Position numbers and translations under genes: made by a program. 64,000 nt of DNA, from the sequence record PQ850631.1; one strand, 5' to 3'. How positions within the stretch are numbered: the stretch's first letter is position 1; each line of letters starts with the position of its first letter. This stretch comes from Escherichia phage VerenaGrendelmeier_Bas101. This document shows positions 1-64,000 of this stretch, piece after piece. Under the pieces are notes generated by a model that was given only the letters and a program-made list of their open reading frames with translations, did not search any database and was not told where the DNA came from.

Positions 1-1
1 C

Positions 2-781
2 CCATCCAACGCTATTGCGATGGCCTATCGTCGTGAGATGAAAGGTCTTTGCTATGCGATGATTGACGACTATCAAGCAGGAATTGCTGAGTGGCTTGAA
101 AAGAAGCAGGTGAAAAAGTTCTTTGCGCAAGACTCTGCTGATTCAACTTTTCAGACCTTGATGAAGCGCCTTCAACTGAAATGGGCAAAAGCATTCGCCC
201 GTGTTGGGTCAAAGATTGCTGCAGATTTCATCAAGTCAGTTGAAAAGGGTGCGACTTCTGCTACATTCGCAAGTCTTAAATCTGCAGGAATAGAAGCGCC
301 AAAAGCCACATATAATAAATTCGTTGAGAACACTCTTAAAACAAGCGAGACGTTCAACACGACTCTAGTGACTAAGGTTGGCGAGGATATTCACAACAGG
401 GTGTACGAAGCGGTGATGCTTTCGCTGACTTCGCCAGACCCAGCGCAGCAAGGCACATCCGGCATTCAGGCGGCACTAAGGAATGTAAAACAATTCTCTG
501 CAAAACGCGTAGACCTTATCGCCAAAGACCAAACGAGCAAACTTTATTGCGTATTAAGTGATGAAAGGATGCGACAGAATGGCGTTGAGGAATTTGAGTG
601 GGCGCATTCAGGAGCAGGCAAAGAGCCGCGAATATCACATGAGCACGTCGACGGCATGAGATTCAAGCTTGATGACAAACGCTTATGGGAAGTAGGTGGA
701 GAACTTAAGTTCAAAAAGGGTGACATCGGTCCTCCTGGATGGGCAATACACTGCAAGTGCAGAAAAATACCAATTATCTGA
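2..781 (+). CDS. head morphogenesis protein, MuF/SPP1 gp7-like (5'-partial at window edge)
   Basis: Frame is open from the window start. C-terminal motif HSGAGKEPRISHEHVDGMRF...PPGWAIHCKCR is typical of the Mu F head morphogenesis domain. Confidence 0.65.
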   Translation, partial: PSNAIAMAYRREMKGLCYAMIDDYQAGIAEWLEKKQVKKFFAQDSADSTFQTLMKRLQLKWAKAFARVGSKIAADFIKSVEKGATSATFASLKSAGIEAPKATYNKFVENTLKTSETFNTTLVTKVGEDIHNRVYEAVMLSLTSPDPAQQGTSGIQAALRNVKQFSAKRVDLIAKDQTSKLYCVLSDERMRQNGVEEFEWAHSGAGKEPRISHEHVDGMRFKLDDKRLWEVGGELKFKKGDIGPPGWAIHCKCRKIPII

Positions 782-788
782 GGTCATT

Positions 789-1709
789 ATGACGATACCA
801 ATCAACACATTCCCTCTATCTGGACAAACTCCAGTCTTGCCTGCGGTGTATGCTAATGGCTTGGCAATTGTCTCAGAATTCACTTCTGATAAAAACTTGA
901 TTGTTCCACTGAGCCCGCCGCTTGCATCAGGGTATAACTCAGTAGGTCAATTCTTTATGATTGGCAATGATGGCGATTCGACCAGCAAGCCTAACCTGAC
1001 ATTGTCTGTGCCTAAGATGAACATCACAGACGTTCAAACTGGCTTGACTGCATCAACAATCACCATTGCTTTTGGTGAAGCAGTGATCATAGGTATGGAG
1101 TCTGGAGGGTCGAAAAACGCTGTCGCAGTCAAAGTTGTGAAAACCAGCGGCAACCAATACACGTTACCAGCGGCAACAGCTTCCGTTCTTGGTGGCGTCA
1201 AAATAGGCACCGGAATAAGCGTAGCAGGTGATGGTACAATCAGCGTCACCCAATACTCATTGCCGATTGCCTCAGCATCTACTTTAGGCGGCGTAAAGGT
1301 CGGTACAACTCTATCAATTGATGGGTCTGGTGTGCTTAATGCAGCAGCAAGTACCGTCCAGAATGCCACTAATAGCGTCAGCAATCCTCCAACAACTTTG
1401 GTCAATCTGGCAACCTTAAACCTTCCTGCAGGGAAATGGCTTGTAACAGCAAGTCAGTTGACTGTCGCGACAGCAGGCGTTCAAGCGAATACCGGAATTA
1501 CAGTCAAATTGTCAACAAGCAATTCAGATATTACGGATGATGCATTTGCCATGTCAGCTGGAATTCGGGCTGCAGGTCGCTTCGGCGGCAACATCCCAAC
1601 AAAAGTAATTACTCTTGCCGCGCCTGGTAATGTGTATTTAAACTATCAGTGCACCGACGCGTTGACATCTACCGTTTACGGACAGATCACCGCAATTAAG
1701 CTGAACTAA
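789..1709 (+). CDS. structural protein with tandem fiber-like repeats
   Basis: GAGG RBS 5 nt upstream of ATG. Internal ~32-aa repeats (PAATASVLGGVKIGTGISVAGDGTISV / PIASASTLGGVKVGTTLSIDGSGVL) resemble fiber-type repeats. Confidence 0.55.
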   Translation: MTIPINTFPLSGQTPVLPAVYANGLAIVSEFTSDKNLIVPLSPPLASGYNSVGQFFMIGNDGDSTSKPNLTLSVPKMNITDVQTGLTASTITIAFGEAVIIGMESGGSKNAVAVKVVKTSGNQYTLPAATASVLGGVKIGTGISVAGDGTISVTQYSLPIASASTLGGVKVGTTLSIDGSGVLNAAASTVQNATNSVSNPPTTLVNLATLNLPAGKWLVTASQLTVATAGVQANTGITVKLSTSNSDITDDAFAMSAGIRAAGRFGGNIPTKVITLAAPGNVYLNYQCTDALTSTVYGQITAIKLN

Positions 1710-1719
1710 AGAGGAAGTT

Positions 1720-1857
1720 ATGCAAAAGATTATTCAGTCACGTTATGTTAAAGTGCGAAATATTAATTGCAACTCTTTGCTTTCTTGGAAATGGGCTGTT
1801 TATGACTCGATGTTGATTGGCGTTTTAGTGGCAGGAGTGCTATTTAATATTCACTGA
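1720..1857 (+). CDS. small hydrophobic protein (45 aa)
   Basis: ATG preceded by GAGGAAG RBS; C-terminal hydrophobic stretch MLIGVLVAGVLF. Below the ORF-track size cut-off. Confidence 0.3.
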   Translation: MQKIIQSRYVKVRNINCNSLLSWKWAVYDSMLIGVLVAGVLFNIH

Positions 1858-1890
1858 ATTCATCGGCAAAGGATTGCCGCGAGTTTTATA

Positions 1891-2160
1891 CGTATAATGA
1901 CGTATCATCCGTATCAAGTAAGTTGTTGTTTTCAAAAGAATCTTACGGATGATACGCGTTGCCGCCGTACCATATAGGAATTCAAATAAATTAATTTAAA
2001 ATTATATATCTAATTTAATTTTATTTTTTTATAAACTCTTATATATGAAAAGTATCCGTATCATCCGTATCATCCGTAGCACACCAGTGATAGCGCGACT
2101 TATACACCGATACGGATAAAAATACGCCTCATTTTATCCGTATCATCCGTATCACACTAA
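1891..2160. repeat. iteron-like region: at least 8 copies of the 9-10-mer TCATCCGTA(TCA), both orientations, flanking an AT-rich tract (1981-2050)
   Basis: Copies at 1905-1916, 1943-1953 (rc), 2052-2078 (three tandem), 2109-2118 (rc), 2135-2154. Shares blocks with 54327-54615. Confidence 0.7.
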
Positions 2161-2211
2161 TAAAGGCGCGGCTATATCGGTTGTTATACATATTCAAACC
2201 ATAATTATTGT

Positions 2212-2240
2212 TTGCCTAAGTTTTTTTCATTAGATATAAT
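2212..2240 (+). promoter_or_regulatory. sigma70-like promoter TTGCCT-17-TATAAT for the structural operon
   Basis: -35 at 2212-2217, 17-bp spacer, -10 at 2235-2240, about 25 nt upstream of the 2264 start. Confidence 0.4.
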
Positions 2241-2263
2241 ACACAATACTTATTTGAGGGTGG

Positions 2264-3685
2264 ATGCGAATGCAAACGGCACGCGAAATTGACAAAAATG
2301 GATTCTTGACGATTATGGGTTGTCCAATTTCGTCATTTGGCATTTTTGATTATTCTGCTGGTCAAGTTGGTCTTGATGGTGATCCGAATCGCATCGTAAA
2401 AGTCTATCGCCCTGAGTCAGCGGTGAAAGACCCCGAAGCGATAGATTCATTCAAAAATATCCCTTTCATCGACAATCACGAAATGCTTTCTGGATTTGAA
2501 GGTGATGAGGATAACACGGCACCCGAAGAGTATGGTGTCGATGGCGTTCTAACTGGCAATGTTTATTATGACAAGCCATGGATGCGCGGCGACCTTAAAG
2601 TGTTCAGCCGTCGTCTTAAGAAGGCCATTGATTCTGGAAAGGTTGACTTGTCTTTGGGCTATGACTGTGAATTCATCATACAGTCTGGAGAGTTTGACGG
2701 GCAGCCGTATGAAGTGGTGCAGACAACTCTTCGCGGCAACCACATTGCTCTCGTGGACGTTGGTCGAGTACCAGGTGCACGGGTGCTGGATGGTCGTTGC
2801 TTTGACCATCTTTGTTTGACGACTGTAACACCATCCAACGAGGATTTAGACATGCCAAAACCGTTAAAAGGTAAAGCGCGTGATAATGCTGTTGAACAGC
2901 TGAAATCACTGATCCCTGCGCTCGAACAATTTCTGAATGAAGAGAGTGCTGAAGCTGCTCATCAGGACGAAGTTGAAGTGAAAGCAGAAGAGAAGGACTC
3001 AACCGAAAATCGTGAAGAAGTAATGGTTGATCCAGAAGTCAAGGCAGAAGCAGAAGAAACCCCAGAAGGTGAAGAGAAGTTTGAAGTTGAAACTGAATCT
3101 CACGCTGACGGCGAACTTCCGCAATTGATCAGCCAAATCGAAGCACTTATTGCAAAACTGAAAGGTGGCGCGGTAGGTGATGAAGAAGAAGTTGAAGCCG
3201 AAGTCAAAGACGAAGAAGAAGTTGAAGTCAAGGCTGAAGATGTATCACCTTGCGACAAAGCTGAAGATGTGGTTAGCGGCCTGCAAAACAGCAACGTAAA
3301 GGGGGCTTCGGTCGAAAAAGATGACAAACCGACAAAAGCGGCGAAAGCGTCGCCAGGTCCAGCAAAAGGGGAACACTCAATGGCATCTGATTCAGCAGTT
3401 GCTGCTTTCTACGCTGATTCTGCTCGTAAGAATAGCCTCTACCAGCGCCTGTCTAAAGTTGTTGGTGCCTTTGATCATGCAACTATGGACTCCAAGTCCG
3501 TAGCGAAATATGGCGCTAAAAAGTTAGGCTTGAAGTGCGTTGATGGTGCTGAGTTTGACGTGGTGGATAATTATCTGCGCGGCGTTGAGCACGGTCAAAA
3601 ACAGCGTGTAGTCGCAAAACAAAAGGCCGCTGCGGATTCTGCAGCAACTGACGAAGCATTTGAAGCTTGGTTGAAAGGGGAATAA
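2264..3685 (+). CDS. capsid maturation protease / scaffolding-like protein (DUF2213-like N-terminal domain, acidic repeat C-terminal half)
   Basis: N-terminal 200 aa resemble phage prohead protease-like domains. C-terminal half is highly acidic with tandem EEEVEAEVKDEEEVEVKAED repeats. An in-frame ATG at 2270 has better RBS spacing. Confidence 0.5.
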   Translation: MRMQTAREIDKNGFLTIMGCPISSFGIFDYSAGQVGLDGDPNRIVKVYRPESAVKDPEAIDSFKNIPFIDNHEMLSGFEGDEDNTAPEEYGVDGVLTGNVYYDKPWMRGDLKVFSRRLKKAIDSGKVDLSLGYDCEFIIQSGEFDGQPYEVVQTTLRGNHIALVDVGRVPGARVLDGRCFDHLCLTTVTPSNEDLDMPKPLKGKARDNAVEQLKSLIPALEQFLNEESAEAAHQDEVEVKAEEKDSTENREEVMVDPEVKAEAEETPEGEEKFEVETESHADGELPQLISQIEALIAKLKGGAVGDEEEVEAEVKDEEEVEVKAEDVSPCDKAEDVVSGLQNSNVKGASVEKDDKPTKAAKASPGPAKGEHSMASDSAVAAFYADSARKNSLYQRLSKVVGAFDHATMDSKSVAKYGAKKLGLKCVDGAEFDVVDNYLRGVEHGQKQRVVAKQKAAADSAATDEAFEAWLKGE

Positions 3686-3687
3686 AC

Positions 3688-4305
3688 ATGATTTTCCAAA
3701 CTAGTGTAGGCCGTCAATATACAACTGGCTTTCCTGGCGACATCGTTCGCGACGGCCCACAGCGTGGGAAGCCAGGCCGAATCGTTAGCGCCAACGACGG
3801 TGCAAACGTAAACGCCATCAGCCGTGTGTTTGGTTTTAAGGCTGACGTGTCATTAATGGGTACTGGCCAAACCAAAACCTTGGGCGCGCAGGACTTTGAA
3901 GTTGAACTGGGCGGCACCAATTACTATGGCATCCTTGGCAACAGCAAGCGTTACGCTCTGTATGGCAACTCTACTGGTCCTTTGGGTGCCAGCATGGTTC
4001 TGCCTCAATATAGCGAAGGCGAGTTCTATGATATGTGCACGGGCCTCGTAGTTGAAGTATTCAACCCAAGCACCAGTCCGCAGACGCTGAACTACGGCGA
4101 CCTGCTCGCTTATGTACCTAAAGGCATTTCCAGCGGTAACAACCCGAACAACTTGCCTATCGGTGCAATTATCGCCTATACTGGCTCACTGCCAACTGGC
4201 ATGGTTGCCATTCCAGGCGGTATCGTGATTGACCCGACTGCTATTGCCCTTTCCGGCCCAAGCGTCCAGTCTTCCACTTATACCATTGTACAATTGACTC
4301 GTTAA
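3688..4305 (+). CDS. head protein of unknown function (possible decoration/cement protein)
   Basis: AAGGGG RBS then ATG at 3688; lies between protease/scaffold and major capsid genes. Confidence 0.4.
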   Translation: MIFQTSVGRQYTTGFPGDIVRDGPQRGKPGRIVSANDGANVNAISRVFGFKADVSLMGTGQTKTLGAQDFEVELGGTNYYGILGNSKRYALYGNSTGPLGASMVLPQYSEGEFYDMCTGLVVEVFNPSTSPQTLNYGDLLAYVPKGISSGNNPNNLPIGAIIAYTGSLPTGMVAIPGGIVIDPTAIALSGPSVQSSTYTIVQLTR

Positions 4306-4319
4306 TAGGCAGGTGAATA

Positions 4320-5459
4320 ATGACTCGCATTAGCCAAACACACTCTCGCCTCCCAGCGAGCAAGGTGCGCCCTTTTGATATGCAATCCGTTACTGACGCG
4401 GCTGTTTCCCAGCTTGCTCGTATCGGTATTGTGTTTGATTCCGCGATTGTGCGTGATCAGATTGAGCACTTAAACCGTGCAGGCGCTTTCCGCGTAGGTG
4501 ACGCCGCGTTTACTGCGCCGCAGACTACTCCGTCAATCCCGACCCCGTTGCAATTCCTGCAGCAGTGGCTGCCTGGCTTCGTCAAAATCATGACCGCTGC
4601 TCGTAAAATCGACGAGCTGGTTGGTATTGATACCGTTGGTCAGTGGGAAGATGCAGAAATCGTTCAGGGCATCGTTGAACCAGCTGGCACCGCAGTTGAA
4701 TATGGTGATTTCACATCTATTCCTCTGGCAAGCTGGAACGTAAACTTTGAACGTCGTTCTATCGTTCGTGGCGAAATGGGCATGGCAGTTGGTATGCTGG
4801 AAGAAGGCCGCGCATCCGCTATGCGTCTGAACTCCGCAGAAACCAAGCGCCAGCAGGCTGCTGTATCTCTGGAAATCATGCGTAACGCAATCGGCTTCTA
4901 TGGTTGGTACAACGGGAACAACCGCACATTCGGCTTCCTGAATGATCCAAACCTGCCAGCAGCGATGACTTCCAACACCACTTCCGGCTGGGCTACTGCG
5001 ACTTTCCAACAGGTAACTGCAGACATCCGTTTGATGGTTCGTCAAATTCGTGTGAACTCTCAGGACCAGATTGATCCAGAGAAAGTTGACATGACTCTGG
5101 CGCTGCCGACTAACTCTATCGATTGGCTGTCCAACACCACTGACTTCGGTATTTCTGTACGTGACTGGATCACCCAGACTTATCCGAAGATGAAGATCAA
5201 ATCTGCACCGGAACTCAACGGCGCACTTGGCAGTGACCCGACTTTCTTGAACGTGGCATACCTGTACGCCGATCACATCGATTCCTCAATCGATGGTTCA
5301 AGCGATGATGGTTCCGTATTCAGTCAGCTGGTTCAAACCAAGTTCATGACTCTGGGCGTTGAAAAGCGTGCTAAGAGCTACGTTGAAGACTACGCAAACG
5401 CAACAGCAGGCGTTCTGCTCAAGCGTCCGTTCGCAGTCGTCCGTATGACTGGTATTTAA
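4320..5459 (+). CDS. major capsid protein
   Basis: 379 aa, position after scaffold, strongly optimised codon usage, followed by a hairpin; resembles the DUF2184-type capsid family. Confidence 0.7.
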
Positions 5460-5486
5460 TTGCTGTGATTACACAGTAAAACACAT

Positions 5487-5512
5487 GGGGCGTGGTCGAA
5501 AGGCTTCGCCCC
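5487..5512 (+). terminator. GC-rich hairpin after capsid gene (attenuator/terminator)
   Basis: GGGGCG...CGCCCC stem at 5487-5512; weak U-tract. Confidence 0.4.
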
Positions 5513-5574
5513 ATATCAATAGACCTCAAGGGCTGTAGGGGCTTATCTGAGGCTTATATAAATAGGACTACAAA

Positions 5575-6039
5575 ATGTCAAAATACATCGTTTCAACTAT
5601 GTCTATGTCAGTTAACTACACTTTCTATACGGAAGTGAAAGAAAACCCGAATGCAAAAGCTGGTTCAGGCGCTCTTCCAAATATTCGCAAACAGATTCTA
5701 ATCAAGGGCGGCGCTGGTCTTACTTCAGCAACTTCCGGCTTTGGTGAAATGGCAAAAGGCGCTGACGGTGCACCTTTGTGGACTCCTGAAGGAATCGTCA
5801 CCGTTGTAAGCGATGCAGATTTTGAGCATCTGAAAGATCATCACGTGTTTAAGCAGCATCTTGAAAAAGGTTTGGTGAAAGTCGTAAATCACGACATTGT
5901 TGGCAACCACAAAGCCGTCGCTAAAGAAGTTCGCAGCATGTCAGACGACCCGTTTGCGCCTATGACGCGCGAAACTGCTGACAAGCGCATCAAGGTAAAA
6001 TTGAGCGGCGACCAAGAAGATGATTTGTTCCGCGTTTAA
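5575..6039 (+). CDS. hypothetical structural protein
   Basis: ORF with ATG start in the structural operon. Confidence 0.45.
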   Translation: MSKYIVSTMSMSVNYTFYTEVKENPNAKAGSGALPNIRKQILIKGGAGLTSATSGFGEMAKGADGAPLWTPEGIVTVVSDADFEHLKDHHVFKQHLEKGLVKVVNHDIVGNHKAVAKEVRSMSDDPFAPMTRETADKRIKVKLSGDQEDDLFRV

Positions 6040-6053
6040 ATAAGGTGAATGCC

Positions 6054-6509
6054 ATGTCATTAGATTACGAAAAGTTCAGAATTAAATTTCCACAGTTTGC
6101 TGATCAGGTTAAATTCCCTGACACAACACTTCAAGTATTCTATGACATGGCATGTGAATTTATTGAATCACAAGACAGTCCTTGTCGTGTTTTAAATGGC
6201 AGTAAATTGGAGCTGGCATTGGAATATATGACGGCTCATCTTTTATGCATAGCCGCAGACCAACAAGTGTCTGTGTCTTCTGGTGACGGAGTTGAACAAG
6301 GCGGCTTCGTGACTGGCGCAACAATTGGTGACATCACAGTGAACAAAGTCGCGCCGCCTGCGAGTGATGGCTGGGAATACTGGCTATCAAGCACTCCATA
6401 TGGCATGGCGCTGTGGGCGCTTCTTCAAGCACTGGCCGTTGGCGGCTTGTCATTCGGCGGTCTTCCAGAGCGTGAAGGATTCCGTAAAATTGGTGGGGTA
6501 TTCTGGTGA
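6054..6509 (+). CDS. head-tail connector-like protein (DUF4054-like)
   Basis: AAGGTG RBS 6 nt before ATG at 6054; size and position fit. Confidence 0.4.
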   Translation: MSLDYEKFRIKFPQFADQVKFPDTTLQVFYDMACEFIESQDSPCRVLNGSKLELALEYMTAHLLCIAADQQVSVSSGDGVEQGGFVTGATIGDITVNKVAPPASDGWEYWLSSTPYGMALWALLQALAVGGLSFGGLPEREGFRKIGGVFW

Positions 6510-6892
6510 GGATTCCTGGCGTAAACTTATATCGAGTTGCGACAAAGGTTATCGGTCGCCAACCGATTCAATATTACATGTACAAGGGGCGCACCCTTGA
6601 TAAGATGCGCAACTATGTCACTACATATGAAGAACCAATCACTTTACTTGCTTCGGTGCAGGCTGTACTTCGAAACCAATACGTTGAGCTTGGATTAGAG
6701 CTTCAAAAGAACTATGTCAAAATCTGGGTGGACAAAGACATTGTTGACCTTGACCGCGACGCTTCCGGCGACTATTTTGTGTTTGGTGGCAAAACGTACA
6801 AGATGGAAGATGAAACGACATGGTTTGACCAAGATGGTTGGACGTCTTGCCTTGCCGTGGAAGTAAAACAAAGCTTTCCAGTGTCTACTTGA
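6506..6892 (+). CDS. hypothetical structural protein
   Basis: GTG start overlapping upstream stop (GTGA), suggesting translational coupling. Confidence 0.4.
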   Translation: MRIPGVNLYRVATKVIGRQPIQYYMYKGRTLDKMRNYVTTYEEPITLLASVQAVLRNQYVELGLELQKNYVKIWVDKDIVDLDRDASGDYFVFGGKTYKMEDETTWFDQDGWTSCLAVEVKQSFPVST

Positions 6893-6899
6893 GGTGTAT

Positions 6900-7475
6900 A
6901 TGACAGATGTCGACCTGATTGACATGCTGGCAACGCGAATTGAAGAAGGTCTGGCGGCGTATAGTCGTGCAGACCTTTCTGCTGTTCCGGTCCAGAAAAA
7001 ATACCAACCGACTCAACAGGGCATTCCGACTGGTGATCAGATTTGGTTTAACCTTTTATTCTCAGTTCCATTTGGTTGGTCGATGAGAAAGAATGAATTT
7101 GTCAATGATGAATCTCAATTCGTTAATGGCAAATTTAAAGATATTGAAGATCAGATATACGCAACACGTTTTCAAATTAGCGGTTTATTTCCAGAAGTCC
7201 CTGGCGATCCAGAAAAGCCTACGGCTAATGACGTTTTGACTTATTTAGCAAGATTCATAACCCACAAGGCTAATTTGAGAGATTGGTTTAAAAAGCATCA
7301 AGCTTCAGTATATAGAGTCGACATGAACAACAATGAAAAGTTCTATGACGACATGTCGCAATTTGAATCGTTTCCTTCTTTTGATTTGGTAATCCTTCAC
7401 AGAAACGCAATTTCAATTGACACGCCTGCTGTTGCAAGAGCTGTTAATAACGATTTAGGCGATATTCCGGTGTGA
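6900..7475 (+). CDS. hypothetical structural protein
   Basis: GAGG RBS then ATG at 6900. Confidence 0.45.
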   Translation: MTDVDLIDMLATRIEEGLAAYSRADLSAVPVQKKYQPTQQGIPTGDQIWFNLLFSVPFGWSMRKNEFVNDESQFVNGKFKDIEDQIYATRFQISGLFPEVPGDPEKPTANDVLTYLARFITHKANLRDWFKKHQASVYRVDMNNNEKFYDDMSQFESFPSFDLVILHRNAISIDTPAVARAVNNDLGDIPV

Positions 7476-7476
7476 T

Positions 7477-7962
7477 ATGACAAAATCAAAAATGATAGAA
7501 AAACAGATAAAGGCGCTTCAATCGATGAAGGGTCTTACTGTAGAGGCAGGATGGTTTGATTCTACCAGATACCCTTCAGAAACTGGTGGAGAAGGGATGT
7601 TGGTGTCAGAAGTCGCGCGGCTTAATGAATTTGGTCACATAGCCGTTTTGAACTTTGGACAAGGTCCAGTCAGGGTAGAAGTGCCACCCAGACCATTCAT
7701 GAGATATGCCTATGAATTATTCGTTAGTGAGCGCAGTGAAATAGAGAATAAAATTGCTAAAAAGATTTTTTCCGGTAAAATAGACGCTAGACAGGCATTA
7801 GGTCAGATTGGGCTTGCGATGGAAGCAAAGATTGTCGAATCAATTAAAAACGGACCGTGGCAGCCAAACGCCAGATATACTGTACGTGTGAAGGGATTCG
7901 ACAAACCTTTGATTCACACCAGCCTCATGTGGCAATCTGTCAGCAGCCAAGTCATTAAATAA
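7477..7962 (+). CDS. hypothetical structural protein (possible tail completion/neck)
   Basis: ATG start, tight packing. Confidence 0.4.
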   Translation: MTKSKMIEKQIKALQSMKGLTVEAGWFDSTRYPSETGGEGMLVSEVARLNEFGHIAVLNFGQGPVRVEVPPRPFMRYAYELFVSERSEIENKIAKKIFSGKIDARQALGQIGLAMEAKIVESIKNGPWQPNARYTVRVKGFDKPLIHTSLMWQSVSSQVIK

Positions 7963-7974
7963 GAGGACACCGAC

Positions 7975-9513
7975 GTGATCAGTCAATCTCGTTATATTAA
8001 AATTGTATCAGGGGTCGGAGCAGGCGCGGCTGTTGCAGTTCGCAAACTGTCGCTTCGCATCATGACTTCCAATACAGTCCTGCCGCCGGGCATTGTAGCA
8101 GAATTTTCAACTGCTGATGCCGTTGGATCATATTTCGGTTTTTCTTCCGAAGAATACAAGCGTGCAGCATTGTATTTTGGATTCATCAGCAAGCAAATCA
8201 ACTCGCCTGATTCAATCAGCTTTTCTCGCGTTGTATCCACGGCGATTCCTGCAATGGTTATCGGCGATACTGAGCCTAAAACGCTTGCTACTTTTCAGGC
8301 ATTCACTGGCGCTATCTTAAGCATCACTTATGACGGCACAGACTACCTGACTGACGCCATCAACCTTTCAGCGGCAACAAGCCTTGCCAACGTAGCGGAA
8401 CTTTTGGAAACGGCAATCAACACCAAGTTTGCAGCCGAAGGTGGCACGTCGGTGCCTGCACTTGCTGATGCAGAAGTGTATTGGAATGCCAACACCCAGC
8501 AGTTCACTTTGGAAGCCGCTACGTCGACCGCTGGTGCTGGAAACCTTTCGATTAACGTCACAGGTCAACCGACAGACCCATCTCAGGCGCTTGGTTGGAC
8601 GACTACTGGCACCGTTACGGTTGCTGGCCAGGGTGTAGCAAGTCCGGTAGAAGCCATCGCGGCATCTGTGGAGATTTCCAACAACTTTGGCTCATTCCTT
8701 TTCGCTGGAGCAGACCGAACGCTGGAAGAAATCACAGCCGTTGCAGCTTGGACTCACTCGCAGAACAATATGTACATGTATCTGTTCTCGACTGCATTCG
8801 CCAACATTGGCTCATACTATACCGCACTGAAAGGTTACTCAGGCGTTGGTATGATGATCCGTGCAACCAACCTTGCGAATGATTACATCGACCAGGCACC
8901 TGCTGAAATTCTCGCGGCGACAAACTATAATACTGTAAATGCAACTCAAAACTACATGTACTATCAGTTTGACACGCGAAATGTTACTGTATCGACTGAT
9001 TCACGCGCAGATACTGCTGATCAAAACCGTGCAAACTATATCGGCGCTACTCAGCAAGCTGGTCAAACGCTCGCGTTCTTCCAGCGTGGTGTTCTGATGG
9101 GCGGGTCTACCGCAGCAGTTGACATGAACACTTATGCCAACGAGATGTGGCTTAAATCTGCTATTACTTCTCAGCTGTTCAGCATGTTCTTGAATCTTGG
9201 TCGCGTGCCTGCAAACGAAGAAGGCAAAGCGACTGTCCAAGCCATGATTCAAGTTGCTGTTGACAATGCGAAGGTTAACGGCACCATCTCTGTCGGTAAG
9301 GCGCTGACGGAAATTCAGAAACAGTACATCACGCAAACCTCCGGTGACAACACTGCTTGGCGGCAGGTTGAGACTATCGGTTATTGGTTGACTGTCGATT
9401 TTGACACTGAAACCACTTCCGATAACCGCACCGAATACTATGCAACATACACGCTAATCTACTCTAAAGATGATGCTGTGCGTCGCGTTGAAGGTCGTGA
9501 CGTTCTTATTTAA
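7975..9513 (+). CDS. tail sheath-like protein (DUF3383-like)
   Basis: 512 aa, immediately upstream of tube-like gene; AAGAGGA RBS then GTG. Confidence 0.5.
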   Translation: MISQSRYIKIVSGVGAGAAVAVRKLSLRIMTSNTVLPPGIVAEFSTADAVGSYFGFSSEEYKRAALYFGFISKQINSPDSISFSRVVSTAIPAMVIGDTEPKTLATFQAFTGAILSITYDGTDYLTDAINLSAATSLANVAELLETAINTKFAAEGGTSVPALADAEVYWNANTQQFTLEAATSTAGAGNLSINVTGQPTDPSQALGWTTTGTVTVAGQGVASPVEAIAASVEISNNFGSFLFAGADRTLEEITAVAAWTHSQNNMYMYLFSTAFANIGSYYTALKGYSGVGMMIRATNLANDYIDQAPAEILAATNYNTVNATQNYMYYQFDTRNVTVSTDSRADTADQNRANYIGATQQAGQTLAFFQRGVLMGGSTAAVDMNTYANEMWLKSAITSQLFSMFLNLGRVPANEEGKATVQAMIQVAVDNAKVNGTISVGKALTEIQKQYITQTSGDNTAWRQVETIGYWLTVDFDTETTSDNRTEYYATYTLIYSKDDAVRRVEGRDVLI

Positions 9514-9560
9514 ATAATTGCCGCCGTAACTGGCGGCCATCTCTCTGAGAGGAATCTGTA

Positions 9561-10028
9561 ATGATTAACGTTTCCGGTTTTGGCGCTTCGATTCGTTTGG
9601 TAGCATCAAACACTTTCCCTAATGGTGTGACCCTTTCTGATTTTGCAGATGATGCTGATCCGATTGACGCGCCGGACCTGCAAATCTCTGAGGCTGCAAT
9701 GGGCCTTAACGGTGACTTAGTAGTGTGGAACCGTGCAAACCCGCTTGAAGTAGGTGTGAACATCATCCCTACTTCTGAAAGTGATGTTAACTTGGACGTT
9801 CTTGCAGCTGCAAACCGCGTAGGCAAGCGCAAGAACTCCGCAAAAGACGTGATCACACTTGTGCTGACTTATCCTTCTGGAATGGTTATCACGCTAAACA
9901 AAGGCACCTTGACAACTGGTTCAGTAATTCCTGGCATCCAGTCTCAAGGTCGTGTGAAAACACGTCAATATCGCTTCAAGTTTGAGAACGTAGTCAAAAC
10001 TGGCGTGAGCAACCAAGAGATTTTATAA
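9561..10028 (+). CDS. tail tube-like protein
   Basis: 155 aa directly after sheath-like gene; N-terminus MINVSGFGASIRLVA; paralog of 10979-11476. Confidence 0.5.
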   Translation: MINVSGFGASIRLVASNTFPNGVTLSDFADDADPIDAPDLQISEAAMGLNGDLVVWNRANPLEVGVNIIPTSESDVNLDVLAAANRVGKRKNSAKDVITLVLTYPSGMVITLNKGTLTTGSVIPGIQSQGRVKTRQYRFKFENVVKTGVSNQEIL

Positions 10029-10357
10029 TGTATCAAATACCACTTGACAGCGTACCTAACCAGAATATCAGCTTTAACGTTGACGGTGCATATTGGCAGT
10101 TGCACATTTTTGCCGCTATCGAGCATATGTGTGCCGACGTATATCGCAATGGTGAACTTTTGATTCAAGGGGTGCGCTGTTTTGGTGGTATCCCAATGGT
10201 GCCTTATAAGTATCTCATGATTGGGTACGGTAATTTCATTTTCGACAGCGTACCTGATTATGAAAGGTTTAACTCAGGCGGCTGTAATCTATATTACATG
10301 TCAGAATCTGAGTTGGCTGAATTCCAGGCCACTGCTGAAGCGGAGTTTGCAATTTGA
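10028..10357 (+). CDS. hypothetical protein
   Basis: ATG overlaps upstream stop (TAATG). Confidence 0.4.
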   Translation: MYQIPLDSVPNQNISFNVDGAYWQLHIFAAIEHMCADVYRNGELLIQGVRCFGGIPMVPYKYLMIGYGNFIFDSVPDYERFNSGGCNLYYMSESELAEFQATAEAEFAI

Positions 10358-10710
10358 CAACTCTAACCATTGAAGTGAACGAAAATAATGACCTTTTTCT
10401 ACCTGATGGAAGAAACTTAAATATTCTTTCAGGAGAAAAAGCGATGGTGCAAGTAATCAAGGCCGCGCATCAGATGCGACTTGGTGAAGACTTGTACGAT
10501 ATAGAAAACGGGGTCGATTATTTGGGGACCGTTTTCAAGTCGCCCGTTGACGAAGACGGTGCGCGAAAGTCGATTGCAGATGCTATTCTGAAGAAAGCAG
10601 ACGTTGCCGGAATCGACTCATTGACTGTCACCATCCAAAACGGTATCCTTGGATTCACTGCAGAAGTGGTGACTATTTATGGCGAACGTATAAAGGTGAG
10701 TAATCAATAA
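10354..10710 (+). CDS. hypothetical protein
   Basis: TTG start overlapping upstream stop; start uncertain. Confidence 0.35.
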   Translation: MTTLTIEVNENNDLFLPDGRNLNILSGEKAMVQVIKAAHQMRLGEDLYDIENGVDYLGTVFKSPVDEDGARKSIADAILKKADVAGIDSLTVTIQNGILGFTAEVVTIYGERIKVSNQ

Positions 10711-10976
10711 TGGCACAAGTAATTCATTTTGCAAATGGCGTCATGAAATTTGGCGAAAAATTTGAAGACGCATCAGAGCTGTTTAATAAGAAGGTTGAGC
10801 CTGTTACAGAAATCAAAGAGCAGGTCGAAGAAAAGTCCGTTGAACAAAAACTCGATTTTGATTCCATGAGCGTTTCAGAATTGAAGTCTTATGCCAAAGA
10901 AAATGGCATAGACATCAAGGGTCTTTCTTATAAGGATGAAATTCTTGCTGCAGTTAAATCTGCATCTGCGGAGTAA
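10710..10976 (+). CDS. hypothetical protein
   Basis: AAGGTGAG RBS then ATG at 10710. Confidence 0.4.
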   Translation: MAQVIHFANGVMKFGEKFEDASELFNKKVEPVTEIKEQVEEKSVEQKLDFDSMSVSELKSYAKENGIDIKGLSYKDEILAAVKSASAE

Positions 10977-10978
10977 AC

Positions 10979-11476
10979 ATGGTCAATATTAGTGGATTTG
11001 GCACAAGCATTAGAATTGTCGCTCTTCAATCTTTTCCTGTTGGGCTGAATATCAGTTCTTTGTCTGATGACCAGGATTCGCTAATTATTGAGGAAGTTGA
11101 ATCAGTAGGTTATCAACTTACTTACGACGGCGGCATTTGCATATACGACAAAGCCGCCGTCGTTCGCGTATCCATTGCGGTCATTCCAAACACTGAAGAT
11201 GACATAAATCTTAAGCTTTTATTATCTGCCCGTAAAGGTGGATTCAAGTGGTTGCCAATTCAGGATGTGACATCAATGCTTATTACATATCCTGACGGTG
11301 GAAGGGTGGCATTCTCTAACGGAACAATAATCAGCGGTCCGCTTGGTGACTCCATAGAGCAATCAGGCCGTCGCAAGACAAACCGATACACATTTGTGTT
11401 TGCCAGCTACGGCGGCGCGCAGAGCACGTCTCAAATTGCCAAGGGCGTGGTGCAGAGCATATTGGGGTCCATTTAA
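10979..11476 (+). CDS. tail tube-like protein, paralog
   Basis: N-terminus MVNISGFGTSIRIVALQSFP parallels MINVSGFGASIRLVASNTFP of 9561-10028; similarity continues along the protein. Confidence 0.45.
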   Translation: MVNISGFGTSIRIVALQSFPVGLNISSLSDDQDSLIIEEVESVGYQLTYDGGICIYDKAAVVRVSIAVIPNTEDDINLKLLLSARKGGFKWLPIQDVTSMLITYPDGGRVAFSNGTIISGPLGDSIEQSGRRKTNRYTFVFASYGGAQSTSQIAKGVVQSILGSI

Positions 11477-12009
11477 TGGCTATCGATTTACTGTCATATA
11501 GTCTATCAAACAGAAGCTTCACGATAAAGAGCTTCAACCTTGGAGAAGTATCCACGCTTGGATGGGCCATAGTCAACGTCAAAATAAGACTCCAAGCGAA
11601 GATATTCAAAAACCAAAGGGAAGACGGCAGCTATATTGTCGATGGCAGAGTAAAGATGCCGCGAATACTCACTGTCACCGTGATAGCGCAAACGAAAAGT
11701 GCATCAGATGCAATAGCTAAAATGCTGCAAAACAGGTCGACTATATACACAATTAATTCCCGTGGTCTAATATTCGAACGTATGGTGCTGCAAAATAACA
11801 ACTTCAGCCAGGACGCTGACAATATAACGTCTCAGCCCATACAATTGGTCTTCCATGAGATATTAACACAGCAGGATGTGTCTATTCAAACAGCGCAGGC
11901 AGGCGACTCAACAGTAATAGAGCGCGGCATTGCATACATAAAAGAAACTTCTGCCAGCGTCACTGGCGTCGCTACAAAGGTGATGAATGGTATCAAGGGG
12001 ATGTTCTGA
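11476..12009 (+). CDS. hypothetical tail protein
   Basis: ATG overlapping upstream stop. Confidence 0.4.
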   Translation: MAIDLLSYSLSNRSFTIKSFNLGEVSTLGWAIVNVKIRLQAKIFKNQREDGSYIVDGRVKMPRILTVTVIAQTKSASDAIAKMLQNRSTIYTINSRGLIFERMVLQNNNFSQDADNITSQPIQLVFHEILTQQDVSIQTAQAGDSTVIERGIAYIKETSASVTGVATKVMNGIKGMF

Positions 12010-12569
12010 TGGACTTCGTTTCGATTCTGCTTTCTGGTCAATCTTTGACCATAACGAATGAGTCAACAGGTCTTCCTGTCTGGACAAGGCTTTCACCTGT
12101 TTCTGCAGAAATAACATCCCCAGCAGAAACAACTCAATTCCCTCTTGCTGGTACAGCCATGCAGGTTGTCGAAGTATCAAGCACGTCATCAGTAAGCAAT
12201 TTACAGGCGGCAAAGGTTGTAATGCCAGCCCATATGGCGTTAAACGTAATTTGCAATGACCAGTCTACAATTGAAAATATCATAAATTCATTTGATGATG
12301 ACGAAGTCACATTTTCAATAACTTCACGAAGCATCATTGCCAGTAAAATGTCGATGTCCGACGTTGAAATAACCCAGTCAGAAGAAAACTTGAATGGAGT
12401 CTCAATAGTAATAACCTTCGAGCAAACGTCATTTAGCATTCAAGGAAGCTTCGACCCTAAACAATCTGCAGACGAATCATCAAATGGTGTTGCTATTAAA
12501 GAACCAGTCAGTTTGACTACAACTGTGAGTTCGTTATATAATAAAATAAAATCAACAGTAGGAATATAA
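12009..12569 (+). CDS. hypothetical tail protein
   Basis: ATG overlapping upstream stop. Confidence 0.4.
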   Translation: MDFVSILLSGQSLTITNESTGLPVWTRLSPVSAEITSPAETTQFPLAGTAMQVVEVSSTSSVSNLQAAKVVMPAHMALNVICNDQSTIENIINSFDDDEVTFSITSRSIIASKMSMSDVEITQSEENLNGVSIVITFEQTSFSIQGSFDPKQSADESSNGVAIKEPVSLTTTVSSLYNKIKSTVGI

Positions 12570-12570
12570 A

Positions 12571-12987
12571 ATGAAGATCACCAACAAACAAACTGGTCGT
12601 ACAGTAGAAATTAAAATCAGCAAAATGACTGCGATGGAAGGCTGGAATATTCAGCGTCGCTTTGTCGAATTTGCAATGTCGAAAGACCCTGCTTTTCGTT
12701 CAGAGTATACGATGGAAGTGTTGAGCTTCGCAAAAGTCGAGCTTGATGTGGGCCAAGAAATCCCATTAAGTACTGGTGCACTAATTGACAACCATCTTGG
12801 TGACTGGGAAAACCTTAAAGAAGTCTTCGAAGCAGTCCTCATGGAGAACGGTATAAACCCAGATACTCACGCCGAGCGTGAAGGCTACTGGGAACAAGCT
12901 GGCGGCGAAATGGCTGCAGCATTCATCGGCGAATCGATGCGATTAATCGCGCCATTCCTCAGCGGCGAGACTCCAAACAAGGGGTAA
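12571..12987 (+). CDS. putative tail assembly chaperone
   Basis: Small acidic protein immediately upstream of tape measure gene. Confidence 0.3.
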   Translation: MKITNKQTGRTVEIKISKMTAMEGWNIQRRFVEFAMSKDPAFRSEYTMEVLSFAKVELDVGQEIPLSTGALIDNHLGDWENLKEVFEAVLMENGINPDTHAEREGYWEQAGGEMAAAFIGESMRLIAPFLSGETPNKG

Positions 12988-12990
12988 ACT

Positions 12991-15171
12991 GTGTCTGACT
13001 CATTAGAAAAATTTGTGCTTCAATATACGGTGGACTTGAAAGAGTCCATCAATCGTCTTGAGCAATTGCAAGATAAGGTTGATCAGACAAACAAAAAGGC
13101 GAAATCCGCTGGCAAAGATTTCTCTGGAGCATTCAAAGATGTTTTTGGCGAGCTAAAGCCGCTTACTGGTGAGCTAGGGTCAATTGACGGAATACTTGCG
13201 CGGCTGACATATCGTTTTGCCGCGCTCGTTCCTGTTGTCGCAGGATTGGCCGTCGTCGTCAAATCCATCGTTGATGTTCGAAAAGAATACGAAGCGCAAA
13301 GAAAGCTTGGTTTTGAAGCCGGACTCTCTCCAATGGGCGTCGAACAACTACAACGACAGTTGAATGAAAGTTCAGGTGGCATCCTTGGCGCACAGGGGTC
13401 GCGCGATTTAATCAGCAAAGCTTCTAATCTGGCATTCAATGCATACACCAACCCCGATGTGATGAACAAGGACAACTTGTTGTTGAACAAGATGGGGACA
13501 AGTCCTTTCAACAGTAACGGCGGCATCAAAGACACGAATCAGCTGCTTGATGAAATTGGAACAAAGCTGAGAAGTGTGAATGAGCAAACCGCTCGTGCTA
13601 TTGGTGCTCTGGCAGGTTTTACCGCCGATGAAGTCCGCGCCCTTCGCGAGCGCAACCAGTCTGTGAAAGAAAGCACACGCATAAGCGATGAGGAAACGGC
13701 AAAGCTGCAGCGCCAACAAGCTGCTCTTGAGACTATACGAAATAGTATGGGGCAAATTCAAGAAGATTGGCGGCGTATTGAACTGGTTATCGGTGAAAAC
13801 GTTATGCCTGCATTCTCGACGCTTGTCAGCAAGACCGCCGATACAGTCGAAGGATTCCAGATGATGTTCCAAAGAATGTCTGACGGATGGAGCGAATTTG
13901 TCGACAATTTCATCGCTGACTTGAAACACCCGTTTGATAAACAGGCGGCTGTTAACGAGCGTCACGAGCGTGCCGTTGATAGATGGATCACGCAGATGGC
14001 CGAAGGCGATGTGAAACGCCAGAGGAACCAGGAGCAAAACGCTGCTGAACAACGCTCTGCACAGGCTCTTTTTACTCGCGATATCAACCTGTTTTCAAGT
14101 GCCGTTTCAACCTTTGCTGGCGTGATTGATGAGCGTCAAGCTTGGGCGGCATGGGCAGGTGAAATCGGGCGCAGCGCAGGGCAATCCGCGATGCCTGGAA
14201 CACCAGCATTGAATACTGGCGCGACCGTAGGGAATAATCTTGGGTCAGGGAATCCGACAGCATATGACTCAATATATGAGGAAGCTTCAAAACGCTATGG
14301 CATACCTGTAGCGATGATGAAGGCTGTAACTGAAGTCGAATCTGGATTCAATCCAAATGCTGTGAGCGGAGCAGGCGCGACTGGTTTGATGCAAATCATG
14401 CCTTCTAACTTCAAGGGTCTTGGAATAACAGATGGTAATGATCCTCGACAAAACATTATGGGCGGCGCTCAACTTTTGAAAGAGTATCTGAACGCCGCCA
14501 ACGGCGATTGGAATCTTGCGCTGACGATGTATCACGGCGGCTACGACCGAAGCGGCTGGGGCAAGAACACACGCGCGTATCCTGGAAAGGTGATGGCCGC
14601 TCTCGCCCGACAATCCAATGGCGAGTATGCCACGACAGCGCCGCAAGGTGCACCAGTTACTCCAGTACTTAGCGGTAGCGGAGCGGAAGCGCCAAAGGGC
14701 CGTTATGCACCAGTACAAGGTCAATCGCGCCAAACGGTGCAATACAGGCAATTGCAAGAAGCCATTGCAGGATACCTGAACGTACCAGTTGAGCAGTTGA
14801 TGCAGGGACAAGTCAACAAAGGTGATATTGACTTTGCTCAAACTTACCTTAAGCTTGGCACGCAAAGGGATTATATTAAAAACATGCAACTGGCTTCAAC
14901 TCCAGGTGTAAGACCGAACATTCAAGCCGAAGCTATGAAAAACGCTCGTCTTGCTGCATTCCAACTTGAAGCATTCCAGAAATACGGCGGCGACCTTTCC
15001 GCGAATAGTCGACCTGGTGGGCGTGATATTACTATGGGTCAGAAAAACGTTGTCATCAACATCAACGGCGCTCAAGACCCACGCAGCACGGCATTCGAAA
15101 CGAAACGAGTGCTTGAACAAGATGATATCAACGACATAAACAACCTTACTGCTACACCTTTGAAGTGGTGA
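12991..15171 (+). CDS. tape measure protein with C-terminal lytic transglycosylase (SLT) domain
   Basis: 726 aa; coiled-coil N-terminal part, hydrophobic segment, SLT signature EVESGFNPNAVSGAGATGLMQIM...YHGGYD. Confidence 0.7.
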   Translation: MSDSLEKFVLQYTVDLKESINRLEQLQDKVDQTNKKAKSAGKDFSGAFKDVFGELKPLTGELGSIDGILARLTYRFAALVPVVAGLAVVVKSIVDVRKEYEAQRKLGFEAGLSPMGVEQLQRQLNESSGGILGAQGSRDLISKASNLAFNAYTNPDVMNKDNLLLNKMGTSPFNSNGGIKDTNQLLDEIGTKLRSVNEQTARAIGALAGFTADEVRALRERNQSVKESTRISDEETAKLQRQQAALETIRNSMGQIQEDWRRIELVIGENVMPAFSTLVSKTADTVEGFQMMFQRMSDGWSEFVDNFIADLKHPFDKQAAVNERHERAVDRWITQMAEGDVKRQRNQEQNAAEQRSAQALFTRDINLFSSAVSTFAGVIDERQAWAAWAGEIGRSAGQSAMPGTPALNTGATVGNNLGSGNPTAYDSIYEEASKRYGIPVAMMKAVTEVESGFNPNAVSGAGATGLMQIMPSNFKGLGITDGNDPRQNIMGGAQLLKEYLNAANGDWNLALTMYHGGYDRSGWGKNTRAYPGKVMAALARQSNGEYATTAPQGAPVTPVLSGSGAEAPKGRYAPVQGQSRQTVQYRQLQEAIAGYLNVPVEQLMQGQVNKGDIDFAQTYLKLGTQRDYIKNMQLASTPGVRPNIQAEAMKNARLAAFQLEAFQKYGGDLSANSRPGGRDITMGQKNVVININGAQDPRSTAFETKRVLEQDDINDINNLTATPLKW

Positions 15172-15175
15172 TAAT

Positions 15176-16048
15176 TTGAAAAAGAGAATCCTTAAAGTCA
15201 CCTTATCTATGCCGGATGGCACAAGCCAAGTGCTTGATGAAGGATTGATGCTTAGATGCCGAATCAAAAAGGCAGCACTTTCCGTGCAAAATAAGGCCAC
15301 AATCGAAGTCGCAGGATTGACAGGGTACTTAAGAGAGTACCTGCTTTCCAACTTCACCGCATTCAACAAACGTCTGCGTGATCAAGGCCAATTGGCGGCG
15401 AATTATGTCAACGTAACAATTGAAGCTGGATATAGAGAAGGCAACGTTGTTAGTAGCAACTTAGTCTACAAGGGGCAAGTCACAACGGTCGAGATAACAG
15501 CGCCGCCGCCGAACATCGTCATACGCATCACTTGCTACACCAACCAGATAAACAGGACTAAGTTTATCACTCAAGCTGCACCGTCAAACCCAACATTCAA
15601 AGAGTTTGTGGAGTGGTCGGCAAAGCAAATGGATATTGATACTGTTATATGCGATACTTCGATTAACAATCAGCGCCTTGTTAACCCAGGCCGCACAACA
15701 TATGTTGCAGCCGCCTTGTTGCTTGAGATTCAGAACTATCAAAGGAACTCTATTGCGGCATATATCGATGATGATACGCTCATCGTCAAGGATAAAGACA
15801 AAATTCTGAATCCAGAACAGATAACGGTGATTGAGGAATTTGTCGGAATACCGATGTGGAACGAGTGGGGTGCTGACTTCACTTGCATGTATAACGCGGA
15901 TTTGAAGCTTGCCCAAGGTGTGAAATTCAAATCAGTCTTAAACCCAAGCTTGAACGACACCACATTTGTCATCATGCAACTTGAATATGATTTAGCAAGT
16001 CGTGATGATATATTTACGGTGACGGGCGGCGTTGCACCATCGGCCTAA
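15176..16048 (+). CDS. hypothetical tail/baseplate protein
   Basis: TTG start after RBS-like GTGGTG; position after tape measure. Confidence 0.4.
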   Translation: MKKRILKVTLSMPDGTSQVLDEGLMLRCRIKKAALSVQNKATIEVAGLTGYLREYLLSNFTAFNKRLRDQGQLAANYVNVTIEAGYREGNVVSSNLVYKGQVTTVEITAPPPNIVIRITCYTNQINRTKFITQAAPSNPTFKEFVEWSAKQMDIDTVICDTSINNQRLVNPGRTTYVAAALLLEIQNYQRNSIAAYIDDDTLIVKDKDKILNPEQITVIEEFVGIPMWNEWGADFTCMYNADLKLAQGVKFKSVLNPSLNDTTFVIMQLEYDLASRDDIFTVTGGVAPSA

Positions 16049-16050
16049 AT

Positions 16051-16572
16051 ATGAGAAAGAATAAAGTAATTGAGCTGTTTGGAGTTACTTATGAAATACA
16101 TCAATTCAGCGCAATAGACGCGTTTGAAATGGTTGATGCGATAAGCATATTAACTCCACTTGAATTATTAAGTGAATGTCATGTTATTAAATATGACGGA
16201 ACTAAAGTCAGATTAAACTCTGAGAAGGCCATCAGTGAAGAAGTGAAAAGTGTGCCAAATCACTTGCCGCCCAACCTTGTATTGAAAGTTCTAATGGAAG
16301 CGGTAAAGAAGCACAATTTTGGATTCCTCAGTGATTGGAAAGGCACTAAGATTCCAAATAGATTCTTGGCTGACGTCCCGACCGTAGAGCCTAATTATCT
16401 TGAGCCGATGGTTGCAAGCCTAATAAACAATGGTCTTGCTTCGTTAAAAGAATTGGAAGAATATTATTCATTGCGTGATGCATTCGCTATGTTTGATGGA
16501 CTAATAGCAAAATCACTTAATGAAGCCTACTCAAACGAAGCTGCCATTAAAGAATCAAAGTCAAATCGCTAA
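16051..16572 (+). CDS. hypothetical baseplate protein
   Basis: ATG start. Confidence 0.4.
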   Translation: MRKNKVIELFGVTYEIHQFSAIDAFEMVDAISILTPLELLSECHVIKYDGTKVRLNSEKAISEEVKSVPNHLPPNLVLKVLMEAVKKHNFGFLSDWKGTKIPNRFLADVPTVEPNYLEPMVASLINNGLASLKELEEYYSLRDAFAMFDGLIAKSLNEAYSNEAAIKESKSNR

Positions 16573-16582
16573 AATATTGCTT

Positions 16583-16631
16583 ATAGACTCCTTATAGATT
16601 ATAATTTGTTGATCAGATATAAGGAGTCTAT
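16583..16631 (+). repeat. perfect 14-bp inverted repeat (ATAGACTCCTTATA / TATAAGGAGTCTAT) enclosing the RBS of the spike gene
   Basis: Arms at 16583-16596 and 16618-16631, 21-nt loop; right arm contains AAGGAG and abuts the start codon. Confidence 0.6.
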
Positions 16632-16632
16632 G

Positions 16633-17358
16633 ATGGCAGAGAAGTTAACTCAACTTACAAGCCCCAACCAAACTGACAAATCAAGTATGTTTGCCGCGCT
16701 GCAGGGAATGCTGGATCGTGGCAAGTATACCACTGACGGCATGATTCCTGCACAAGTAATATCTTATGACCGCAAACAGAATTTAGCAGTCATAAAGCCT
16801 GTTATTCATTTCGTAAGTCTTGATGATAAACCAGTGGAGCGTCAACCTCTGGTGTCAATTCCTGTATTGGCAATCGGCGGCGGCGGCTTTGTAATCAACT
16901 TTCCTTTGAAAGAAGGTGATTTGGGCTGGATATTCGCTGGCGACCGCGAGTTGTCGACATTCCTTGAAGAATTGAAGCCGACCGCGCCTACCAATGGTCG
17001 CGTGAAAACTTTCGCTGATGGACTGTTCATACCGGATGTATTCCGAAAATACACCATAAGCGGAGAGGATGCAGGCTCAATGGTAATTCAGTCACTCAGC
17101 GGCGCTGTACGAATTGCATTAAGTGATGACTCGATAAACATAACCGCATCAGCTGGGGTAAACGTGAAAACACCAATCACCACTATCGACCAACAACTGA
17201 TAGTGAATGGAAAGGCAACATTCAATGGTGGTATAGAAGGGAAAGAAGGAACGACGGCAACGCTTCCGACTGGCACCACAATCGGCGGCACAAATGTATC
17301 CACTCACGGGCACATAGGTAACGGACCTGGAAACAGAACTGGGGACATGATAGAATGA
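16633..17358 (+). CDS. baseplate central spike protein (gpV / Mu gp45-like)
   Basis: OB-fold-like region PVLAIGGGGFVINFPLKEGDLGWIFAGD; C-terminal GTNVSTHGHIGNGPGNRTG. Start chosen at ATG with AAGGAG spacing. Confidence 0.55.
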   Translation: MAEKLTQLTSPNQTDKSSMFAALQGMLDRGKYTTDGMIPAQVISYDRKQNLAVIKPVIHFVSLDDKPVERQPLVSIPVLAIGGGGFVINFPLKEGDLGWIFAGDRELSTFLEELKPTAPTNGRVKTFADGLFIPDVFRKYTISGEDAGSMVIQSLSGAVRIALSDDSINITASAGVNVKTPITTIDQQLIVNGKATFNGGIEGKEGTTATLPTGTTIGGTNVSTHGHIGNGPGNRTGDMIE

Positions 17359-18626
17359 GTGCACAATATTCTTACATAGTAAGCACTGGTGTAATAACCA
17401 TCGACACAGCCGATTTGCTGGCTGACGTTCAGAATGAATGGATTGAGTCATTAGGGGTCGGGCTTGACGTTGATGCATCGACACCGCAAGGCACCCTAAT
17501 CGCGACAGAGACTTTGGCAAGAACTTCAGTCATGAAGAACAACGCCGAGCTGGGAAGTCTCATCAACCCTAATTATTCATATGGCGTATACCTTGATGCC
17601 ATCGCGGCACTGCTTGGTATTGAGCGAACGAAAAACATCAGCACGATGTTGAAAGGAATTACCGCAGAAGGAACGCCGCTGTTGGAAATTCCTGCTGGAA
17701 GTTTGCTGACGGATTCAAACGGCACATACTGGTATGTTCTTGAAGACGTTCAAATCACTTCGACTGGCAAGACAAGCAACATGACTCTTGCATCAAAAGA
17801 TTATGGCTCATTTACGGTTGCCCCTGATGAAGAGTTTACAGTGGTGCAAGGTTATGACGTCATCGGATGGTCAAGAACGTATTCAACATCAGCAACGACG
17901 ACTGTGCCAGGAACGCAATACATGGGCGACGGAGCGTTAAAGGCCGCTCGCGTTAAGCGTCTTTACCAGCAGGGCATTGCATCGCTTGGTGCCATTCGCG
18001 CTCGCGCCATGTCGGTCGACGGCGTGGAATCTGTGATGGTCGTGGAGAACGACACGGGATTGCCTGGAACGGTACGCGGCATCACCTTTTCAACGCCTAA
18101 CGGTGTTTGGGTGTGCGCAAGCGGAACTTTCGATAAGCAAGTTTTTGCTGAGACTATTTTCAAAGCGAAAATGGGCGGCCAGCCGTGGGACTTTGGTGCT
18201 GCCAACCAGGGCAATCCAGTCAACTCTCCTGATGGAATAGAAGTTGTCGACGAAGAATCACAACTGTCTTATTTCGTGAAGTTCAACACTGCAGTAATAT
18301 ATGACTTGTATGTCGATATTACTGTTTCAAGAGGCACCGCAACCGCCGATGCGGAATCTATTATTGCCGCTGTGTTGAATTACGGCAATGGCAATTTTAA
18401 CGGTGAGCAAGGGTATACAGTAGGTCAATCTCAATCTTCTTTTGAAATTGCTTCAGCAGTGTCTTGCGAGTATCCAGGCTTGTATATTAAAGATTGCAAA
18501 ATTGCAGCAGTTAAAAGCGGACAGGCAGCGCCAAATTATCCATCCGATTACGGCAGCGAGTGGATTGCCAATCCTTGGGATAAGGCGAATACTATGCGCG
18601 GCTTCATCAACGTTAAATTTGTGTGA
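17355..18626 (+). CDS. baseplate J-like protein
   Basis: 423 aa, position after spike; ATGA overlap with upstream gene. Confidence 0.55.
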   Translation: MSAQYSYIVSTGVITIDTADLLADVQNEWIESLGVGLDVDASTPQGTLIATETLARTSVMKNNAELGSLINPNYSYGVYLDAIAALLGIERTKNISTMLKGITAEGTPLLEIPAGSLLTDSNGTYWYVLEDVQITSTGKTSNMTLASKDYGSFTVAPDEEFTVVQGYDVIGWSRTYSTSATTTVPGTQYMGDGALKAARVKRLYQQGIASLGAIRARAMSVDGVESVMVVENDTGLPGTVRGITFSTPNGVWVCASGTFDKQVFAETIFKAKMGGQPWDFGAANQGNPVNSPDGIEVVDEESQLSYFVKFNTAVIYDLYVDITVSRGTATADAESIIAAVLNYGNGNFNGEQGYTVGQSQSSFEIASAVSCEYPGLYIKDCKIAAVKSGQAAPNYPSDYGSEWIANPWDKANTMRGFINVKFV

Positions 18627-18632
18627 GGAACT

Positions 18633-21371
18633 ATGCAAAAGTTTGACACAAACCTGTTGCAAAACCTTAAGTGGATGCAGAACAATGCACCAAACATTAC
18701 ATCTTTGGTGCAAAAGAAAAGTGACTGGTATGAAAGATACCAAGATCAGTTTTGGACTGACTGGTACAATAACATTTTTAACATTGACACTTGTGATGCA
18801 ATGGGCATTTATATTTGGTGCGACATTCTTTGCATACCAAGAGACTTTGTGGACTTAAGCAATTATGAGCACAACTGGGCGTTTGGACCGACGCGCGACA
18901 ACTTTGAAGGTGCGGACAACATCGGCGGCAACTTCTTTGGTGCTGGCGGGAAGGTTGTAAAGAATATCGAAGAAGCGCGCATACTTCTTAAGCTTCGTTA
19001 TCTGACGCTTACAAGTGATGGCCGCATCGAAAGTATCAACCGCATGCTTAAGTGGATTTTTAACCGTGGAGAGGCTTGGGATTACTCTTCATCACGCTAC
19101 GCATATGTGACCGACAATACTCAAGGTGCGGTGTCTTCATCTGAATCAACAAATGGCTCATTCCTTCTGTACGACTGGCAAGGGTCAACTGAGATTCAGC
19201 ATGATTATAAGCAGATACTTTTAAGCCATGGCAACAACGCCGGGCTGACCATCAGCGGAGTGTCAGGCGCCGTGTCACGGATGGCGCACCCAGATTGGTA
19301 CTCATGGGGGAATGGCTCCGGCACAGGTCTTGTCGGCGGCGACACCAGACAGTATGGCGGCCCTGATTACTATGGACAGTTGTGTGGTGATTACCCAGGC
19401 GAGGCCATAGAGAATTTTGCCAACGCAGTAAGGGTAGTCAAGACTGCTTCAAGCGGTGAGCCTGTGTATTCTTTGGCAAATAATCCAAGCGCCCAATCCA
19501 TTGCGCTTCCTTCGCAGGCTGGCGTTAACGTTTGTTATAGCTTCTACATAAAGGTGCTTTCTGAAAATGTCGCTTCTGTTTCGGTTACAGAGAATAGTGA
19601 TGCATCGAGTAATGGAAAGCTGTTTGACCCCGTCACTGGCCAGTTCAACTTGGACCCGTCATTGAGCTATTTCATCAAAGGCAAATTCGATGGAGTAAGA
19701 AGGGAATCAAACCGTGGTGGCATAAAAGCAATTGGCGGCGATTGGTATCGAATCTGGATTGTAGAGCAGACGGCAACCGCTGCTTCTGGAGTAAGTACCA
19801 GCTTTTCAATAGAGTTGAAGGCGACTGCCGCTGGATCAACTCAAACTCGTGAATTGCCTGAAGGGTCTGATGCTCTTTTGTTTGGATACTCGATTTGCGT
19901 CTGCGACCCTGTTCAGAATCCAAATGGACCTGAGCCTTATTTTTATGGAACGCAAAACCCTCCTTCTGACGGAACAGCAATCCTGTCTGTAACGGCGGGA
20001 ACACTCAATAACATCTCCTGTGCAAACGGACCGCTGACGACAAGAAACGGTGTAGTTGGCGAGTCATTCATGCAACCTGGCTCATCACTTGCATACTCTG
20101 GCTCAATCGGCGGCTACCCGTACCCAGGGAACGCCACGCTGATTGCAGAGACTGATGGAATCAGACGCTCATGGAACGTTAGCAGGCTGGATGGAGTACC
20201 GCCGCCGCCGACCGCCGACTATTACATGGAATACGTCATCGGACCTTATTTCGCCAACAACCTGTCTGACAACTTTAAGACGCTAGTTGGTGACAGGAAT
20301 GAAGGATTCTTGCCAGCAAATGCCGGAATACGCTGGCAGCTTTACCAAGAAGTCGCAGACTTATCTGATATTGATTTGACTGTCAGCGACATAACAGACA
20401 CGCGCGTAGGATTTGAAACGGAAGGTGTTGCGTGGATTAACACTGACGGTATCATCAGAGTTGGCGGCATCAACGAGTGGCCGCTGAACAACTTCAACGG
20501 TGTGATACGCCAGCTTGAATCTTTGAAAGGTGTAAACCAGGTCGTCGACGGCGCGCTTGTCAACGACTATTCAATCTCAAAAGCATCAAGAGATGACTTT
20601 GGTCGTGAAATACCACGCGCGGCAATCACTAACTATTGGCGCTACACACAGCCAAATGACGGTACATCTTTTGGCAATATCATTGAGGATGGCGCAAACA
20701 CTGTCACAGCGATGCCAATCAGCGGTGTGCCCAACCAGTTCCCATCATTCAAGCTTTCCGCTACAATAGGGACTGTGCCAACGTCCGGTTATGCACGCGC
20801 TGTACTTGCTACTAAATACACTGGCACCCTGACTGGCCCTTTGTCATTTATCGCAATAGTCAAAAACAACACGGTTAACGGTCAAAAACTTTTTGTAACT
20901 GTACCGGATGGGATGGGCGGCTATATCCCTAAATTCTACAACATAGGCGCAGGTGATTTGCAACGTATCGAAATTGACCTTGCCGCTGAGATTGTTGAAG
21001 GCGCTACCTGGGATGGATCAACAGGCGGCATCAGCATCGGTTTGATATCAGGGAAAGACTTGCCGACCGAAGTTGGTACTACTCTTGAACTTGATATTTT
21101 AAGCTTGATGCTTGTGTCTGGTAGTACGATGAATGCGCTTGCAATTTCAACAAGCGAAGATTTCGCAAAGAAAACTGCGACTTCTATATACATCAAAAAC
21201 CCAGGATCACTTGCCACTGGAGTTCAATTGATTGCTTCTAATGGTGATGTTGTAGCAACAGTAAACTTTCCGAGAAGTGCTGCTGGTGGTTATGTTTCAA
21301 GCATGAACATAACTGACTTAACTGGTGATTGGGCATCGACCCTTTTATCAAAAATTAAATACATCGTGTAG
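18633..21371 (+). CDS. large baseplate wedge / tail fiber-associated protein
   Basis: 912 aa, GAGGA RBS, position between baseplate J and fiber. Confidence 0.45.
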   Translation: MQKFDTNLLQNLKWMQNNAPNITSLVQKKSDWYERYQDQFWTDWYNNIFNIDTCDAMGIYIWCDILCIPRDFVDLSNYEHNWAFGPTRDNFEGADNIGGNFFGAGGKVVKNIEEARILLKLRYLTLTSDGRIESINRMLKWIFNRGEAWDYSSSRYAYVTDNTQGAVSSSESTNGSFLLYDWQGSTEIQHDYKQILLSHGNNAGLTISGVSGAVSRMAHPDWYSWGNGSGTGLVGGDTRQYGGPDYYGQLCGDYPGEAIENFANAVRVVKTASSGEPVYSLANNPSAQSIALPSQAGVNVCYSFYIKVLSENVASVSVTENSDASSNGKLFDPVTGQFNLDPSLSYFIKGKFDGVRRESNRGGIKAIGGDWYRIWIVEQTATAASGVSTSFSIELKATAAGSTQTRELPEGSDALLFGYSICVCDPVQNPNGPEPYFYGTQNPPSDGTAILSVTAGTLNNISCANGPLTTRNGVVGESFMQPGSSLAYSGSIGGYPYPGNATLIAETDGIRRSWNVSRLDGVPPPPTADYYMEYVIGPYFANNLSDNFKTLVGDRNEGFLPANAGIRWQLYQEVADLSDIDLTVSDITDTRVGFETEGVAWINTDGIIRVGGINEWPLNNFNGVIRQLESLKGVNQVVDGALVNDYSISKASRDDFGREIPRAAITNYWRYTQPNDGTSFGNIIEDGANTVTAMPISGVPNQFPSFKLSATIGTVPTSGYARAVLATKYTGTLTGPLSFIAIVKNNTVNGQKLFVTVPDGMGGYIPKFYNIGAGDLQRIEIDLAAEIVEGATWDGSTGGISIGLISGKDLPTEVGTTLELDILSLMLVSGSTMNALAISTSEDFAKKTATSIYIKNPGSLATGVQLIASNGDVVATVNFPRSAAGGYVSSMNITDLTGDWASTLLSKIKYIV

Positions 21372-21381
21372 AGGAACGGCA

Positions 21382-23169
21382 ATGCCAACACTTATTAACA
21401 GACCTTTCGCGCAAAGCGGTGATGTATCCGTGGTGCCGGATGCAAGTCCAAGCGGTTATGTGAACTTCCAGCGCGGCTACACCCCTGACTATGCACTTGC
21501 GCTGGAAGCCGGAAACGTAGCCGCGAAAGCAGTTGAACGTGAGTCGATGAACTGGTTGCTGAATCTGATCACCGACAACCTTATGTTCATACAGGACCAC
21601 GGCGCTCAACAGTATTTCTCGTCTGACTTGAAGCCAGATGGATACCCGAAAAATGCCATCGTTGTCAGCAACTCTGGCACCCCTTCAGCGCCTGAATGGC
21701 GCATTTTCCAGAGTGTGGTAGACGGCAACACCAGCGCAGTCCCAGCTAACGGCGAAACGGAATCTTGGCAGGAATTGACGCTGCCTAGCGAAGCGAGAAA
21801 ATATATTCCTATGCCTGCTGGCGGCGATGCGCAAAACCCGTATTTTGTTCGCGGACTGATTTCAAACTTTGTGGACTTTGATAATATCACGACTTCCACA
21901 ACTATTGTCATTCAATCTGATGCCGTTGCCGCTCTCTGCTCTAACATCCCGAATGCGGTTGGTGCGACGAAGGTTGCAGGACGTCTCCAGGTTTGCGCTT
22001 GGCAGGTTGATGCGCAGACTTTCGCCCTGCAACAATACACGTCAATGAACGGATATGTTTTCACCCGCTCTTATACGTCTGGTGCTTGGAGTGCTTGGAT
22101 TCAAAATGCAACTGTTCAAGACGTGCAAATCGGCACGCCGAATCTTGCATCAGGTAAAGGCGCACAAGATATAATCCTTACCGTTCCGGCAGGTTATGCA
22201 TGGCCGCCGTCAGCAGGTAGTCGCCTGACAATTGTCAATGATGTAACGACTACCGGACCTGTTACCGTGACCATTGGTGCAAACAAGGTTGCCGTCCTTG
22301 GATTCGACGGCGGCGAGTTGCCAGCAGGGTCCATCGTCGGTCTGCTGCCTTTCACCATTATTTATGACGGAACAGTCTGGCGTCTTCTTCAAGCATTCGG
22401 CGCGGCGCAAATCGGTGTTGATGCTAGTGAGCCGCAACAGTTTGTGACAAAGCGTCAACTCGATGATTTGGCTTCTAAGTTGATCACTATGGGTGATGTA
22501 TTCGAAGTCGGTGAGACTCGATTCTTGACTAATGGCACCAACCCAAACACCAAGCTTGGCGCTTATGGACAGGTGTGGACCAGATTGCCTGATAACATGG
22601 TCATCAGAACATCCGGCACGGCACGAAACGGTCTTGCCACTGGCGGCGCGGACTCCGTCACCCTTACCGCCGCCATGCTTCCTCTGCACAATCACAGCGT
22701 GAACATTACTACGCGACAAAGCGGTCCATGGTCAAATACCACTGGAGATGCGGGCAACCATAACCACACAGGCGATACCAGTCAAAACGGTGCTCACGTG
22801 CACGGAATGGATTCGGCAGGCAACCACCACCATGACAGTAGCTGGGGTGAGGCGAATACGAATGATGCGCGGTATGGCGTGTATGACAATACGCACAACA
22901 ACTTCGGCAGTCGAAAGGGCGGCGACTGGGATAACTACAAATACAACACCTCGACTAACGGCAACCACGTCCACAATATCCAATCTTCTGGGTCACACAC
23001 CCATGGGTTGAATATAAATTACGCTGGCAATCACAGCCATAGCTATACCCTTCCCGCTCACACTCACGATGTGGTCGGTAACACTGGCAACGCAGGGCAG
23101 TCTGTTCCAACGGCTGTCTCAACCCTGCCGCGATATGTCGTCTTGAACGGCTGGTACAGAAGCGCATAA
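21382..23169 (+). CDS. tail fiber protein with C-terminal His-rich HxH repeats
   Basis: GAGGA RBS; C-terminal GNHNHTGDT...AHVHGMD...NHHHD...NHVHNIQ...SHTHGL...NHSHSY...AHTHDV. Confidence 0.65.
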   Translation: MPTLINRPFAQSGDVSVVPDASPSGYVNFQRGYTPDYALALEAGNVAAKAVERESMNWLLNLITDNLMFIQDHGAQQYFSSDLKPDGYPKNAIVVSNSGTPSAPEWRIFQSVVDGNTSAVPANGETESWQELTLPSEARKYIPMPAGGDAQNPYFVRGLISNFVDFDNITTSTTIVIQSDAVAALCSNIPNAVGATKVAGRLQVCAWQVDAQTFALQQYTSMNGYVFTRSYTSGAWSAWIQNATVQDVQIGTPNLASGKGAQDIILTVPAGYAWPPSAGSRLTIVNDVTTTGPVTVTIGANKVAVLGFDGGELPAGSIVGLLPFTIIYDGTVWRLLQAFGAAQIGVDASEPQQFVTKRQLDDLASKLITMGDVFEVGETRFLTNGTNPNTKLGAYGQVWTRLPDNMVIRTSGTARNGLATGGADSVTLTAAMLPLHNHSVNITTRQSGPWSNTTGDAGNHNHTGDTSQNGAHVHGMDSAGNHHHDSSWGEANTNDARYGVYDNTHNNFGSRKGGDWDNYKYNTSTNGNHVHNIQSSGSHTHGLNINYAGNHSHSYTLPAHTHDVVGNTGNAGQSVPTAVSTLPRYVVLNGWYRSA

Positions 23170-23177
23170 GGTGATTT

Positions 23178-23822
23178 ATGATTAATGCAAACGTGATATC
23201 TAAAGGGACCGGATGCAGCATGGATGTCGCAGAGAAATGGGTGGACCCTTTCAAGCAGGCTTGTGAGCACTACGGAATCAAAAGCAAGAACGCCATCGCG
23301 GCGTTGCTTGCAAACGTAGGAGTGGAAACAGGCAGTCTGAAGACATTTGTGGAAAACTTGAATTATTCCGCTCAAGGTCTTGCTAATACATGGCCTAGCC
23401 GTTACAGCGCCAGCGGTCGTTTCGGCGGTGCACCCAACTCCTTGGCATTGTCGATTGCCCGTAAACCAATGGAAATCGCCAATAATACATATGCAAACCG
23501 CATGGGCAACGGTTCGGTAGCATCGGGAGACGGTTGGAAGTACCGTGGCCGTGGTGCCATTCAGCTGACTGGAAAGGATAACTATGCAGATTATTCAAAG
23601 CAATCAGGCTATGACGCATTGAACAATCCTGATATTCTGACTGAACCAAAATACATCGCTGACAGCGCGGCATGGTTCTTTAAGAATAGCGGCTGTATTC
23701 CTCTTGCCGATGCGGGTGCATTTGATTCGACTGTTAAGCGGATTAACGGGGCCGCGCCGAATACGGCTAACCATGGGGATTTGCGACGGAAGCGTTACAA
23801 GGATGCACTAGCAGTTATGTAA
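23178..23822 (+). CDS. endolysin, glycoside hydrolase family 19-like
   Basis: Motif YRGRGAIQLTGKDNYADY and AAWFFKNSG consistent with GH19. Confidence 0.75.
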   Translation: MINANVISKGTGCSMDVAEKWVDPFKQACEHYGIKSKNAIAALLANVGVETGSLKTFVENLNYSAQGLANTWPSRYSASGRFGGAPNSLALSIARKPMEIANNTYANRMGNGSVASGDGWKYRGRGAIQLTGKDNYADYSKQSGYDALNNPDILTEPKYIADSAAWFFKNSGCIPLADAGAFDSTVKRINGAAPNTANHGDLRRKRYKDALAVM

Positions 23823-23823
23823 G

Positions 23824-23854
23824 AAAAAGGCCCATATGGGCCTTTGTTTATTTT
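23824..23854. terminator. bidirectional rho-independent terminator
   Basis: Palindrome GGCCCATATGGGCC flanked by A-tract upstream and T-tract downstream, between convergent genes. Confidence 0.7.
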
Positions 23855-24078
23855 ACGGCTTCAACCTGGACGGGCGGCGCGGAGCTTGTATCAATGTCTG
23901 GCAAGTCGAAGTAATACCCCGCCATGCCAATCACGCCAACAATCGCGGCCCGTGCCACCTTGTTGCTAATTGACTCCCCAATAAGCTTTACCAACAGGGA
24001 CAAGATTTGAGACGTCAAAGCCTTTTTCAGCCTTTTGTTTTCTTCCAAATCTTTCTGCATAACTACCACCCATGTCAA
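23848..24078 (-). CDS. small membrane protein (one TM)
   Basis: Hydrophobic segment AAIVGVIGMAGYYF. Confidence 0.4.
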   Translation of the reverse strand: MTWVVVMQKDLEENKRLKKALTSQILSLLVKLIGESISNKVARAAIVGVIGMAGYYFDLPDIDTSSAPPVQVEAVK

Positions 24079-24617
24079 CGCACATCCTGTGTCTTAACAT
24101 TACCTGAAGCATCTCTTAAGGGCAGTGGATAGTAGGCCATTTGGTAGTCTGATACGCCTTCAACATGATAAAACACGATTACGTCTTTGCTGTTGATGAG
24201 CATGTTAACGACATCTGATTTATCTTCTGGAGTAAGTATGAGTGCGCCGCCTGTCCTGCTGTCTACTGCAACAGGGTATGTCTTGTCGACAAGGCCGCTG
24301 TCCAATGTATTATACCTGACAACGATTTCAGGGGCATCAACTTTTGCAATTGACATTCCGAACACAAACGACACGACTTGGCGACCGCGATCATTCATTA
24401 CGCACATCTTTTCCTTGTCAAACCTTTCCTTTATCACATCGTATTTGTTCCAGCAAAATTCGAACGATTGGCCGTTGTTAAAATATCGAGTTAATACTTT
24501 TGCATTGCTGTTTGGCGGCGTAAACATACTTTCAGCCGCAGCACTTTTGGTGAAGAACAAAACTGTCAGCATAGCCATGATGATGATCAAAACAATCTTT
24601 AAATTTTTTGATTTCAT
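24075..24617 (-). CDS. secreted protein with N-terminal signal peptide
   Basis: MKSKNLKIVLIIIMAMLTVLFFTKSAAAES resembles a Sec signal peptide. Confidence 0.5.
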   Translation of the reverse strand: MKSKNLKIVLIIIMAMLTVLFFTKSAAAESMFTPPNSNAKVLTRYFNNGQSFEFCWNKYDVIKERFDKEKMCVMNDRGRQVVSFVFGMSIAKVDAPEIVVRYNTLDSGLVDKTYPVAVDSRTGGALILTPEDKSDVVNMLINSKDVIVFYHVEGVSDYQMAYYPLPLRDASGNVKTQDVR

Positions 24618-24793
24618 TATAATTCACCTTTTGATTACGAATATTAATAGTATAGGCCGAAGGTTTTGAAAGTAAATAAGGCGAAAGGTAAATAAAAGAA
24701 AAGCCGGAGATTTCCGGCTTTATGTATACACTGCAGATTTAATTCTATAAAACGGCGCGATAGATTATCCGCACCAATTATTTATCCAGTGTC

Positions 24794-25771
24794 TTAAAAA
24801 TACTCCATATCGGTAATATCACGGAAGCATTTATACAAAGCAGAGCGCGGCACATCGACAATGCCAAAGTTAAAGAATTTATATGTAAGATACTTGTTGC
24901 GATAATTCTCGCGATTCTCCCAAAGCATTTTTCTCTCTGCCATAGGCATTGAACCAGCGGAGACGCGGAAAGGAATCATTTCGCCTTTCTCATCAACATA
25001 TTTTGGATTGACGACTACGAATGAGCCAAGGTATCCTTTTGCGACTAATCCTTCAGCCTCTTTTGAACGCTTAGTGCGACCCAACTCATCAATGAATGCT
25101 TCGTTGTTGTTCTCCATCATCTCAACGAAGTCTATGATCAGTCCTTCTTCATCGGTCCACGGCTTGTCCTTCCACACATCACGTGACTTTGGCGTCGCGC
25201 GGCCATGCTTGTATTTACCCGTCCAAGACTTGCCATACAAGCCTTCATAGCCAAGCTGGTCTGCTTCGATTTGCATTGCCGCGTACTGCTCCATATTTTC
25301 GATGTTGCGATATTCGAGAGCGCGAAGGAATGGGCGTCGACCATGGTTGATGAGGTGCTGATTGACTTCAGCAACTCTAGCGCGATAGTTTGCATAACGC
25401 TTTTCAAAAGGCAAATCAGGGTCGCTGAAATCATCAAACACCCACCATGTAAAGTTAGTGATTGCATCAGTATTCATGCATGCAGTATAGGCCTGTTGCA
25501 TGACGTTCTTATCATTTGGATTGCCGTCGATTAGCTCTCCATCAAGTCCGTGAATTAATTCACCCAAGAAGAGGAACTCTTTTTTGATTTGAATGTTTCG
25601 CAGTGCCATGCCGGACGTGCCCATTGGCAAGTTGTCATACGCCATTGCGCGTATGCCATCGACCTTGAATGACAATCCGCAAGGCAGCGGCACGTCTTCG
25701 CCGCGCTCGATTATTTGCTTACGCTGGCAACCCTTCATTGGTTTTAATGCTTTGATTTCTCCTGCCATCAC
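24794..25771 (-). CDS. ATP-dependent DNA ligase
   Basis: Nucleotidyltransferase motif I KVDGIRA; also GELIDG and EGLVAKG. Confidence 0.65.
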   Translation of the reverse strand: MMAGEIKALKPMKGCQRKQIIERGEDVPLPCGLSFKVDGIRAMAYDNLPMGTSGMALRNIQIKKEFLFLGELIHGLDGELIDGNPNDKNVMQQAYTACMNTDAITNFTWWVFDDFSDPDLPFEKRYANYRARVAEVNQHLINHGRRPFLRALEYRNIENMEQYAAMQIEADQLGYEGLYGKSWTGKYKHGRATPKSRDVWKDKPWTDEEGLIIDFVEMMENNNEAFIDELGRTKRSKEAEGLVAKGYLGSFVVVNPKYVDEKGEMIPFRVSAGSMPMAERKMLWENRENYRNKYLTYKFFNFGIVDVPRSALYKCFRDITDMEYF

Positions 25772-26361
25772 TCAAACTCCTTATTCATCACTTGTTCCAG
25801 CGCATAGGCGTAAGCCTGATCAGTCGATTTGATGAATGTGCCGTTGTACATGACACCTTTTCGGTCTTTAATGTCTTCGTAGGCCGCTTGCGCACAGTCG
25901 GATAAGCGAAGGCCATAATCATGAGCTACGCCGGAAAGGTAATCGGATGCGGCCATGATGGTCACGTCAATATCCATGGTCTGATTCTTAGCGATTGCAT
26001 CACCAAGTCGTCCAAGGGTCTTTGCCAGGCGAAGGATAAATGAATGAGGGTGAGCACCTTTATCAGCGCAACCGCCGCCATTAATGTTTTCGATTTCAGT
26101 ACCGTTTTGCGCTGCCAGGATGGTCAACACAACAAGGCAATCGCCGATGTCGTCCTTAATTGCTGCCTGCAAGTCACAGATGGCTTGCTCTGTATATCCA
26201 ATTTCAGGGTCGAAGAACACAAGGTCATGGAGTTGATCAACGTGGTCGGTTAACTCCCCGAACTCGCTGATAAGCTTCGGGTATTGGTCCTTAAGGTCGC
26301 AACCTTGGATGATGTTACGGTCAGAAGCCCACTGGCGAATGTTTGCATAAATCTGTTTCAT
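25768..26361 (-). CDS. MazG-like nucleotide pyrophosphohydrolase
   Basis: IRQWASDRNI, LISEFGELTDHV and IGDCLVVLTILAAQNG match the MazG-type EExxE helical pattern. Confidence 0.5.
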   Translation of the reverse strand: MKQIYANIRQWASDRNIIQGCDLKDQYPKLISEFGELTDHVDQLHDLVFFDPEIGYTEQAICDLQAAIKDDIGDCLVVLTILAAQNGTEIENINGGGCADKGAHPHSFILRLAKTLGRLGDAIAKNQTMDIDVTIMAASDYLSGVAHDYGLRLSDCAQAAYEDIKDRKGVMYNGTFIKSTDQAYAYALEQVMNKEFE

Positions 26362-26876
26362 TTATTTTCCTTTGATGCATTGAATTGATCGATTTTTATT
26401 TTAGCCTGATTATAAGTATCAATCAAGCTATTAACTTTCTCTTTTAATCGATTTGTTTCTGCGGCGAACTGAACAAGAAAACTGACATCTTCTTCTGATA
26501 GTCCACAGTTTCCTTCTGGGATAGAGAGGCGTCCAGTGGTCGCAGAGTCGGGCATACTCCTGAGTAACTCACGGGAGCAGCTGAGTTGCGCGCGCAACTT
26601 GATATTCCCAGACTTGTAACGAGCAATAGTGTCATCAGCAACCAGTTGCGCTTCCTGGCGACCCTTCTCATATGCCGATGCCGATTCAACCTGTAAAGAT
26701 GCAATTTGCTCTTCGAGTGCATTTATCTTGTCCTTACGCTCATTAAGCGATGTCAGATATTGATTATCCTTGACCAGTGATGCGTTGGTTTGCTGCAGGT
26801 CTTCAACGTATGATCCAGCGGCAAACGCGCCAACAAGGGCCAGAATCTTCAGGAGCGGTACAATTCTTTCTATCAT
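26358..26876 (-). CDS. Rz: i-spanin (Rz-like)
   Basis: N-terminal TM (ILALVGAFAAGSYV) followed by coiled-coil periplasmic domain; contains an embedded lipoprotein ORF. Confidence 0.65.
   Translation of the reverse strand: MIERIVPLLKILALVGAFAAGSYVEDLQQTNASLVKDNQYLTSLNERKDKINALEEQIASLQVESASAYEKGRQEAQLVADDTIARYKSGNIKLRAQLSCSRELLRSMPDSATTGRLSIPEGNCGLSEEDVSFLVQFAAETNRLKEKVNSLIDTYNQAKIKIDQFNASKENK
26444..26671 (-). CDS. Rz1: o-spanin (Rz1-like) lipoprotein, embedded in the Rz frame
   Basis: Alternative frame inside 26358-26876: MRRVARKRNWLLMTLLLVTSLGISSC with lipobox Cys; Pro-containing mature part. Confidence 0.55.
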   Translation of the reverse strand: MRRVARKRNWLLMTLLLVTSLGISSCARNSAAPVSYSGVCPTLRPLDASLSQKETVDYQKKMSVFLFSSPQKQID

Positions 26877-26894
26877 GATGCACCAGATAAATAA

Positions 26895-26916
26895 AAGGCC
26901 GCCAATCGGCAGCCTT
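26895..26916 (-). terminator. rho-independent terminator (minus strand)
   Basis: 9-bp stem with one mismatch; minus-strand transcript followed by UUUUAUUUAU. Confidence 0.5.
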
Positions 26917-26933
26917 GTTGATTTGATTGTCGA

Positions 26934-27794
26934 TTAAAACTCTTCTGCGTCGGTCGGAGTTTCATTGACAGGACCAGCGGCACCGCTTGCTTCTTCCTGC
27001 TTGCTGCGGTCAATGTTAACGTTGCCGCCAACTACGTCATTGTGGAATGCCTTGGCGACTTCGTACAGACCTTTATCCTGCACCAGACCTTCCAGCTCAA
27101 ACTTAAGAACTGACCAGGTGTTGCCGTCTTTGGACTGAGATGCAGTGCCCATGCGAACAATGTTCATAAAGGTCGGCGGCGTTTTCAGACCCTGCGGAGT
27201 CTGAACTTTCTTCTGCTGCAGAGCGGTCATCAGCATGCGAGACGGCTTGATCATGGAAGAAGTCAGAGACAGCATTGCGCTACCAAATTCACCAGTTTCT
27301 TCGTTCAACAGAATTACGAAGTGGTTGCGTGTATCTGCGTAGTAAGGCGATTTCTTCTCGTGCACCTTGCCGTTTTCGTCCGGCACGAATACCTTACCGT
27401 TGATCTCAACAGCGCGGCCTGCCGCGACTTCTGCATCAACGTGCTCTTTGGTGAATTCACCTTTAAAGCCTTTATCATCGGACTCGCGACCGCCCCAAAG
27501 GATGAAGGTGCGTTTGAATGCGCAAGGGATGATCTGCACGCCTTTCTTGCCGTCATACAACTCACCAGTAACGGTGTTGTAAAGCATGCCAGCTTTTGCG
27601 CCAGGAACGTGTTTTGGATCATCTTCGTCGACCATAGGAGACATCTTCTGCAGTACGACGATAAAAGGAATGGCATACGCATCGGCATCGGCACCTTCAA
27701 AACCAGCGCCAAAATCGGTCATGTCGACAAAATCAGCCATAGCGGACATCTGGGTGTTTTTCACTGCAACTTCGGTGGTTTCTTTCTTAGACAT
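26934..27794 (-). CDS. putative single-stranded DNA-binding protein (acidic C-terminal tail ending in Phe)
   Basis: 286 aa; C-terminus ...NETPTDAEEF resembles the T7 gp2.5-type acidic tail with terminal aromatic residue. Confidence 0.4.
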   Translation of the reverse strand: MSKKETTEVAVKNTQMSAMADFVDMTDFGAGFEGADADAYAIPFIVVLQKMSPMVDEDDPKHVPGAKAGMLYNTVTGELYDGKKGVQIIPCAFKRTFILWGGRESDDKGFKGEFTKEHVDAEVAAGRAVEINGKVFVPDENGKVHEKKSPYYADTRNHFVILLNEETGEFGSAMLSLTSSMIKPSRMLMTALQQKKVQTPQGLKTPPTFMNIVRMGTASQSKDGNTWSVLKFELEGLVQDKGLYEVAKAFHNDVVGGNVNIDRSKQEEASGAAGPVNETPTDAEEF

Positions 27795-27853
27795 TTGATA
27801 TTTTCCTATAGTATCAAGTTTCGTGGCAACCTGATTTCAAGATAAAGGTTAAA

Positions 27854-28411
27854 TTACTTTTTGCTTTTAGGCAAGGTTATTTTAGCTTCTTTGTATTCAA
27901 AAACGCTAATATCTTCACTAACTGGATTGCCCGCTTCCAGCTGTTCTTTTACAAACGACTTCAGTGTAGCAGAATGAACGCCTTGTTTCAACGTGGCTTC
28001 AACACCATCTTCACGCAGTGCGGCAACAATCTCTTGCGCCTGTTCGATTTCTTCGCGACCGAACTCAGCCGTGACGCTGGACTTGATCAAGCCGCCGTAA
28101 CCGTTGTTGACAAGCCAATCGAAAACTTTTAATTCGTTTTCTTTCTTGATTGAAGCATTCACCTTGGACTCGACTTTGATTTTGGTCTTGTCCTCAAGCT
28201 TGATTTCAGACACACCAAGCTCATCCATTACGCCAGGAAGCAGAACAGTTTTGATTTCACTGATGCGCTGCTTTTGCATATCAGCTTCATCTTCAAGCTC
28301 TGTCAAAGCTTCTTGGCGTTCTGCCAGTTCAGATACTAAGCGCGCAAGGCGCTCTTGAATGCTCTCAGGAGCGACCTGCGGCAAATCATCTTCCCAATTA
28401 ATATTGCTCAT
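27854..28411 (-). CDS. hypothetical protein with N-terminal coiled coil
   Basis: 185 aa, acidic, coiled-coil N-terminus. Confidence 0.4.
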   Translation of the reverse strand: MSNINWEDDLPQVAPESIQERLARLVSELAERQEALTELEDEADMQKQRISEIKTVLLPGVMDELGVSEIKLEDKTKIKVESKVNASIKKENELKVFDWLVNNGYGGLIKSSVTAEFGREEIEQAQEIVAALREDGVEATLKQGVHSATLKSFVKEQLEAGNPVSEDISVFEYKEAKITLPKSKK

Positions 28412-28671
28412 ATTTTACCTTCTTGCATTAGCCCTTCAACACGGGTCATTTGATAACGTTCAGGTTTCCAAGCCGCCAAAGCCTTCTCAGCGCCTTTTAA
28501 GGTTTTATATGCCTTGATGCCAGGCATAATAACGGTATTCACCCCAGCACCGTTGCCATAATCAAACTCTTTAACAACGCGGAACATTCCGTCAATTTCT
28601 TTGACCAAAAGACGTTTGAAAGCGATTGCGCCAGTAGCTTCATTTTTGTAACGTTCAAGGATGCGTACCAT
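28408..28671 (-). CDS. hypothetical protein
   Basis: 87 aa ORF, overlapping stop/start with neighbour. Confidence 0.4.
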   Translation of the reverse strand: MVRILERYKNEATGAIAFKRLLVKEIDGMFRVVKEFDYGNGAGVNTVIMPGIKAYKTLKGAEKALAAWKPERYQMTRVEGLMQEGKI

Positions 28672-28747
28672 TTTGTATTCCTCTGTTTCGTTTCTATGAA
28701 TTAATTATGACTCATCTTCCGTGACAAGTCAAATTATTTTTTTGATA

Positions 28748-30271
28748 TTAATTCATCTTTTTGCCGTCGAGGATGTGATCAGCAAGCATAGACTTCATAC
28801 TTAGTGATCGCTGAATTTCTTCGTCGATGGTATCAACACCAATAAAATCAACATACAACACGCTTGATTTGGTGCCGATGCGGTGATTTCGGTCTTCGGA
28901 TTGCTTGCGCAGCTCGTTGTCATAGTTGCAAGAATAATAGATTGCCAAGTCGGCAGCGGTAAGCGTGATTCCGATGCCTGCCGCTGCAGCGTGGCAAACC
29001 AACACCTGTGTTCCACCATTCGCGACTGTGTTCTTCTGGAAGTCATCAATTAAGAACTCGCGCTGCTCTTTGGACGTTTCACCGTTGTATACACCAGTGA
29101 CCACGCCTTCAGACCCAAGCCAGTCCTTAATCTGGTTCATCTCTTCCTTAAAGATGGCCCAAACGATGAATTTGCGCTCTGGGTCGTCTTCCAGCACCCC
29201 TTCCACATAGTCCTTAAAGGCCGTGAATCGTGGGTTGTCTTCCATGTAGACCATCTCATCATACACCTTAACAAAGCCTGATGTCACCTGCTTCATCTTA
29301 GTGCGAGATGCGATCATCTCAAACTTAACGTTTTCTTCTTCGCCTTTGTACTCCATCAGATAGTTGTACTCATTCTTGAGTTCATCGTATACATCGCGCT
29401 GCTTAGGAGACAACTCGAAGTCGATAAACTTGTACACCTTCTCTGGAAGGTCCGGCAAGTATTCCGCTTTTGTCGCACGGAAATAGTGCGGCTCCATCAG
29501 CCGGATAAGCTTGTCAAGGTTTTTATACATCGGTCGGCCAAACTGGTCTTTGCGCGGCACTTGCGGAATGCCATAACCGTTGCCGCCGATTTTCTTGAGA
29601 ATGGCCTGCATCTCTGGGTCGTGCGCTTCAAGCAGCACTGTGAATTCAGAGTTGAATGCACGGAACGATTTGGTGCCGAGCAAGCCAGCTTCAAGGAAGT
29701 GATACTGCATGTAAATATCAGCAGGCGAGCGCGGCAGCGGCGTGCCGGAAAGTATGCGACGGGCCTTTGCCAGCCGTCCCAATTCTACAACCTTGATGGA
29801 GCGTTTGGCTGTGTTATTTTTGATACGCGTCGATTCGTCAATGATCATCAAACAGCGGTACTTCTTCAGGACAGACTCGATGTGTTGATAACCGACTGGT
29901 GTGTTGACAGTATCGATGTTGAATGAGAAGATGCGCGCAGGCACTTCACCTTCAGGATAGTGATCAGCAAACATCTTCTCCCAAATGGCTTTACCCTTTT
30001 TAGTTTTCATCTTGTCATTTCCGCGCCAGTAATGACCAATCCATTTAATGGAAAGGTGTTCTGGTGCTTCACGACGAATCCAGTTCGAGTGGACACCGTT
30101 AGGAGCGATGACAACCATGGCATCAAATGCGCCAGCGGCGAAGTGTTTTTCAAACTCTGCCAAAGCAGTCCAGGTTTTACCAAGACCCTGTTCCATAAAA
30201 TAAGCAAAGTATTTTCTGCGGCCTGCTTTATCAAGCGCCAATAATTGGTGGCGCATCCCTTGTGTTTTCAT
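28748..30271 (-). CDS. SNF2-family helicase
   Basis: Walker A QGLGKT, DExx-like IIDESTRIKN, LSGTPLP, motif VI EDRNHRIG. Confidence 0.7.
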   Translation of the reverse strand: MKTQGMRHQLLALDKAGRRKYFAYFMEQGLGKTWTALAEFEKHFAAGAFDAMVVIAPNGVHSNWIRREAPEHLSIKWIGHYWRGNDKMKTKKGKAIWEKMFADHYPEGEVPARIFSFNIDTVNTPVGYQHIESVLKKYRCLMIIDESTRIKNNTAKRSIKVVELGRLAKARRILSGTPLPRSPADIYMQYHFLEAGLLGTKSFRAFNSEFTVLLEAHDPEMQAILKKIGGNGYGIPQVPRKDQFGRPMYKNLDKLIRLMEPHYFRATKAEYLPDLPEKVYKFIDFELSPKQRDVYDELKNEYNYLMEYKGEEENVKFEMIASRTKMKQVTSGFVKVYDEMVYMEDNPRFTAFKDYVEGVLEDDPERKFIVWAIFKEEMNQIKDWLGSEGVVTGVYNGETSKEQREFLIDDFQKNTVANGGTQVLVCHAAAAGIGITLTAADLAIYYSCNYDNELRKQSEDRNHRIGTKSSVLYVDFIGVDTIDEEIQRSLSMKSMLADHILDGKKMN

Positions 30272-30690
30272 GACAATTCCTCTAAATACTTGATGATGTG
30301 ATGAATAGTTCCCTTCACGATTATCTCACGTTGAACGTCTGCAATATTATAACGCTTTAATTCAATAGAAGGGTGGACTAAATAAAACATCTTCTCAGAA
30401 TCAACCTTAAGCAGAACAAATGATGGGTATTTCCAATCATTCCACGAAGAAAGAAAGCTGCATTGGCCTTTCTCAAATGCATTTCTGAAAGGTGCAGTGG
30501 TGGCCCTTGCAGGCCACGATTCAAAGAACTTCATTTCAAGCCAAAAGCCGCGCCCTTTCCGGTTTGTGCCGATTACGTCCGGCACGCCATCACCAGTCAT
30601 CGACTCGATTCTTTGAAGCTTCAATACCGATTCTGAATGCTTCTTCAAAGGCACGAATATGTATTTCTGCTCACGGTTATTTGTTGCCAT
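30268..30690 (-). CDS. VRR-NUC domain nuclease
   Basis: GVPDVIG...GFWLEMKF matches the PD-(D/E)xK VRR-NUC pattern. Confidence 0.6.
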   Translation of the reverse strand: MATNNREQKYIFVPLKKHSESVLKLQRIESMTGDGVPDVIGTNRKGRGFWLEMKFFESWPARATTAPFRNAFEKGQCSFLSSWNDWKYPSFVLLKVDSEKMFYLVHPSIELKRYNIADVQREIIVKGTIHHIIKYLEELS

Positions 30691-33574
30691 CTGGATACAC
30701 CTGTTTGATCACATCAACGATGAACATGTCAATGCCTTCAAGCTTACGACCTTTCATCAGGAAGAATGCGCCGTTCCCGACGTTTTCAGCAATGTACTTC
30801 CCGTACTTCTGGAACTTCTCTGGACGAATCCTGAAGCGCATTGGCGAGTCGGTCGAGTCGTCTTTGCACATAAGGTCGATGAACTGAGTCTCAAGCTTGT
30901 TCCCGTACTGGTCAAACTCTGCGTAGCGGCCATCAGCTTGAAGACCCTTTTTAAGCTTTCCGTGCTTTGTATAAATGCCGCGCTCAAGACGTTTACGGAT
31001 GCGTGTTGCTTCGTTCTCGTCTGCAAGCACTTTCTTTGTCAACTTGCCGATTACTATTGCGCGCTCGTCATCACCGACTTCCTTCATCTGGCGTATTGAA
31101 GCACCGGAAGTAACGCCAATCAGATAGGGGTCATTATACGCCCAGCCGAACTTGGTGTGCATCTCTGTAAGGTCGCCGTATTTAACTTCAGCATTGGCCA
31201 ATGCACCCTTTTGCTTTTGCGTTAAGGTTCCGGCTTCACGTGCTTCGATATACTTCATCGCCTTCACCATTCCGTACCCTTTCGCGTTCATGATGCCGCC
31301 GATTAGCTTTCCGTTCGCGATGGTCCAGTTCATCGAAGAGTGATCAGGGTCGATTGGAACGTAATCCACGCCTTCCTTCGCAAGTTCACGTAATATCGCA
31401 ATCGTCTGGTCTTCGTCCTTAGCAGCGCGTAAGCAGGCAGCGGCAAATTCCAACGGGTAGTGTCGCTTAAGCCACAAGGTCCAGTAGGTCACGACCGCGT
31501 ATGACACGGAGTGTGACTTGTTAAAGCCCCATGACCCGAACGTAGCCATCGCTTGCCAAAGCTTTCTTGCATCCGCTTCCGGTACGCCGTTATTGATTGC
31601 GCCTGCAACAAAGTCCTCGCCAAGCTTGTTAAAGTATTCTTCACCCTTACGGCCTGACATCGCCTTACGTACAGCGGACGTTTTCGCCCAGTCAAATGAA
31701 CCAATCTCTTTAACAACGGCCATGATTTGCTCTTGGTAAAGAAACACGCCGTAAGTCTCTTTTAAGTATGGCTCAAGCTGCGGCACGTCGTATTCAATCG
31801 GCGCACGCCCTGCCGCGCGTTCAATGTATTTCTGGGCCATACCGGATGACAACGGGCCAGGTCGACCCAAAGCTGTCAGGTTGTCGATTTTGTTAAAGTT
31901 ATCGACGTGAACAAAGTTTGTTACTGAACGTACAGCATCACCTTCAAACTGGAAGATGCCTGACATCTTGTTTTCGTTAAGAATGTCAAGGACGCTTTGA
32001 TCATCAAGCTTGATTCCGTAGAGCGTTTCAGCATCAATAACGCCTGTATCAGAAATAATGCCGAGAGTACGAAGGCCCAACGCATCAAGCTTCAAAAGGT
32101 TAAGGTATTCGCTGTCAGGCTTATCGATTTGCGCAATCCCTTCTGCAGTTACAGTACAGTAATCAGAGATTGGGTCATTACACACAATGATTCCCGCTGC
32201 GTGAACACCTGTGTGAGACGGGTGAATCTCAAGGTCACCCATGCAACGCGCGGCGTCAGGATATTTCGCCACGAACTCTTGACCCGTGGTCGTTGTTGCA
32301 AAGGTATCCTCCAGGCCGTGACCATAACGGGCGTCACCGGATGAGTATTCAAGCAGTGCGTTTTTAATGTTGGCCGTTTCGTGGTATCCAATGTTGAACT
32401 TCTTACCAACCTGCGCCATTACTGAGTTGGCCTTAAGCGTGTTGATGTTGCCAAGCTTTGCAACGTTCATTTCGCCGTATTTCTCTTTAAGATAATCAAA
32501 CACCATATAGCGTTTGGTATCTTCAAAGTCGATGTCGATGTCAGGAAGGTCGGCGCGGCTTACGTCGATGAATCGGGCAAACAGTAGCTTATACGGGATT
32601 GGGTCCACTTCCGTGATGCCGAGGCAATAGCAAACAAGTGAACCAGCCGATGAGCCGCGCGCAGGACCGACGAGCATTTTTGTTTTTGCGAATCGCACAA
32701 GGTCCGCTACCACCAGAAAGTATGAGTCGAAATCTTTCAGCTGAATCTGGTGAATCTCTTCGTTGAAGCGGTCCTCATATTCCTGAGTCCATTCTTTGAT
32801 GTGACCTGCTTTTAGACGGTACTCCATCCCCTCACGAGCAAGCTTTACCATGTCACCAGCAAGGTGAATAATCGGTGCCTTACGCAATTTCAAGTCAAGT
32901 CCGACTATGCCGTTTGCTATGTCAACAGCATTGGCCGTTGCCTGATCAAGTTCATCTTCAGTCAAGATGCCTTTAAGCTGTTTGCGCAAGTCTTCCGCGT
33001 CAACGATGCAATGCGGCTTGACCGTGTCGCGCACTTCCCAAGCATAAGCAAAGTCAACGTGCTCAGGTGAAGGCATGTGGTTGTATCCGGTTAAAACCAG
33101 CGGCCTTCCACCGCTACGATGAGCCAATGCCTGGCGCTTTGCCAAAAGGAACGATGATGGGTTGACGTCTATATAGTCGTAGTCCTCTGGCCGCAGCAAC
33201 TCCACGGCACCGCCACAGAATTTAACGACGCCATCGAGCGCACCGAACTCTGCACGGGTAAGCCCACCGCGCTGCGTTGAAAGTGTTGTAGCATTGTAAA
33301 AAGATTTTAAGTCAAGGGCCAATATCCAAGCCTTCGGTTTGAATCCCTTTTTAGGGTCCGCATCAGGGTCGATGATTGGAATCTCCATCCCAAACATAGG
33401 CTTAATATCATTTTTCTGGCATTCCTTTTCCCAGCGAACGTGACCCCATGTGTTGTTATCAACTAATGCCGCGACTTCGCAGCCCAACTCTTTGAGCCGT
33501 GCTATAATTTCAGGATGCCGTCCATAAACTTCTTTGAACGTGTAACCGCTGCGAACTCTCAATTGTGGAAACAT
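30677..33574 (-). CDS. dnaE: DNA polymerase III alpha subunit-like (DnaE family)
   Basis: 965 aa; PHP-like N-terminus; catalytic block GPARGSSAGSLVCYCLGITEVDP...DLPDIDIDFE parallels E. coli DnaE. Confidence 0.8.
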   Translation of the reverse strand: MFPQLRVRSGYTFKEVYGRHPEIIARLKELGCEVAALVDNNTWGHVRWEKECQKNDIKPMFGMEIPIIDPDADPKKGFKPKAWILALDLKSFYNATTLSTQRGGLTRAEFGALDGVVKFCGGAVELLRPEDYDYIDVNPSSFLLAKRQALAHRSGGRPLVLTGYNHMPSPEHVDFAYAWEVRDTVKPHCIVDAEDLRKQLKGILTEDELDQATANAVDIANGIVGLDLKLRKAPIIHLAGDMVKLAREGMEYRLKAGHIKEWTQEYEDRFNEEIHQIQLKDFDSYFLVVADLVRFAKTKMLVGPARGSSAGSLVCYCLGITEVDPIPYKLLFARFIDVSRADLPDIDIDFEDTKRYMVFDYLKEKYGEMNVAKLGNINTLKANSVMAQVGKKFNIGYHETANIKNALLEYSSGDARYGHGLEDTFATTTTGQEFVAKYPDAARCMGDLEIHPSHTGVHAAGIIVCNDPISDYCTVTAEGIAQIDKPDSEYLNLLKLDALGLRTLGIISDTGVIDAETLYGIKLDDQSVLDILNENKMSGIFQFEGDAVRSVTNFVHVDNFNKIDNLTALGRPGPLSSGMAQKYIERAAGRAPIEYDVPQLEPYLKETYGVFLYQEQIMAVVKEIGSFDWAKTSAVRKAMSGRKGEEYFNKLGEDFVAGAINNGVPEADARKLWQAMATFGSWGFNKSHSVSYAVVTYWTLWLKRHYPLEFAAACLRAAKDEDQTIAILRELAKEGVDYVPIDPDHSSMNWTIANGKLIGGIMNAKGYGMVKAMKYIEAREAGTLTQKQKGALANAEVKYGDLTEMHTKFGWAYNDPYLIGVTSGASIRQMKEVGDDERAIVIGKLTKKVLADENEATRIRKRLERGIYTKHGKLKKGLQADGRYAEFDQYGNKLETQFIDLMCKDDSTDSPMRFRIRPEKFQKYGKYIAENVGNGAFFLMKGRKLEGIDMFIVDVIKQVYPDGNK

Positions 33575-34116
33575 TATTTACTCCAGATGTCATATACGCC
33601 AATTTGTTGGCAGACTTTGTGCAGTAATATTACGTCGTCTAATGCACGGTGTTTCTGTTCATATTTTCCGAAATATAATTCATACAGCTCTTGAAGCTTA
33701 ACTCTTCGGCCAAAAATAGGCAAGGTTTGCTCAACTGTACAAATGTTTATTTCTGGAAAATTAACATCATCAAGCGTAAGTCCTTCGCGCTGTAGTGCAT
33801 AATCAAGAATGTTTTTATCGAACGCATGGTTGTGCGCGATAGTGGCATCCGTCTTCTTGAAGATTTCTTTTAGCTGCGGGACAAAATTGATGAATGGTGG
33901 ATTGCACTCAAGGTCTTCATTTGTTAATCCGGTAATCTTTGTGATAATTTCTTCAATCACGATTTCAGGATTAATTATGAATTCAAACGTTTCAAGAATC
34001 TCTTTGCCGTCTGTCAACAGACCTGCAAATTCAATAGGGCGCGGCTGCATCCCAAGCGGCGCTTTCGGGTGCACGGTCAATCCGGTTGTTTCGAAGTCAT
34101 AAGGGAGAAATAACAC
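33574..34116 (-). CDS. dnaQ: DnaQ-like 3'-5' proofreading exonuclease
   Basis: Exo motifs DFETTGL, AHNHAFD, HRALDD. Confidence 0.75.
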   Translation of the reverse strand: MLFLPYDFETTGLTVHPKAPLGMQPRPIEFAGLLTDGKEILETFEFIINPEIVIEEIITKITGLTNEDLECNPPFINFVPQLKEIFKKTDATIAHNHAFDKNILDYALQREGLTLDDVNFPEINICTVEQTLPIFGRRVKLQELYELYFGKYEQKHRALDDVILLHKVCQQIGVYDIWSK

Positions 34117-34139
34117 ATTAGCCTCCTACAAAAAGGCCG

Positions 34140-34159
34140 CCCATTAGGACGGCCACATA
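34140..34159 (-). terminator. rho-independent terminator (minus strand)
   Basis: 8-bp stem with one GU wobble; minus-strand transcript followed by UUUUUG, then AGGAGG RBS of the exonuclease gene. Confidence 0.55.
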
Positions 34160-34170
34160 TTCACGATTTG

Positions 34171-34722
34171 TTATACAGTGTACGGAGTACCGTCTTGATT
34201 CAACCGCACGATGAACTTAAGGTCAACACCAATGATTTCACGCGTATCAAAGATCACATAGTTGTAACGACGCTGACCAGCAATGTTTGGGTTGGTGTGA
34301 GAGTCGGTCACAACTTCCTGTGCAACCTGAATGCCTTCTTCGCTAAAGAACTTACGCCATTCAGCAAGTTCAGCGGCAGTCACGTGCATGCCAAGGTGGC
34401 TGACCTGATTGTCATGCGCATCGATATATTCGATGTTTTCGTTAATCCAGTTGCAGCCCATTGTGTAGTCAAGGATTTCAAGCTCAAGAGGCTTACCAGC
34501 GCCGCCATCAGTACCGTTGCCAGCCTGATAGTTGAAGCGCAAGTCAGCTTCATTGGTACAATCGTCGCGACGACCTTTAAAGTCATCAGCTTCAAATACG
34601 CGACCAGTAGCAACAACATGATCATGGAACCATTCTGTCAGGCCGATTTTAGCCAAGAAATCCTGTGCGCGCTGAGCATCTGGAATTGACAGGGCGATTT
34701 GTTCAATTTTAAAATGTGGCAT
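34171..34722 (-). CDS. VOC (glyoxalase/bleomycin-resistance)-like protein
   Basis: 183 aa; N-terminal HFKIEQIALSIPDAQRAQDFLAKIGL resembles VOC beta-alpha-beta modules. Confidence 0.3.
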   Translation of the reverse strand: MPHFKIEQIALSIPDAQRAQDFLAKIGLTEWFHDHVVATGRVFEADDFKGRRDDCTNEADLRFNYQAGNGTDGGAGKPLELEILDYTMGCNWINENIEYIDAHDNQVSHLGMHVTAAELAEWRKFFSEEGIQVAQEVVTDSHTNPNIAGQRRYNYVIFDTREIIGVDLKFIVRLNQDGTPYTV

Positions 34723-34818
34723 TTTGTTTCCTTAATTAAATATTATTGATTAATTACTGTGTTGTCTTCGTCCTGTTTCTTTTCAGGAGCGGGTGTGACA
34801 ACTTCAAATGTTCGTGAT

Positions 34819-35502
34819 TTATTTACCGAATGGAATATCAGTACCAGACATAAAGCGCCATGCGCCCGTAATTAAGATATGGCGAATGAAGTCAGCAATT
34901 ACTTGCGGCTCAGTCTCCAATCCGTTCATCAATGCCTTTTTCTGGTATTCAGCAGCATACTCAGGAGTCCAGCCGCGAGTCGCGCAAACAGCATCTTCAA
35001 TCTGTTTGGACATGCCAGTACCACGTAGCTTGTTAGGACTAATAGAAAATACCGTGATCCCGTATTTAGGCGTAAGCTCGTGAGCCATCTGCTTGCTAAT
35101 CATAAGCGCAGCGGCCTTGGAAGCATTATAACACAAGCTGGACGTCATAGGAATATGCGCAGCGTTGGAAACGATATTGATCACAAAACCTTTGTTGTCG
35201 ATAAGACTTTTCAGCGCGGCTTGAGTCGTGTTGACGAAAGAGAAGGCGTTGGTGTGCATAACGCGATTGAACTCTTCGTAGTTAACATCTTCAAACCAGT
35301 TGTTGGAGTTGACGCCAGCACAGTTGATCAAGCCTTCTACATCATATGGGCTTAAAATTTCTTTCATCTGTTTCGCGTCGCGGACGTCATATCCGTATGC
35401 TGAATCGATTCCAAGCACGTTATGACCGTAAGCGCCAAGGGTGTCAAAAATAGATTTACCAAGACCGGAATTGGAACCTGTTACAACAATTACTTTTTTC
35501 AT
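34819..35502 (-). CDS. short-chain dehydrogenase/reductase (SDR)
   Basis: Cofactor motif VTGSNSGLGKS and catalytic YNASK. Confidence 0.7.
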   Translation of the reverse strand: MKKVIVVTGSNSGLGKSIFDTLGAYGHNVLGIDSAYGYDVRDAKQMKEILSPYDVEGLINCAGVNSNNWFEDVNYEEFNRVMHTNAFSFVNTTQAALKSLIDNKGFVINIVSNAAHIPMTSSLCYNASKAAALMISKQMAHELTPKYGITVFSISPNKLRGTGMSKQIEDAVCATRGWTPEYAAEYQKKALMNGLETEPQVIADFIRHILITGAWRFMSGTDIPFGK

Positions 35503-35567
35503 TTATTTATCCTTTTTGGACTTCATTTCGATGAGATAAATATAACTCATCGAAACGCACAAGTAAA

Positions 35568-36440
35568 CTATTTATTGAAATTAATATTGTGGGTGTTGAC
35601 GAGACGTTCACACATGGCGCTGTAAACACCATCATCGTGTATAGAGTCTTCGTGCTTCAGGCCGCTGATTGCAAAGCGTGTAAGCTTGACAATCTTAAGC
35701 TCGAACAGATGCCACATGTGGTAGTCTTCCGGCGTTTTCAACGTTACGCCATTAGGGAAAAGCACCTGCATAACCTGGCCTACCATCACAGCGTTATCGC
35801 CATAGACAGCGTTACGCTCACGGAAAGTCGCGGCCATCGCATCAAGAATATCGGCGGCGGTTGCCGGAGATTGTTTGATTTCCACTGCTTTAGTCTCTTC
35901 TTGCCCCGTTGCGCTTGGATCAACTGCTAATCGTTGCACTACTTCACCTGCCTTGCAAAGATTAAATGTAAAAGCGATTTTATTTTGAGCAACGGAATTA
36001 TAATCCATAGCTTCTTTACGCATCGCCGCGAGTACGTCTTGTCTGTCGTCAAACACATTAATGATTCGATAATCGCCGTGACGCAATGCGTAATATAGCC
36101 ATTCAGACTTCATAATAGTTGATGGACGTTTGTCGCCATAGTCTCTCATCTTGATTGTAAATTCATCAAAAGGGAAAACATTGTCCAGACGTTCAAAAGT
36201 CACTTGTCTGTATTTTTCTGGCCTTGCAGTCCAATATTCAACCGCCTCACCGCGAAGAGATGCCGACTCTACTGCTGATGCAATGTGAGGATAGAACTGA
36301 TCATAACCAATACCGCTGTAATAATCATCATAGTCTGACAACGGACCTGCCACCTTGATGCGGTCTAAGCGCCAACGGTCATCAAACAGCGTTCCGTCAA
36401 GGTCGAATACGTTTAAAATTTCGCTGTTTTTAATGCTCAT
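35568..36440 (-). CDS. HAD-family phosphatase fused to a C-terminal domain of unknown function
   Basis: Motif I FDLDGTLFDD, later NVFDDRQDV; ~140-aa C-terminal extension. Confidence 0.55.
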   Translation of the reverse strand: MSIKNSEILNVFDLDGTLFDDRWRLDRIKVAGPLSDYDDYYSGIGYDQFYPHIASAVESASLRGEAVEYWTARPEKYRQVTFERLDNVFPFDEFTIKMRDYGDKRPSTIMKSEWLYYALRHGDYRIINVFDDRQDVLAAMRKEAMDYNSVAQNKIAFTFNLCKAGEVVQRLAVDPSATGQEETKAVEIKQSPATAADILDAMAATFRERNAVYGDNAVMVGQVMQVLFPNGVTLKTPEDYHMWHLFELKIVKLTRFAISGLKHEDSIHDDGVYSAMCERLVNTHNINFNK

Positions 36441-37240
36441 CCTTTTGATACTCCATCTTTAGCAACTGGATTGTTGGTGATTGGCATCGCACTCCAAAAC
36501 TGGATGCGTAACTCTTCTTGCTGTGCCGTGGTATCCATCCAATCACGATACCAAGGGCAATGGGCTTTGCCATGACGAGGAAACGCGCATTTACCCATAC
36601 CGATGCATTGCGGCTGTAATAATGGATTTGCCCACGGGTGCACCTTGAGGACTTCCGCAACCATTGCTCGGAATACTTCTTGATACTCGCCTTGTGTGCG
36701 CGTGCACAAGCGGTTGGAAGCCATCTGTTGCAGCGTTCGCAAGTTGAACTTTGCCATGATATGCGTTTGCATATTAGAAGGCAACACGGCACGTGCATCT
36801 TGAATCTCTGCGCCAGCCGCGCGAAGCTCTTGATACAAAGCATCGATAGTCGCCATCGCATCATCCCACTTCTCTGCCAGTTCAGCGGCCTTCTCGTCAT
36901 GACGAGTCCATCCCTTTGGATCATCCTCTGGGTAAGTAAACTTAGCAGGGCGAATCGCATCAAATGCAGACGACTCCTGAGCGCGGCTGGTGCGTTCTTG
37001 ATATGCGCCTGTGCGTGTGCGCACCATCTGATGGGTCATATTCTTTGATACATCAGTGATGTCAAAGATATAGTCCACAAAGTCAAAAGGCGACTTGATT
37101 GTATCAAGCATGTAGCGCCAGTGCTCTTGCTTCTCTGATTCTGTCATCTCAGAGACTGGCTTACCAGTCATGCGCGTGTTCTTTGTTTCCAGCAAAAGGT
37201 CAAGTGCATCTTGGGTGTATCGAATTAATTCAACTTTCAT
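36437..37240 (-). CDS. thyX: ThyX-like flavin-dependent thymidylate synthase (variant RTR motif, C-terminal Cys/His extension)
   Basis: RTRTGAYQERTSR aligns with the ThyX RHR-X7-8-S motif; ARAVLPSNMQTHIMAKFNLRTLQQM aligns with the ThyX LP/N.R.L block; extra C-terminus QCIGMGKCAFPRHGKAHC. Confidence 0.55.
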   Translation of the reverse strand: MKVELIRYTQDALDLLLETKNTRMTGKPVSEMTESEKQEHWRYMLDTIKSPFDFVDYIFDITDVSKNMTHQMVRTRTGAYQERTSRAQESSAFDAIRPAKFTYPEDDPKGWTRHDEKAAELAEKWDDAMATIDALYQELRAAGAEIQDARAVLPSNMQTHIMAKFNLRTLQQMASNRLCTRTQGEYQEVFRAMVAEVLKVHPWANPLLQPQCIGMGKCAFPRHGKAHCPWYRDWMDTTAQQEELRIQFWSAMPITNNPVAKDGVSKG

Positions 37241-37253
37241 TTTAATTATCCTA

Positions 37254-37700
37254 TTAACGGTAATTCACTAGTTGCTGATCACCAGAGAAGGTGCAATGAT
37301 AAACGAATTGTGCGTTATAAAGCAACTGAAAACTTTTCTTTGGTTCATTATTAGAACTCATTGATGTAAAGATTTCTGCACCAGAACGGTTTTCACCAAT
37401 CAGGTTAATAAAGCCGCCAGTTGAACGAGGCTGAACGAAAGTGAAACGCTGCATCCACGGAGTCCGGTTGGCACCTTTTCCGGTGAATCCCTGAATCTGA
37501 ATATTCAGACCTTCTTGCTCGTTCACACCGATGTAAGTGGTAATTGTTGCGCCAGTCGTCGCTGCGGTCTTGCCGTCCATCGCTTCGCAATCGTAAACAG
37601 CGATTGAATCGGAAGTACGGACAGCGGCTTCAGTCGCTTCCATATACATGGTTCCGAGAATAGCAGTCGCGGCAAGCGCGATTCCAGTGATGCGTTTCAT
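37254..37700 (-). CDS. secreted protein with signal peptide, unknown function
   Basis: MKRITGIALAATAILGTMYMEATEAA signal-like N-terminus; two Cys. Confidence 0.5.
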   Translation of the reverse strand: MKRITGIALAATAILGTMYMEATEAAVRTSDSIAVYDCEAMDGKTAATTGATITTYIGVNEQEGLNIQIQGFTGKGANRTPWMQRFTFVQPRSTGGFINLIGENRSGAEIFTSMSSNNEPKKSFQLLYNAQFVYHCTFSGDQQLVNYR

Positions 37701-37720
37701 TTTCGTTTCCTCTATGAGTT

Positions 37721-37757
37721 CTGCTTCAATGATTAAAGTATACGCCCATTGAAGCAG
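37721..37757. promoter_or_regulatory. 11-bp-stem hairpin in intergenic region
   Basis: CTGCTTCAATG ... CATTGAAGCAG, 15-nt loop, directly upstream of the RBS of the 37254-37700 gene on the minus strand. Confidence 0.5.
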
Positions 37758-37765
37758 AAAGCAAA

Positions 37766-38761
37766 TTATTTATTAGCAATATAAGCAAATTTTTGATAGT
37801 TATTTGCTTTGATGAGTTTTTCAACTTCAGCAAGGTCATGAGCGACGTCATCAAGCAAAATGTTTCGCCAAGTAGCGAATCGACCGACACTGAATACGTT
37901 CAAATCCATAGTCAACTGGAGCAGTAAGGCGTGGCGCAAGTCTTTCGGAATGTCGACAATTTTGCCATACTTCTGGTCAACCTTTTCAACTTCTTCCAAA
38001 GAGATGTCATTCCATGAAAGACCAAAAGCGGTAAGAACTTCATCCACTTCTGCACGCAGCTTCATGTCGCGATAACGTGTAATGCCGCCAGCGGCTTCAA
38101 CTGCTGCCGCGCTGACGCTTACCAATGGAATTGTTTCAATGATCAGCGTGTCACCAGTGATTGATGCGCGGTAAGTCCTTACAGAATAGTCAGGGAAGTA
38201 AATTGTTTGATACAACTCACACTTGCGCTTAATCTTAAAACGATAAACGCGAATATTTGCCTTATCAAACGAGAAGTCGAGCTTTTGATCAATACCAGCA
38301 AGCTTCATCATGACTGGCAGCGGCGATGTGTTGATGATTGGCGTCTCGCTATAGCCGCAAAGCGTGTCGACCGGAGTATTAAAGAATATACGGTCACCCA
38401 GTTTATCGACAAGTTGATCATAAAAGTCATCCGGCGCTATGTAGCGCGTAGCAGTTTGAAGCTTCATGATTGAGCGGCTGCCAAACTGGTTGGTGACTTT
38501 CATAGAGTACATATTGGCAAGGTTGATTGGGCAATGGTCGTGATAGTAGTTACCGCGAAAATACACGGCCTTGTCAACTGTCACTGCCTTAAAAGGGATT
38601 CCGGTAATACGGCTTACTTCTTCGCCGCGAAAGCGTAGCAGCGCCTTGTGCTGTGGCGCTCGCTCCCCTGCTTCGTACACAATAGAGTTCGGGAAGTGAC
38701 ACGCGGTAATAAGTCCTGCCAAACCGCCGCCGATAATCATTACAGGTTGTTTCATGTTCAT
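37766..38761 (-). CDS. FAD/NAD(P)-binding flavoprotein, UDP-galactopyranose mutase-like
   Basis: Rossmann motif IIGGGLAGL then acidic residue; C-terminal VGRFATWRNILLDDVAHD resembles the Glf-type C-terminus. Confidence 0.4.
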   Translation of the reverse strand: MNMKQPVMIIGGGLAGLITACHFPNSIVYEAGERAPQHKALLRFRGEEVSRITGIPFKAVTVDKAVYFRGNYYHDHCPINLANMYSMKVTNQFGSRSIMKLQTATRYIAPDDFYDQLVDKLGDRIFFNTPVDTLCGYSETPIINTSPLPVMMKLAGIDQKLDFSFDKANIRVYRFKIKRKCELYQTIYFPDYSVRTYRASITGDTLIIETIPLVSVSAAAVEAAGGITRYRDMKLRAEVDEVLTAFGLSWNDISLEEVEKVDQKYGKIVDIPKDLRHALLLQLTMDLNVFSVGRFATWRNILLDDVAHDLAEVEKLIKANNYQKFAYIANK

Positions 38762-38840
38762 TTGTCCTTTGTGGGTGATATGAGAAGTATAATAGCTAAA
38801 TTATTTTACAGCAACAAGTCATTTCTATTTAGTACAGACG

Positions 38841-38868
38841 AAAAAAAGACCCACAACAAGTGTGGGTC
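38841..38868 (-). terminator. rho-independent terminator (minus strand)
   Basis: GACCCACA...TGTGGGTC stem; minus-strand transcript followed by seven U. Confidence 0.65.
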
Positions 38869-38896
38869 AATTACCGCTATATAACCGTCCTACAGG

Positions 38897-39742
38897 TTAT
38901 TCCGCTTGATCACCGTCTTCAGCATCGTCGTTGGATTCAACATCGACAAACTCGATGTGGCCCATCTCTTCCAGCTTGCTCAGGTAGGAGCGAACGGAAG
39001 CGCCAAACAGTTGATCTTTAACTTTCTCGCCCAGCTCATCGATAGACTGTGCCACGCCAACTTCGCCTTCTTTGATCGCAGCCAGAACGCGTCCACGGGT
39101 GGAATGCTCTTGCGGCTGGCTCAGGCCATTACCAGTGTAGATGAAGTGAGTAGCTTTTGCACGACGCTGACCGTTTGCCTTTTTAGCAGCCTTACGTTCT
39201 GCGATGGCTTTGCGACGTTCTTCAGCTTCTTTCTTACGCTGTTCTTTCTGCTGTTCTGCAGCTTCTTTCGCCGCAATCTTAGCAGCTTCACGCTCTGCCT
39301 TGCGTTTCGCTTTAGCTTCTTCTTTGGCCTTCTCTTTTTCGGCCTTCGCTGCAGCACGGGCTTGATCACGCTCTGCTTTCTTAGCAGCAGCTTGTTCAGC
39401 TTTCAGGCGCTTGGCTTCTTCTTTAGCCTTTGCCTTTTCGATTTCTTTCGCTGCTTTAGCGGCTTCACGCTCTGCTTTCTTAGCAGCGGCCTTTTCTGCA
39501 CGCTCTTTAGCTTTCTTGGCTGCTTCTTCAGCACGCTTCTGAGCCTTCTCATCAGCAGCCTGCTTGCGTTTCAGCGCAGCTTCTTCACGCTTGGCTTGTT
39601 TTTCCTGCTCACGCTTCTGGCGTTTTTCTTCGGCTTCTTTCTTTTTAGCCAGGCGTTTTTCTTCAGCCACGCGACGACGTTCTGCTGCAGCTGCTTGTTT
39701 TTCTTCTTTAGATAATACTTTGATTGCTTCGGCCATGTTCAC
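38897..39742 (-). CDS. Lys/Glu/Ala-rich protein (long predicted single alpha-helix) with small C-terminal globular domain
   Basis: About 200 aa of KEEKQAAAAERRRVAEEKRLAKKKEAEEKR-type low complexity, then an ~80-aa C-terminal domain. Confidence 0.5.
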   Translation of the reverse strand: MNMAEAIKVLSKEEKQAAAAERRRVAEEKRLAKKKEAEEKRQKREQEKQAKREEAALKRKQAADEKAQKRAEEAAKKAKERAEKAAAKKAEREAAKAAKEIEKAKAKEEAKRLKAEQAAAKKAERDQARAAAKAEKEKAKEEAKAKRKAEREAAKIAAKEAAEQQKEQRKKEAEERRKAIAERKAAKKANGQRRAKATHFIYTGNGLSQPQEHSTRGRVLAAIKEGEVGVAQSIDELGEKVKDQLFGASVRSYLSKLEEMGHIEFVDVESNDDAEDGDQAE

Positions 39743-39895
39743 AGTCCTTAAATAAATTAGTTTATTTTATATTCCCCGTTTGGGATAACTTAATTATGCC
39801 TTCAGTCGCCGCCAGTAGCAACTAAAAACTATGGCGGCGATGCCACTTTAATTAAACTGATTTTCAGTTTTATTTTTCGTAAATTTACGTCAACA

Positions 39896-41080
39896 TTAAC
39901 GCGCTTTCAAATCACGGTACACGGTCAGATTCTTCTTAGCACGGGTGATTGCGGTGTACATCATCTTGGAGTACGGAACGCCGCGCAAGATTTCTTCCAG
40001 CACGCACACATTATCCCACTCGCTGCCTTGCGATTTGTGCACCGTGATGACATAGCCATAGTCCATCCCGCCAACAGCGCGTTGCGCTTCTTTGCGCACT
40101 TCCTGATCAGTAGAGAAGGAAAGAGGATTAATCTTAACCTTTATATCTTTACCATCAGTCAATGAACGCAAGTTGACATACATTATTTCATTCGACTCAT
40201 CTTCATCCCTTTCAAAGTCCGGCACTGGCTCATAGCCAATAACAATCCCTTGCTCGCCATTACAGAATCCTGGCCCGTGTTGGTTGAAGGTGCAAATAAC
40301 CTTCTCGCCGATTCCTGGCATTGGTGTTATACGTCCGCTCACTTGCCGTAATAATGAATTCCATTTATCTTTGGTGCTATTATAGGAGCAAATAATTTGA
40401 TCATCTTCGCCCATGAATTTCTTCAATGCAGTAACGCGCGGCGATTCTGCCAATACTTTGACGTCATCGTATTCACGCGGAGGAAGGCGGTTGCCTTGGC
40501 GAACGAAGAAGGAAGCACGGATGATGTTGGACTCTTTCCCTTGCCGCATGATTTCTGTTAACAGTACGTCAACGGCTTCTTCGGTAAAGTAGGCGGCGGC
40601 TTTTACCGGAGGGACTTGTCCAATGTCGCCTAATGCCAGCACAGGGATGCGGTGATCAAGAAGGCGCTCTGTGTCCCACTCGCCAACCATTGAAGCTTCA
40701 TCAAGGACTACAAGATGCGGCTTTTCGTCCAGCTTTGACTTTCTCGAGAATATTGGCTCATTGTCGTCATTTACGCCGCGCACGTTATAGATGAACTGGT
40801 GAAGGGTCTTAGCGCCACGACAACCTTTTTGCTTTAATCTGCTTGCAGCCTTTCCGGTCGGCGCAATATAGATAGCGCCGTACTCACCGACACAACGGCG
40901 CACAATCTCGCGAGCAATAGAGGTTTTACCAGTCCCTGCATAGCCAGCGATGAAAAACACGCGCTTCGTCGTTTTACCGTCTTGCAATCGCTTGTACCAT
41001 GCAACGGCCTTTTCGATGGCGTCAATTTGTTGCGCGTTAAACTGAATCACTGGCTCATCATTAAATTCTGGAATGTTCAT
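39896..41080 (-). CDS. SF1 helicase, Dda/RecD-like
   Basis: Walker A GYAGTGKTS, Walker B VVLDEASMV, C-terminal VITVHKSQGSEWDNV and YTAITRAKKNL. Confidence 0.7.
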   Translation of the reverse strand: MNIPEFNDEPVIQFNAQQIDAIEKAVAWYKRLQDGKTTKRVFFIAGYAGTGKTSIAREIVRRCVGEYGAIYIAPTGKAASRLKQKGCRGAKTLHQFIYNVRGVNDDNEPIFSRKSKLDEKPHLVVLDEASMVGEWDTERLLDHRIPVLALGDIGQVPPVKAAAYFTEEAVDVLLTEIMRQGKESNIIRASFFVRQGNRLPPREYDDVKVLAESPRVTALKKFMGEDDQIICSYNSTKDKWNSLLRQVSGRITPMPGIGEKVICTFNQHGPGFCNGEQGIVIGYEPVPDFERDEDESNEIMYVNLRSLTDGKDIKVKINPLSFSTDQEVRKEAQRAVGGMDYGYVITVHKSQGSEWDNVCVLEEILRGVPYSKMMYTAITRAKKNLTVYRDLKAR

Positions 41081-41406
41081 TATAACTCCACTACGCTGTC
41101 AAGGTCCAGATATACTGGAATAAAATGGCAATCTTCTTTTCGTTCAAACATCTCACCATCAACATGGCTGAAGAAAACAGTTGTATTTGGTATCTTCCAT
41201 CCTTTCTCGTCGCGCACTAAGTACGCCATGGATTCAACAGGGATGTGCAGCGATACCGGATTTGCGGCAAAAATAAATTTGATTCTGTCTGGTTGACCCA
41301 GGAATCGCATGATTGTTAGGCTTGAATTCAATCTTGTATTAAGGAAGGACTCAACGATTCCGACGTGTGTTGCACGTTCGCGTTGCTTCGTCTCTTTTTC
41401 GTTCAT
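41080..41406 (-). CDS. hypothetical protein
   Basis: First gene of the leftward block; ATGA overlap with helicase gene. Confidence 0.4.
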   Translation of the reverse strand: MNEKETKQRERATHVGIVESFLNTRLNSSLTIMRFLGQPDRIKFIFAANPVSLHIPVESMAYLVRDEKGWKIPNTTVFFSHVDGEMFERKEDCHFIPVYLDLDSVVEL

Positions 41407-41444
41407 TTCAGGCGACCTTTGTTAGTGCGGAAATATTTTCTGAT

Positions 41445-41473
41445 AGTATAATTGCAGATATAGTATAAAGCAA
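41445..41473 (-). promoter_or_regulatory. sigma70-like promoter for the leftward block (TTGCTT-17-TATACT on minus strand)
   Basis: -10 complement at 41445-41450, -35 complement at 41468-41473. Confidence 0.4.
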
Positions 41474-41509
41474 AGTAAATCGAAATTGTGAACTAAATGG
41501 TAAATATTG

Positions 41510-41537
41510 TTGACTTTGTATCACTCAATATTATACT
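41510..41537 (+). promoter_or_regulatory. sigma70-like promoter for the rightward early block (TTGACT-16-TATACT)
   Basis: -35 at 41510-41515, -10 at 41532-41537, about 30 nt upstream of the primase gene. Confidence 0.45.
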
Positions 41538-41566
41538 GCAGGTATTGATCACCGAAGGAAAGAAAG

Positions 41567-42649
41567 ATGGCTAGTTTAAGAGAAGAAGCAAAAATAATTG
41601 AAGAGTTTTTAACAGAACTCCAAAGAGGCATCCCAGAAGATGAGCGCGTCATGACGGTGTTTGCTCCTGAAGCAACGGTACAGACCGACGAGCGCGGCAA
41701 GAAGATCAACAGCAGCTTCTGGCCTAAGCCTTGGAAGTTGGGCAAGCCGCTCATGCAGCACCAAAACGGCTATGCTTGCATCAGTTCAATGCGTAAGTCT
41801 CCCAACCCAAAGACGGGTGAGATGCGATACTGGCGTACAGAGTCGGCCTTTGGTCACGGCATGGCGATGATGGTCGACGACATCGGTCACGGTAAAGGGT
41901 CCAAAGGCGATTTAGATTTGGAGTTCTTTTTCGAGCGACTGAAGCCGACTGTCATAGTCGAGACGTCACCGAACAACCACCAGCTTTGGTACTTCTTTAA
42001 AGAACCGATTGACCATCTTATTCAGTTCAAAGCATTTCTTGGGTCTTTCGTTAACATGGTACTCAAGAAGGGCGGCGACAACACGATTAAAGACGTAACG
42101 CGCGTTGGCCGTGTTCCTGGGTGCATCAACAACAAGCGTGTGACTCACGACGGCCCCTATAAATATGTCGATGAGAACGGCGACCCGTTCCGCTGCCGAC
42201 TTGTCCATGCAGACTACTCCTTGCGCTACACCATCGAAGACATCTGTCAGGCATTCGGCTTTCACGTCGTTATGCCGCAAAAGCGTGAGATTCAAATTGA
42301 CGTAGATGAATACAAGTACGATGCTGTTTGGTATAAAATAGCCCAGCAGATTCTAGCGCGCAACAAGATGGGTGAAGGGTCTGATGGCGACGTCATCGAG
42401 AATATGTCAGGCAAGTGCCGCATAATCTGCCCTTGGGGTGAAGAACACACCAACGGCGACCCGTATGGCGCTTACTTTCGCGGCCCTATCCCTGGTGCAG
42501 AACATGAGTTTGTGTTCGGTTGCGCCCACGACTGTCACCGGAAAGGGGAAGGCAAGAAAGGTTGGACTGCTTTTGTTGAAGCAATCGTCATGCCTTATAT
42601 TGAGAATCAACTTGACATGATAAATCGTCGTGCAGGTGGCATAAAATAG
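41567..42649 (+). CDS. AEP-family primase-polymerase with C-terminal zinc-binding motif
   Basis: AEP motifs MMVDDIG, SPNNHQLWYFF and RVGRVPGCINNK (R.PG..N.K); C-terminal CPWGEEH...CAHDCH. Confidence 0.55.
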   Translation: MASLREEAKIIEEFLTELQRGIPEDERVMTVFAPEATVQTDERGKKINSSFWPKPWKLGKPLMQHQNGYACISSMRKSPNPKTGEMRYWRTESAFGHGMAMMVDDIGHGKGSKGDLDLEFFFERLKPTVIVETSPNNHQLWYFFKEPIDHLIQFKAFLGSFVNMVLKKGGDNTIKDVTRVGRVPGCINNKRVTHDGPYKYVDENGDPFRCRLVHADYSLRYTIEDICQAFGFHVVMPQKREIQIDVDEYKYDAVWYKIAQQILARNKMGEGSDGDVIENMSGKCRIICPWGEEHTNGDPYGAYFRGPIPGAEHEFVFGCAHDCHRKGEGKKGWTAFVEAIVMPYIENQLDMINRRAGGIK

Positions 42650-42707
42650 TTTGCTTTTATTTTCATAGCAACTATAATCATTTTATGAACTGAAGCAGAG
42701 GTGATTC

Positions 42708-42854
42708 ATGCAAAGCGAAGAATTGAACATCGAGGTTGAATGTCTGTTAAAGTCGTTAGAACCTAAACCAGCAGAGCTTCCGACCCTTCAAGGAGTCACG
42801 GCTCACCATCAAGCGGCTGCGGCCAAACACTACTCTGAATTTGTTAAGGAATAA
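42708..42854 (+). CDS. small hypothetical protein (48 aa)
   Basis: GAGGTG RBS, ATG at 42708, fills the gap between flanking genes. Confidence 0.3.
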   Translation: MQSEELNIEVECLLKSLEPKPAELPTLQGVTAHHQAAAAKHYSEFVKE

Positions 42855-42856
42855 AA

Positions 42857-43147
42857 ATGAACGAACCAAAAATGATGACCGTTGAAGAAGCACAAAAGCT
42901 TCGTGTTGAAAACGAGCTTAAGCTTGTCAACCAGATTCTCCCCTTGTTTGCAGGCTACGCAGTGGAGGAAGTTGTTGGTGCAATCCTTAACGTATCAACG
43001 CATGTCGCTATGAATCTTCAGGCCGAACGATTCAATACGCTGCTGACTATTAAAAACCTTACGGTCAGTGCAACGTTCACCGTTGAGCCAGTCAATTTTG
43101 ACGAAGCTTCAGCCGCAATTCAACAGCAAAGAGATCAAGAGGTGTAG
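42857..43147 (+). CDS. hypothetical protein
   Basis: ATG start. Confidence 0.4.
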   Translation: MNEPKMMTVEEAQKLRVENELKLVNQILPLFAGYAVEEVVGAILNVSTHVAMNLQAERFNTLLTIKNLTVSATFTVEPVNFDEASAAIQQQRDQEV

Positions 43148-43148
43148 C

Positions 43149-43412
43149 ATGGGTGCTTTCCGTAATGAGTTCACCTGGAACGTTACCAGCAATCTCTCGA
43201 CTTGTCCTAACTGTGCAAGCGATGTTATCAAGGTGCGGCAGCATCGCAACGCGGAGGAAGGTGCCTGGGAGGATGGCGACCTTGTAGAATGCCAGTGCTG
43301 CTCTCATGAAGGTGTTGTGGAGCTTTACGCTGGCGAAGGTTGCCCACCAGCAGAACGCACAGCACGCGTTGAATGGGATGCAACAGACTCCATTGGTGAT
43401 CCTCAACAGTAA
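43149..43412 (+). CDS. small zinc-ribbon-like protein
   Basis: CPNC...CQCC cysteine pairs; start at ATG after the upstream stop. Confidence 0.4.
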   Translation: MGAFRNEFTWNVTSNLSTCPNCASDVIKVRQHRNAEEGAWEDGDLVECQCCSHEGVVELYAGEGCPPAERTARVEWDATDSIGDPQQ

Positions 43413-43430
43413 ATTTAGGTATAGATACTT

Positions 43431-43535
43431 ATGAAAGCCGTAAAGAAATACACATTAATCATTTCCCTTGTTATCATCCTGGGGCTATTATATGTATTGG
43501 ATATGGCATATTATTTGGCAGGGGTGAGTAAATGA
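43431..43535 (+). CDS. very small membrane peptide (34 aa)
   Basis: MKAVKKYTLIISLVIILGLLYVLDMAYYLAGVSK; ATGA overlap with next gene. Confidence 0.25.
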   Translation: MKAVKKYTLIISLVIILGLLYVLDMAYYLAGVSK

Positions 43536-43822
43536 ATATTGTAATTCTTTATGGTGAAAATATCAGCGATGACGACATCGAAGTTGCCGTTGATGTTTAC
43601 GGTATCGATGAGGTGAAACGTGTTGAAGAAATTAGTGGCGCAAATCTCAATGAGATTGTCAAAGAAGCTGGTTGCCCTTCGGAAGAGATTCTGGTGGTTA
43701 CTAACGATGACCTGTCTTCTATGGATCATTTGCGCCGCATCTTCACCGATTGCCAATACCTTCATGCTGTTCAATCAGTAAACAAATTGAGAAAGGCATA
43801 CGCCAACCAATTTCCTTGCTGA
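43532..43822 (+). CDS. hypothetical protein
   Basis: ATG start. Confidence 0.4.
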   Translation: MNIVILYGENISDDDIEVAVDVYGIDEVKRVEEISGANLNEIVKEAGCPSEEILVVTNDDLSSMDHLRRIFTDCQYLHAVQSVNKLRKAYANQFPC

Positions 43823-43872
43823 TAGTTCACCAGTTATATTGCTTTAAATTGAGTTTTACTATATTAATATAC

Positions 43873-43897
43873 AACGCCAGATTTCTGGCGTTTATTT
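43873..43897 (+). terminator. rho-independent terminator
   Basis: CGCCAG...CTGGCG stem followed by TTTATTT. Confidence 0.6.
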
Positions 43898-43958
43898 ACC
43901 GCACCCTGAAAGGATATATCCATGCAACAATATAACAAAGCCGTATCAGGAGGATTAA

Positions 43959-45629
43959 ATGTCAATTAATAATGACAATCTTCCAGAGGATACAGGTGAT
44001 GAATTTGGTGCAATCTTTGACGAAATTCAAGATGCAGGCGTTTCGGAAGAAATGCAGGCAGCAGAGCAGCAAGGCACCAGAGCTAAAATCAGCCTTCAAC
44101 ACAAAGCCGTTGAAAAAGATTCAGAGCGCATGGAGTGTTACGGTGAAGAAGACTTGGTTGAAAGAGCACGCTTGCTCGCCTCACTTCAGGTAATCAAGTT
44201 CCCTCACTACAAGCCGACCAAAGATGACTTCGTTCTACAGGCAGACCGGACGAGTGACATGAACCGCTATGCGGTGTTCGACGCGTTGTTTGATAAGGGA
44301 AGTGGCATTGTTCCATTCCCTCACAAAGATACTTTTCGTGGGCGCTTAGTCGACCATCGCGGCGAAACATTCACTGACCGTACCTTGGAAGTCACAGAGA
44401 TAGTTGCCGCTGTCGACGCAGCAGGGCTGTCTAACCCAAACTCACGTCAGGTTGCTCAATCCTATAAGGAATGGGCCATGCGTTATCAGCGCGACGACCT
44501 GATGGACTTCTTCTACAAGAAGCTGCCTGAATGGGACGGTACTGCGCGCATCGAGAAATACCTTATCGAGCTATTCCGACCGTTCGATACAGAGTTAAAC
44601 CGACAAATCGGTGTGTATTTTTGGCTATCGCTCTACAACCGCCTGACCAACCCTGGCTGTCAAGCGCCAATCTCCATCGCGCTCATCGGCGGCCAGAACG
44701 CAGGGAAGAGTTATTTTAGCAAGCTGCTTTGCGAAGCTATTATGAACGACCGCCACGCAACACCGATTCCGTTGAACTTAGCCGCGCAAAACTTCAACCC
44801 GTTCTTGCGAGCTATTACGGGTCGCTCGATTATCGCGAACGTCGGCGAGATGACAGGCTTTAAAAAGGCCGACATCGAAAACATGAAAGCATTCCTGACT
44901 AAGACGGAAGATGACCTGGACTTCAAATTTGAAGATACGCAGGTTAAACCACGCCAGTGGATTGCTATCATGGACGGCAACGAATACGCAGGCATGCAGC
45001 GTGATGACACGGGCAACCGTCGTGTGTATCCTATCTTTGTTGGCCAACTCGCCGACAAGGACGGGCAACCGAACTGGTCGAAAGATTTCCAAGCTGACCT
45101 TTCCACTTTGAAAGAAGACGTTTGGCAGCTTATGGCTGAGTGCGCTGCGTGGATGGAGAAGCACGGCGAAGCAGGCTATAACGCGTTTGTTGGTGAAACA
45201 TCTCGCATGCTTACTGAGTTCAGTAAAAACGAGATGGAACGCGCTCGCGGCGTTATCCGTGATGAGATGGTTGACAACGACCTTGTTGAAGTCGTCATCA
45301 CCGCGCCTTATGATCGACATCACAGCGGACGCTGGCACATCACCAGTGGTGCTATTGCTATGGGATTCAGAGCGAAGTGCGGCAAGTCGCCTTTCTCTCG
45401 TACCCTTGCGCCGCACATGTCGAAGCTTGGTTTTGAGCCTGCAACCTATCGCAACCAGCGCGGTTACTTTACGCCGCTGATTAAGAATGAAGCAGGGGAA
45501 TACATTTCTGATTTGATGACCATCTTAGCGTATCTTATCCGCGATGAGTCTGACCCTGAAGATATTGAATTCTTGAAGAAGGTTATCGAGCGTAAACGTT
45601 CTTTGGGAAGAGATAAGGATGAATTCTGA
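43959..45629 (+). CDS. P-loop NTPase, VirE/D5-like primase-associated helicase
   Basis: 556 aa; Walker A IALIGGQNAGKSY; AGGAGGA RBS. Confidence 0.5.
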   Translation: MSINNDNLPEDTGDEFGAIFDEIQDAGVSEEMQAAEQQGTRAKISLQHKAVEKDSERMECYGEEDLVERARLLASLQVIKFPHYKPTKDDFVLQADRTSDMNRYAVFDALFDKGSGIVPFPHKDTFRGRLVDHRGETFTDRTLEVTEIVAAVDAAGLSNPNSRQVAQSYKEWAMRYQRDDLMDFFYKKLPEWDGTARIEKYLIELFRPFDTELNRQIGVYFWLSLYNRLTNPGCQAPISIALIGGQNAGKSYFSKLLCEAIMNDRHATPIPLNLAAQNFNPFLRAITGRSIIANVGEMTGFKKADIENMKAFLTKTEDDLDFKFEDTQVKPRQWIAIMDGNEYAGMQRDDTGNRRVYPIFVGQLADKDGQPNWSKDFQADLSTLKEDVWQLMAECAAWMEKHGEAGYNAFVGETSRMLTEFSKNEMERARGVIRDEMVDNDLVEVVITAPYDRHHSGRWHITSGAIAMGFRAKCGKSPFSRTLAPHMSKLGFEPATYRNQRGYFTPLIKNEAGEYISDLMTILAYLIRDESDPEDIEFLKKVIERKRSLGRDKDEF

Positions 45630-46276
45630 TGAATAAAGCAATCAACATCGCTAAATTCTTTCAACATCTTGGTGAACTGAACAAAGAAAGTGACGTTCAC
45701 GGCGAAGAAATGAACCGGATGATCTCAACCGTGTTGCGTGGCTTTGGTTATGATAAGGACTCAATCACTTGCAAGCGTACAAAGCTTGTTGATGAGTCTT
45801 ATCTTTACTACGTAGAGTTGCGCATCGGGAAAGATGTGATGATCATTGACCCTAAACTGGAAGGGGCGCACTGTTTTGGCGCTCACCCTCGTGCGAGTGA
45901 ATTCAAGGGTCGCGGTCGCAACCGAATCCAGAAGCTTGATGACGCAGGTGACTTGAACATTGCCATGTTCCTTAAAGAGTTCCTTGCGCTACCGAAGGTT
46001 GCATCATCCACTGGTCGTGATGACCCTTGCAAGATTGGATTCCGAACTAAAGATTTGCGCAATGCGCTACGCAAGAAGGGATTTGTGCCTTCTTATGACA
46101 ACGTCGCCGCGCTGATGGCTTCAATGGAGGAAGCTGAAGCGATGGACAAGGTGCGCGGCTATTTCCTGAATACAGGCTTCACCATGTATGAATGGCACAC
46201 GAAGGGATTGACTGTCGCCGACTTCATCTATTCATTAGAGCAGAAGTATGTACGCAATATGCAGGCCACAGGATAA
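45629..46276 (+). CDS. hypothetical protein
   Basis: ATGA overlap with upstream gene. Confidence 0.45.
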   Translation: MNKAINIAKFFQHLGELNKESDVHGEEMNRMISTVLRGFGYDKDSITCKRTKLVDESYLYYVELRIGKDVMIIDPKLEGAHCFGAHPRASEFKGRGRNRIQKLDDAGDLNIAMFLKEFLALPKVASSTGRDDPCKIGFRTKDLRNALRKKGFVPSYDNVAALMASMEEAEAMDKVRGYFLNTGFTMYEWHTKGLTVADFIYSLEQKYVRNMQATG

Positions 46277-46315
46277 TTATCATCAAAATATTTGCTTTTC
46301 TGACGAGGTGATATT

Positions 46316-46540
46316 ATGATTAATTTAGACAGGATTGAGTTAGCACTTAGTACCTTAATCAAATATTACCAGTTTGCTTTTAAGGCTAGTTTGTTCGGCT
46401 TGTTCAATCCTCATCAAGCAGCAAAGGCGCGAAGCAATGCTAACCGCCTGCGCTGTACTGGTATAGTTATCCACGACCGGATATTGACAGAGGGTAGATT
46501 CAGCCATGAATACACAAGGGAGAATAACAAAGCAACGTAG
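46316..46540 (+). CDS. hypothetical protein
   Basis: GAGGTG RBS, ATG start. Confidence 0.4.
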   Translation: MINLDRIELALSTLIKYYQFAFKASLFGLFNPHQAAKARSNANRLRCTGIVIHDRILTEGRFSHEYTRENNKAT

Positions 46541-46715
46541 GGCTTTACAAGTCCTCATCCACTACCTGTCACGCCTTTATCCAACGGCGCACGAGCAGAA
46601 TCCATCAACGGGTCACCTGTTTAAGCGCCGTAACCTTTCGTTGAAAACATTCGCTTTAATCCAATACGACCGCTACCTGGACGGGCGCTACTGCGGCCCG
46701 AAGGATTCTCTATGA
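46506..46715 (+). CDS. hypothetical protein
   Basis: Fills the gap; overlaps neighbours at both ends. Confidence 0.3.
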   Translation: MNTQGRITKQRRALQVLIHYLSRLYPTAHEQNPSTGHLFKRRNLSLKTFALIQYDRYLDGRYCGPKDSL

Positions 46716-46990
46716 TTACTACATACAAAGTATTCTTTGTCAAGTGCACATCATCTATTGATGACCAATTTACTGCTGACAAGAATTATCCCGTGATTTC
46801 TGAGTCAAGGCTAGATATAATCTTGAATGATCATGAGATCTATGAGCCGATGCCAGCGACTGCGTTTGATGTTATCGGTCACGTTCGGATTAAGACGAAT
46901 GTTGAGACGATGCATGACCCGTTGTTCAAGAAGCAAATCAAGAATGCTATGCAAGACTTTTGCGCGGCTATGTTTAAATATTATAAGTGA
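46712..46990 (+). CDS. hypothetical protein
   Basis: ATG start. Confidence 0.4.
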   Translation: MITTYKVFFVKCTSSIDDQFTADKNYPVISESRLDIILNDHEIYEPMPATAFDVIGHVRIKTNVETMHDPLFKKQIKNAMQDFCAAMFKYYK

Positions 46991-46997
46991 GTTGAAG

Positions 46998-47219
46998 ATG
47001 AGCAAGAAAACCCTTAAGGCTGGCGACCGTATCCGTTGGGTATCAGGACAACATGTGCGAGCAGGAACCATCCTTGAGCTGGATGAATACCTTACCGATT
47101 CTCGCGGTCGCAATCATTACCGTGTAAGAATCGATACAGTAAAAGAAGATGACAAATCAATGGTTGGTGAAGTGGTCATCGTTACTCCACGTCAAATTAA
47201 GGCGGCTTGTGAAGCATGA
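46998..47219 (+). CDS. hypothetical protein
   Basis: ATG at 46998. Confidence 0.4.
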   Translation: MSKKTLKAGDRIRWVSGQHVRAGTILELDEYLTDSRGRNHYRVRIDTVKEDDKSMVGEVVIVTPRQIKAACEA

Positions 47220-47371
47220 ATAAATATCAATTTAGCGATAATAAAATCAGTAAGGCAGATGCAATCAAGCAGCTTCGCCGCGTACTTGAAGCCAGCGGAC
47301 ATACGAAAGAGCGTGCACGCGTCCTGGCCAAAGAGCATTATAAACGTTTTGTGTCACAAATCAGAGGTTAA
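47216..47371 (+). CDS. small hypothetical protein (51 aa)
   Basis: ATG overlapping upstream stop; fills the gap to 47374. Confidence 0.35.
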   Translation: MNKYQFSDNKISKADAIKQLRRVLEASGHTKERARVLAKEHYKRFVSQIRG

Positions 47372-47373
47372 TT

Positions 47374-47865
47374 ATGATCATTCATCGCCCTTTAATGTTA
47401 AACAAAGAAGAGTGTGAAGAAATTTTACACGCATTGAGACGTGCAGAGGCAGATGTCAACATTCGTGTAAAGGTAAGAAACTTTATCATGAATGAGTTTA
47501 AAGGTTATGATGTTGACTATGCCATCGATAAATTACTGAATCGAAACGTCAAGGGTGCAACAAGACCTATTCACCATCAATCACGTTGCGTAAGAGTTCC
47601 TATTAAAACTTATGTTGATAAAAAGCCGCGCCTTAAGCCAATTGACATATTTGACATAAAGAACGGCTACTCAATCATAAGCAAGGACGCGGAAGAGGGT
47701 GCAATTCCTGTCAATGGCCGAGTGATTCACGTGTCGCACGATGCTGATCAGACTTTAATTCAATGGGTAAGGTTTGATAACACTGGCGGCGGCAAATATC
47801 GCTACTATGGCGACGAGCGATTCACCACTAAATTCTATAAGGTACTCGACCATGGCTCATGTTAA
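47374..47865 (+). CDS. hypothetical protein
   Basis: ATG start. Confidence 0.45.
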   Translation: MIIHRPLMLNKEECEEILHALRRAEADVNIRVKVRNFIMNEFKGYDVDYAIDKLLNRNVKGATRPIHHQSRCVRVPIKTYVDKKPRLKPIDIFDIKNGYSIISKDAEEGAIPVNGRVIHVSHDADQTLIQWVRFDNTGGGKYRYYGDERFTTKFYKVLDHGSC

Positions 47866-48199
47866 AGACGAAGTGCTGTTTGGCGCAGAGATTAAGAAAC
47901 GTGTCAGAGAAATGGCAGGAGAAGAAAGAATGAAGTCGCTGCGAAAAGGTTTTGATCACATCAATGGCGTATCCGGCACGAAGGAGATGGGCGTGTTGGT
48001 AAAAGACATTCGCATTGGCGATGTCATGGTCATCGACCGACAAGCGCGCGTCGTTATCCAGGTACAGCCGAACGATGATGAAGGTTGTGTCCTATTGAAG
48101 CTGAAGAAGCTTTCATCCAGCCCAGCGAAAGCCGTCATCAAGAAGGTATGGCCCGAAGGATTACGCAAACTCATTCGTCGACCCGTGGAGAATGTTTAA
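47852..48199 (+). CDS. hypothetical protein
   Basis: Internal ATG chosen to minimise overlap with upstream gene. Confidence 0.4.
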   Translation: MAHVKDEVLFGAEIKKRVREMAGEERMKSLRKGFDHINGVSGTKEMGVLVKDIRIGDVMVIDRQARVVIQVQPNDDEGCVLLKLKKLSSSPAKAVIKKVWPEGLRKLIRRPVENV

Positions 48200-48435
48200 T
48201 GGAAGATTATATCAACGCTATGTATATGGCATTCTATGTCGTGCAACTTCCCAATGGCGCGGTATTTTATGGCGAGTATACCTTTGACGTTCAATATGAC
48301 GTTTCAGAGCGTACAGTGTTAACAAGGGAGTTGATTGCGGACCTTAAGGACGACATCAAACGCGTCGCGCGGCAGCAGTTCAATTTGGATGACACAGTCA
48401 TCGTTCGAATTACCGGAATAACAGAGGTGCAGTGA
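48199..48435 (+). CDS. hypothetical protein
   Basis: TAATG overlap. Confidence 0.4.
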   Translation: MEDYINAMYMAFYVVQLPNGAVFYGEYTFDVQYDVSERTVLTRELIADLKDDIKRVARQQFNLDDTVIVRITGITEVQ

Positions 48436-48764
48436 TGACCCGTGATCAGATACTCGCCGCGCATGAGCGTGGACTGATAAAGGAAGTGTGGAAGAAGGCC
48501 AATGCATTTGCTGATTCTTATTACTTCTTAAAGAAGTGCATAAAAGAAAATGCAAGAATGGGCAACACAGTATTGACTTTCAATCTTCTGTCTTATGGCG
48601 AAAGGCTTAATGCAATATATGCTTGTAGACTAGCCAGCATGAAGTTTGATAGAGGAAATGACGGAGAGTTGACCATCTATCGATTCTCTCACCGGACGGG
48701 TGATACAAAGATAACAAGGACACGTGAACAGATAGAGATTGACCTACTCCACTATGTAAAATGA
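48435..48764 (+). CDS. hypothetical protein
   Basis: AGAGGTG RBS, ATG at 48435. Confidence 0.4.
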   Translation: MTRDQILAAHERGLIKEVWKKANAFADSYYFLKKCIKENARMGNTVLTFNLLSYGERLNAIYACRLASMKFDRGNDGELTIYRFSHRTGDTKITRTREQIEIDLLHYVK

Positions 48765-48769
48765 ATATC

Positions 48770-48849
48770 AAAAAGGTGAGCTAAATGCTTGCCTTTTCTT
48801 TTATCAATACCTATACTCTTTTCATCAAGACGAACAATTGAGGTGAATT
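48770..48849 (+). promoter_or_regulatory. terminator-promoter cassette, copy A (hairpin overlapping -35, TTGCCT-17-TATACT)
   Basis: AAAAGGTGAGCTAAATGCTTGCCTTTT hairpin plus T-tract; -35 at 48789-48794, -10 at 48812-48817; homologous to 50021-50097. Confidence 0.5.
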
Positions 48850-49167
48850 ATGATTTACTTAGGAATGGACCAGGAACAAAACGAGTTGCTAGGAAGCGTG
48901 TTAAACGTAGACTTGAACACAGCTGTACACATCAAGCCTTGGCCAGAGGACCACGGCGACGTAGTTGTACCCGTTGCGCCTTGGACGCGTTACGTGGCCA
49001 TTGACAATGACGGCCTCGTACATTGTTATTCAGAAAAGCCGACTTACTTCGAAAAGTATCACCAATGGCTGATGACTGGATGGGCAAAGGTGCGCTGTTG
49101 CGGCGAAGTCAGTCTGGAAGGCTGGAGCTTCGAGGCTAGTGAATCGTGTGTCGAGGTGAAATTATGA
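48850..49167 (+). CDS. hypothetical protein (shares a domain with 52644-53135)
   Basis: RYVAIDNDGLVHCYSEKPTYFEKYHQWL parallels RFVARDSNGTIWAYEEKPVWEERRGQWL. Confidence 0.45.
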   Translation: MIYLGMDQEQNELLGSVLNVDLNTAVHIKPWPEDHGDVVVPVAPWTRYVAIDNDGLVHCYSEKPTYFEKYHQWLMTGWAKVRCCGEVSLEGWSFEASESCVEVKL

Positions 49168-49382
49168 ATGCCGCGCTGGGTAAGTTGTCGTTCAATAAGC
49201 GTAACGAATTGCGCATGGTGTCGCGCTTTCAACAAACGCATTTATCACTAATCAAGATTGCAAACAAGGCCTACTCTCTAAATTGTCCTGAAGAAGAATG
49301 GAAAGAATTGAATGAGCGTCATAAACAATTACAAAAGGCTGCATTTAAGCTGCAGCAATATGCTATGGAGTATGCAAAATGA
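49164..49382 (+). CDS. hypothetical protein
   Basis: ATGA overlap. Confidence 0.4.
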   Translation: MNAALGKLSFNKRNELRMVSRFQQTHLSLIKIANKAYSLNCPEEEWKELNERHKQLQKAAFKLQQYAMEYAK

Positions 49383-49762
49383 GAATGAAGCGTTGCCCTT
49401 ACTGCCACGATGTGATGCATCTTCCACACGAAGAGTTTGTGCAGCACATGACTAACTGTGATAAGAATCCTAAGAGCGAAAGCCAACTTGAAGAAAGAAT
49501 GTTCTTGGTGTCATTCAAAGCTTCTGCTTATGAAGTGCAACGTTCTTACGGCGCACCAAGTACGATTTACTGTCCAACAACGTTGAGAAGCGACATCGAC
49601 TCAATTCAGCTTTCGACTTGGATTAACGTTAAGGAAGGAGTCACGCCTCACTTTATTGCGCGCATTCAATCTCAGATTCTACAAATCAAGCGCGAATACA
49701 ACCGTGACATCACTGAAGTGAAGGTGTTGTCTATCACGCCGATGAATAAGGAGATGCCGTGA
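49379..49762 (+). CDS. hypothetical protein with N-terminal Cys/His motif
   Basis: CPYCH...H...C near the N-terminus. Confidence 0.4.
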   Translation: MRMKRCPYCHDVMHLPHEEFVQHMTNCDKNPKSESQLEERMFLVSFKASAYEVQRSYGAPSTIYCPTTLRSDIDSIQLSTWINVKEGVTPHFIARIQSQILQIKREYNRDITEVKVLSITPMNKEMP

Positions 49763-50019
49763 ACAAGGGTCCGATGACGAAGTTGGCCGTTGCCGCGCGG
49801 AAGCTTCGACAAGCCGTTAATGGGTCGCGGCCCGTGGCATTAACACTCGACGACGCAAAGGCACTGGTAGAGCTACTCGACGAGCACAACCGACGCAAGA
49901 ATCTGGAGAACACATTACGCTGGCGCGTTACTCCGAAAGGGCGGGAGAGTGAAAAGAAAGCTTACTTGCGACGCAAACTAAGGTCAGTCGGCCTCCACGA
50001 AGAAGCAAAGAATATTTAA
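49759..50019 (+). CDS. hypothetical protein
   Basis: GTG start after AAGGAG. Confidence 0.35.
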   Translation: MNKGPMTKLAVAARKLRQAVNGSRPVALTLDDAKALVELLDEHNRRKNLENTLRWRVTPKGRESEKKAYLRRKLRSVGLHEEAKNI

Positions 50020-50020
50020 T

Positions 50021-50097
50021 TCAAAAAGGTGAGCTATATGCTTGCCTTTTTATTTGACTGTATTATACTTAGTTCATCAAGCAAAGGAGATTTGATT
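50021..50097 (+). promoter_or_regulatory. terminator-promoter cassette, copy B (TTGCCT-17-TATACT)
   Basis: AAAAGGTGAGCTATATGCTTGCCTTTTT; -35 at 50044-50049, -10 at 50067-50072; then AAGGAGA RBS of next gene. Confidence 0.5.
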
Positions 50098-50349
50098 ATG
50101 CGTATCAAACCAGCAACCCATCGAGTCCAAGACCTAAGTGGCTTTCTTGAGAAGCAAATTAACATTAATGAATTGAAAGGTGATATTTCAGCGTATTTTT
50201 CAATTAAGCAGATGCAGTTGGATGCGCAAGAAGATGGTGATATGGAAATGGCTGCTGCATTTGGATCAAGTATGAGACAGATTCGTGAGAAGTATGACGA
50301 AAGAGTTTGGAAAAAAGAGATTGGATTGATTCAAGCAAAGGAGAAATGA
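50098..50349 (+). CDS. hypothetical protein
   Basis: AAGGAGA RBS, ATG at 50098. Confidence 0.45.
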   Translation: MRIKPATHRVQDLSGFLEKQININELKGDISAYFSIKQMQLDAQEDGDMEMAAAFGSSMRQIREKYDERVWKKEIGLIQAKEK

Positions 50350-50657
50350 TTATGAGTTACGACGAAAGGTTTGGCAGAAGCGTATTGTTTCATGATGCTG
50401 TTTGGATGGACAGCCAAGATGTTGTCTGCGTAGCGTTGAATGAATCTTATAACGGTGTGCTCAAGCCGTTCAAAATCGGTGAGACATACGAGCTGTTTCA
50501 CGGATGGTTGACGCGTCGCAACAACCTTCCTGATATGGAAGTCTGGTGGATAGAATACAAGGGTCAGGCTCATCGGTGCAAGGTTGTAGAGATGCACGGC
50601 GTCAAATACTATCAATCGATTATCAGCGGCTTTGTTTTTAAAGAGGGTGAGATATGA
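50346..50657 (+). CDS. hypothetical protein
   Basis: ATG overlapping upstream stop. Confidence 0.4.
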   Translation: MIMSYDERFGRSVLFHDAVWMDSQDVVCVALNESYNGVLKPFKIGETYELFHGWLTRRNNLPDMEVWWIEYKGQAHRCKVVEMHGVKYYQSIISGFVFKEGEI

Positions 50658-50959
50658 GCACCGAAGCGATGAAGAGCAAGTTGTTGAAGGTGATGCAGGC
50701 CGCTGTCGAGTGCGGCGCTATTCAGGATTTCAAAGAGACGCAAGAAGGCGGTGAGCCAGTATTCTTCTTCAAGAACAAGAAAGGTGCGGCGGCTGCGGTG
50801 ATGCTCTTGAAGAACAGCGACACGACCTTTATCCTTTGCGCAGGCGGTTATGACCTTGTTGCCGATGACTCTTACATCACCTGCGCGACGGGTATTAATC
50901 CTATGTTAACGTTCGAGCGTCGCGGTATTCGTGTTGCGACATTTGGAGGCTGTTTATGA
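50654..50959 (+). CDS. hypothetical protein
   Basis: ATG start with RBS. Confidence 0.4.
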   Translation: MSTEAMKSKLLKVMQAAVECGAIQDFKETQEGGEPVFFFKNKKGAAAAVMLLKNSDTTFILCAGGYDLVADDSYITCATGINPMLTFERRGIRVATFGGCL

Positions 50960-51252
50960 AACTAAGTTTAGCACAAGTCCAAACATTATACCGTATGGAA
51001 GACGGGACGCGATATATGTTGCGTGGCGATTGCAAGAAGGCTCATGAGAAGCGCCCATCGCTGTTTCATGACGTCAATGCACCATCAATCCCTGTCTTGT
51101 TTCGCCTTGGGCTTGTTGATTGGGCGGTTCAAGGAGAAAAAGACCCAAGGCTATATTCATTTGTGGTGATGACAAAGAAGGGTCGCGAGGCATTACAAGG
51201 AATTAAAGAGAATATGAGAAGAGGAAAATACTATTATGACATCCAACCTTAA
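50956..51252 (+). CDS. hypothetical protein
   Basis: ATG start with GGAGG RBS. Confidence 0.4.
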   Translation: MKLSLAQVQTLYRMEDGTRYMLRGDCKKAHEKRPSLFHDVNAPSIPVLFRLGLVDWAVQGEKDPRLYSFVVMTKKGREALQGIKENMRRGKYYYDIQP

Positions 51253-51472
51253 AGCCCGTTTATTATTCATCAAGCCGCATGTGCCGTATAAGATTAGTAA
51301 GCGCACCTGGCTTAACATTTACAACCGCAGCGGCAACCGTTGTTTGTACAAGGCAAAGCGGCGCAAGAAGGTATATTTAAAGGCTGTGATGTCGCAACCC
51401 GTTGATGCATTCAACATCGGCGAAAATGAATTGTCAATCGGCTATCAAATTGAACTAGGAGTAAAGAAATGA
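51236..51472 (+). CDS. hypothetical basic protein
   Basis: ATG start; Lys/Arg-rich. Confidence 0.35.
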   Translation: MTSNLKARLLFIKPHVPYKISKRTWLNIYNRSGNRCLYKAKRRKKVYLKAVMSQPVDAFNIGENELSIGYQIELGVKK

Positions 51473-51978
51473 AAATCGAACAACTCGAAGCAGTATTGGC
51501 AATGGCTGTTAAAGCAGGCGCAATCAAAAGCTGGCATCGCGAGAAGTCGGATGATGGCGCGCATTTTTGTCGCAACTTCTATATCGTCGGCAACCTTAAC
51601 GACCACTACACCATCGAGTGGTATATTAACATGATGACGCTTAAGTCGCGCACCATGGAGCTTTGGTTTGATGACGTTTGCCTTTCTCATAGCCACCCGT
51701 GCTACGACGTTGCGCTTGGATTCTTTTACAAAAGCAACCAACCAATCGCCCACATCGGTGAGAAGCATGAGCATTTGAAGGATAAGCAAAAGACTGCTGA
51801 CGGCTGGATTGATTGGGACGGCAGCGACTCGAATCCAGTACCAGGTAAGAAAGTTATGTATAAGCTTCGAGACGGTTATGAATCAAGAAGGCCTGTACTT
51901 TCGGATAGTATGACATGGGAAATTGTCGGTAGACCTTTTGGCGACGACATCATCGCTTATCGCGTCGTGGAGGAATAA
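51469..51978 (+). CDS. hypothetical protein (C-terminal domain shared with 53132-53551)
   Basis: C-terminus NPVPGKKVMYKLRDG...DIIAYRVVEE parallels NPVPGEIVEYKLRNG...DIIAYRVVKEG. Confidence 0.45.
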   Translation: MKIEQLEAVLAMAVKAGAIKSWHREKSDDGAHFCRNFYIVGNLNDHYTIEWYINMMTLKSRTMELWFDDVCLSHSHPCYDVALGFFYKSNQPIAHIGEKHEHLKDKQKTADGWIDWDGSDSNPVPGKKVMYKLRDGYESRRPVLSDSMTWEIVGRPFGDDIIAYRVVEE

Positions 51979-52319
51979 TGGAAGAGCAAGAAGGACGTGA
52001 GCTAACGTTCGACGAGCAGATGCAAGAGCTTCAGCGCACATCGCCGCTGCGCGGTAAGGTTGTTGACATCGAGGCGAGCAAGTCCAATCTCACTCAGTGG
52101 CGGCTCAAGTGCACCAGCACAAGCAAAGAACTGTCGAGCTTCAAAGTCGGTCAGACCTATTTGCTTTATGAGGCAAAAGGACTTATTATTGATGGAAGGC
52201 AAATTGTCTTCACGGTAGTCAGCGGAATGCGTTGGTTCGTGAAGCGTGATGTCGAGGGCCGTGACATGTTTGTCGCAGGCTTTCCAGAAACAAGATTCCA
52301 ATTGGAGAAGGTTAAATGA
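51978..52319 (+). CDS. hypothetical protein
   Basis: ATG start. Confidence 0.4.
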   Translation: MEEQEGRELTFDEQMQELQRTSPLRGKVVDIEASKSNLTQWRLKCTSTSKELSSFKVGQTYLLYEAKGLIIDGRQIVFTVVSGMRWFVKRDVEGRDMFVAGFPETRFQLEKVK

Positions 52320-52651
52320 AATTGAAATGGTACGTGGACCCTGAGCCGACAGGCTCATACAGGTCATTCCAACGTCGCGGCTGGCCGATTTGTTACAGCG
52401 GTAATCCCGATAAAGAAGACTGCGAGATGCTCGCCGCGATAGTAAGTCTTAATCATGACGGCTATGAAGGCCACTACGCGAGAGCAACCAACCTTCGGCT
52501 CAAGGTGCGCATCCATTTCAAGGTCGCAGGCGAGGACCGCACAGGACTCTCCAAGGAAGAGTTCAGCAGCATTGCCGAAGCAAAGGCATGGCTCAAGGCA
52601 TTCTATAAGAACAACCTAAATTTTATCCAACTAAGGACGCATCATGACTAA
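52316..52651 (+). CDS. hypothetical protein
   Basis: ATG start. Confidence 0.4.
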   Translation: MKLKWYVDPEPTGSYRSFQRRGWPICYSGNPDKEDCEMLAAIVSLNHDGYEGHYARATNLRLKVRIHFKVAGEDRTGLSKEEFSSIAEAKAWLKAFYKNNLNFIQLRTHHD

Positions 52652-53135
52652 CAAAACGCAACGCATCAATTTTGAAGGTAAAGAATACGAAATAGACGCT
52701 CGTGCAAGATTCGTCGCGCGTGACTCTAACGGAACCATCTGGGCGTACGAGGAAAAACCTGTATGGGAAGAGCGGCGCGGCCAGTGGTTGTATGAAACAT
52801 GCGGTTCAGTTTGGTGCGAGCGCATCGACCAAGTGAAGACGTTTGAAAAGAACAGGCCATCATCACGTGATTCATTGAAGGAAGTCGAATCAATCAAAAT
52901 CAAAGACCCAGCGCCGTCGACCGATAAACAATACGCAGTCGGGCAACGTGACATCGAGCAACTCGACGAGGGCGGCTATTATACGCGCCACATCCATGCC
53001 ATGACTCAAGAAGGACTTTACAGCAAGTCGGACATCGCCGCTGAACTGGCCCATCGTGACTTACAAATCGACCTTCTCAAGATAGAAGTGCAGAACTTAC
53101 GAAACACCCTGTTAAATACTTGGAGCTTAAAATGA
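52644..53135 (+). CDS. hypothetical protein (shares a domain with 48850-49167)
   Basis: See 48850-49167. Confidence 0.45.
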   Translation: MTNKTQRINFEGKEYEIDARARFVARDSNGTIWAYEEKPVWEERRGQWLYETCGSVWCERIDQVKTFEKNRPSSRDSLKEVESIKIKDPAPSTDKQYAVGQRDIEQLDEGGYYTRHIHAMTQEGLYSKSDIAAELAHRDLQIDLLKIEVQNLRNTLLNTWSLK

Positions 53136-53551
53136 TACAGCGTTACGATGTTGATTATTGCACGCAGCACGCTTGCACTTGTGAAGTTGTAAAGGATGAT
53201 GAAGGCGGCTATGTTGAATATGAGGACTATGAATCACTACTCAAGCTTAATGAGTCGCTAACAAAAGAGATTGAGCAATACCGCGAGCGCATCAAAGTCG
53301 CTGAAGATATTATCAAGCTTTTTAGCGAGGCTGTTGAGAAATACAAGGAGCGCAACGTACCGATTAAGGAGGAAGCGTGGACCGTGTGGCGTGGTGGCGA
53401 TAATCCGGTGCCTGGTGAGATTGTTGAATACAAGCTGCGCAATGGAGGTGATAAAGTTCTGTCGAGACTTTCTGATCATCTTCACTGGGGTCATATAGGC
53501 GCGTTAAAGGGCAGCGACATCATTGCTTATCGGGTCGTTAAGGAGGGGTGA
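53132..53551 (+). CDS. hypothetical protein (C-terminal domain shared with 51469-51978)
   Basis: ATGA overlap; Cys-rich N-terminus CTQHACTC. Confidence 0.45.
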   Translation: MIQRYDVDYCTQHACTCEVVKDDEGGYVEYEDYESLLKLNESLTKEIEQYRERIKVAEDIIKLFSEAVEKYKERNVPIKEEAWTVWRGGDNPVPGEIVEYKLRNGGDKVLSRLSDHLHWGHIGALKGSDIIAYRVVKEG

Positions 53552-54000
53552 TGGGCAAACGGCTTATCGCCGCTGGTTGGGCCATACCGAAGTGGGGCCA
53601 TCGTGCGCATTACTTTGACGAAGGAGAAGGGCAAAGCCTTTGTGGTCGCGCAACATATTTCGGTGATGAGCGCGTCAGCGGCGATTATATCGATTCGCTT
53701 TTAGGTAAAGGTGATTGCAAGAAGTGCCAAAATATATTAAGAGATATTCTTACGCAAAAAGGATTGCTTGAGCTTGATGAATCGGAAGAAGTAATTGATC
53801 TTAAGCTGGAAGCCAATCACCTTATTAATATGTTCAAGAATTATTACTTAACTAATATGCGCTCAAAGATGCGTAAGGAAGTAATAGAAGAGGTACTCAC
53901 TTACAATCCTTTAAGGATGAATAAAACTAAATTGAAGAAGTTTAATATAATGATAAGGAAGGAATTTAAAAGGCTTGGAGTGAAGAATTTTATATTTTAA
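53551..54000 (+). CDS. hypothetical protein
   Basis: AGGAGG RBS; CxxC...CxxC-like cysteines; last gene before terminator. Confidence 0.4.
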   Translation: MGKRLIAAGWAIPKWGHRAHYFDEGEGQSLCGRATYFGDERVSGDYIDSLLGKGDCKKCQNILRDILTQKGLLELDESEEVIDLKLEANHLINMFKNYYLTNMRSKMRKEVIEEVLTYNPLRMNKTKLKKFNIMIRKEFKRLGVKNFIF

Positions 54001-54016
54001 TAGTGATTAATGTTAA

Positions 54017-54038
54017 GAGGGCCGATTGGCCCTTTTTG
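54017..54038 (+). terminator. rho-independent terminator ending the early block
   Basis: GGGCCGATTGGCCC followed by TTTTT. Confidence 0.65.
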
Positions 54039-54039
54039 T

Positions 54040-54290
54040 TTGCCTGTGGTATGTGAGGATTTATTATCGGATAAAGCGATTGATTTGTGCAAATCTATTA
54101 GAGGGTCATGGGTAGTGAGGATTGTGACGTGAATTTTGTGTCTTGAATATGTGTGCGAATCTGGAAGATTATTGTACTGTGGTGCTGTGGGATTGTAGAG
54201 GGAATCACTAGGAATTGGAGCGTGTACCGTGGTGTGTGGTCCTGTAGGCTGCGCCGTCTATGGGATTGTCGCTTGAAATTAAAAAGGAGA
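54040..54290. repeat. non-coding GT-rich tract with GGGATTGT / GAGGATTGT repeats
   Basis: Strong G+T skew on plus strand; no ORF; repeats near 54118, 54192, 54262. Confidence 0.5.
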
Positions 54291-54326
54291 TATAGTTAGC
54301 TGGCTAACCTTACGCATAGAATTTAA

Positions 54327-54615
54327 GCGTATAATGACGTAAGATTTGGACCTATCCGTAGTTCACTCCACACACTTCTATGGTGCGCCGCGACTGGGTT
54401 CAGTGGTACATCTTACGGATGATACGGATGATACGCGTCGCCGCTATACTTTATACAACTTTGAAAAAAACAATTAACTCCATTTTGAATTAATTTAAAT
54501 TAATTTTTTTCTACATCCTCATACTTATACTAAACTTATATTTATACGTATTATCCGTAAGATATAAGTAAAAACAAAGACTTGCGGCAATACGGATGAT
54601 ACGTCACGATACGCT
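54327..54615. repeat. second iteron-like region homologous to 1891-2160
   Basis: Shared blocks GCGTATAATGACGTA, ATCTTACGGATGATACG...GCCGC, AT-rich AATTAATTTAAA tract, TATCCGTA copies. Confidence 0.65.
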
Positions 54616-54778
54616 TCAACCAGCCAGCAGCGGCTAAGTCATTGATTTGCATAACAAGCGACGAAAGGGATGGATTTCTTTTATACGTATCAAACAGTAC
54701 ACCACGCACCACGGTCCGTTATCCATCCAGCACTATGATTTGTGTACGTTTATAGCCATAATGAACATCAATCTGCAC

Positions 54779-54807
54779 TTGAATATAATGTCCATCCATT
54801 GTATAAT
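54779..54807 (+). promoter_or_regulatory. sigma70-like promoter TTGAAT-17-TATAAT
   Basis: -35 at 54779-54784, -10 at 54802-54807, upstream of the TerS-like ORF. Confidence 0.35.
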
Positions 54808-54817
54808 TCACACTATT

Positions 54818-56298
54818 AATTTGCACTATGGGATTTTGCACTATGAGTCAAGATTATGTAGCGATGCCTGAAGACTTTGAAGACCCGCGATTCGCAGAGC
54901 ACAATCAGGCTTTATTCGATGAGTTCATTGACCTTGTTATTCAGGGCCATGACATGCGCGCAGCTTTTGCACTAGTATTTGGAATGGAAGTTGCAACGGA
55001 TAACTACACTGGCCAGCGAATCCTTTGCACGCAACGCAATCCATACTACAAGATGCGCTTCAAAAAGCGTATGGAAGAGATGCCACTCAAGGATTTGTGG
55101 AGCGTAAAAGGTGCAATTCACAATTTGGTCAAGCTTGTGCGTGATCCAGAAGTCGCGGCGTCAGCCAAGCTTAATGCTATTCGTGAACTGAATATCATCT
55201 ATGGCATCACGATGATTGATGAAAACGGCAATAGTAAAATGGGCCGTTCTATGGACGATTTCTACAAGGATTTTGGAGAGGCGGCCAAAGAAGGCGAGCA
55301 ATTCTCCCGCCACTAGCCAATTTGCACTATAAAACGGCCCTAGAACACATTGTCTCCACTTCTAGGGCCATCGGTAATACGACGGGGAAGGTTGCAACCG
55401 TAAACGCGTTAGAAAGTGTATTATTATAAGTCATCTTTTAGTCACCTTACGTAACAATTTACGACCTTCAACCGTCCAATCGAACGACTCCACCAGCAGA
55501 TTCGCACTATAACCTAAGATGATGCGCCCTTTCTCGTTATCGACCCGCCAACAAGTCTCGAATAGCATTCGATTTGCACTATTAACTATCGCCGCAACGC
55601 GCGTTGGGTAAACGCAATTTGCACTATGGTCGTAAAGGGATAAGGTGCGACCACTTCCGATGGACAATGTAGCGATGAGAATAAGCGTATTCATAAGCCA
55701 CCAATTTGCACTATGAAAAGCGACCCCGAAGGGCCGCCATTCGATTAGATAATCTGGAATGTGTAGGACTTGTTGCCGAACTCAAAGTTCAAGCGTCCAG
55801 CTTCTTTAAGCTTCATGCGGAAGCGAATGTGCTTACTATCCGGTAAGCCCAGCGCGGCGAACGCCACGCGGACCGATTTGAACTCGCCTACACCCTCGAC
55901 CATAACGCCGTTACGCGTGAGACGCTTTTGCGCCACTTCCTTGTTATCCCAACTTTTTGCAATACCTTCGCTATTCGAACGGCGATGGGAAGGAGTTCCA
56001 TTTTGCACTACGCAATTTGCACTATCGTTTAGGCCGCTTTTAACGAAGGCTTCATACTCTTCGTCGGTCATCGCGTCGAGTTCTTCCTGGGTCGGCTCGG
56101 CCTTTTTAACGACCGCACGCGCCTTATGCGTTTTTACATCGCTGGACACTTCCTCGCGCGGCTTCGCGTCGGGAATGGGCGATTCGTTGGACGGCTCATC
56201 GAGCGCGTTTAAGGACTCGATTAACGCGATTACGCGAGTCTCGGCGGTACGGCGGTCCGCAAATTTCTTAATCGGCTTCGAACCGGAATTTGCATTAT
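54818..56298 (+). repeat. strand-specific array of about 10 copies of the 12-mer AATTTGCACTAT (and one-mismatch variants)
   Basis: Copies at 54818, 54833, 55319, 55499, 55571, 55616, 55703, 55999, 56014, 56287, all in the same orientation, irregular spacing, crossing coding and non-coding DNA. Confidence 0.75.
54828..55316 (+). CDS. terminase small subunit-like DNA-binding protein (orphan; start ambiguous 54828/54843)
   Basis: HTH-like GHDMRAAFALVFG followed by LKDLWSVKGAIHNLVKLVRDPEVAASAKLNAIRELNIIYGIT; no large terminase gene adjacent. Confidence 0.35.
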   Translation: MGFCTMSQDYVAMPEDFEDPRFAEHNQALFDEFIDLVIQGHDMRAAFALVFGMEVATDNYTGQRILCTQRNPYYKMRFKKRMEEMPLKDLWSVKGAIHNLVKLVRDPEVAASAKLNAIRELNIIYGITMIDENGNSKMGRSMDDFYKDFGEAAKEGEQFSRH

Positions 56299-56371
56299 AA
56301 AATGCAACGAGGTCGGCGGTCTTAGTTGCGATAACGTCGCCGCTAGTCGAGAAACGATTTAAGCTAACCAT
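55745..56371 (-). CDS. hypothetical protein (208 aa)
   Basis: Long ORF with codon usage distinct from the structural genes (AAG, CGC, TCG-rich); contains embedded 12-mer copies. Confidence 0.4.
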   Translation of the reverse strand: MVSLNRFSTSGDVIATKTADLVAFYNANSGSKPIKKFADRRTAETRVIALIESLNALDEPSNESPIPDAKPREEVSSDVKTHKARAVVKKAEPTQEELDAMTDEEYEAFVKSGLNDSANCVVQNGTPSHRRSNSEGIAKSWDNKEVAQKRLTRNGVMVEGVGEFKSVRVAFAALGLPDSKHIRFRMKLKEAGRLNFEFGNKSYTFQII

Positions 56372-56451
56372 AATGAACTCCTATTTGTTAGGGCGCTAGG
56401 CGCGAAAGAATTTTATTAAAGCGCCGCGCGCGACGCTCTAAAAATCCTCTC

Positions 56452-56766
56452 TTACTCTTCGTCGTCTTCGATTAATTCGAGGGCGAAGGCGTAAGCTTTG
56501 CTATCGTAATTAACTAAAACGGCGAGTTCGAACTCGTTAATAAACGCCGTTTTACCGCATAAATTTAATTCCGCATCGACTTCGAAGAATCCGTTTTCGT
56601 CGCGCTCTAAGCGAGAAGCAGCGAGTTGCTCGATTACCGTCGCGTCGTTAATTTCTTCGCCTAAGCGAACGCCGGAGAATTTCGCGAGAATTTCGCCGTA
56701 AGTAAGCGTAACGCCCTGGACTTCGGCGGTTGCGTTTTCGAGGGTAAAGCGGGTAACGATAGCCAT
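56452..56766 (-). CDS. small acidic protein (104 aa)
   Basis: Strongly acidic, ends ...LIEDDEE. Confidence 0.45.
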   Translation of the reverse strand: MAIVTRFTLENATAEVQGVTLTYGEILAKFSGVRLGEEINDATVIEQLAASRLERDENGFFEVDAELNLCGKTAFINEFELAVLVNYDSKAYAFALELIEDDEE

Positions 56767-56906
56767 AATAAACTCCTAGTTGGGAGAGGCGTTAACGACC
56801 TATTCGTTAACTCATCCCGTCCCGATATGAGTACATTATAATATAGTGTAGAAAAAAGTAAAGCACTTTTTCGATAAAAATGCGATAAATTATTTTATCT
56901 TTTTTC

Positions 56907-56934
56907 TTTACTTCTTCGTACACTCGCGTATACT
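56907..56934 (+). promoter_or_regulatory. sigma70-like promoter TTTACT-16-TATACT with conserved GTACACT spacer and TTGTTTATATCGAGA leader
   Basis: Near-identical architecture to 57305-57333. Confidence 0.45.
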
Positions 56935-56988
56935 TGTTTATATCGAGACGGGCGATGGCCCTTCCTTCTACTAGCATCGGGAGTTTTA

Positions 56989-57293
56989 TTATGACCACTT
57001 TAATCTCTTCTATCCTTACTTACGACGAAGACCGTTTAACCGTTCGCTCTCTTATCGCCGCCGTTAACGCGGAACTAGAATCCACCATTATTAAGGTCCG
57101 CGCGGTCGCTTTCGTCGGCCTTTCCTTCGACGATATTAAGTACGCCGAACGTAGCGCCATCCGCTTCGCGAAGACCGACGACGAAGCCGTTACCCTTATC
57201 GAGACGGTTACGCCGCGCGGCGAAGCGTTAATTATCGTCGAGTATATCGACGTAGAAGGCGATAAGGCTTATAAATATTTTATTGCAGAATAA
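56989..57293 (+). CDS. small acidic protein (101 aa)
   Basis: ATG at 56989; acidic. Confidence 0.45.
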
Positions 57294-57304
57294 CGAAAAA
57301 GTGC

Positions 57305-57333
57305 TTTACTTCTTCGTACACTAAGACTATAAT
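57305..57333 (+). promoter_or_regulatory. sigma70-like promoter TTTACT-17-TATAAT, paralog of 56907-56934
   Basis: Shares CTTTACTTCTTCGTACACT and the GTTTTATATCGAGAG leader. Confidence 0.45.
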
Positions 57334-57400
57334 GTTTTATATCGAGAGGGGATGAGGTAGCGAATAGGTCGCTACCCGCCCGACCAACTAGGAGATTATT

Positions 57401-57691
57401 ATGATTACTTTAGCCGCTATCCGTTCCGCTCGCGTCGAGACTTCCGAAAACTCTAACGTATTTGGCGAAACCTTAGAGAGCGTTTATCTCTCTAACGTAG
57501 ACGCAACTATCGAACCTATTTATGAGCCGATCAACTTCCTCGACCTTTACAAGTATCGCGACGAGGACATCGTATCATCCCGCGTAACGATTAACGGCTT
57601 CGTCTATACGATTACCGAAATCGGCGGCGAATATCTCGCTGTACCGCAACTCGGCGGCGAAGTAACTTATTTTAAAATTGTCTCCTTATAA
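57401..57691 (+). CDS. small acidic protein (96 aa)
   Basis: GGAG RBS, ATG at 57401. Confidence 0.45.
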   Translation: MITLAAIRSARVETSENSNVFGETLESVYLSNVDATIEPIYEPINFLDLYKYRDEDIVSSRVTINGFVYTITEIGGEYLAVPQLGGEVTYFKIVSL

Positions 57692-57710
57692 TATCCTTCC
57701 GTTACTAATA

Positions 57711-57736
57711 GGCCGCGCTTAGTCGCGGCTTTTCTT
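57711..57736 (+). terminator. rho-independent terminator
   Basis: GCCGCG...CGCGGC stem followed by TTTTCTT. Confidence 0.6.
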
Positions 57737-57854
57737 CGTCCCTATCTCGATGCGCTTCTCCGCGAAAACTCCTTTATCCTTCCCTTCGTCGTCGCATAAT
57801 CTTCGTCGAGATGCGCCTTAGTTCGCATAACAGGTATTACGTTAAATGGAGAAC

Positions 57855-57931
57855 ATCGCGTAAGTCCTTGTTTTATATAGACACCTATATCGGACCGTTA
57901 GGGCGGGTCGCGTAAGTCGTTGTTTTATAAA
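57855..57931 (+). repeat. direct repeat pair TCGCGTAAGTC(C/G)TTGTTTTATA
   Basis: Copies at 57855-57879 and 57907-57931; shares TTGTTTTATA with the leaders of the two promoters upstream. Confidence 0.55.
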
Positions 57932-58055
57932 GGCGCAAAACTTTCCCTTCGTTCCGAACTAAAACGAGGAATATGCCGACCCTTCGCCCGAAAATAGTAC
58001 GCATGCGAAATCACATGCATCTCGAATAATCCCCACCGATATTATCCTACACGCA

Positions 58056-58118
58056 ATCATTCGCTTTCGAATCATTATGCTTCATATTATTATGCGTCGA
58101 ATCATTCGCTTTCGAATT
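58056..58118 (+). repeat. direct repeat pair AATCATTCGCTTTCGAAT
   Basis: Copies at 58056-58073 and 58101-58118, each with a TTCGAA palindrome. Confidence 0.55.
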
Positions 58119-58205
58119 GTAACGCTGGAAACTGTAACGGCGATTGATTATTGCGTTCGTGTGGTTTTTAGGGCATGGGTCTTTTGGTGCGTTTTGGTGC
58201 TTGAT

Positions 58206-58318
58206 GGAATTTGCGGTACACTAATCAAAATACGACACATTTGGTCCACTAACTTTTCAAAGAAAAAGTCCTAGACAGTACCGTACTATTTTGTACCCAC
58301 AGGAATTTGCAGTACACT
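58206..58318 (+). repeat. direct repeat pair GGAATTTGC(G/A)GTACACT
   Basis: Copies at 58206-58222 and 58302-58318; combines the AATTTGC core with the GTACACT promoter-spacer motif. Confidence 0.5.
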
Positions 58319-58388
58319 CCTGCGCGGCAGGCAAAATAAAGGGCCGCCCTAAGCGACCCACGATTCATGGTTAAATCAGCAACACCCA

Positions 58389-58769
58389 CTATTCACTCTT
58401 ATGGGCATCACCAAATCCATCAGCAATCTGGCTGATCAACGACTCAATGGACACAGTTTTACCAATTGATCGAGCGGTTATGGCGAGCATATTATCAATC
58501 AAACCACGATTGGCTTCACATGTTCCAGGCTTTAATTCATCTTTAGGACCACCAAAAAGCTGGTCGCGCAGACTTTCAAGAGAACGCTCAATATTTTCCA
58601 ACTTCTCTTCTAAATCGGATTGGCGACGTAAAACCCACGTCAAGTCACGGTTGCCAACTTCCAATCCATCAGAATAGCAAGGTGGAGCGTCAATTTTGAT
58701 GCTGGAACCAAAAGCAGTGCCGCTGCCTTTAGTATAAGTATGGCTCATAGAATCATTTTTATTTGACAT
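58389..58769 (-). CDS. hypothetical protein (126 aa)
   Basis: Start set at internal ATG with AAAGG RBS; the longer ORF-track N-terminus reads through a terminator hairpin. Confidence 0.4.
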   Translation of the reverse strand: MSNKNDSMSHTYTKGSGTAFGSSIKIDAPPCYSDGLEVGNRDLTWVLRRQSDLEEKLENIERSLESLRDQLFGGPKDELKPGTCEANRGLIDNMLAITARSIGKTVSIESLISQIADGFGDAHKSE

Positions 58770-58814
58770 ATCATTACCTTTAATATTTGGGTGATTAACA
58801 ATAACTATAATAAA

Positions 58815-58829
58815 GCCGCATAGCGCGGC
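58815..58829 (-). terminator. small GC hairpin plus U-tract (minus strand)
   Basis: GCCGC...GCGGC; minus-strand transcript followed by UUUAUUAU. Confidence 0.35.
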
Positions 58830-58831
58830 AT

Positions 58832-59092
58832 TCAAATCGATTTATTAATTGTGACGATTGGATTCATCAATCGATACCAATTGCGCAGGGTCGCCGGATA
58901 CCGTTGAGCCGATGATACCCATCTGAGAGAAAATTCTGAATAAACTTCTTTCCAGTACTTGCGCGCAGCTTTCTGGGCTTGCCCTTTGCGCTTATAACTT
59001 TTGCCTTGAAAGATGAAGCGGTCTTTTGGAGCGTAATACTCCACCACACCTTCCAGCCATTGTAAGAATGCTACTGATTCATTTTGATTCAT
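58832..59092 (-). CDS. hypothetical protein (86 aa)
   Basis: GAGGT RBS upstream of ATG on minus strand. Confidence 0.4.
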   Translation of the reverse strand: MNQNESVAFLQWLEGVVEYYAPKDRFIFQGKSYKRKGQAQKAARKYWKEVYSEFSLRWVSSAQRYPATLRNWYRLMNPIVTINKSI

Positions 59093-59099
59093 GTTAACC

Positions 59100-59495
59100 T
59101 CAATATTTTAATAAGAAAGCACCCAACCAACTTTCCTCGACCTCGCGGCCAGTAGCCACACGGTCGGTCTTGGCTATGGGTCTGGATTCGCCGCAGGGCA
59201 ACCCGTCCTGTAGATGTGTACTATTGCCAATTCTCACCATGACCTTTCCATCAGGGTCGATATAAGCGCGACAACCCATGATTTCGAGTCGTTGTAGACA
59301 CTGGCGAATCGTTTTCAGCTTCTCACCGGACCGGATAGAGCGCGGTCGCGACCGCTGACCGTTTTTATTCACTGTACGCTTGACGACCGGAATCTCATTG
59401 GTGCGTTGCGGCTTGGGTCGGTAATAAGCCTCTTCGCCAGGAGTCGCACCTGGCGTTAATTCGCGCTTGAGAGCCTTTTCAATATCGATGATCAT
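59100..59495 (-). CDS. hypothetical basic protein (131 aa)
   Basis: Arg/Lys-rich ORF. Confidence 0.4.
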   Translation of the reverse strand: MIIDIEKALKRELTPGATPGEEAYYRPKPQRTNEIPVVKRTVNKNGQRSRPRSIRSGEKLKTIRQCLQRLEIMGCRAYIDPDGKVMVRIGNSTHLQDGLPCGESRPIAKTDRVATGREVEESWLGAFLLKY

Positions 59496-59589
59496 AATTC
59501 ATGCCGCAGCAGCGTGGATGATTGCGTAAACGATTCCAAACAGGGCGACAATACAAACCGTGCCCCAAAATGCAAAGCGTCGCGCCTCT

Positions 59590-59877
59590 TTATCCATTAG
59601 AGCCTTCTCCGCTGTTAATGTTGTCCAAAATCAAGGTTGGAATTTCATCTTGAGTCCTGACTTTGTAATGCGAAGGCATTTTGCTTTCTAACAATGCCTG
59701 TTCAGCTTCTCCCTTTGTCTCAAAGAGCGGGATGCACCAATCAACTGCATTGCCGTGTTCATCACCCTTGACGGCCTTCAAAAAGACAAGGCGCTTGTCC
59801 GCAGGGTCGATGCCGCAAATTAAGTATTTTGGAAGAGATTTTGCTTTCTGAGCTTTATCAATATCTTCAAATTTCAT
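59590..59877 (-). CDS. hypothetical protein (95 aa)
   Basis: Start at ATG with GAGGTG RBS. Confidence 0.4.
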   Translation of the reverse strand: MKFEDIDKAQKAKSLPKYLICGIDPADKRLVFLKAVKGDEHGNAVDWCIPLFETKGEAEQALLESKMPSHYKVRTQDEIPTLILDNINSGEGSNG

Positions 59878-59958
59878 AAAACACCTCACTTGTTAACGTA
59901 TAATGAGTATAACTTAATAGCGCATAAAGTAAAGGCGCTTTTCAGCGCCTTGAGTGAA

Positions 59959-62292
59959 TTATTTCGCTGCTTTTAGCGCGGCTATCTCTGCCTCTAGTGA
60001 CTCGACCTTTTTCATCAACTCCTGTACCACGTGCATCGTATCCAAAAGCATAGGTGTCGTATCAAGTTGTTTTTGTTCAACTTCGACACCTTCACTCGGA
60101 TAGAATTTAATCGTCTTAACATACAAAGGATCAATAATCTCTGCCTGTTGAGCGATAATACCCCTTCTTATCCTTTCCTTTTCATCATTGTTGTATATGA
60201 ACGTTACATACTCCAGCGATGAAAGGTTGCTCCATGCTTTTTCAACCGTTCCTGGTTTTATGTCATGCTTCAAATTCTCATCAGAGATGGCATTCTTCTG
60301 AAGCGTGTAAAAACTATCTGATCCAAGAATTGACACAGAGAAGAATACATCATGAGAGTTTGGCTGGATGTTCATCCTTGTTTGGTATTGCGCGTTATCG
60401 TCACCTACGACAAGCCAAGTCCCCTGAGCAAAACTTCCATTATTATTGTGGATCAAACCGTGATGAAGAGTGGTCGCATAGCCTGTATCTACTTGTTGAC
60501 CGCCGCTAAAAAGGCTGTTGAATGCATAGTTTTGACCTATTGACTGTCTCACCGTTGCATAAGTGCCGATTCTTGTGCCAGTCTCATTCCAAGACATGAG
60601 ACTTCCGTATCTTGCTGCGTATCGGTCGCTACTCAGGGTTCCTGAATCATCAAACGCAAGGTCTTTTGTAACTCCTTTTGTTTTGTTATATACAGATAAA
60701 ATTGCATAATAAAAGCCATCCATGTATGCATCGCACCGAAGCCCAGCATCAGCCTCAACGACGGTTCCGATTTTGTATTGAGCCCTTATCTGACCAGATG
60801 ATGCCTTGACTCCAGAACCTGGGCGAACGGAGTCAGCATTGATGACCTGCCATTGCGTATCCGCGGCAACGAATCCACCCGATGCACGAATCACCCAAAC
60901 TCCGACGAAGTTGCGCGGAACAATTTCCGCTGCTGAACGACCATAAACAGGACTGCAGCGAGAAGCGTCAAAGTTTGTTTGTATGAATCTTGACCCAGAG
61001 CCTGCTGCCGCAGGAGAGTCACCCGAAGTTATTGACTGAAAAGCACCATTAGTTGCCACCTGGCTTGGTGCAGAAGCCAGCGTCACCATTGTGTGCGGCG
61101 CTGAGTAAATTATATTTGGAGCGCCTGATTCAGACACAACCCCGTTGGATGATGAATTCCCACCGTCACCCCTGCCAAATAAGGCCTGTATGGAACCAGT
61201 TTGAACACCGTTCCTGTCAGGCACTCGAAACGTCGTCGTTCCGTTGCCCAGAGAATATTTGCCGCGTTTTGCTGGGTCTGCTAACCAATCTGCATCAGCA
61301 ATAGGTGAAAGCATTTGCGCATACGCCCAAAGCTCAGGCCAATCAGCACGATTGAGTAGTTGACCGTCAGCGACGACTTCATAAGGTTGAATATAAGCGC
61401 GGCTGTCGCGTAAGTGGAAGTCGCCGACGCCATAGTTCATCACGCCGTTCATACTTGGGCCAACGGTGCCTGTGTTCACCAAGTTCTCAACCCAACGCTT
61501 CGTAGTAGCATCATAGTCGTTAACTGGGTCGCCAGCGAGCGGCGTTGATCCTTGAGGGCGTATGTTCAACCAAGCCTGAGCATTATCTGCAGAGCCTGTG
61601 CCGCCCATGGAAGTTGGCACGATGTCTTGATCAGCGACTGCGCCAAATCCAAAGGCCGACTTCACACCATCAATAGTTGTCTGGCCTGTGCCGCCGTTAG
61701 CTACTGGGATTACGGTTGACTCGGAATAAATCATGACCCAAGAAGACCATGATTGAGTTTCCATGGTGAATCTTCTTTGATATGTATTGTTGGAATCGAA
61801 TGTCGTATATCGTTGAATGCAACTTTCTGATATAACGCCTGTCTGCAATACTTCTAATACTCCTGCTTGCTGCGCAGGGTAATTCAAAGCTGAAGATGCA
61901 CCACCGTTTGAATTTTGGAAGTACTGCCCAAACCAAGTCCCTGTAAGCGCATTAAGATTCATGCCGGATGGAACAATCCCAAAGTTTCGGACAGTGCCCG
62001 TCAAAGTCGCGGCAGTAGTTCGAATGGAAAGCATATCGCCCGCCGCCCATGCACGAGCTGCAGTACCTTCCTGCGCACGCTGCACGGTTAGAACGTTTCC
62101 AACAACGGCTGTTACTGTGACGATTTCGAACTGGAGGCCTGTTGCAGCGTCGACGATTGTCGCCACTACACGCTCGTTTGCGCCCAAGGTCGGAAAGCCC
62201 GACCCTGAGCGGATTGTGATTGTGGTGCCTGAAGTCGTCGTTGGCTGAGCGAGCGCGACCTCAAAGTTGTTTTTGAATATTAGCCTTGGCAT
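59959..62292 (-). CDS. tail fiber / tailspike protein with C-terminal intramolecular chaperone (peptidase S74-like) domain
   Basis: 777 aa; C-terminal SDENLKHDIKP...LEYVTFIYNND...RRGIIAQQAEIIDPLYV and terminal coiled coil. Confidence 0.65.
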   Translation of the reverse strand: MPRLIFKNNFEVALAQPTTTSGTTITIRSGSGFPTLGANERVVATIVDAATGLQFEIVTVTAVVGNVLTVQRAQEGTAARAWAAGDMLSIRTTAATLTGTVRNFGIVPSGMNLNALTGTWFGQYFQNSNGGASSALNYPAQQAGVLEVLQTGVISESCIQRYTTFDSNNTYQRRFTMETQSWSSWVMIYSESTVIPVANGGTGQTTIDGVKSAFGFGAVADQDIVPTSMGGTGSADNAQAWLNIRPQGSTPLAGDPVNDYDATTKRWVENLVNTGTVGPSMNGVMNYGVGDFHLRDSRAYIQPYEVVADGQLLNRADWPELWAYAQMLSPIADADWLADPAKRGKYSLGNGTTTFRVPDRNGVQTGSIQALFGRGDGGNSSSNGVVSESGAPNIIYSAPHTMVTLASAPSQVATNGAFQSITSGDSPAAAGSGSRFIQTNFDASRCSPVYGRSAAEIVPRNFVGVWVIRASGGFVAADTQWQVINADSVRPGSGVKASSGQIRAQYKIGTVVEADAGLRCDAYMDGFYYAILSVYNKTKGVTKDLAFDDSGTLSSDRYAARYGSLMSWNETGTRIGTYATVRQSIGQNYAFNSLFSGGQQVDTGYATTLHHGLIHNNNGSFAQGTWLVVGDDNAQYQTRMNIQPNSHDVFFSVSILGSDSFYTLQKNAISDENLKHDIKPGTVEKAWSNLSSLEYVTFIYNNDEKERIRRGIIAQQAEIIDPLYVKTIKFYPSEGVEVEQKQLDTTPMLLDTMHVVQELMKKVESLEAEIAALKAAK

Positions 62293-62330
62293 TTTACGGT
62301 CCTCGTTTTGTCGACAACCGTATTATAACC

Positions 62331-62672
62331 TTAATTTCTTTTGAGAGGAATATGACGGTGGCTGCCATTATTTGGTTTAATAATGAGCATAAAAACGATT
62401 AGAAAGATGATGGCTGATATACTTAATTCAATCAGCGCGGCTTGAGATATAGATTGATCTTCATGATACTGCTTTTGCATTTCTGCTTTCTTCTGAGCGC
62501 AAACTTCAGGTGATATGTAATCACCTTTTGAGTTGCCATAATAAATTTCGCCGTTTTCAGAAATCAGTCTGCCGCAAATATCCGTTTCAGCCTTTGCGCT
62601 CGACATCATAATAACGGTGCCGATGATAGCGGCGATAGTCCAGATTAACAGTTGTGATAAAGTGTTGTTCAT
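62331..62672 (-). CDS. membrane protein with N-terminal signal peptide and C-terminal TM anchor
   Basis: Start at ATG with AGAGG RBS; MNNTLSQLLIWTIAAIIGTVIMMSSAKA; C-terminal LIELSISAIIFLIVFMLII. Confidence 0.45.
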   Translation of the reverse strand: MNNTLSQLLIWTIAAIIGTVIMMSSAKAETDICGRLISENGEIYYGNSKGDYISPEVCAQKKAEMQKQYHEDQSISQAALIELSISAIIFLIVFMLIIKPNNGSHRHIPLKRN

Positions 62673-62868
62673 GATAACCTCTTTAAATTCCCTTCCCATA
62701 TCGGGAAGGGTGAATATTATTCTACTCGAAAGAACAGGCGCGTACCACACAGCGAGTCCCAACGGCCTTCACCATCCCATACCGACCCAACGCCAGCGGT
62801 GATAACCCCAGCAGAATTGGCGGCATTGGCCCAGGCGAGACGTTTCAGCTTCCAACTGCACCAACGAT

Positions 62869-63105
62869 TCACAGGTCATCTCCTAACTGTAAAATAGAGC
62901 CTGCATAAATGATCGCTAGAGCTAAAGGCGCACCGCTTCCAACTTCTCTATTCTCTTTAATTTGAAGAGTATCCTTAAGGAATTGAAGTTGCACGTTAAA
63001 TTCACTTTCGACTCCAAGAGATACGGCCAATCCCCTTATGGACTCAGCAAAAACTTTTGTCAAGACTTCTTGGGGGATATCAACTGTAATTTTTTCACTT
63101 GCCAT
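62869..63105 (-). CDS. hypothetical protein
   Basis: Start at ATG (alternative TTG at 63123). Confidence 0.35.
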   Translation of the reverse strand: MASEKITVDIPQEVLTKVFAESIRGLAVSLGVESEFNVQLQFLKDTLQIKENREVGSGAPLALAIIYAGSILQLGDDL

Positions 63106-63316
63106 TTTCTTTCCACTCCACAAATGTGCTATCGCTTGTTTCTCTATTTAGCAGGTATCTGCCGCGCATTCCATGAAGGCTAAACTCAACCGTCGATGGA
63201 TTAGATTTTGAAAGCCATATAGGTTGCCCGTCGAATGGACCGCCTATGCACGTGTATTTAGCTTTTGGCTCACTCCTTTTGGGCCGTTTCGCCCGCTCTT
63301 TGATTGATAGTCTCAT
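63095..63316 (-). CDS. hypothetical basic protein
   Basis: 73 aa ORF. Confidence 0.35.
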   Translation of the reverse strand: MRLSIKERAKRPKRSEPKAKYTCIGGPFDGQPIWLSKSNPSTVEFSLHGMRGRYLLNRETSDSTFVEWKENGK

Positions 63317-63531
63317 CAGTCTTCACCTTGAGATTCCAGACAAGTAAGGACAAGCCAAGTCATCGGAAGAATCAAAACCAGAGAAATGAGGGACCAGATA
63401 GACCAGCACAGGATGACAGACTTGAATGTGTGAACGTCGCCAAACGCAGCAGTAAAACAGAATCCCATTACAAATGCAATAGCTGTGGAATGGTTATCTA
63501 TGGCTTTGATGGCGCGGTCGATGAGTTTCAT
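63316..63531 (-). CDS. small two-TM membrane protein (holin-like candidate)
   Basis: 71 aa, two hydrophobic segments (AIAFVMGFCFTAAFG; ILCWSIWSLISLVLILPMTWLVL), charged C-terminus. Confidence 0.4.
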   Translation of the reverse strand: MKLIDRAIKAIDNHSTAIAFVMGFCFTAAFGDVHTFKSVILCWSIWSLISLVLILPMTWLVLTCLESQGED

Positions 63532-63619
63532 ATTACCTCCGATTTTGAGTTAATATGATTATAACGCAGAGTTTCAGAAAGGCAAACTTTTTGTGAATTA
63601 TGCCGTCCATGGCATCGTA

Positions 63620-63850
63620 TCAGTGTGAAGACGCAATTAATGTGCCACTTCCCTTTGCGAAAATCTCAACGCCTGGCGGGATTGTGACTGTACCAACAAC
63701 TGCGATTCCGATCAAATTGTCATCGGCCTTTTCCCCAAAACAAATCTCAGCGGCACCGCCGCGAACTTGAATAAGTGCTCCTGATACGTTTTCAGCAACA
63801 GAGATTACGGAAGTATAAGAGGGAGTGAGTTGAATGTTGACTAGGGCCAT
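63620..63850 (-). CDS. hypothetical protein
   Basis: AGGAG RBS upstream of ATG on minus strand. Confidence 0.4.
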   Translation of the reverse strand: MALVNIQLTPSYTSVISVAENVSGALIQVRGGAAEICFGEKADDNLIGIAVVGTVTIPPGVEIFAKGSGTLIASSH

Positions 63851-63871
63851 GGTTTACTCCTGATAAAAAAA

Positions 63872-63891
63872 TGGCCAGAAAGAATCTGGCC
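63872..63891 (-). terminator. hairpin plus U-tract immediately upstream of the 63850 gene (minus strand)
   Basis: GGCCAGA...TCTGGCC; minus-strand transcript followed by seven U. Confidence 0.45.
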
Positions 63892-64000
63892 GAAAGATCA
63901 CCCTTTATCCACTACTAAGCTGGAATCATAATTTTACTTGATATAGCTTGCACAAGCAAACTATAATATGAATAAAATATCAACACATAATTGGAAAGTC

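What the first reader, a model, noticed from the sequence alone, without database searches (positions are those of the whole stretch)
789..1709. Repeat-containing structural protein between the head morphogenesis gene and the late promoter
The protein contains tandem ~32-aa repeats with the motif A(T/S)AS(V/T)LGGVK(I/V)GTG, reminiscent of fiber repeats, yet it sits in the head-gene neighbourhood, upstream of the iteron region and late promoter. It may be a head fiber or decoration fibril.
Basis: seen in the sequence. Interest (0 to 1): 0.35.

Follow-up and report, generated by a model that had tools for sequence, protein, structure and literature searches.

The report
Short accessory virion fibre of Wifcevirus
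This gene of an E. coli phage (genus Wifcevirus) encodes a short, probably three-chain fibre that has been detected in purified virus particles. It most likely projects from the phage head to help it stick to cells, but where it attaches has never been shown.

Summary
ORF 789-1709 (+) encodes a 306-aa protein with two tandem 32-aa repeats, at aa 123-154 and 155-186 (self-alignment 95 against 40 +/- 6.6 for shuffles).

The window is a Wifcevirus, 99.2% identical to phage TH32. All 28 sequenced relatives keep the gene, under strong purifying selection (dN/dS 0.02-0.08).

The protein has three parts:
- An N-terminal all-beta domain with no Pfam family. In distant relatives it heads proteins of 143-746 aa.
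- Two repeats carrying the motif Y.LP.A(T/S)...GGVK, which is shared with the head fibres of phi29 (gp8.5) and crAss001 (gp21).
- A C-terminal jelly roll that resembles TNF/C1q-type trimeric knobs.

In 5 of 5 informative contigs the gene directly follows the Mu-F-like head gene and precedes the protease, cement and capsid genes. Pbunavirus PB1 lacks it.

The "head fibre" label rests only on the repeat motif. The base and stem that define phi29 gp8.5 are absent. A head location is favoured but not shown; a tail or neck fibre remains possible. This is an ordinary new member of a known kind.

The parts
780..783 (+). Shine-Dalgarno-like GAGG, 5 nt before the ATG at 789
   Evidence: Read directly from the sequence. 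The start agrees with the 306-aa orthologues annotated in Bas100, WFH and vB_Eco4M-7.
789..1709 (+). Coding sequence of the 306-aa (about 30.9 kDa) accessory virion fibre protein
   Evidence: ORF list and translation. Orthologues are 93-100% identical in all 28 Wifcevirus records. dN/dS is 0.02-0.08. The orthologue was detected in CsCl-purified virions (PMC7048862).
789..1148 (+). N-terminal all-beta domain (aa 1 to about 120), the presumed anchor to the virion
   Evidence: AF2 model from a 16-sequence alignment: pLDDT 88.8, pTM 0.82, nine strands. A profile search of 1.84 billion representatives finds the domain at the N-terminus of 143-746-aa proteins with different distal parts. It has no Pfam, NCBIfam or PDB sequence match. 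Foldseek neighbours are the Pa223 capsid spike, then tail-borne anchor domains.
1155..1250 (+). Repeat unit 1 (aa 123-154), motif YTLPAATASVLGGVK followed by a predicted beta-hairpin
   Evidence: Self-alignment. PF11133 profile positions 213-252 match here. phmmer match to phi29 gp8.5 3qc7/6qvk. BLASTP match to crAss001 gp21.
1251..1346 (+). Repeat unit 2 (aa 155-186), motif YSLPIASASTLGGVK followed by a predicted beta-hairpin
   Evidence: Self-alignment. Second BLASTP segment against crAss001 gp21. Homologues carry 2, 3 or 4 units at this place.
1347..1706 (+). C-terminal beta-sandwich domain (aa 187-306), the presumed distal knob
   Evidence: Full-length AF2 model, pLDDT about 65 in this region, 7 strands. 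Foldseek matches to TNF/C1q-type jelly rolls appear with the full-length model but not with the N-domain alone. The matches include BC2L-C N-terminal lectin (TM 0.57 on the target), ExsFA/BxpB and C1q. By sequence the domain is found only in close relatives.
1864..1889 (+). Terminator-like hairpin and T-rich tail, probably the end of the portal / Mu-F / fibre / 45-aa-ORF transcription unit
   Evidence: Consensus scan only. Function not tested.

Best explanation
The gene encodes a non-essential, virion-borne, probably homotrimeric short fibre, roughly 10 nm long by analogy with other fibres of this size. I propose that its N-terminal beta domain (aa 1-120) docks it on the outside of the T=9 E217-type capsid. 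The centre of a hexon or the top of the cement-protein lattice are the obvious free sites. Two 32-aa Y.LP.A(T/S)...GGVK-plus-hairpin repeats form a short three-chain shaft. The C-terminal TNF/C1q-like jelly roll forms a distal knob that binds a conserved surface ligand, most likely a carbohydrate. That would give weak, reversible adhesion that raises the chance of productive tail contact, as proposed for phi29 gp8.5, crAss001 gp21, the Pa223 capsid spike, T4 Hoc and SPP1 gp12. Shown: the protein is real, conserved under purifying selection, present in purified virion preparations, and built from an anchor domain, repeats and a knob, with modular exchange of the distal part in relatives. Inferred: trimeric state, attachment to the head rather than the tail or neck, ligand type, and dispensability.
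For: (1) Virion association. The orthologue gp38 of vB_Eco4M-7 had 72.9% coverage and a Sequest score of 3354 in CsCl-purified phage, and ECML-117 gp36 was also detected (PMC7048862).
(2) The only proteins with this motif whose position in a virion has been determined are trimeric head fibres: phi29 gp8.5 and crAss001 gp21, whose C-terminal domain is 40% identical to gp8.5 residues 226-280 (PMC10172136).
(3) Gene position. The gene starts 8 nt after the Mu-F-like gene, in the portal/Mu-F transcription unit. In 5 of 5 informative contigs of distant relatives, the gene with the same N-domain sits between Mu-F and the protease, cement and capsid genes. In a sixth it sits next to the terminase. 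It is never in the tail-fibre block.
(4) The N-domain profile matches no other ORF of the window, including the two bona fide tail fibres at 21325-23169 and 59959-62292. Its docking site therefore differs from theirs.
(5) The best structural neighbour of the N-domain is the Pa223 capsid spike gp52 (E 4.9e-4, TM 0.52 on the query). That protein is a 295-aa trimer with a C-terminal TNF-fold knob protruding about 100 A from the capsid (bioRxiv 10.1101/2025.06.11.659172), the same size and layout as proposed here.
(6) Fibre hallmarks: repeat number varies from 2 to 4 among homologues, one anchor domain carries varied distal parts, and two tandem paralogues occur in L011.
(7) Accessory status. PB1 has only two small ORFs in this slot, and the E217 capsid structure shows only the cement protein (PMC10329688).
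(8) Low variability (dN/dS 0.02-0.08) contrasts with the highly variable receptor-binding domains of the Wifcevirus T-shaped tail fibre (PMC11990801). This fits a conserved auxiliary ligand rather than the host-range determinant.
Against: No experiment or structure locates the protein on a Wifcevirus particle, and no micrograph description in the papers read mentions head fibres. After Pa223 gp52, the structural neighbours of the N-domain are tail-borne anchor or adaptor domains: KP1 baseplate proteins, the Solidus tailspike, T4 gp9/gp10 and CBA120 TSP4. All of these matches are weak. Gene position is not decisive in this genus, because the T-shaped tail fibre gene also lies outside the tail module, a few kb upstream of the terminase. 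The repeat motif also occurs in proteins placed in tail-fibre-like contexts. The C-domain model has only moderate confidence (pLDDT about 65), and its fold matches have E about 1e-3. The CsCl preparation also contained some non-structural proteins such as a helicase and a glyoxalase.
Confidence: 0.5

Rival explanations
1. It is a third, short tail- or neck-borne fibre: an auxiliary receptor-binding protein or whisker attached to the baseplate, the collar or another fibre through its gp9/gp10-like N-terminal domain. It is not a capsid fibre.
For: Five of the six best Foldseek neighbours of the N-domain are tail-borne anchor or adaptor modules: KP1 baseplate proteins, the Solidus tailspike N-terminus, T4 gp9, CBA120 TSP4 and T4 gp10. 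PHROG and Pharokka-type annotation calls the orthologues 'tail fiber', 'tail protein' or 'tail connector'. The motif occurs in many proteins annotated as tail fibres. Another tail fibre gene of this genus also lies outside the tail module.
Against: Those fold matches are weak (E 6e-3 to 0.14). The 'tail' names derive from the repeat motif alone. The N-domain is not shared with either Wifcevirus tail fibre. The gene is always in the head/packaging block. The BASEL authors, who annotated Wifcevirus with the help of the E217 structure, describe only two sets of tail fibres.
Confidence: 0.33
2. It is mainly a capsid-stabilising decoration (cement-like) protein. The fibre-like look is incidental and there is no role in adhesion.
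For: It sits in the head module and is very conserved. The Pa223 spike is also suggested to contribute to capsid stability.
Against: The capsid already has a dedicated cement protein, PF22758, the next gene but one. PB1 and E217 build the same T=9 capsid without this gene. Variable repeat number and swapped distal domains are typical of projecting, ligand-binding fibres, not of cement.
Confidence: 0.07
3. It is not a virion component, for example an assembly factor or an abundant late protein that co-purifies. Alternatively it acts at the cell envelope, as the signal-peptide-like N-termini of some distant relatives might suggest.
For: The CsCl preparation also contained clearly non-structural proteins. 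P0122, P0124, P0127 and P0131 have hydrophobic or lipobox-like N-terminal extensions.
Against: Coverage and score were high in vB_Eco4M-7, and the orthologue was detected independently in ECML-117. The window protein has no hydrophobic N-terminus. The architecture and motif are those of virion fibres.
Confidence: 0.07

Closest known systems
Bacillus phage phi29 head fibre gp8.5 (Pfam PF11133; PDB 3QC7, 6QVK)
   Same: It shares the roughly 20-aa motif (phi29 YSLPAATTTTLGGVKKG; here YTLPAATASVLGGVKIG and YSLPIASASTLGGVKVG). The Pfam score of 28.2 is above the 24.6 cut-off. Like this protein, gp8.5 is a dispensable fibre, and it is encoded next to head genes.
   Different: The match covers only profile positions 213-252 of 277. 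[quoted passage not shown] This protein is all-beta, the motif is duplicated in tandem and internal, and it is followed by a 120-aa jelly-roll domain.
Bacteroides phage crAss001 trimeric head fibre gp21 (PMC10172136)
   Same: It shares the motif (YVLPAATTSTIGGVKK; BLASTP E 5e-5 and 4e-4 against the two repeats). Its gene lies directly after the portal gene. Its capsid is T=9, like the E217-type capsid, and the trimer sits in the hexon pocket on the three-fold axis.
   Different: gp21 is only 97 aa. It has a 38-residue N-terminal peptide that binds the hexon pocket, one motif copy and a helical tail. It has no 120-aa N-domain and no C-terminal knob.
Pseudomonas phage Pa223 capsid spike gp52 (PDB 9NY6; bioRxiv 10.1101/2025.06.11.659172)
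   Same: It is the best structural neighbour of the N-domain (E 4.9e-4, TM 0.52 on the query, 104 columns). It has a similar size (295 aa) and the same overall plan: a trimer with an attachment part, a beta-rich middle and a C-terminal TNF-fold knob, protruding about 100 A. Its authors propose an adsorption role.
   Different: No sequence similarity was detected. gp52 anchors through extended arms (residues 2-41) and has a triple beta-helix, not Y.LP.AT..GGVK repeats. It belongs to a podovirus with a T=7 capsid. Which part of gp52 aligns with the N-domain is unknown, because the tool gives no ranges.
TNF/C1q-like trimeric knobs (BC2L-C N-terminal lectin, C1q globular domain, exosporium ExsFA/BxpB; C1q-domain and collagen-like phage fibre proteins in BFVD)
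   Same: The full-length model matches these folds (E about 1e-3, TM on target 0.41-0.57) and matches C1q-domain and collagen-like viral fibre proteins. These folds are obligate trimers, and several of them bind sugars at subunit interfaces.
   Different: There is no sequence similarity. The C-domain model is of moderate confidence only. No ligand-binding residues can be inferred.
Phage tail fibres and tailspikes with gp9/gp10-type N-terminal adaptor domains (T4 gp9, gp10; CBA120 TSP4)
   Same: The N-domain shows weak fold similarity to them. The modular build, with a conserved N-terminal anchor and exchangeable distal parts, is the same.
   Different: It is encoded in the head block, not shared with this phage's own tail fibres, and much shorter than they are (306 aa against 614 and 777 aa).

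Membership tests
phi29 gp8.5-type head fibre (Pfam PF11133 Phage_head_fibr) | Pfam model matched above the gathering score | tested here: met
   28.2 bits against a cut-off of 24.6, E 1.6e-6. However, only profile positions 213-252 of 277 are matched, in two stretches that coincide with the two repeats.
phi29 gp8.5-type head fibre (Pfam PF11133 Phage_head_fibr) | N-terminal capsid-binding base made of two small beta-barrels (residues 1-110) | tested here: not met
   phmmer aligns only residues 93-147 with gp8.5 residues 200-254. An N-domain profile search against PDB sequences finds no gp8.5. No gp8.5 entry is among the 50 listed (of 154) Foldseek matches of the high-confidence N-domain model.
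phi29 gp8.5-type head fibre (Pfam PF11133 Phage_head_fibr) | [quoted passage not shown] | tested here: not met
   Neither AF2 model contains a helix of 4 or more residues. The segment between the domains consists of Gly/Ser/Thr-rich repeats with short strands.
phi29 gp8.5-type head fibre (Pfam PF11133 Phage_head_fibr) | Bound as a trimer to the capsid surface | not testable with these tools
   This needs cryo-EM or immunolabelling. Only presence in CsCl-purified particles is known.
crAss001 gp21-type trimeric head fibre | C-terminal module homologous to gp8.5 residues 226-280 (motif Y.LPAAT...GGVK) | tested here: met
   BLASTP of gp21 against this protein gives 12/20 and 11/18 identities on the two repeats, E 5e-5 and 4e-4. 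Only the 18-20-aa core aligns.
crAss001 gp21-type trimeric head fibre | Short N-terminal peptide (residues 1-38) that binds the hexon pocket | tested here: not met
   No alignment outside the motif. This protein instead has a folded 120-aa domain at its N-terminus.
Pa223 gp52-type capsid spike | Trimer with N-terminal attachment arms, a triple beta-helix and a TNF-fold knob | tested here: inconclusive
   Foldseek E 4.9e-4, TM 0.52 on the query, 10% identity over 104 columns. A TNF-like C-terminal fold is suggested. There is no sequence similarity, and oligomeric state and aligned ranges are unknown.
Phage tail fibre (as annotated for the Bas98-100, F13 and EC150 orthologues) | Shares its virion-anchor domain with, or is encoded among, the phage's tail fibre and baseplate genes | tested here: not met
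   The N-domain HMM hits only this ORF in the window. The tail fibres lie at 21325-23169 and 59959-62292. In 6 of 6 relatives the gene is in the head/packaging block.
Phage tail fibre (as annotated for the Bas98-100, F13 and EC150 orthologues) | Physically attached to the baseplate or tail | not testable with these tools
   Weak fold similarity of the N-domain to gp9/gp10-type adaptor domains keeps this possibility open.
TNF/C1q-like trimeric knob | Ten-stranded jelly roll that forms a trimer | tested here: inconclusive
   Foldseek E about 1e-3 and TM on target up to 0.57, with C1q-domain hits in BFVD. The C-domain pLDDT is only about 65, with a disordered stretch at 250-268. The model is a monomer.

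The most novel reading that the evidence does not exclude
The 120-aa N-terminal domain defines a so-far unnamed family of capsid-docking anchors specific to E217/Pbunavirus-like T=9 myophages. On this anchor, distal binding modules are exchanged just as on tail fibres: GGVK repeats with a TNF-like knob here, and quite different 300-600-aa modules in relatives. This would make the head of these phages a second, evolvable receptor-binding surface, encoded in a fixed 'cargo slot' between the Mu-F-like gene and the protease gene.
Probability: 0.35. Interest if true: 0.5.

Novelty: new member of a known kind. Interest (0 to 1): 0.27.

Why it matters
Wifceviruses are candidate biocontrol and diagnostic phages against E. 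coli O157, and their Pbunavirus relatives are used in therapy. An accessory adhesion fibre on the particle would affect adsorption, retention on surfaces or mucus, and immunogenicity. Being probably dispensable and surface-exposed, it would also be a convenient site for tags or display. The analysis further shows that database names for this gene ('head fiber', 'tail fiber', 'tail connector') all derive from one 20-residue motif and should not be read as localisation. Beyond that, the finding is ordinary.

Tried and rejected
- Word-indexed homology searches with the isolated N-domain and C-domain returned nothing, although a 97%-identical protein is in the database. The full HMMER scan with an N-domain profile replaced them.
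- tblastn of either terminal domain against 50,697 phage records found only Wifcevirus.
- Pfam scans of nine N-domain relatives found nothing, as did NCBIfam for this protein and a PDB sequence search with the N-domain profile.
- Tandem Repeats Finder sees no DNA-level repeat.
- I tried to use the published Sequest scores as a copy-number proxy to separate a many-copy head protein from a few-copy tail protein. I rejected this because the T-shaped tail fibre scores highest and the capsid protein scores low, so the scores do not track stoichiometry.
- I considered synteny as proof of a head location and downgraded it, because a bona fide tail fibre gene of this genus also lies outside the tail block.
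- I surveyed the contexts of other motif-bearing proteins to see whether the motif marks head fibres. The contexts are mixed.
- The original phi29 head-fibre structure paper could not be retrieved. Its head/neck/stem description is from my own knowledge and from secondary citations.
- No micrograph description of Wifcevirus mentions head fibres.

Full report
**Identity of the window and the gene**

The first 6 kb of the window are 99.2% identical to Escherichia phage TH32 and 93-98% identical to 27 other Wifcevirus records: WFC, WFH, ECML-117, FEC19, vB_Eco4M-7, Bas98-100 and others. The finding corresponds to a 306-aa ORF. Its ATG is at 789, preceded by GAGG, 8 nt after the stop codon of a Mu-F-like head morphogenesis gene (PF04233). 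Its stop codon ends at 1709.

Downstream come, in order:
- a 45-aa ORF;
- a terminator-like hairpin;
- a 400-nt repeat-rich spacer with a promoter-like site;
- the DUF2213 protease/scaffold gene;
- the E217-gp24-type cement protein (PF22758);
- the major capsid protein.

**The observation**

The protein has exactly two tandem 32-aa units, at aa 123-154 and 155-186, with 17 of 30 aligned residues identical. The self-alignment score is 95, against 40.2 +/- 6.6 (maximum 63) for 200 shuffles. The DNA copies are only 51% identical and Tandem Repeats Finder reports nothing. This is therefore an old duplication maintained at the protein level. The motif occurs nowhere else in the six frames of the window.

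**Is it a real, expressed, structural protein?**

All 28 Wifcevirus records carry the gene. Identity is 96.7-100% in the N-terminal third, 91-100% in the repeats and 93.5-100% in the C-terminal third.

Against Bas100, WFH and vB_Eco4M-7, dN/dS is 0.02-0.08 while dS reaches 0.75. This is similar to the neighbouring Mu-F-like and cement genes.

Necel et al. (PMC7048862) analysed CsCl-purified vB_Eco4M-7 and ECML-117 by LC-MS/MS:
- vB_Eco4M-7_38, 'unknown protein, 30.9 kDa', gave 8 peptides, 72.9% coverage and a score of 3354.
- ECML-117 PI34_gp36 gave 3 peptides.

I confirmed that vBEco4M7_38 is the orthologue. One caveat applies: the same preparations contained a few clearly non-structural proteins. 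The Sequest scores also do not follow copy number, so they give no stoichiometry.

**Anatomy**

*N-terminal domain (aa 1 to about 120).* With a 16-sequence alignment, AlphaFold2 gives a confident all-beta model (pLDDT 88.8, pTM 0.82). The domain has no Pfam, NCBIfam or PDB sequence relative.

A profile search of 1.84 billion representative proteins found 30 hits. Besides repetitive giant proteins that matched only partially, about a dozen proteins of 143-746 aa carry the domain at their N-terminus, followed by quite different distal parts. Some have similar GGV repeats. Others have unrelated modules of 300-600 aa.

*Repeats (aa 123-186).* Each unit is Y.LP.A(T/S)...GGVK.G followed by a predicted beta-hairpin (G-I/L-S-V/I..DG..I/L-S-V). 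The monomer model is unstructured here (pLDDT below 45), as expected for a shaft that folds only as an oligomer. Full-length metagenomic homologues have 2 (P0004), 3 (P0002) or 4 (P0003) units. P0103 has the N-domain and two units but no C-domain.

*C-terminal domain (aa 187-306).* This is a beta-sandwich of moderate confidence (pLDDT about 65). Foldseek with the full-length model finds TNF/C1q-type jelly rolls: BC2L-C N-terminal lectin (TM 0.57 on the target), ExsFA/BxpB, C1q and 4-1BBL, all at E about 1e-3. In BFVD it finds C1q-domain and collagen-like viral fibre proteins. These hits disappear when only the N-domain is searched, so they belong to the C-domain. By sequence, the C-domain exists only in the close family.

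**What the 'head fibre' label rests on**

Pfam PF11133 is matched above threshold (28.2 against 24.6 bits), but only over profile positions 213-252 of 277, which is the repeat motif. phmmer against the PDB aligns aa 93-147 with gp8.5 residues 200-254 (YSLPAATTTTLGGVKKG; E 0.0024).

[quoted passage not shown] Both are absent here. The protein is therefore not a member of the gp8.5 family in any strict sense. It shares one module.

That module is informative, however. The crAss001 trimeric head fibre gp21 was located by cryo-EM in the hexon pocket on the three-fold axis of a T=9 capsid. Its C-terminal domain is 40% identical to gp8.5 residues 226-280 (PMC10172136). Its motif YVLPAATTSTIGGVKK aligns with both repeats here. 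Both motif-bearing proteins whose location I found reported are thus trimeric head fibres.

Against this, the motif is very widespread. There were 867 or more database hits. It occurs in jumbo-phage and cyanophage proteins annotated as tail fibres. Three contexts I inspected were mixed:
- between the capsid and adaptor genes of an SU10-like podophage;
- after giant fibre-like proteins;
- at the end of a structural block, just before the terminase gene.

The motif is a general fibre module, not a marker of the head.

**Genomic context in relatives**

In five of five informative contigs, the gene carrying this N-domain lies directly after the Mu-F-like gene and before the protease, cement and capsid genes of E217/Pbunavirus-like myophages. 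These are P0002, P0133, P0129, P0137 and P0122. In a sixth (P0103) it lies next to the terminase gene.

One relative has two adjacent paralogues with the N-domain. Another has three large genes in the slot. Pseudomonas phage PB1 has only two small ORFs there, and the cryo-EM atlas of E217 shows a T=9 capsid decorated only by the cement protein (PMC10329688). The gene is therefore an accessory occupant of a variable slot in the head block.

The N-domain HMM hits no other ORF of the window. The window's tail fibres are at 21325-23169 (614 aa) and 59959-62292 (777 aa, minus strand). They correspond to the two fibre sets described for Wifcevirus by the BASEL study (PMC11990801).

**Head or tail?**

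Points in favour of the head:
- the head-block position of the gene;
- a distinct anchor domain, not shared with the tail fibres;
- the two localised motif-bearing proteins are both head fibres;
- the best structural neighbour of the N-domain is the Pa223 capsid spike gp52 (E 4.9e-4, TM 0.52). This is a 295-aa trimer with a TNF-fold knob that projects about 100 A and is proposed to aid adsorption.

Points against:
- the next neighbours are tail-borne adaptor domains: KP1 baseplate proteins, the Solidus tailspike, T4 gp9/gp10 and CBA120 TSP4;
- all of these fold matches are weak;
- the T-shaped tail fibre gene of this genus also lies outside the tail module, so position is not proof;
- no micrograph description mentions head fibres.

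I put about 0.5 on a capsid fibre, about 0.33 on a tail or neck fibre, and the rest on other readings.

**Proposed mechanism**

Three chains associate through the TNF/C1q-like C-domain and the repeats. The N-domains dock on the mature capsid; hexon centres or the cement lattice are the free sites on an E217-type T=9 shell. The distal knob then makes weak, multivalent contacts with a conserved surface component, probably a glycan. This would keep the particle near the cell until the variable tail fibres engage the O-antigen.

The low variability of the protein contrasts with the highly variable tail-fibre receptor-binding domains. That fits an auxiliary, host-range-neutral role. Oligomeric state, docking site, ligand and dispensability are all inferences.

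**Novelty and verdict**

The gene is already present in databases, and in some it is already named 'head fiber protein'. Its product has already been seen in virions, without comment. It belongs to the known kind 'accessory phage fibre'.

What is new here:
- the domain dissection;
- the recognition of an unnamed N-terminal anchor family tied to a fixed slot in E217-like head modules;
- the demonstration that all current names derive from one short motif.

Interest is modest.

Noticed in passing
window 1858-2263 and window 54330-54610: The spacer after the fibre operon contains boxes CGTATCATCCGTA (five direct copies plus inverted copies at 1944-1956 and 2109-2121), an AT-rich core, and a promoter-like TTGCCT-17-TATAAT at 2212-2240. 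A second, inverted copy of the same element of about 250 nt lies near 54.4 kb. All 9 matches to ATCCGTATCATCCGTA (up to 3 mismatches; 0.34 expected) fall in these two places. The boxes are absent from PB1 and from the metagenomic relatives checked. Function (operator, origin or promoter control) was not tested.
   Followed up: partly
window 1720-1857 (+): A 45-aa ORF directly after the fibre gene has a C-terminal hydrophobic segment (LLSWKWAVYDSMLIGVLVAGV). The segment is conserved in the same position in metagenomic relatives and in PB1 gp21, so this small membrane-type protein is a fixed feature of the slot even where the fibre gene is absent.
   Followed up: partly
L011 7948-9840 and 9858-10871; L006 3716-9388: In distant relatives, the slot between the Mu-F-like gene and the protease gene holds several large genes. 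L011 has two adjacent paralogues that both carry the N-domain. L006 and L007 have a 1073-aa protein with a weak YadA_head hit, a 405-aa N-domain fibre and a 402-aa protein.
   Followed up: partly
proteins P0122, P0124, P0127, P0131 (distant N-domain relatives): These relatives have signal-peptide-like or lipobox-like extensions of 20-40 residues before the N-domain. The window protein has none. They may be mis-called starts or a real difference in targeting.
   Followed up: no
window 59959-62292 (-): The 777-aa tail fibre gene (the T-shaped fibre of the BASEL study; orthologue of vB_Eco4M-7 gp27) lies far from the tail module, on the opposite strand. It is a few kb upstream of the terminase and portal region, which falls outside the window.
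   Followed up: partly
(tool behaviour): The word-indexed protein search returned no hit for the isolated N- or C-terminal 120 residues, although a 97%-identical full-length protein (P0001) is in the same database. Negative results from that tool with short queries should not be trusted.
   Followed up: yes

What the first reader, a model, noticed from the sequence alone, without database searches (positions are those of the whole stretch)
1891..2160. Iteron-plus-AT-rich region upstream of the late structural promoter, duplicated at 54327-54615
A 400-bp intergenic region contains at least eight copies of TCATCCGTA(TCA) in both orientations (three in perfect tandem at 2052-2078) flanking a ~70-bp tract of almost pure A/T, followed by a TTGCCT-17-TATAAT promoter. 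The blocks GTATAATGACGTA and ATCTTACGGATGATACGCG..GCCGC recur in the same order at 54327-54615 upstream of another plus-strand promoter. Iterons beside an AT-rich unwinding element is the classic architecture of a replication origin, but duplication upstream of two promoters equally fits binding sites for a phage-encoded late activator.
Basis: seen in the sequence. Interest (0 to 1): 0.65.

Follow-up and report, generated by a model that had tools for sequence, protein, structure and literature searches.

The report
Paired packaging-site-like repeat elements in phage
The repeat-plus-AT-rich block is real and is one of two matching copies in this E. coli phage: the other copy is where the packaged genome starts, next to the small terminase gene, so the pair most likely belongs to DNA packaging rather than to a replication origin or a late-gene activator.

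Summary
The window is a Wifcevirus, an E. coli myovirus distantly related to Pseudomonas PB1.

- **Copy A:** 1891-2160 holds eight ATCCGTA cores (9-bp unit CGTATCATC) in a two-fold symmetric layout around an 83-bp, 89% AT centre. A sigma-70-like promoter for the prohead protease/capsid operon follows.
- **Copy B:** 54327-54615 is a true paralogue.
- **Genome end:** two independent Wifcevirus records start at window 54482, inside B's AT centre and within 5 bp of its dyad centre. One of them has a PhageTerm-predicted 3.7-kb terminal repeat. Pantoea phage Kyle does the same.
- **Pbunavirus:** published JG024 long-read starts, proposed as the pac site, map to the same place.
- **Neighbouring gene:** the gene after B is the small terminase (PDB 7UXE, E=7e-34).
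- **Conservation:** the A/B pair is kept in five lineages with lineage-specific repeat units. A and B of one genome match each other better than their counterparts in other lineages.

B is therefore the packaging-initiation and left-end site, built like P1 or SPP1 pac. A is a strongly conserved, apparently uncut paralogue, probably bound by the same protein. Its role is unproven. The origin and late-activator readings are weakly supported but not excluded for A.

The parts
1864..1889 (+). Terminator-like hairpin (CGGCAAAGGATTGCCG plus a T-run) that ends the portal/MuF/head-fibre operon, just before element A
   Evidence: hairpin kept in relatives
1891..1918 (+). Element A, outer left array: three tandem forward units (CGTATAATGA, CGTATCATC, CGTATCAAG)
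1918..1932 (+). Second motif GTAAGTTGTTGTTTT. It also occurs in B (54571-54585, minus strand) and twice before the right terminal-repeat boundary
   Evidence: 4 copies against 0.08 expected
1940..1965 (-). Element A, inner left array: reverse-orientation units (TTACGGATGATACGCG) followed by GCCGC. The window has exactly one 9-bp unit fewer than five related genomes
1968..2050 (.). Element A AT-rich centre (83 bp, 89% AT, the most AT-rich stretch of the window). Dyad centre is near 2006
2052..2083 (+). Element A, inner right array: forward units at 9-bp spacing (ATCCGTA at 2054, 2063, 2072)
2106..2129 (-). Element A, reverse units (GATACGGAT, ATACGC)
2132..2156 (+). Element A, distal forward units (TTATCCGTATCATCCGTATCACA)
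2212..2240 (+). Sigma-70-like promoter TTGCCT-17-TATAAT for the prohead protease/scaffold/major capsid operon. Conserved as TTGCYT-17-TATAAT in relatives
2264..3685 (+). Prohead (head maturation) protease gene, Pfam PF09979
54327..54365 (+). Element B, outer left array (CGTATAATGA, CGTAAGATT, ATCCGTAG)
54407..54446 (-). Element B, inner left array: reverse units (TTACGGATGATACGGATGATACGCG) followed by GCCGC. This is the left arm of the 23-nt dyad
54447..54545 (.). Element B AT-rich centre (83% AT). It contains the left physical end of the packaged genome, AATTAACTCC|ATTTT, between 54481 and 54482
54544..54566 (+). Element B, inner right array (forward units). This is the right arm of the dyad
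54571..54585 (-). Second motif copy in B (GCAAGTCTTTGTTTT, one mismatch)
54589..54617 (-). Element B, reverse units (ATACGGATGATACGTCACGATACGC)
54779..54807 (+). Sigma-70-like promoter TTGAAT-17-TATAAT upstream of the small terminase gene
54843..55316 (+). Small terminase (TerS) gene
   Evidence: PDB 7UXE, E217 TerS, E=7e-34; Mansfield annotation
54482..58184 (.). Direct terminal repeat as mapped from Mansfield (3,673 bp by PhageTerm). The WFC record implies a right end near 58265
   Evidence: PMC6753283; PMC6563267

Best explanation
Regions A (1891-2160) and B (54327-54615) are two paralogous copies of a roughly 300-bp cis-element. Each has arrays of a lineage-specific 9-bp unit (here CGTATCATC) in two nested inverted shells around a 70-100-bp AT-rich centre, followed by a sigma-70-like promoter.

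**Copy B** is the packaging-initiation site. It lies directly upstream of the small terminase gene. The terminase cut that makes the left end of the mature genome falls at the dyad centre of its AT tract (shown). By analogy with P1 pac, SPP1 pac and lambda cosB, the flanking repeats are the sites where the packaging recognition protein assembles symmetrically, and the bendable AT centre is presented to the large terminase for cleavage. The recognition protein is most likely TerS, possibly with a partner (inferred).

**Copy A**, the finding itself, is a strongly conserved paralogue in front of the prohead protease/scaffold/capsid operon. It co-evolves with B, so it is most likely bound by the same protein (inferred). 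No genome end has been reported there. The most likely role is a second, normally uncut loading platform. It would either couple terminase occupancy to the capsid operon or pair with B (speculative).
For: **Genome end inside B**
- Records WFC and Mansfield both begin at window 54482, inside B's AT centre. WFC has a terminal repeat of about 3.7 kb, and Mansfield has a 3,673-bp repeat predicted by PhageTerm (PMC6563267, PMC6753283).
- The terminus lies within 5 bp of the centre of the 23-nt dyad 54407-54429/54544-54566.

**Same result in other lineages**
- Pantoea phage Kyle carries a 3,603-bp terminal repeat and starts inside the AT centre of its own B element.
- The Serratia KKP 3709 record also starts there.
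- In Pbunavirus JG024, 36 of 161 long reads start at 59,376 +/-5, the authors' putative pac site, with a matching pac fragment (PMC10913387). That position is the centre of the B homologue. The PS44 record starts one base away. Ab27-29 showed reads with a fixed termination (PMC4482731), and the Ab27 record starts about 616 bp upstream of TerS.

**Neighbouring gene**
- The gene after B is TerS.

**Conservation of the pair**
- The A/B pair, with the same layout, occurs in Wifcevirus, a 70%-identity metagenomic relative, Kylevirus, Myosmarvirus and Pbunavirus. The repeat units differ: CGTATCATC; ACGTATCA; ATATCCGAA/GGTTAT; TTACTTTTCG; AATTACC.
- A and B of one genome share 47-61 8-mers, against 7-34 between lineages.
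- From the AT centre to the protease start codon, A is 99-100% identical in six Wifcevirus genomes whose wider alignments to the window are only 91-96% identical.
- Luteibacter phage Pluto lacks both elements.

**Link from A to the genome ends**
- A second motif, GTAAGTNNTTGTTTT, occurs in A, in B, and twice in the non-coding region before the right terminal-repeat boundary. That is 4 copies against 0.08 expected.
Against: - No terminus or read pile-up has been reported at A in any record. None of the 28 related records starts there.
- Binding of TerS to the repeats is untested. A review reports that E217 TerS showed no appreciable DNA binding in vitro (PMC9611059).
- In the window, the cut-site sequence CTCC|ATTTT of B is not present in A, so A may be functionally different.
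- Iterons plus an AT-rich tract next to a promoter is also the classic anatomy of an origin.
- The distance from A's last array to the -35 box is about 56-63 bp in most lineages examined and about 79 bp in KKP 3709 (read by eye). This hints at a transcriptional role.
- How the starts of the Serratia KKP 3709 and PS44 records were chosen is not documented here.
Confidence: 0.55

Rival explanations
1. A and B are replication origins. A phage initiator, for example the VapE/D5-like primase-helicase, binds the 9-bp iterons on both sides and melts the AT-rich centre. Two distant iteron regions would work like SPP1 oriL/oriR or P4 ori/crr. The left genome end at B would then be a coincidence, or a consequence of replication-coupled duplication of the terminal repeat.
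For: - Iteron arrays in inverted orientation flank the two most AT-rich tracts of the window.
- Strong promoters lie nearby, which could activate an origin by transcription.
- The phage encodes a VapE-like primase-helicase.
- Lineage-specific repeat units imply a phage-encoded binder.
- The precedents (SPP1, P4) are from my own knowledge.
Against: - Both elements sit in the head and packaging modules, far from the replication genes.
- Cumulative GC skew has no minimum at A and its maximum at B. Its local minimum is near 42 kb, in the replication gene cluster. PMC12390725 reports the same for Pbunavirus.
- There are no DnaA boxes in either element.
- B coincides with packaged-genome ends or the pac start in three genera.
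- A shares a motif with the right terminal-repeat boundary region.
Confidence: 0.17
2. The repeats are operator or upstream-activating sites for a phage transcription factor that co-regulates the TerS promoter and the capsid-operon promoter. The AT tract acts as an UP-like or bending element.
For: - Both elements lie upstream of conserved sigma-70-like promoters reading the same way.
- Both are preceded by a terminator.
- The spacing from A's last array to the -35 box is about 56-63 bp in most lineages examined, read by eye.
Against: - There are only two clusters genome-wide. The TerL, portal and tail operons have none.
- The arrays do not overlap the core promoters, and in B they lie about 160 bp upstream.
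- This reading does not explain the symmetric architecture about a 70-100-bp AT centre.
- It does not explain why the genome end falls at the dyad centre of B.
Confidence: 0.2
3. A is a second, low-frequency cleavage or nicking site for the terminase, that is, an alternative pac site or a localized single-strand interruption.
For: - In Kyle, the AT centre of A is nearly identical to that of B through the cut position.
- The centres are also paralogous in KKP 3709 and E217.
Against: - PhageTerm and coverage analyses reported a single terminal repeat only (PMC6753283, PMC6563267).
- JG024 long reads gave one start cluster (PMC10913387).
- In the window, A lacks the CTCC|ATTTT sequence found at the cut in B.
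Confidence: 0.08

Closest known systems
Phage P1 pac site (PacA/PacB; hexamer repeats on both sides of a central cleavage region) - from my own knowledge
   Same: Clusters of a short repeated element lie on both sides of a central region roughly 100 bp long where the terminase cuts. The site is associated with the small-subunit gene. Bending of the centre is thought to help.
   Different: - The units here are 9 bp, lineage-specific and in nested inverted shells.
- There are no Dam sites.
- The cut gives the fixed left end of a 3.7-kb direct terminal repeat in Wifcevirus rather than a headful series.
- A second conserved copy exists elsewhere in the genome.
SPP1 pac (pacL-pacC-pacR upstream of and into gene 1) and lambda cosB (R3-I1-R2-R1)
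   Same: Several small-terminase binding boxes flank or adjoin the cut. The site sits with the promoter and 5' end of the small terminase gene. Inverted sites are brought together by a bent AT-rich spacer.
   Different: - Binding by TerS is not shown here, and E217 TerS did not bind DNA in vitro (PMC9611059).
- The cut is at the dyad centre.
- There is a duplicate element 16-20 kb away.
T4 gp16 pac-like sequences in genes 16 and 19 (Black's synapsis model); herpesvirus 'a' sequence with an internal copy - from my own knowledge
   Same: In both cases a packaging-recognition sequence is present at a second, internal genomic position. In T4 it is thought to pair with the first copy.
   Different: - The T4 sites are short and lie inside genes.
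- No synapsis is shown here.
- The herpesvirus internal copy is inverted and mediates segment inversion.
Two-site iteron origins: SPP1 oriL/oriR (G38P), P4 ori/crr (alpha protein) - from my own knowledge
   Same: Two distant non-coding regions carry the same short repeats next to AT-rich DNA.
   Different: - Those sites are bound by replication initiators and lie in or near replication genes.
- Here both copies are in the packaging and head modules, and one holds the genome end.

Membership tests
Terminase recognition/cleavage site (pac/cos type) | Contains or abuts the end of the packaged genome, or the packaging-series start | tested here: met
   - **Copy B:** met. The WFC and Mansfield records start at 54482. 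Kyle does the same. The JG024 putative pac site at 59,376 maps to the homologous centre (PMC10913387).
- **Copy A:** no end is known, and no record starts there.
Terminase recognition/cleavage site (pac/cos type) | Linked to the small terminase gene | tested here: met
   B lies 230-500 bp upstream of TerS, and the same holds in every lineage examined. A does not meet this: it lies upstream of the prohead protease.
Terminase recognition/cleavage site (pac/cos type) | Repeated recognition elements flank the cut | tested here: met
   The terminus lies within 5 bp of the dyad centre in B.
Terminase recognition/cleavage site (pac/cos type) | Specific binding by TerS and requirement for packaging | not testable with these tools
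   Needs EMSA or footprinting and genetics. The literature reports no appreciable DNA binding by E217 TerS in vitro (PMC9611059).
Iteron-type replication origin | Iterons adjacent to an AT-rich unwinding element | tested here: met
   This is anatomy only.
Iteron-type replication origin | Linked to an initiator or replication genes; host DnaA boxes | tested here: not met
   Neighbouring genes are portal, MuF, head fibre, protease and TerS. There is no TTATNCACA in either element. The only exact box in the window is at 35253.
Iteron-type replication origin | Strand-composition inflection (cumulative GC-skew minimum) | tested here: not met
   The skew rises straight through A and peaks at 54349, next to B. 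It follows gene orientation. This is weak evidence in phages.
Iteron-type replication origin | Origin activity (marker frequency, autonomous replication) | not testable with these tools
   An experiment is needed.
Activator/operator sites of a late-gene regulon | Present at the set of co-regulated promoters | tested here: not met
   There are only two clusters in the window plus the missing 4.7 kb of the genome, read from Bas100. The TerL, portal and tail operons lack them.
Activator/operator sites of a late-gene regulon | Fixed position relative to the core promoter | tested here: inconclusive
   In A, the last array lies about 56-63 bp from the -35 box in most lineages. In B, the last array is about 160 bp away, with a single unit about 85 bp away.
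Structured non-coding RNA | Match to a curated RNA family | tested here: not met
   No Rfam hit at gathering score anywhere in the window.
Mobile repeat (MITE-like) | Variable insertion positions between genomes | tested here: not met
   Both copies keep the same gene neighbours from Wifcevirus to Pbunavirus.

The most novel reading that the evidence does not exclude
PB1-like phages (Pbunavirus, Wifcevirus, Kylevirus, Myosmarvirus) use a two-site packaging control system. The same recognition protein assembles on the pac or left-end element upstream of TerS and on a co-evolving twin upstream of the capsid operon. The twin would be functionally required, for example for synapsis with pac, for licensing the initiation cut, for coupling capsid-gene expression to terminase, or as a site of regulated nicking. 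This would be a layer of packaging control not described for any model phage.
Probability: 0.25. Interest if true: 0.8.

Novelty: new variant of a known kind. Interest (0 to 1): 0.6.

Why it matters
- **An open question becomes testable.** Pbunavirus and Wifcevirus phages are used or proposed for therapy and are being rebuilt synthetically. Their packaging signal is unknown, their genome ends have been disputed, and E217 TerS showed no DNA binding in vitro. This analysis gives a concrete, conserved candidate substrate with defined 9-bp units, a dyad and a cut position. It can be used directly in binding, cleavage and structural work, and to choose safe insertion sites and genome ends for phage engineering.
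- **The second copy is unexplained.** A co-evolving twin sits in front of the capsid operon and has been kept across at least four named genera. It has no clear counterpart in model phages.

Tried and rejected
- **IMG/VR scan with CGTATCATCCGTAT:** mostly chance single hits. Only the WFC, FEC19 and ECML-117 copies were relevant.
- **Pfam and PHROGs on TerS and the terminal-repeat proteins:** no informative families. TerS was identified only by the PDB sequence search.
- **Supplementary TSS tables of the 14-1 transcriptome paper:** not held, so promoter use in the Pbunavirus homologues could not be checked.
- **Homologue search for the 208-aa neighbour of TerS:** the 120 hits listed were near-identical sequences. 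A five-lineage alignment gave no PDB hit and only a weak NUMOD-like Pfam hint. Structure prediction was therefore not attempted.
- **PS44 as a Pbunavirus with a terminal repeat:** rejected. The record looks rearranged, and only its start position was used.
- **Host DnaA boxes as an explanation for TTATCCGYA-like units:** rejected. There is no exact TTATNCACA box in either element, and the unit changes between phage lineages.
- **IHF consensus scan:** one match, at 54635, outside the centre.
- **9- and 10-mers shared between A and the right-boundary region:** at chance level. Only the 13-specified-base motif is significant.

Full report
**What the window is.** Megablast of 1500-3500 finds 28 phage records at 95-99% identity, all of genus Wifcevirus: E. 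coli and Shigella myoviruses such as WFC, WFH, ECML-117, FEC19, Mansfield and Bas98-100. They are distant relatives of Pseudomonas PB1-like phages (Pbunavirus; 10.1101/2024.09.12.612763). The window covers all but about 4.7 kb of the genome of about 68.5 kb.

**Checking the observation.**
- ATCCGTA occurs 16 times against 4.9 expected. No shuffle reaches 16, and 13 of the 16 lie in the two regions.
- Region A (1891-2160) has eight cores in both orientations, three of them at 9-bp spacing (2054, 2063, 2072).
- The true unit is the 9-mer CGTATCATC.
- The A centre, 1968-2050, is 89% AT. The B centre, 54447-54545, is 83% AT. They are the two most AT-rich 80-bp windows in the 64 kb.
- The pairwise alignment shows that A and B are paralogous along their whole length, not only in the two quoted blocks.
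- Both are nested inverted repeats around the AT centre. The arms are 1944-1956/2057-2069 in A and 54407-54429/54544-54566 in B.

**Surroundings.**
- A lies between a terminator-like hairpin (1864-1879) and the prohead protease/scaffold/major capsid operon. The hairpin closes the portal/MuF/head-fibre operon.
- B lies upstream of window 54843-55316. That gene matches the solved small terminase of Pseudomonas phage E217 (PDB 7UXE, E=7e-34) and is annotated as TerS in Mansfield.

**The key result: a genome end inside B.**
- Record WFC is linear, 72,472 bp, with a terminal repeat of about 3.7 kb (PMC6563267). Comparing its two ends gives 3,784 bp.
- Record Mansfield was opened at a 3,673-bp direct terminal repeat predicted by PhageTerm (PMC6753283).
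- Both records begin at the same base, window 54482. The preceding sequence ends ...AATTAACTCC.
- That point is inside B's AT centre and within 5 bp of the centre of its 23-nt dyad.
- The cut sequence is invariant in five Wifcevirus genomes, although the half of B outside the repeat exists in two diverged forms.
- The right boundary maps to about 58184 from Mansfield, or about 58265 from WFC. It has no CGTATCATC units.

**Relatives.** Homologues of TerS and the protease lead to more distant genomes.
- **Layout.** In all of them the same layout is seen upstream of the protease and, where that region could be read, upstream of TerS: reverse arrays, then 70-100 bp of AT-rich DNA, then forward, reverse and forward arrays, then TTGCYT-17-TATAAT.
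- **Repeat units.** The unit differs by lineage:

| Lineage | Repeat unit |
|---|---|
| 70%-identity metagenomic phage | ACGTATCA, plus some ATCCGTATC |
| Two further metagenomic phages | TTATCCGCAA; TTATCCGCT |
| A TerS-side contig | TATCCGT |
| Pantoea phage Kyle | ATATCCGAA and GGTTAT |
| Myosmarvirus (TropicalSun, KKP 3709) | TTACTTTTCG |
| Pbunavirus E217 | AATTACC |

- **E217 annotation.** In E217 the B copy is annotated as a protein gene ('gene 77', 58488-59108), which is probably spurious.
- **Concerted evolution.** A and B of one genome share 47-61 canonical 8-mers, against 7-34 between lineages. The two copies therefore evolve in concert, as expected if one phage-encoded protein reads both.
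- **Selection on A.** Within Wifcevirus, A is 99-100% identical from the AT centre to the protease start, in genomes whose wider alignments to the window are only 91-96% identical. The only length change in the arrays is exactly one 9-bp unit.
- **Joint absence.** Luteibacter phage Pluto, a more distant relative, lacks both elements.

**Genome ends in the relatives.**
- The Kyle record carries a 3,603-bp terminal repeat, and its first base lies inside the AT centre of its own B element.
- The KKP 3709 record also starts in the centre of its B element. How that start was chosen is not documented here.
- For Pbunavirus JG024, Ipoutcha et al. found 36 of 161 long reads starting at 59,376 +/-5, together with a matching restriction 'pac fragment', and proposed this as the pac site (PMC10913387). 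That coordinate lies between the left and right arrays of the B homologue.
- Record PS44 starts one base from it.
- So in three genera with different packaging outcomes (long terminal repeat, or headful), the initiation cut maps to the centre of element B.

**Interpretation.**
- B is the packaging-initiation site. Its anatomy matches what is known for P1 pac, SPP1 pac and lambda cosB (my own knowledge): short repeats on both sides of a central, bendable cut region, next to the small terminase gene and its promoter.
A review states that E217 TerS showed no appreciable DNA binding in vitro (PMC9611059). The HK97 work shows that the way TerS reads DNA is still debated (PMC11331095).
- A conserved 208-aa protein encoded next to TerS in all lineages is another candidate. 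It has two conserved domains and only a weak NUMOD-like hint.

**Copy A.**
- A is the object of the finding, and its role is not established. No record starts there, and published end analyses report one repeat or one pac site.
- A is nevertheless under strong selection and co-evolves with B.
- In Wifcevirus, A also shares a second motif, GTAAGTNNTTGTTTT, with B and with the non-coding region before the right terminal-repeat boundary. That is 4 copies against 0.08 expected. This ties A to the system that makes the genome ends.
- In Kyle, the A centre is almost identical to the B centre through the cut position. In the window it is not.
- I therefore favour A as a second, normally uncut platform for the same recognition protein, with a regulatory or pairing role. 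I keep occasional cleavage or nicking as a minor rival.

**Rivals.**
- **Origin reading.** It fits the anatomy and has two-site precedents (SPP1 oriL/oriR, P4 ori/crr; my own knowledge). Against it: the elements are far from the replication genes, there are no DnaA boxes, and the cumulative GC skew only tracks gene orientation, with no minimum at A and a maximum at B. The Pbunavirus skew minima also lie in the replication module (PMC12390725).
- **Late-activator reading.** It fits the promoter proximity and the roughly constant spacing between A's last array and the -35 box. Against it: only two clusters exist in the genome, the arrays do not overlap the core promoters, and the reading explains neither the symmetric design nor the terminus at the dyad centre.
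- **Other.** There is no Rfam family match. The elements are not mobile, because their gene neighbours are constant across genera.

**Novelty.**
- The terminal repeat of Wifcevirus and a putative pac coordinate in JG024 are published.
- In the searchable literature I found no description of the repeat architecture, of its conservation across genera, or of the second copy upstream of the capsid operon.
- I rate it a new variant of a known kind: a pac-type site with a conserved twin.

Noticed in passing
window 57720-58330: The non-coding region of about 600 bp that holds the right terminal-repeat boundary (about 58184 from Mansfield, about 58265 from WFC) has its own repeats. These are CGCGTAAGTCNTTGTTTTATA twice (57857-57877 and 57909-57929), (T)CGAATCATT three times (58055-58106), and GTAACG twice. 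Kyle's right end also carries four AATCATT/AATGATT copies (L138 6030-6157). This is probably a separate right-end (termination) signal.
   Followed up: partly
window 55745-56371 (minus strand): A 208-aa protein of unknown function (PHROG 4730) is encoded next to TerS inside the terminal repeat. It is conserved in the metagenomic relatives, Kyle and E217. It has two conserved domains joined by an acidic linker. One homologue gives a weak hit to the I-HmuI NUMOD-like DNA-binding domain (E=0.039). It is a candidate accessory DNA-binding protein for the repeats.
   Followed up: partly
E217 MF490240 58488-59108 ('gene 77'); Mansfield 125-283 (CPT_Mansfield_001); window 54551-54712 and 54647-54871: Open reading frames annotated or listed inside element B overlap the repeat arrays, the AT centre and the promoter. 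They are probably not genes.
   Followed up: partly
window 54818-54848: TTTGCACTATG is repeated twice between the TerS promoter and the start codon. The second copy contains the start ATG. The 69%-identity relative has GCACTATG three times at the same place (L128 9972-10003). This may be a translational or operator element of TerS.
   Followed up: no
window 54280-54410 versus WFC/Bas100 (L005, L003): The half of element B that lies outside the terminal repeat exists in two diverged sequence forms within the genus, a window/Mansfield type and a WFC/Bas100 type. The half inside the repeat is conserved. This suggests a recombination breakpoint at the genome end.
   Followed up: partly
all lineages: e.g. 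window 1961-1965, 2168-2172, 54441-54445, 54580-54584; E217 12665-13050: GCCGC/GCGGC pentamers, often as GCGGCRAYA, recur at similar positions between the arrays in every lineage even though the 9-bp units differ. They may be a second, conserved recognition element.
   Followed up: no
whole window: The terminal repeat (54482-58184) contains the TerS gene itself, so virion DNA carries two copies of TerS. The TerS promoter lies about 300 bp from the left end of the packaged DNA. TerL lies about 14 kb downstream of TerS, outside the window.
   Followed up: no

What the first reader, a model, noticed from the sequence alone, without database searches (positions are those of the whole stretch)
2264..3685. 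Protease-like N-terminal domain fused to a highly acidic tandem-repeat region
The N-terminal ~200 aa resemble phage prohead protease-like domains, while the rest is an acidic low-complexity region with near-perfect tandem DNA repeats (GAAGAAGAAGTTGAAG... at 3181-3240), consistent with a scaffold delivery domain. Repeat number may vary between isolates.
Basis: partly seen in the sequence, partly recalled or inferred. Interest (0 to 1): 0.35.

Follow-up and report, generated by a model that had tools for sequence, protein, structure and literature searches.

The report
Phage head protease-scaffold gene, probably nested
This is the head-assembly gene of a Wifcevirus-type E. coli phage: a probable capsid-maturation protease joined to an acidic scaffold, already annotated in near-identical genomes, so ordinary except that it seems to hide an unannotated internal start that would make the scaffold on its own.

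Summary
The ORF is real (2264-3685, +; the true start is probably ATG 2270). The window is 99.4% identical to Escherichia phage vB_EcoM_WFC, where this gene is annotated "head maturation protease". It is a full-length homologue (E 1.9e-111) of Pseudomonas phage Pa193 gp24, deposited as "scaffolding protein" (PDB 9B40).

Residues 7-174 match Pfam DUF2213. His72, Ser130 and His160 are invariant in 53 homologues. The predicted fold's best solved matches are T4 gp21 and herpesvirus proteases, though only weakly. Sequence-profile links to known protease families fail.

The remainder is not simply acidic low complexity. It holds two conserved helices, two acidic disordered stretches whose negative charge is conserved, and a conserved folded helical C-terminal domain.

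The "near-perfect tandem repeat" is two 30-nt units, 77% identical. Ten related genomes differ there by only one GAA codon.

New here: a conserved internal ATG (2852) with a Shine-Dalgarno motif in 13 of 14 diverse homologues (background 8%). This implies a nested 277-aa scaffold, as in lambda C/Nu3 and Mu I/Z.

Published virion proteomics show the N-domain and acidic middle abundant but the C-domain nearly absent. Verdict: a known kind, modest interest.

The parts
2212..2240 (+). Sigma-70-like promoter candidate (TTGCCT-17-TATAAT) ahead of the gene, at the end of a ~400-nt intergenic region
   Evidence: Consensus scan, 10 of 12 matches. This is a consensus match only and has not been shown to function.
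2253..2260 (+). Shine-Dalgarno-like GAGGGTGG for the full-length product
   Evidence: Read directly from the sequence. It lies 9 nt before ATG 2270 and only 3 nt before ATG 2264.
2270..3685 (+). Full-length protease-scaffold gene (471 aa from ATG 2270; the mechanical ORF starts at ATG 2264 and gives 473 aa). Residue numbers in this report use the 473-aa numbering.
   Evidence: ORF list. 99% identical to cluster P0001, 471 aa. Annotated 'head maturation protease' in WFC, Bas100, FEC19 and ECML-117. Full-length homologue of Pa193 gp24, PDB 9B40 chain G, E 1.9e-111.
2282..2785 (+). N-terminal DUF2213 / Pa193_gp24 domain (aa 7-174): beta-rich, protease-like, with candidate catalytic His72, Ser130 and His160
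   Evidence: Pfam PF09979, E 4.5e-35. H72, S130 and H160 are invariant in 53 homologues. AF2 pLDDT >90. Foldseek top solved matches are T4 gp21 and EBV/KSHV/HCMV/VZV proteases, with E 4e-3 to 0.5. Predicted COG3740 proteases match at E~1e-6.
2840..2854 (+). Internal Shine-Dalgarno GAGGA (2840-2844), 7-nt spacer, then in-frame ATG 2852 (Met197): the inferred start of a nested scaffold gene
   Evidence: Met197 is >=90% conserved in an otherwise variable disordered linker. 13 of 14 diverse homologues carry GGAG/GAGG/AGGA 4-11 nt upstream of this ATG. The background is 7.9% at any codon and 6.8% at other Met codons.
2852..3685 (+). Inferred nested scaffold product (aa 197-473; 277 aa; net charge -27)
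   Evidence: Inferred. Arrangement analogous to lambda C/nu3 and Mu I/Z. Virion MS shows 3-4 times more spectra for the middle region than for the N-domain.
2879..2947 (+). Conserved linker helices (aa 206-228, NAVEQLKSLIPALEQFLNEE)
   Evidence: Conserved in A1. Helices 206-215 and 217-228 in the model, pLDDT ~80.
2963..3109 (+). Acidic disordered segment 1 (aa 234-282; 43% D/E; net -16)
   Evidence: pLDDT <50. Charge. Length varies from 33 to 93 aa in homologues, but net charge is always negative (-7 to -24).
3110..3166 (+). Conserved amphipathic helix (aa 283-301, GELPQLISQIEALIAKLKG), equivalent to the Pa193 gp24 interior helix that forms a pentamer under capsid pentons
   Evidence: Aligned with Pa193 gp24 residues 306-324. 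All six core positions reported for Pa193 (V308, I312, V315, L319, L322, A326) are hydrophobic here (L285, I289, I292, I296, L299, A303). Structure described in PMC11456595. The capsid contact motif YPKM[R/K] is conserved.
3167..3358 (+). Acidic disordered segment 2 (aa 302-365; 30% D/E; net -11), which contains the short duplication
   Evidence: pLDDT <50. Charge.
3179..3238 (+). Two adjacent 30-nt units (DEEEVEAEVK / DEEEVEVKAE), 77% identical, sharing an exact 16-mer at 3182 and 3212
   Evidence: The only polymorphism in 10 related genomes is +/- one GAA codon.
3359..3682 (+). Conserved helical C-terminal domain (aa 366-473; net +1), apparently removed from virions
   Evidence: Invariant D376, D385, G401, F403 and Y416. 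pLDDT >90 with helices 375-400, 410-421, 430-458 and 464-470. Only 3 of 1574 and 1 of 852 spectra map here in two CsCl-purified phages.
3667..4305 (+). Downstream cement/decoration protein gene, same operon. The mechanical ORF is shown; the annotated start in relatives is equivalent to ATG 3688.
   Evidence: Pfam Phage_cement (E217 gp24 / Pam3 gp6), E 3.7e-8. phrog_3645, E 5.8e-63.
4320..5459 (+). Major capsid protein gene, the presumed substrate. The inferred maturation cut is after Ala62 (D61-A62|A63-F64).
   Evidence: 66% identical to Pa193 gp26. Pa193 and E217 capsid models begin at residue 66, which corresponds to A63 here. D61 is invariant and F64 nearly invariant in 109 homologues.

Best explanation
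The gene encodes the combined capsid-maturation protease and scaffolding protein of a Wifcevirus-type myophage (family Lindbergviridae in one of the GenBank records fetched), and it probably makes two products in one reading frame.

- Full-length product: 471 aa from ATG 2270. It carries an N-terminal assemblin/HK97-like serine-protease domain with candidate catalytic residues His72, Ser130 and His160.
- Nested product: 277 aa from an internal Shine-Dalgarno plus ATG at 2852. This is the scaffold alone.
- Shared C-terminal part: linker helices, two acidic disordered arms, an amphipathic helix that pentamerises and docks under the capsid pentons, and a folded helical C-terminal domain.

Proposed mechanism:

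1. The two products co-assemble with the major capsid protein into the T=9 procapsid. A minority of chains carry the protease, as in lambda C/Nu3 and Mu I/Z.
2. The protease removes about 62 N-terminal residues of the capsid protein.
3. The protease also trims the scaffold, detaching its C-terminal domain.
4. Unlike classical scaffolds, the protease domain and the acidic middle stay in the mature head. The helix remains as a plug under the pentons.

Basis for each step:

- Shown (computed here or published for homologues): homology, domain layout, conserved residues, conserved internal SD+ATG, the penton-bound helix in Pa193, and the peptide distribution in Wifcevirus virions.
- Inferred: catalytic activity, use of the internal start, the cleavage sites, and the assembly role of each segment.
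For: Identity and context:
- 99.4% DNA identity to phage WFC, with the gene annotated as head maturation protease.
- Gene order is portal, Mu-F-like, head-fibre-like, this gene, cement, MCP. No other protease or scaffold is annotated in the module.
- Full-length homology to Pa193 gp24. Residues 286-326 of gp24 form a pentameric helix-turn-helix bound to the capsid interior at 5-fold vertices of mature virions (PMC11456595). The helix core and the capsid contact motif are conserved here.

Protease:
- H72, S130 and H160 are invariant in 53 homologues.
- The motifs NH[ED] and a helix followed by xSxG[FY] match HK97 gp4 (FNH65K, GMS114VGF) and T4 gp21 (LNH85P, GVS140S). The best local hhalign segment places S130 on HK97 Ser114.
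- Foldseek's best solved matches are T4 gp21 (prob 0.95) and the EBV protease (prob 0.99), followed by KSHV, HCMV and VZV proteases.
- Predicted COG3740 and 'capsid maturation protease' structures match at E 1e-6 to 1e-5.
- An independent annotator reported HHpred 78% to T4 gp21.

Substrate:
- Pa193 and E217 capsid proteins lack their first 65 residues in the maps.
- The boundary D61-[SA]|[AN]-F is conserved (D61 invariant, F64 108 of 109).

Nested start:
- 13 of 14 homologues have an SD core before the conserved ATG, against 7.9% background. The SD is kept through different amino acids: NEDLD, DEGNE, DKESTI, NGGAI, PGEKD.
- Precedents share a stop codon in the same way: lambda C/nu3 and Mu I/Z.

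Fate (CsCl-purified vB_Eco4M-7 and ECML-117, PMC7048862):
- The homologue is the second- and the top-scoring protein respectively (1574 and 852 spectra, against 333 and 56 for MCP).
- Spectra split 302/1269/3 and 193/658/1 across N-domain, residues 195-356 and C-domain.

Other:
- Negative charge of the middle region is conserved (median -25, range -13 to -41) despite free sequence and length.
Against: - No biochemical evidence of proteolysis exists for any DUF2213 protein that I could find.
- Sequence-profile comparisons with T4 gp21, HK97 gp4 and Mu gpI are not significant (hhalign E 0.2-0.6).
- HMMER finds no peptidase family.
- No Foldseek match to a solved structure reaches E 1e-3, and TM-scores are 0.3-0.4.
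- I could not inspect the model coordinates, so the geometry of the triad is untested.
- The internal start rests on conservation only. The 14 sequences are related, so the binomial P is too optimistic. No N-terminal peptide of the short product was reported.
- The MS samples also contained non-structural proteins and some capsid-protein propeptide (DQIEHLNR, 14 spectra). They were therefore not purely mature virions.
- Spectral counts are only roughly quantitative, and the search was tryptic, so cleavage sites are not observed.
- In E217 no penton-bound helix was seen.
Confidence: 0.7

Rival explanations
1. It is a pure scaffolding or internal head protein with no catalytic activity. On this view the DUF2213 domain is a structural module that merely shares a beta-barrel shape with assemblin-like proteases. 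The capsid protein N-terminus is either disordered rather than cleaved, or is cleaved by a host protease.
For: - The Pa193 depositors call it a 'scaffolding protein' and never mention a protease.
- All sequence-profile links to protease families fail.
- Structural matches to solved proteases are below the usual significance.
- Both cryo-EM papers leave open that MCP residues 1-65 are merely disordered.
- Some MCP propeptide peptides are detected in virion preparations.
- The N-domain is retained in virions, which is unusual for a prohead protease.
Against: - His, Ser and His are invariant at the positions and in the motif contexts typical of HK97/T4/herpesvirus proteases.
- The top solved structural matches are two independent assemblin-fold protease families, not random beta-barrels.
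- Matches to predicted COG3740 proteases reach E~1e-6.
- The E217 entry deposits MCP as a 317-residue chain starting at the residue equivalent to A63.
- The residues flanking that boundary are invariant.
- The C-domain of this very protein is selectively missing from virions, so some proteolysis occurs.
- No other protease is annotated in the genome.
Confidence: 0.15
2. It is a single-product fusion only. On this view the conserved Met197 and the purine-rich codons before it reflect protein-level constraints, for example a protease self-cleavage site or a linker motif, and not an internal ribosome start.
For: - No database annotation lists a nested gene in any of the records looked at.
- The acidic/glycine-rich residues preceding Met (E, D, G, K) are common in this linker and naturally give purine-rich codons.
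- P2 gpO-type protease-scaffold fusions work as one polypeptide (own knowledge, not tested here).
Against: - The SD core sits at a fixed 4-11 nt distance in 13 of 14 homologues, while only 6.8% of the other 118 Met codons and 7.9% of all codons in the same acidic genes have one.
- The amino acids encoding the SD differ between lineages while the GGAG/GAGG/AGGA core persists.
- Met is otherwise not conserved in this variable linker.
- The middle region has 3-4 times more spectra than the N-domain.
Confidence: 0.25
3. The GAA-rich repeat is a contingency locus whose copy number varies between isolates to tune scaffold length or capsid properties.
For: - The only indel in the gene among 10 genomes lies in the GAA run of the second unit.
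- The lengths of the acidic segments vary widely between distant homologues, from 43 to 93 aa.
Against: - There are only two units at 77% identity.
- Unit number is constant in all 10 genomes, and the difference is a single codon.
- No longer arrays occur in the homologues aligned.
Confidence: 0.03

Closest known systems
Pseudomonas phage Pa193 gp24 (PDB 9B40 chain G; Pfam PF09979, DUF2213 / 'Pa193_gp24'), and its orthologues in Pbunavirus, Wifcevirus, Myosmarvirus, Carpasinavirus and Bcepfunavirus phages
   Same: - Full-length homologue: 44% identity by tblastn, E 1.9e-111 by phmmer.
- Same length class (471 vs 478 aa) and the same five-part layout.
- Same position in the genome, before the cement and MCP genes.
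- Conserved penton-binding helix and conserved internal SD+ATG.
   Different: - The acidic arms are E/V/K-rich here, and G/A/E-rich in most relatives.
- The short 30-nt duplication is specific to Wifceviruses.
- No structure or cryo-EM map exists for this phage.
Lambda C protease / Nu3 scaffold and Mu gpI protease / gpZ scaffold (nested in-frame genes)
   Same: - A long product has an N-terminal protease. A shorter in-frame product from an internal start shares the C-terminus and acts as the scaffold.
- The gene sits just upstream of the decoration and major capsid genes.
   Different: - Lambda C is an S49 (ClpP-like) peptidase, a different fold.
- Mu gpI shows no detectable profile similarity.
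- In lambda and Mu the scaffold is removed. Here a large part seems to stay in the virion.
- The internal start here is inferred, not shown.
HK97 gp4 (MEROPS S78), T4 gp21 (S77) and herpesvirus assemblin (S21) prohead proteases
   Same: - Best structural matches of the predicted N-domain.
- Same order of motifs: His after a strand (NH[ED]), then a helix followed by xSxG[FY] with the nucleophile Ser.
- His/Ser/His spacing of 72/130/160 resembles HCMV assemblin 63/132/157 (own knowledge).
- T4 gp21 also removes 65 residues from its capsid protein, is pentameric and has an internal start.
   Different: - No significant sequence or profile similarity.
- TM-scores are only 0.3-0.4.
- Those proteases largely leave or self-destruct, whereas this domain is abundant in virions.
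- Those proteins are about 210-225 aa and lack a long acidic scaffold (herpesvirus assemblin is fused to its scaffold, which is a closer analogy).
P22 gp8 scaffolding protein, coat-binding helix-turn-helix
   Same: A helix-turn-helix contacts the capsid interior electrostatically, as argued by the Pa193 authors.
   Different: - P22 gp8 has no protease, exits intact and is recycled.
- Its helix-turn-helix is C-terminal and lies parallel to the shell. Here the helix is internal, perpendicular, pentameric and persistent.

Membership tests
Pfam PF09979 (DUF2213 / Pa193_gp24) | Score above the curated gathering threshold of the family HMM | tested here: met
   121.5 bits against a cut-off of 22. 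E 4.5e-35, aa 7-174 covering profile positions 1-162 of 167. All 24 members of A2 match.
Pa193 gp24-type protease/scaffold orthologues (Pbunavirus-like head module) | Full-length collinear homology including the penton-binding helix and the C-terminal domain | tested here: met
   phmmer alignment covers query 5-473 against gp24 4-478. 53-sequence alignment with a conserved helix 283-301 and conserved C-domain.
Pa193 gp24-type protease/scaffold orthologues (Pbunavirus-like head module) | Synteny: immediately upstream of the cement (PF22758) and major capsid (PF09950) genes | tested here: met
Pa193 gp24-type protease/scaffold orthologues (Pbunavirus-like head module) | Pentameric helix bound under the capsid pentons in the virion | not testable with these tools
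   Seen only by cryo-EM in Pa193 and not seen in E217. Here only the conservation of the helix core and of the MCP YPKM[R/K] contact could be checked.
Assemblin-fold prohead serine proteases (MEROPS S21/S77/S78; Pfam clan Peptidase_SH, clan name from memory) | Significant sequence or profile similarity to a member family | tested here: not met
   - hhalign against the T4 gp21 family: E 0.32.
- Against HK97 gp4: E 0.2.
- Against Mu gpI: E 0.6.
- No peptidase family found by HMMER in Pfam, NCBIfam or PDB sequences.
Assemblin-fold prohead serine proteases (MEROPS S21/S77/S78; Pfam clan Peptidase_SH, clan name from memory) | Shared fold | tested here: inconclusive
   - Top solved matches are T4 gp21 (E 4e-3, prob 0.95), the EBV protease (E 8.8e-3, prob 0.99), and KSHV, HCMV and VZV proteases.
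- No match reaches E <= 1e-3, and TM-scores are 0.3-0.4.
- Predicted COG3740 and maturation-protease models in BFVD match at E 1e-6 to 1e-5.
Assemblin-fold prohead serine proteases (MEROPS S21/S77/S78; Pfam clan Peptidase_SH, clan name from memory) | Conserved catalytic His and Ser (plus a third His/Asp/Glu) in the canonical order | tested here: met
   H72, S130 and H160 are invariant in 53 sequences. The best local hhalign segment puts S130 on HK97 Ser114 and next to T4 Ser140. The three-dimensional geometry was not checked.
Assemblin-fold prohead serine proteases (MEROPS S21/S77/S78; Pfam clan Peptidase_SH, clan name from memory) | Demonstrated cleavage of capsid or scaffold proteins | not testable with these tools
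   Indirect evidence only. MCP residues 1-65 are missing from the Pa193 and E217 maps. The C-domain of the protein is missing from virion MS.
Nested protease/scaffold gene pairs (lambda C/nu3, Mu I/Z type) | In-frame internal start with a ribosome-binding site, sharing the stop codon with the long product | tested here: met
   GAGGA-7 nt-ATG at 2840-2854. An SD core is present in 13 of 14 homologues against 7.9% background. This is sequence evidence only.
Nested protease/scaffold gene pairs (lambda C/nu3, Mu I/Z type) | The short product is actually made, in excess over the long one | not testable with these tools
   The only hint is 3-4 times more spectra for the region downstream of Met197 than for the N-domain.
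Variable-number tandem repeat / contingency locus | Three or more near-identical units, or unit-number polymorphism between isolates | tested here: not met
   Two units at 77% identity. Unit number is constant in 10 genomes, with only a one-codon indel.

The most novel reading that the evidence does not exclude
DUF2213 proteins may form a distinct class of head protein that is protease, scaffold and permanent capsid component at once. The gene would make protease-scaffold and scaffold-only chains from nested starts. After assembly only the C-terminal domain would be discarded. The protease domain and the strongly acidic arms would stay inside the DNA-filled head in amounts comparable to the capsid protein. 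The conserved helix would rivet the pentons, and the retained acidic mass would have a function of its own, such as tuning internal pressure or DNA packing, or entering the host with the DNA.
Probability: 0.2. Interest if true: 0.55.

Novelty: new member of a known kind. Interest (0 to 1): 0.3.

Why it matters
The gene itself is ordinary. It is the head protease/scaffold gene of a well-sampled phage group used in phage therapy and biocontrol (Wifcevirus, Pbunavirus), and it is already annotated.

Two points could be useful.

1. Databases name the same protein 'head maturation protease' in some records and 'scaffolding protein' in others, including the PDB entry. The evidence here suggests both labels are right, because the gene probably yields a protease-scaffold fusion plus a nested scaffold. 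This would correct the annotation of several hundred phage genomes (383 records in the phage collection, about 6000 clusters in metagenomes).
2. Published proteomics, re-read by region, suggests an unusual fate. The C-terminal domain is lost, while the protease domain and acidic arms stay in the virion. This would explain the penton-bound helix seen in Pa193 and gives a concrete, testable maturation scheme.

Tried and rejected
- HMM search of the 53-sequence family profile against all PDB sequences: only Pa193 gp24 was found, no protease.
- hhalign of a 191-sequence N-domain alignment against a 121-sequence T4 gp21 alignment, and against HK97 gp4 and Mu gpI: not significant. The gp21 set was shallow (>=65% identity), which limits this test.
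- Pfam at E<=5 on 24 N-domains, and NCBIfam on both products: no peptidase family.
- N-domain-only structure model, made to improve the match to solved proteases: same families on top, but still E>1e-3.
- Looked for nested or split annotations in records where the search listed two or more features under the match (kaset, vB_Pae_10, FoX7, Bm1). These were opposite-strand or neighbouring spurious ORFs, not a nested scaffold.
- Looked for RNA structure around the internal start: none beyond chance (z -0.15). The terminator-like hairpin at 2788-2811 is therefore treated as chance.
- Sought direct evidence of MCP N-terminal processing in PB1-like phages. The PB1 paper (Ceyssens 2009) is not held, two literature searches were empty, and the Pa193 supplements are not held.
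- The Pakpunavirus P7-1 and Banzai papers contain nothing on a scaffold or protease.
- Considered a shared cleavage motif D-[SAN]-A at D207, D376 and D458 of the protein, matching D61-[SA]|[AN] in MCP. I keep it only as a hypothesis. The tryptic peptide DNAVEQLK spanning the first site is detected, and no semi-tryptic data exist.
Full report
WHAT IS THERE

The window is a Wifcevirus-type E. coli myophage. Bases 2000-6000 are 99.4% identical to Escherichia phage vB_EcoM_WFC and 96-99% identical to 27 other records. Two ATGs lie six bases apart. The motif GAGGGTGG ends 3 nt before the first and 9 nt before the second. Homologues and most annotations start at the second, so the gene is most likely 2270-3685 (471 aa). 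It is the first gene after a ~400-nt intergenic region with a promoter-like site at 2212-2240. The cement/decoration gene and the major capsid protein (MCP) gene follow it. Upstream lie the portal, a Mu-F-like head-morphogenesis gene and a head-fibre-like gene. No other protease or scaffold is annotated anywhere in the WFC structural module.

CHECKING THE OBSERVATION

The N-terminal domain claim holds.
- Pfam DUF2213 covers aa 7-174 at E 4.5e-35.
- PHROG 3778, 'head maturation protease', matches at E 3.9e-171.

The acidity claim holds for the middle of the protein. Residues 236-345 are 35% Asp/Glu with net charge -28, and the whole protein has pI 4.6.

The repeat claim is overstated.
- TRF reports 2.0 copies at 80% match, score 63.
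- The repeat finder gives two adjacent 30-nt units at 77% identity.
- The exact shared core is a 16-mer at 3182 and 3212, unique in the window.

I extracted the gene from ten Wifcevirus genomes. The unit number never changes. The only length difference in the whole gene is one GAA codon in the second unit.

'The rest is acidic low complexity' is also inaccurate, as the anatomy below shows.

ANATOMY

I aligned 53 full-length homologues at 43-75% identity, 422-525 aa, from phages of about 60-73 kb. I then predicted the structure. Five parts emerge.

1. aa 1-176: a beta-rich domain with pLDDT >90.
2. aa 206-228: conserved linker helices.
3. aa 234-282 and 302-365: two disordered acidic arms. Their sequence and length are free (33-93 and 43-83 aa), but their charge is always negative. 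For the whole middle region the median is -25 and the range -13 to -41.
4. aa 283-301: a conserved amphipathic helix lying between the two arms.
5. aa 366-473: a conserved helical domain with pLDDT >90 and net charge about +1.

THE CLOSEST CHARACTERISED RELATIVE

A sequence search of the PDB finds one strong hit: chain G of 9B40, 'gp24 scaffolding protein' of Pseudomonas phage Pa193, aligned end to end at E 1.9e-111.

In that cryo-EM study, gp24 residues 286-326 form a helix-turn-helix that pentamerises. It sits 'like a dowel pin' under each capsid penton of the mature virion. The protein was also found in virions by LC-MS. The authors could not tell whether it is cleaved (PMC11456595).

The six hydrophobic core positions they list map here to L285, I289, I292, I296, L299 and A303. 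The acidic turn is kept. The capsid residues they name as contacts (Y291, P292, K293, R295) appear here as YPKMK. The penton-plug function is therefore very likely conserved. A newer Pfam labelling already names PF09979 'Pa193_gp24'.

IS THE N-DOMAIN A PROTEASE?

Evidence for:
- His72, Ser130 and His160 are invariant in all 53 sequences.
- Their contexts are IDNH72E, and a helix followed by DLS130LGY. These mirror HK97 gp4 (FFNH65K; helix then GMS114VGF) and T4 gp21 (LNH85P; helix then GVS140S).
- The best local hhalign segments fall exactly on the nucleophile region. S130 aligns with HK97 Ser114.
- Foldseek against the PDB puts T4 gp21 first for the full model (E 4e-3, prob 0.95). It puts the EBV protease first for the domain-only model (E 8.8e-3, prob 0.99). 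KSHV, HCMV and VZV proteases follow.
- Against predicted viral structures, HK97-type COG3740 proteases and annotated capsid maturation proteases match at E 1e-6 to 1e-5.
- The Mansfield annotators report HHpred 78% to T4 gp21.
- There is a plausible substrate. The MCP models of Pa193 and E217 begin at residue 66, equivalent to A63 here. In 109 MCP homologues D61 is invariant and F64 is present in 108, flanking that boundary.

Evidence against:
- No profile comparison is significant: hhalign E 0.2-0.6 against the T4 gp21 family, HK97 gp4 and Mu gpI.
- HMMER finds no peptidase family in Pfam, NCBIfam or PDB sequences.
- No solved-structure match passes E 1e-3, and TM-scores are 0.3-0.4.
- I could not examine the triad geometry.
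- I found no biochemical test for any member of the family.

I rate 'active assemblin-like serine protease' at about 0.7.

A NESTED SCAFFOLD GENE

Met197 is more than 90% conserved even though it lies in a variable, disordered linker just after the protease domain. In the window it is preceded by GAGGA with a 7-nt spacer (2840-2854).

I fetched DNA for 13 further homologues: Serratia MyoSmar, Pa193, Xanthomonas FoX7, Burkholderia BcepF1 and Bm1, a contig encoding the Pantoea phage Kyle protein, and seven metagenomic contigs. Of the 14 sequences, 13 carry GGAG, GAGG or AGGA 4-11 nt upstream of the aligned ATG. The background in the same genes is 7.9% at all codons and 6.8% at the 118 other Met codons.

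The motif is kept through different amino acids (NEDLD, YEDES, DEGNE, DKESTI, RKGVK, NGGAI, PGEKD). That points to selection on the nucleotides. The nominal binomial P of 6e-14 is too small because the sequences are related, but the signal is clear.

The implied product is a 277-aa scaffold (aa 197-473, net charge -27) that shares its stop codon with the long product. This is the arrangement of lambda C/nu3 and Mu I/Z. T4 gene 21 also has an annotated internal start. None of the database records I inspected annotates this nested product. Records that showed two features under the match turned out to carry spurious neighbouring or opposite-strand ORFs.

FATE OF THE PROTEIN

Necel et al. (PMC7048862) analysed CsCl-purified vB_Eco4M-7 and ECML-117 by LC-MS/MS. 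Both are about 96-99% identical to the window in this region.

Spectra for the homologue and for MCP:

| Phage | Rank by score | Homologue | MCP |
|---|---|---|---|
| vB_Eco4M-7 | second | 1574 | 333 |
| ECML-117 | top | 852 | 56 |

Homologue spectra by region, from mapping the listed peptides:

| Phage | N-domain | Residues 195-356 | C-domain |
|---|---|---|---|
| vB_Eco4M-7 | 302 | 1269 | 3 |
| ECML-117 | 193 | 658 | 1 |

The C-domain contains four good tryptic peptides of 13-20 aa. Together they gave 1 and 0 spectra. The last well-covered residue is K358 (473-aa numbering).

This suggests three things.
- The C-terminal domain is cut off and lost.
- The protease domain and acidic middle persist in large amount.
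- Chains lacking the N-domain outnumber those that have it.

Caveats: the samples also held a few non-structural proteins and some MCP propeptide (14 spectra for DQIEHLNR). Spectral counts are only semi-quantitative. The search was fully tryptic, so termini are not observed.

A tentative cleavage motif is D-[SAN]-A. It is conserved at D207, D376 and D458 of this protein and resembles the MCP boundary D61-[SA]|[AN]. A cut at D376-S377|A378 would fit the MS boundary. I treat this as a hypothesis only.

MOST LIKELY MECHANISM

1. One transcript yields a minor protease-scaffold chain and a major scaffold-only chain.
2. Both chains bind the inside of the growing T=9 shell. The amphipathic helix pentamerises under the pentons, and the C-terminal domain makes further contacts of an unknown kind.
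3. Once the shell is closed, the Ser130/His72/His160 protease removes about 62 residues from MCP and detaches the scaffold's C-domain.
4. The acidic remainder and the protease domain stay inside the head.

Steps 1 and 3 are inferred. Step 2 is supported for the helix by the Pa193 structure. Step 4 is supported by two proteomic data sets and by Pa193.

COMPARISON AND NOVELTY

The gene is a clear member of PF09979 and an orthologue of Pa193 gp24. It works like the lambda C/Nu3 and Mu I/Z pairs and like assemblin-type proteases. By sequence, however, it cannot be filed in MEROPS S21, S77 or S78. The finding as written is already captured by existing annotation.

The additions are the probable nested start, the region-resolved reading of the proteomics, and the reconciliation of the 'protease' and 'scaffolding protein' labels. 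These are new for this family but of a known kind. Interest is modest (0.3). It would be higher (about 0.55) if the retained protease and acidic mass prove to be functional parts of the mature head.

Noticed in passing
window 1858-2263 (also 54421-54429, - strand): The intergenic region upstream of the gene holds 6 of the window's 7 exact copies of ATCCGTATC, at 1907, 2054, 2063, 2109(-), 2136 and 2145. Only 0.31 copies are expected in the whole window. Some are tandem and one is inverted. An AT-rich block lies at about 1985-2050 and a promoter-like site at 2212-2240. Together these look like binding sites for a regulator of the head operon.
   Followed up: partly
window 696-1709 (annotated start in relatives is equivalent to about 790): This ORF has a phi29-type head-fibre motif (Pfam PF11133, E 2.1e-6) and repeated YSLP/ATAS..LGGVK segments. 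Its homologue vB_Eco4M-7_38 is the third-highest-scoring protein in virion MS (775 spectra). It may be a capsid fibre in a myophage.
   Followed up: no
window 4320-4505 (MCP residues 1-62): The MCP N-terminal segment is absent from the mature capsid models of Pa193 and E217. It is nevertheless strongly conserved in 109 homologues: L32, G36, V44 and Q47 are invariant, and S5, A28 and D40 nearly so. This suggests a functional propeptide (delta-domain-like, perhaps the scaffold's partner) and not a disposable leader.
   Followed up: partly
window 2264 vs 2270: Two in-frame ATGs lie six bases apart at the gene start. Database records are split: Bas100, Mansfield and kaset use the first, while WFC, Eco4M-7, ECML-117 and WFH use the second. 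SD spacing favours the second.
   Followed up: partly
window 2788-2811: A terminator-like hairpin followed by a T-run lies inside the coding region, 40 nt before the internal start. The region folds no better than shuffled sequence (z -0.15), so it is probably chance.
   Followed up: yes
family level (loci L019-L026): The DUF2213 domain is very widespread, with 5972 representative clusters at E<=1e-3. In the 138 most similar representatives analysed it almost always carries a long C-terminal extension (median ~210 aa). Some also have N-terminal extensions of up to ~350 aa, and one BFVD match is labelled as containing a Nudix hydrolase domain. These variant architectures were not examined.
   Followed up: no
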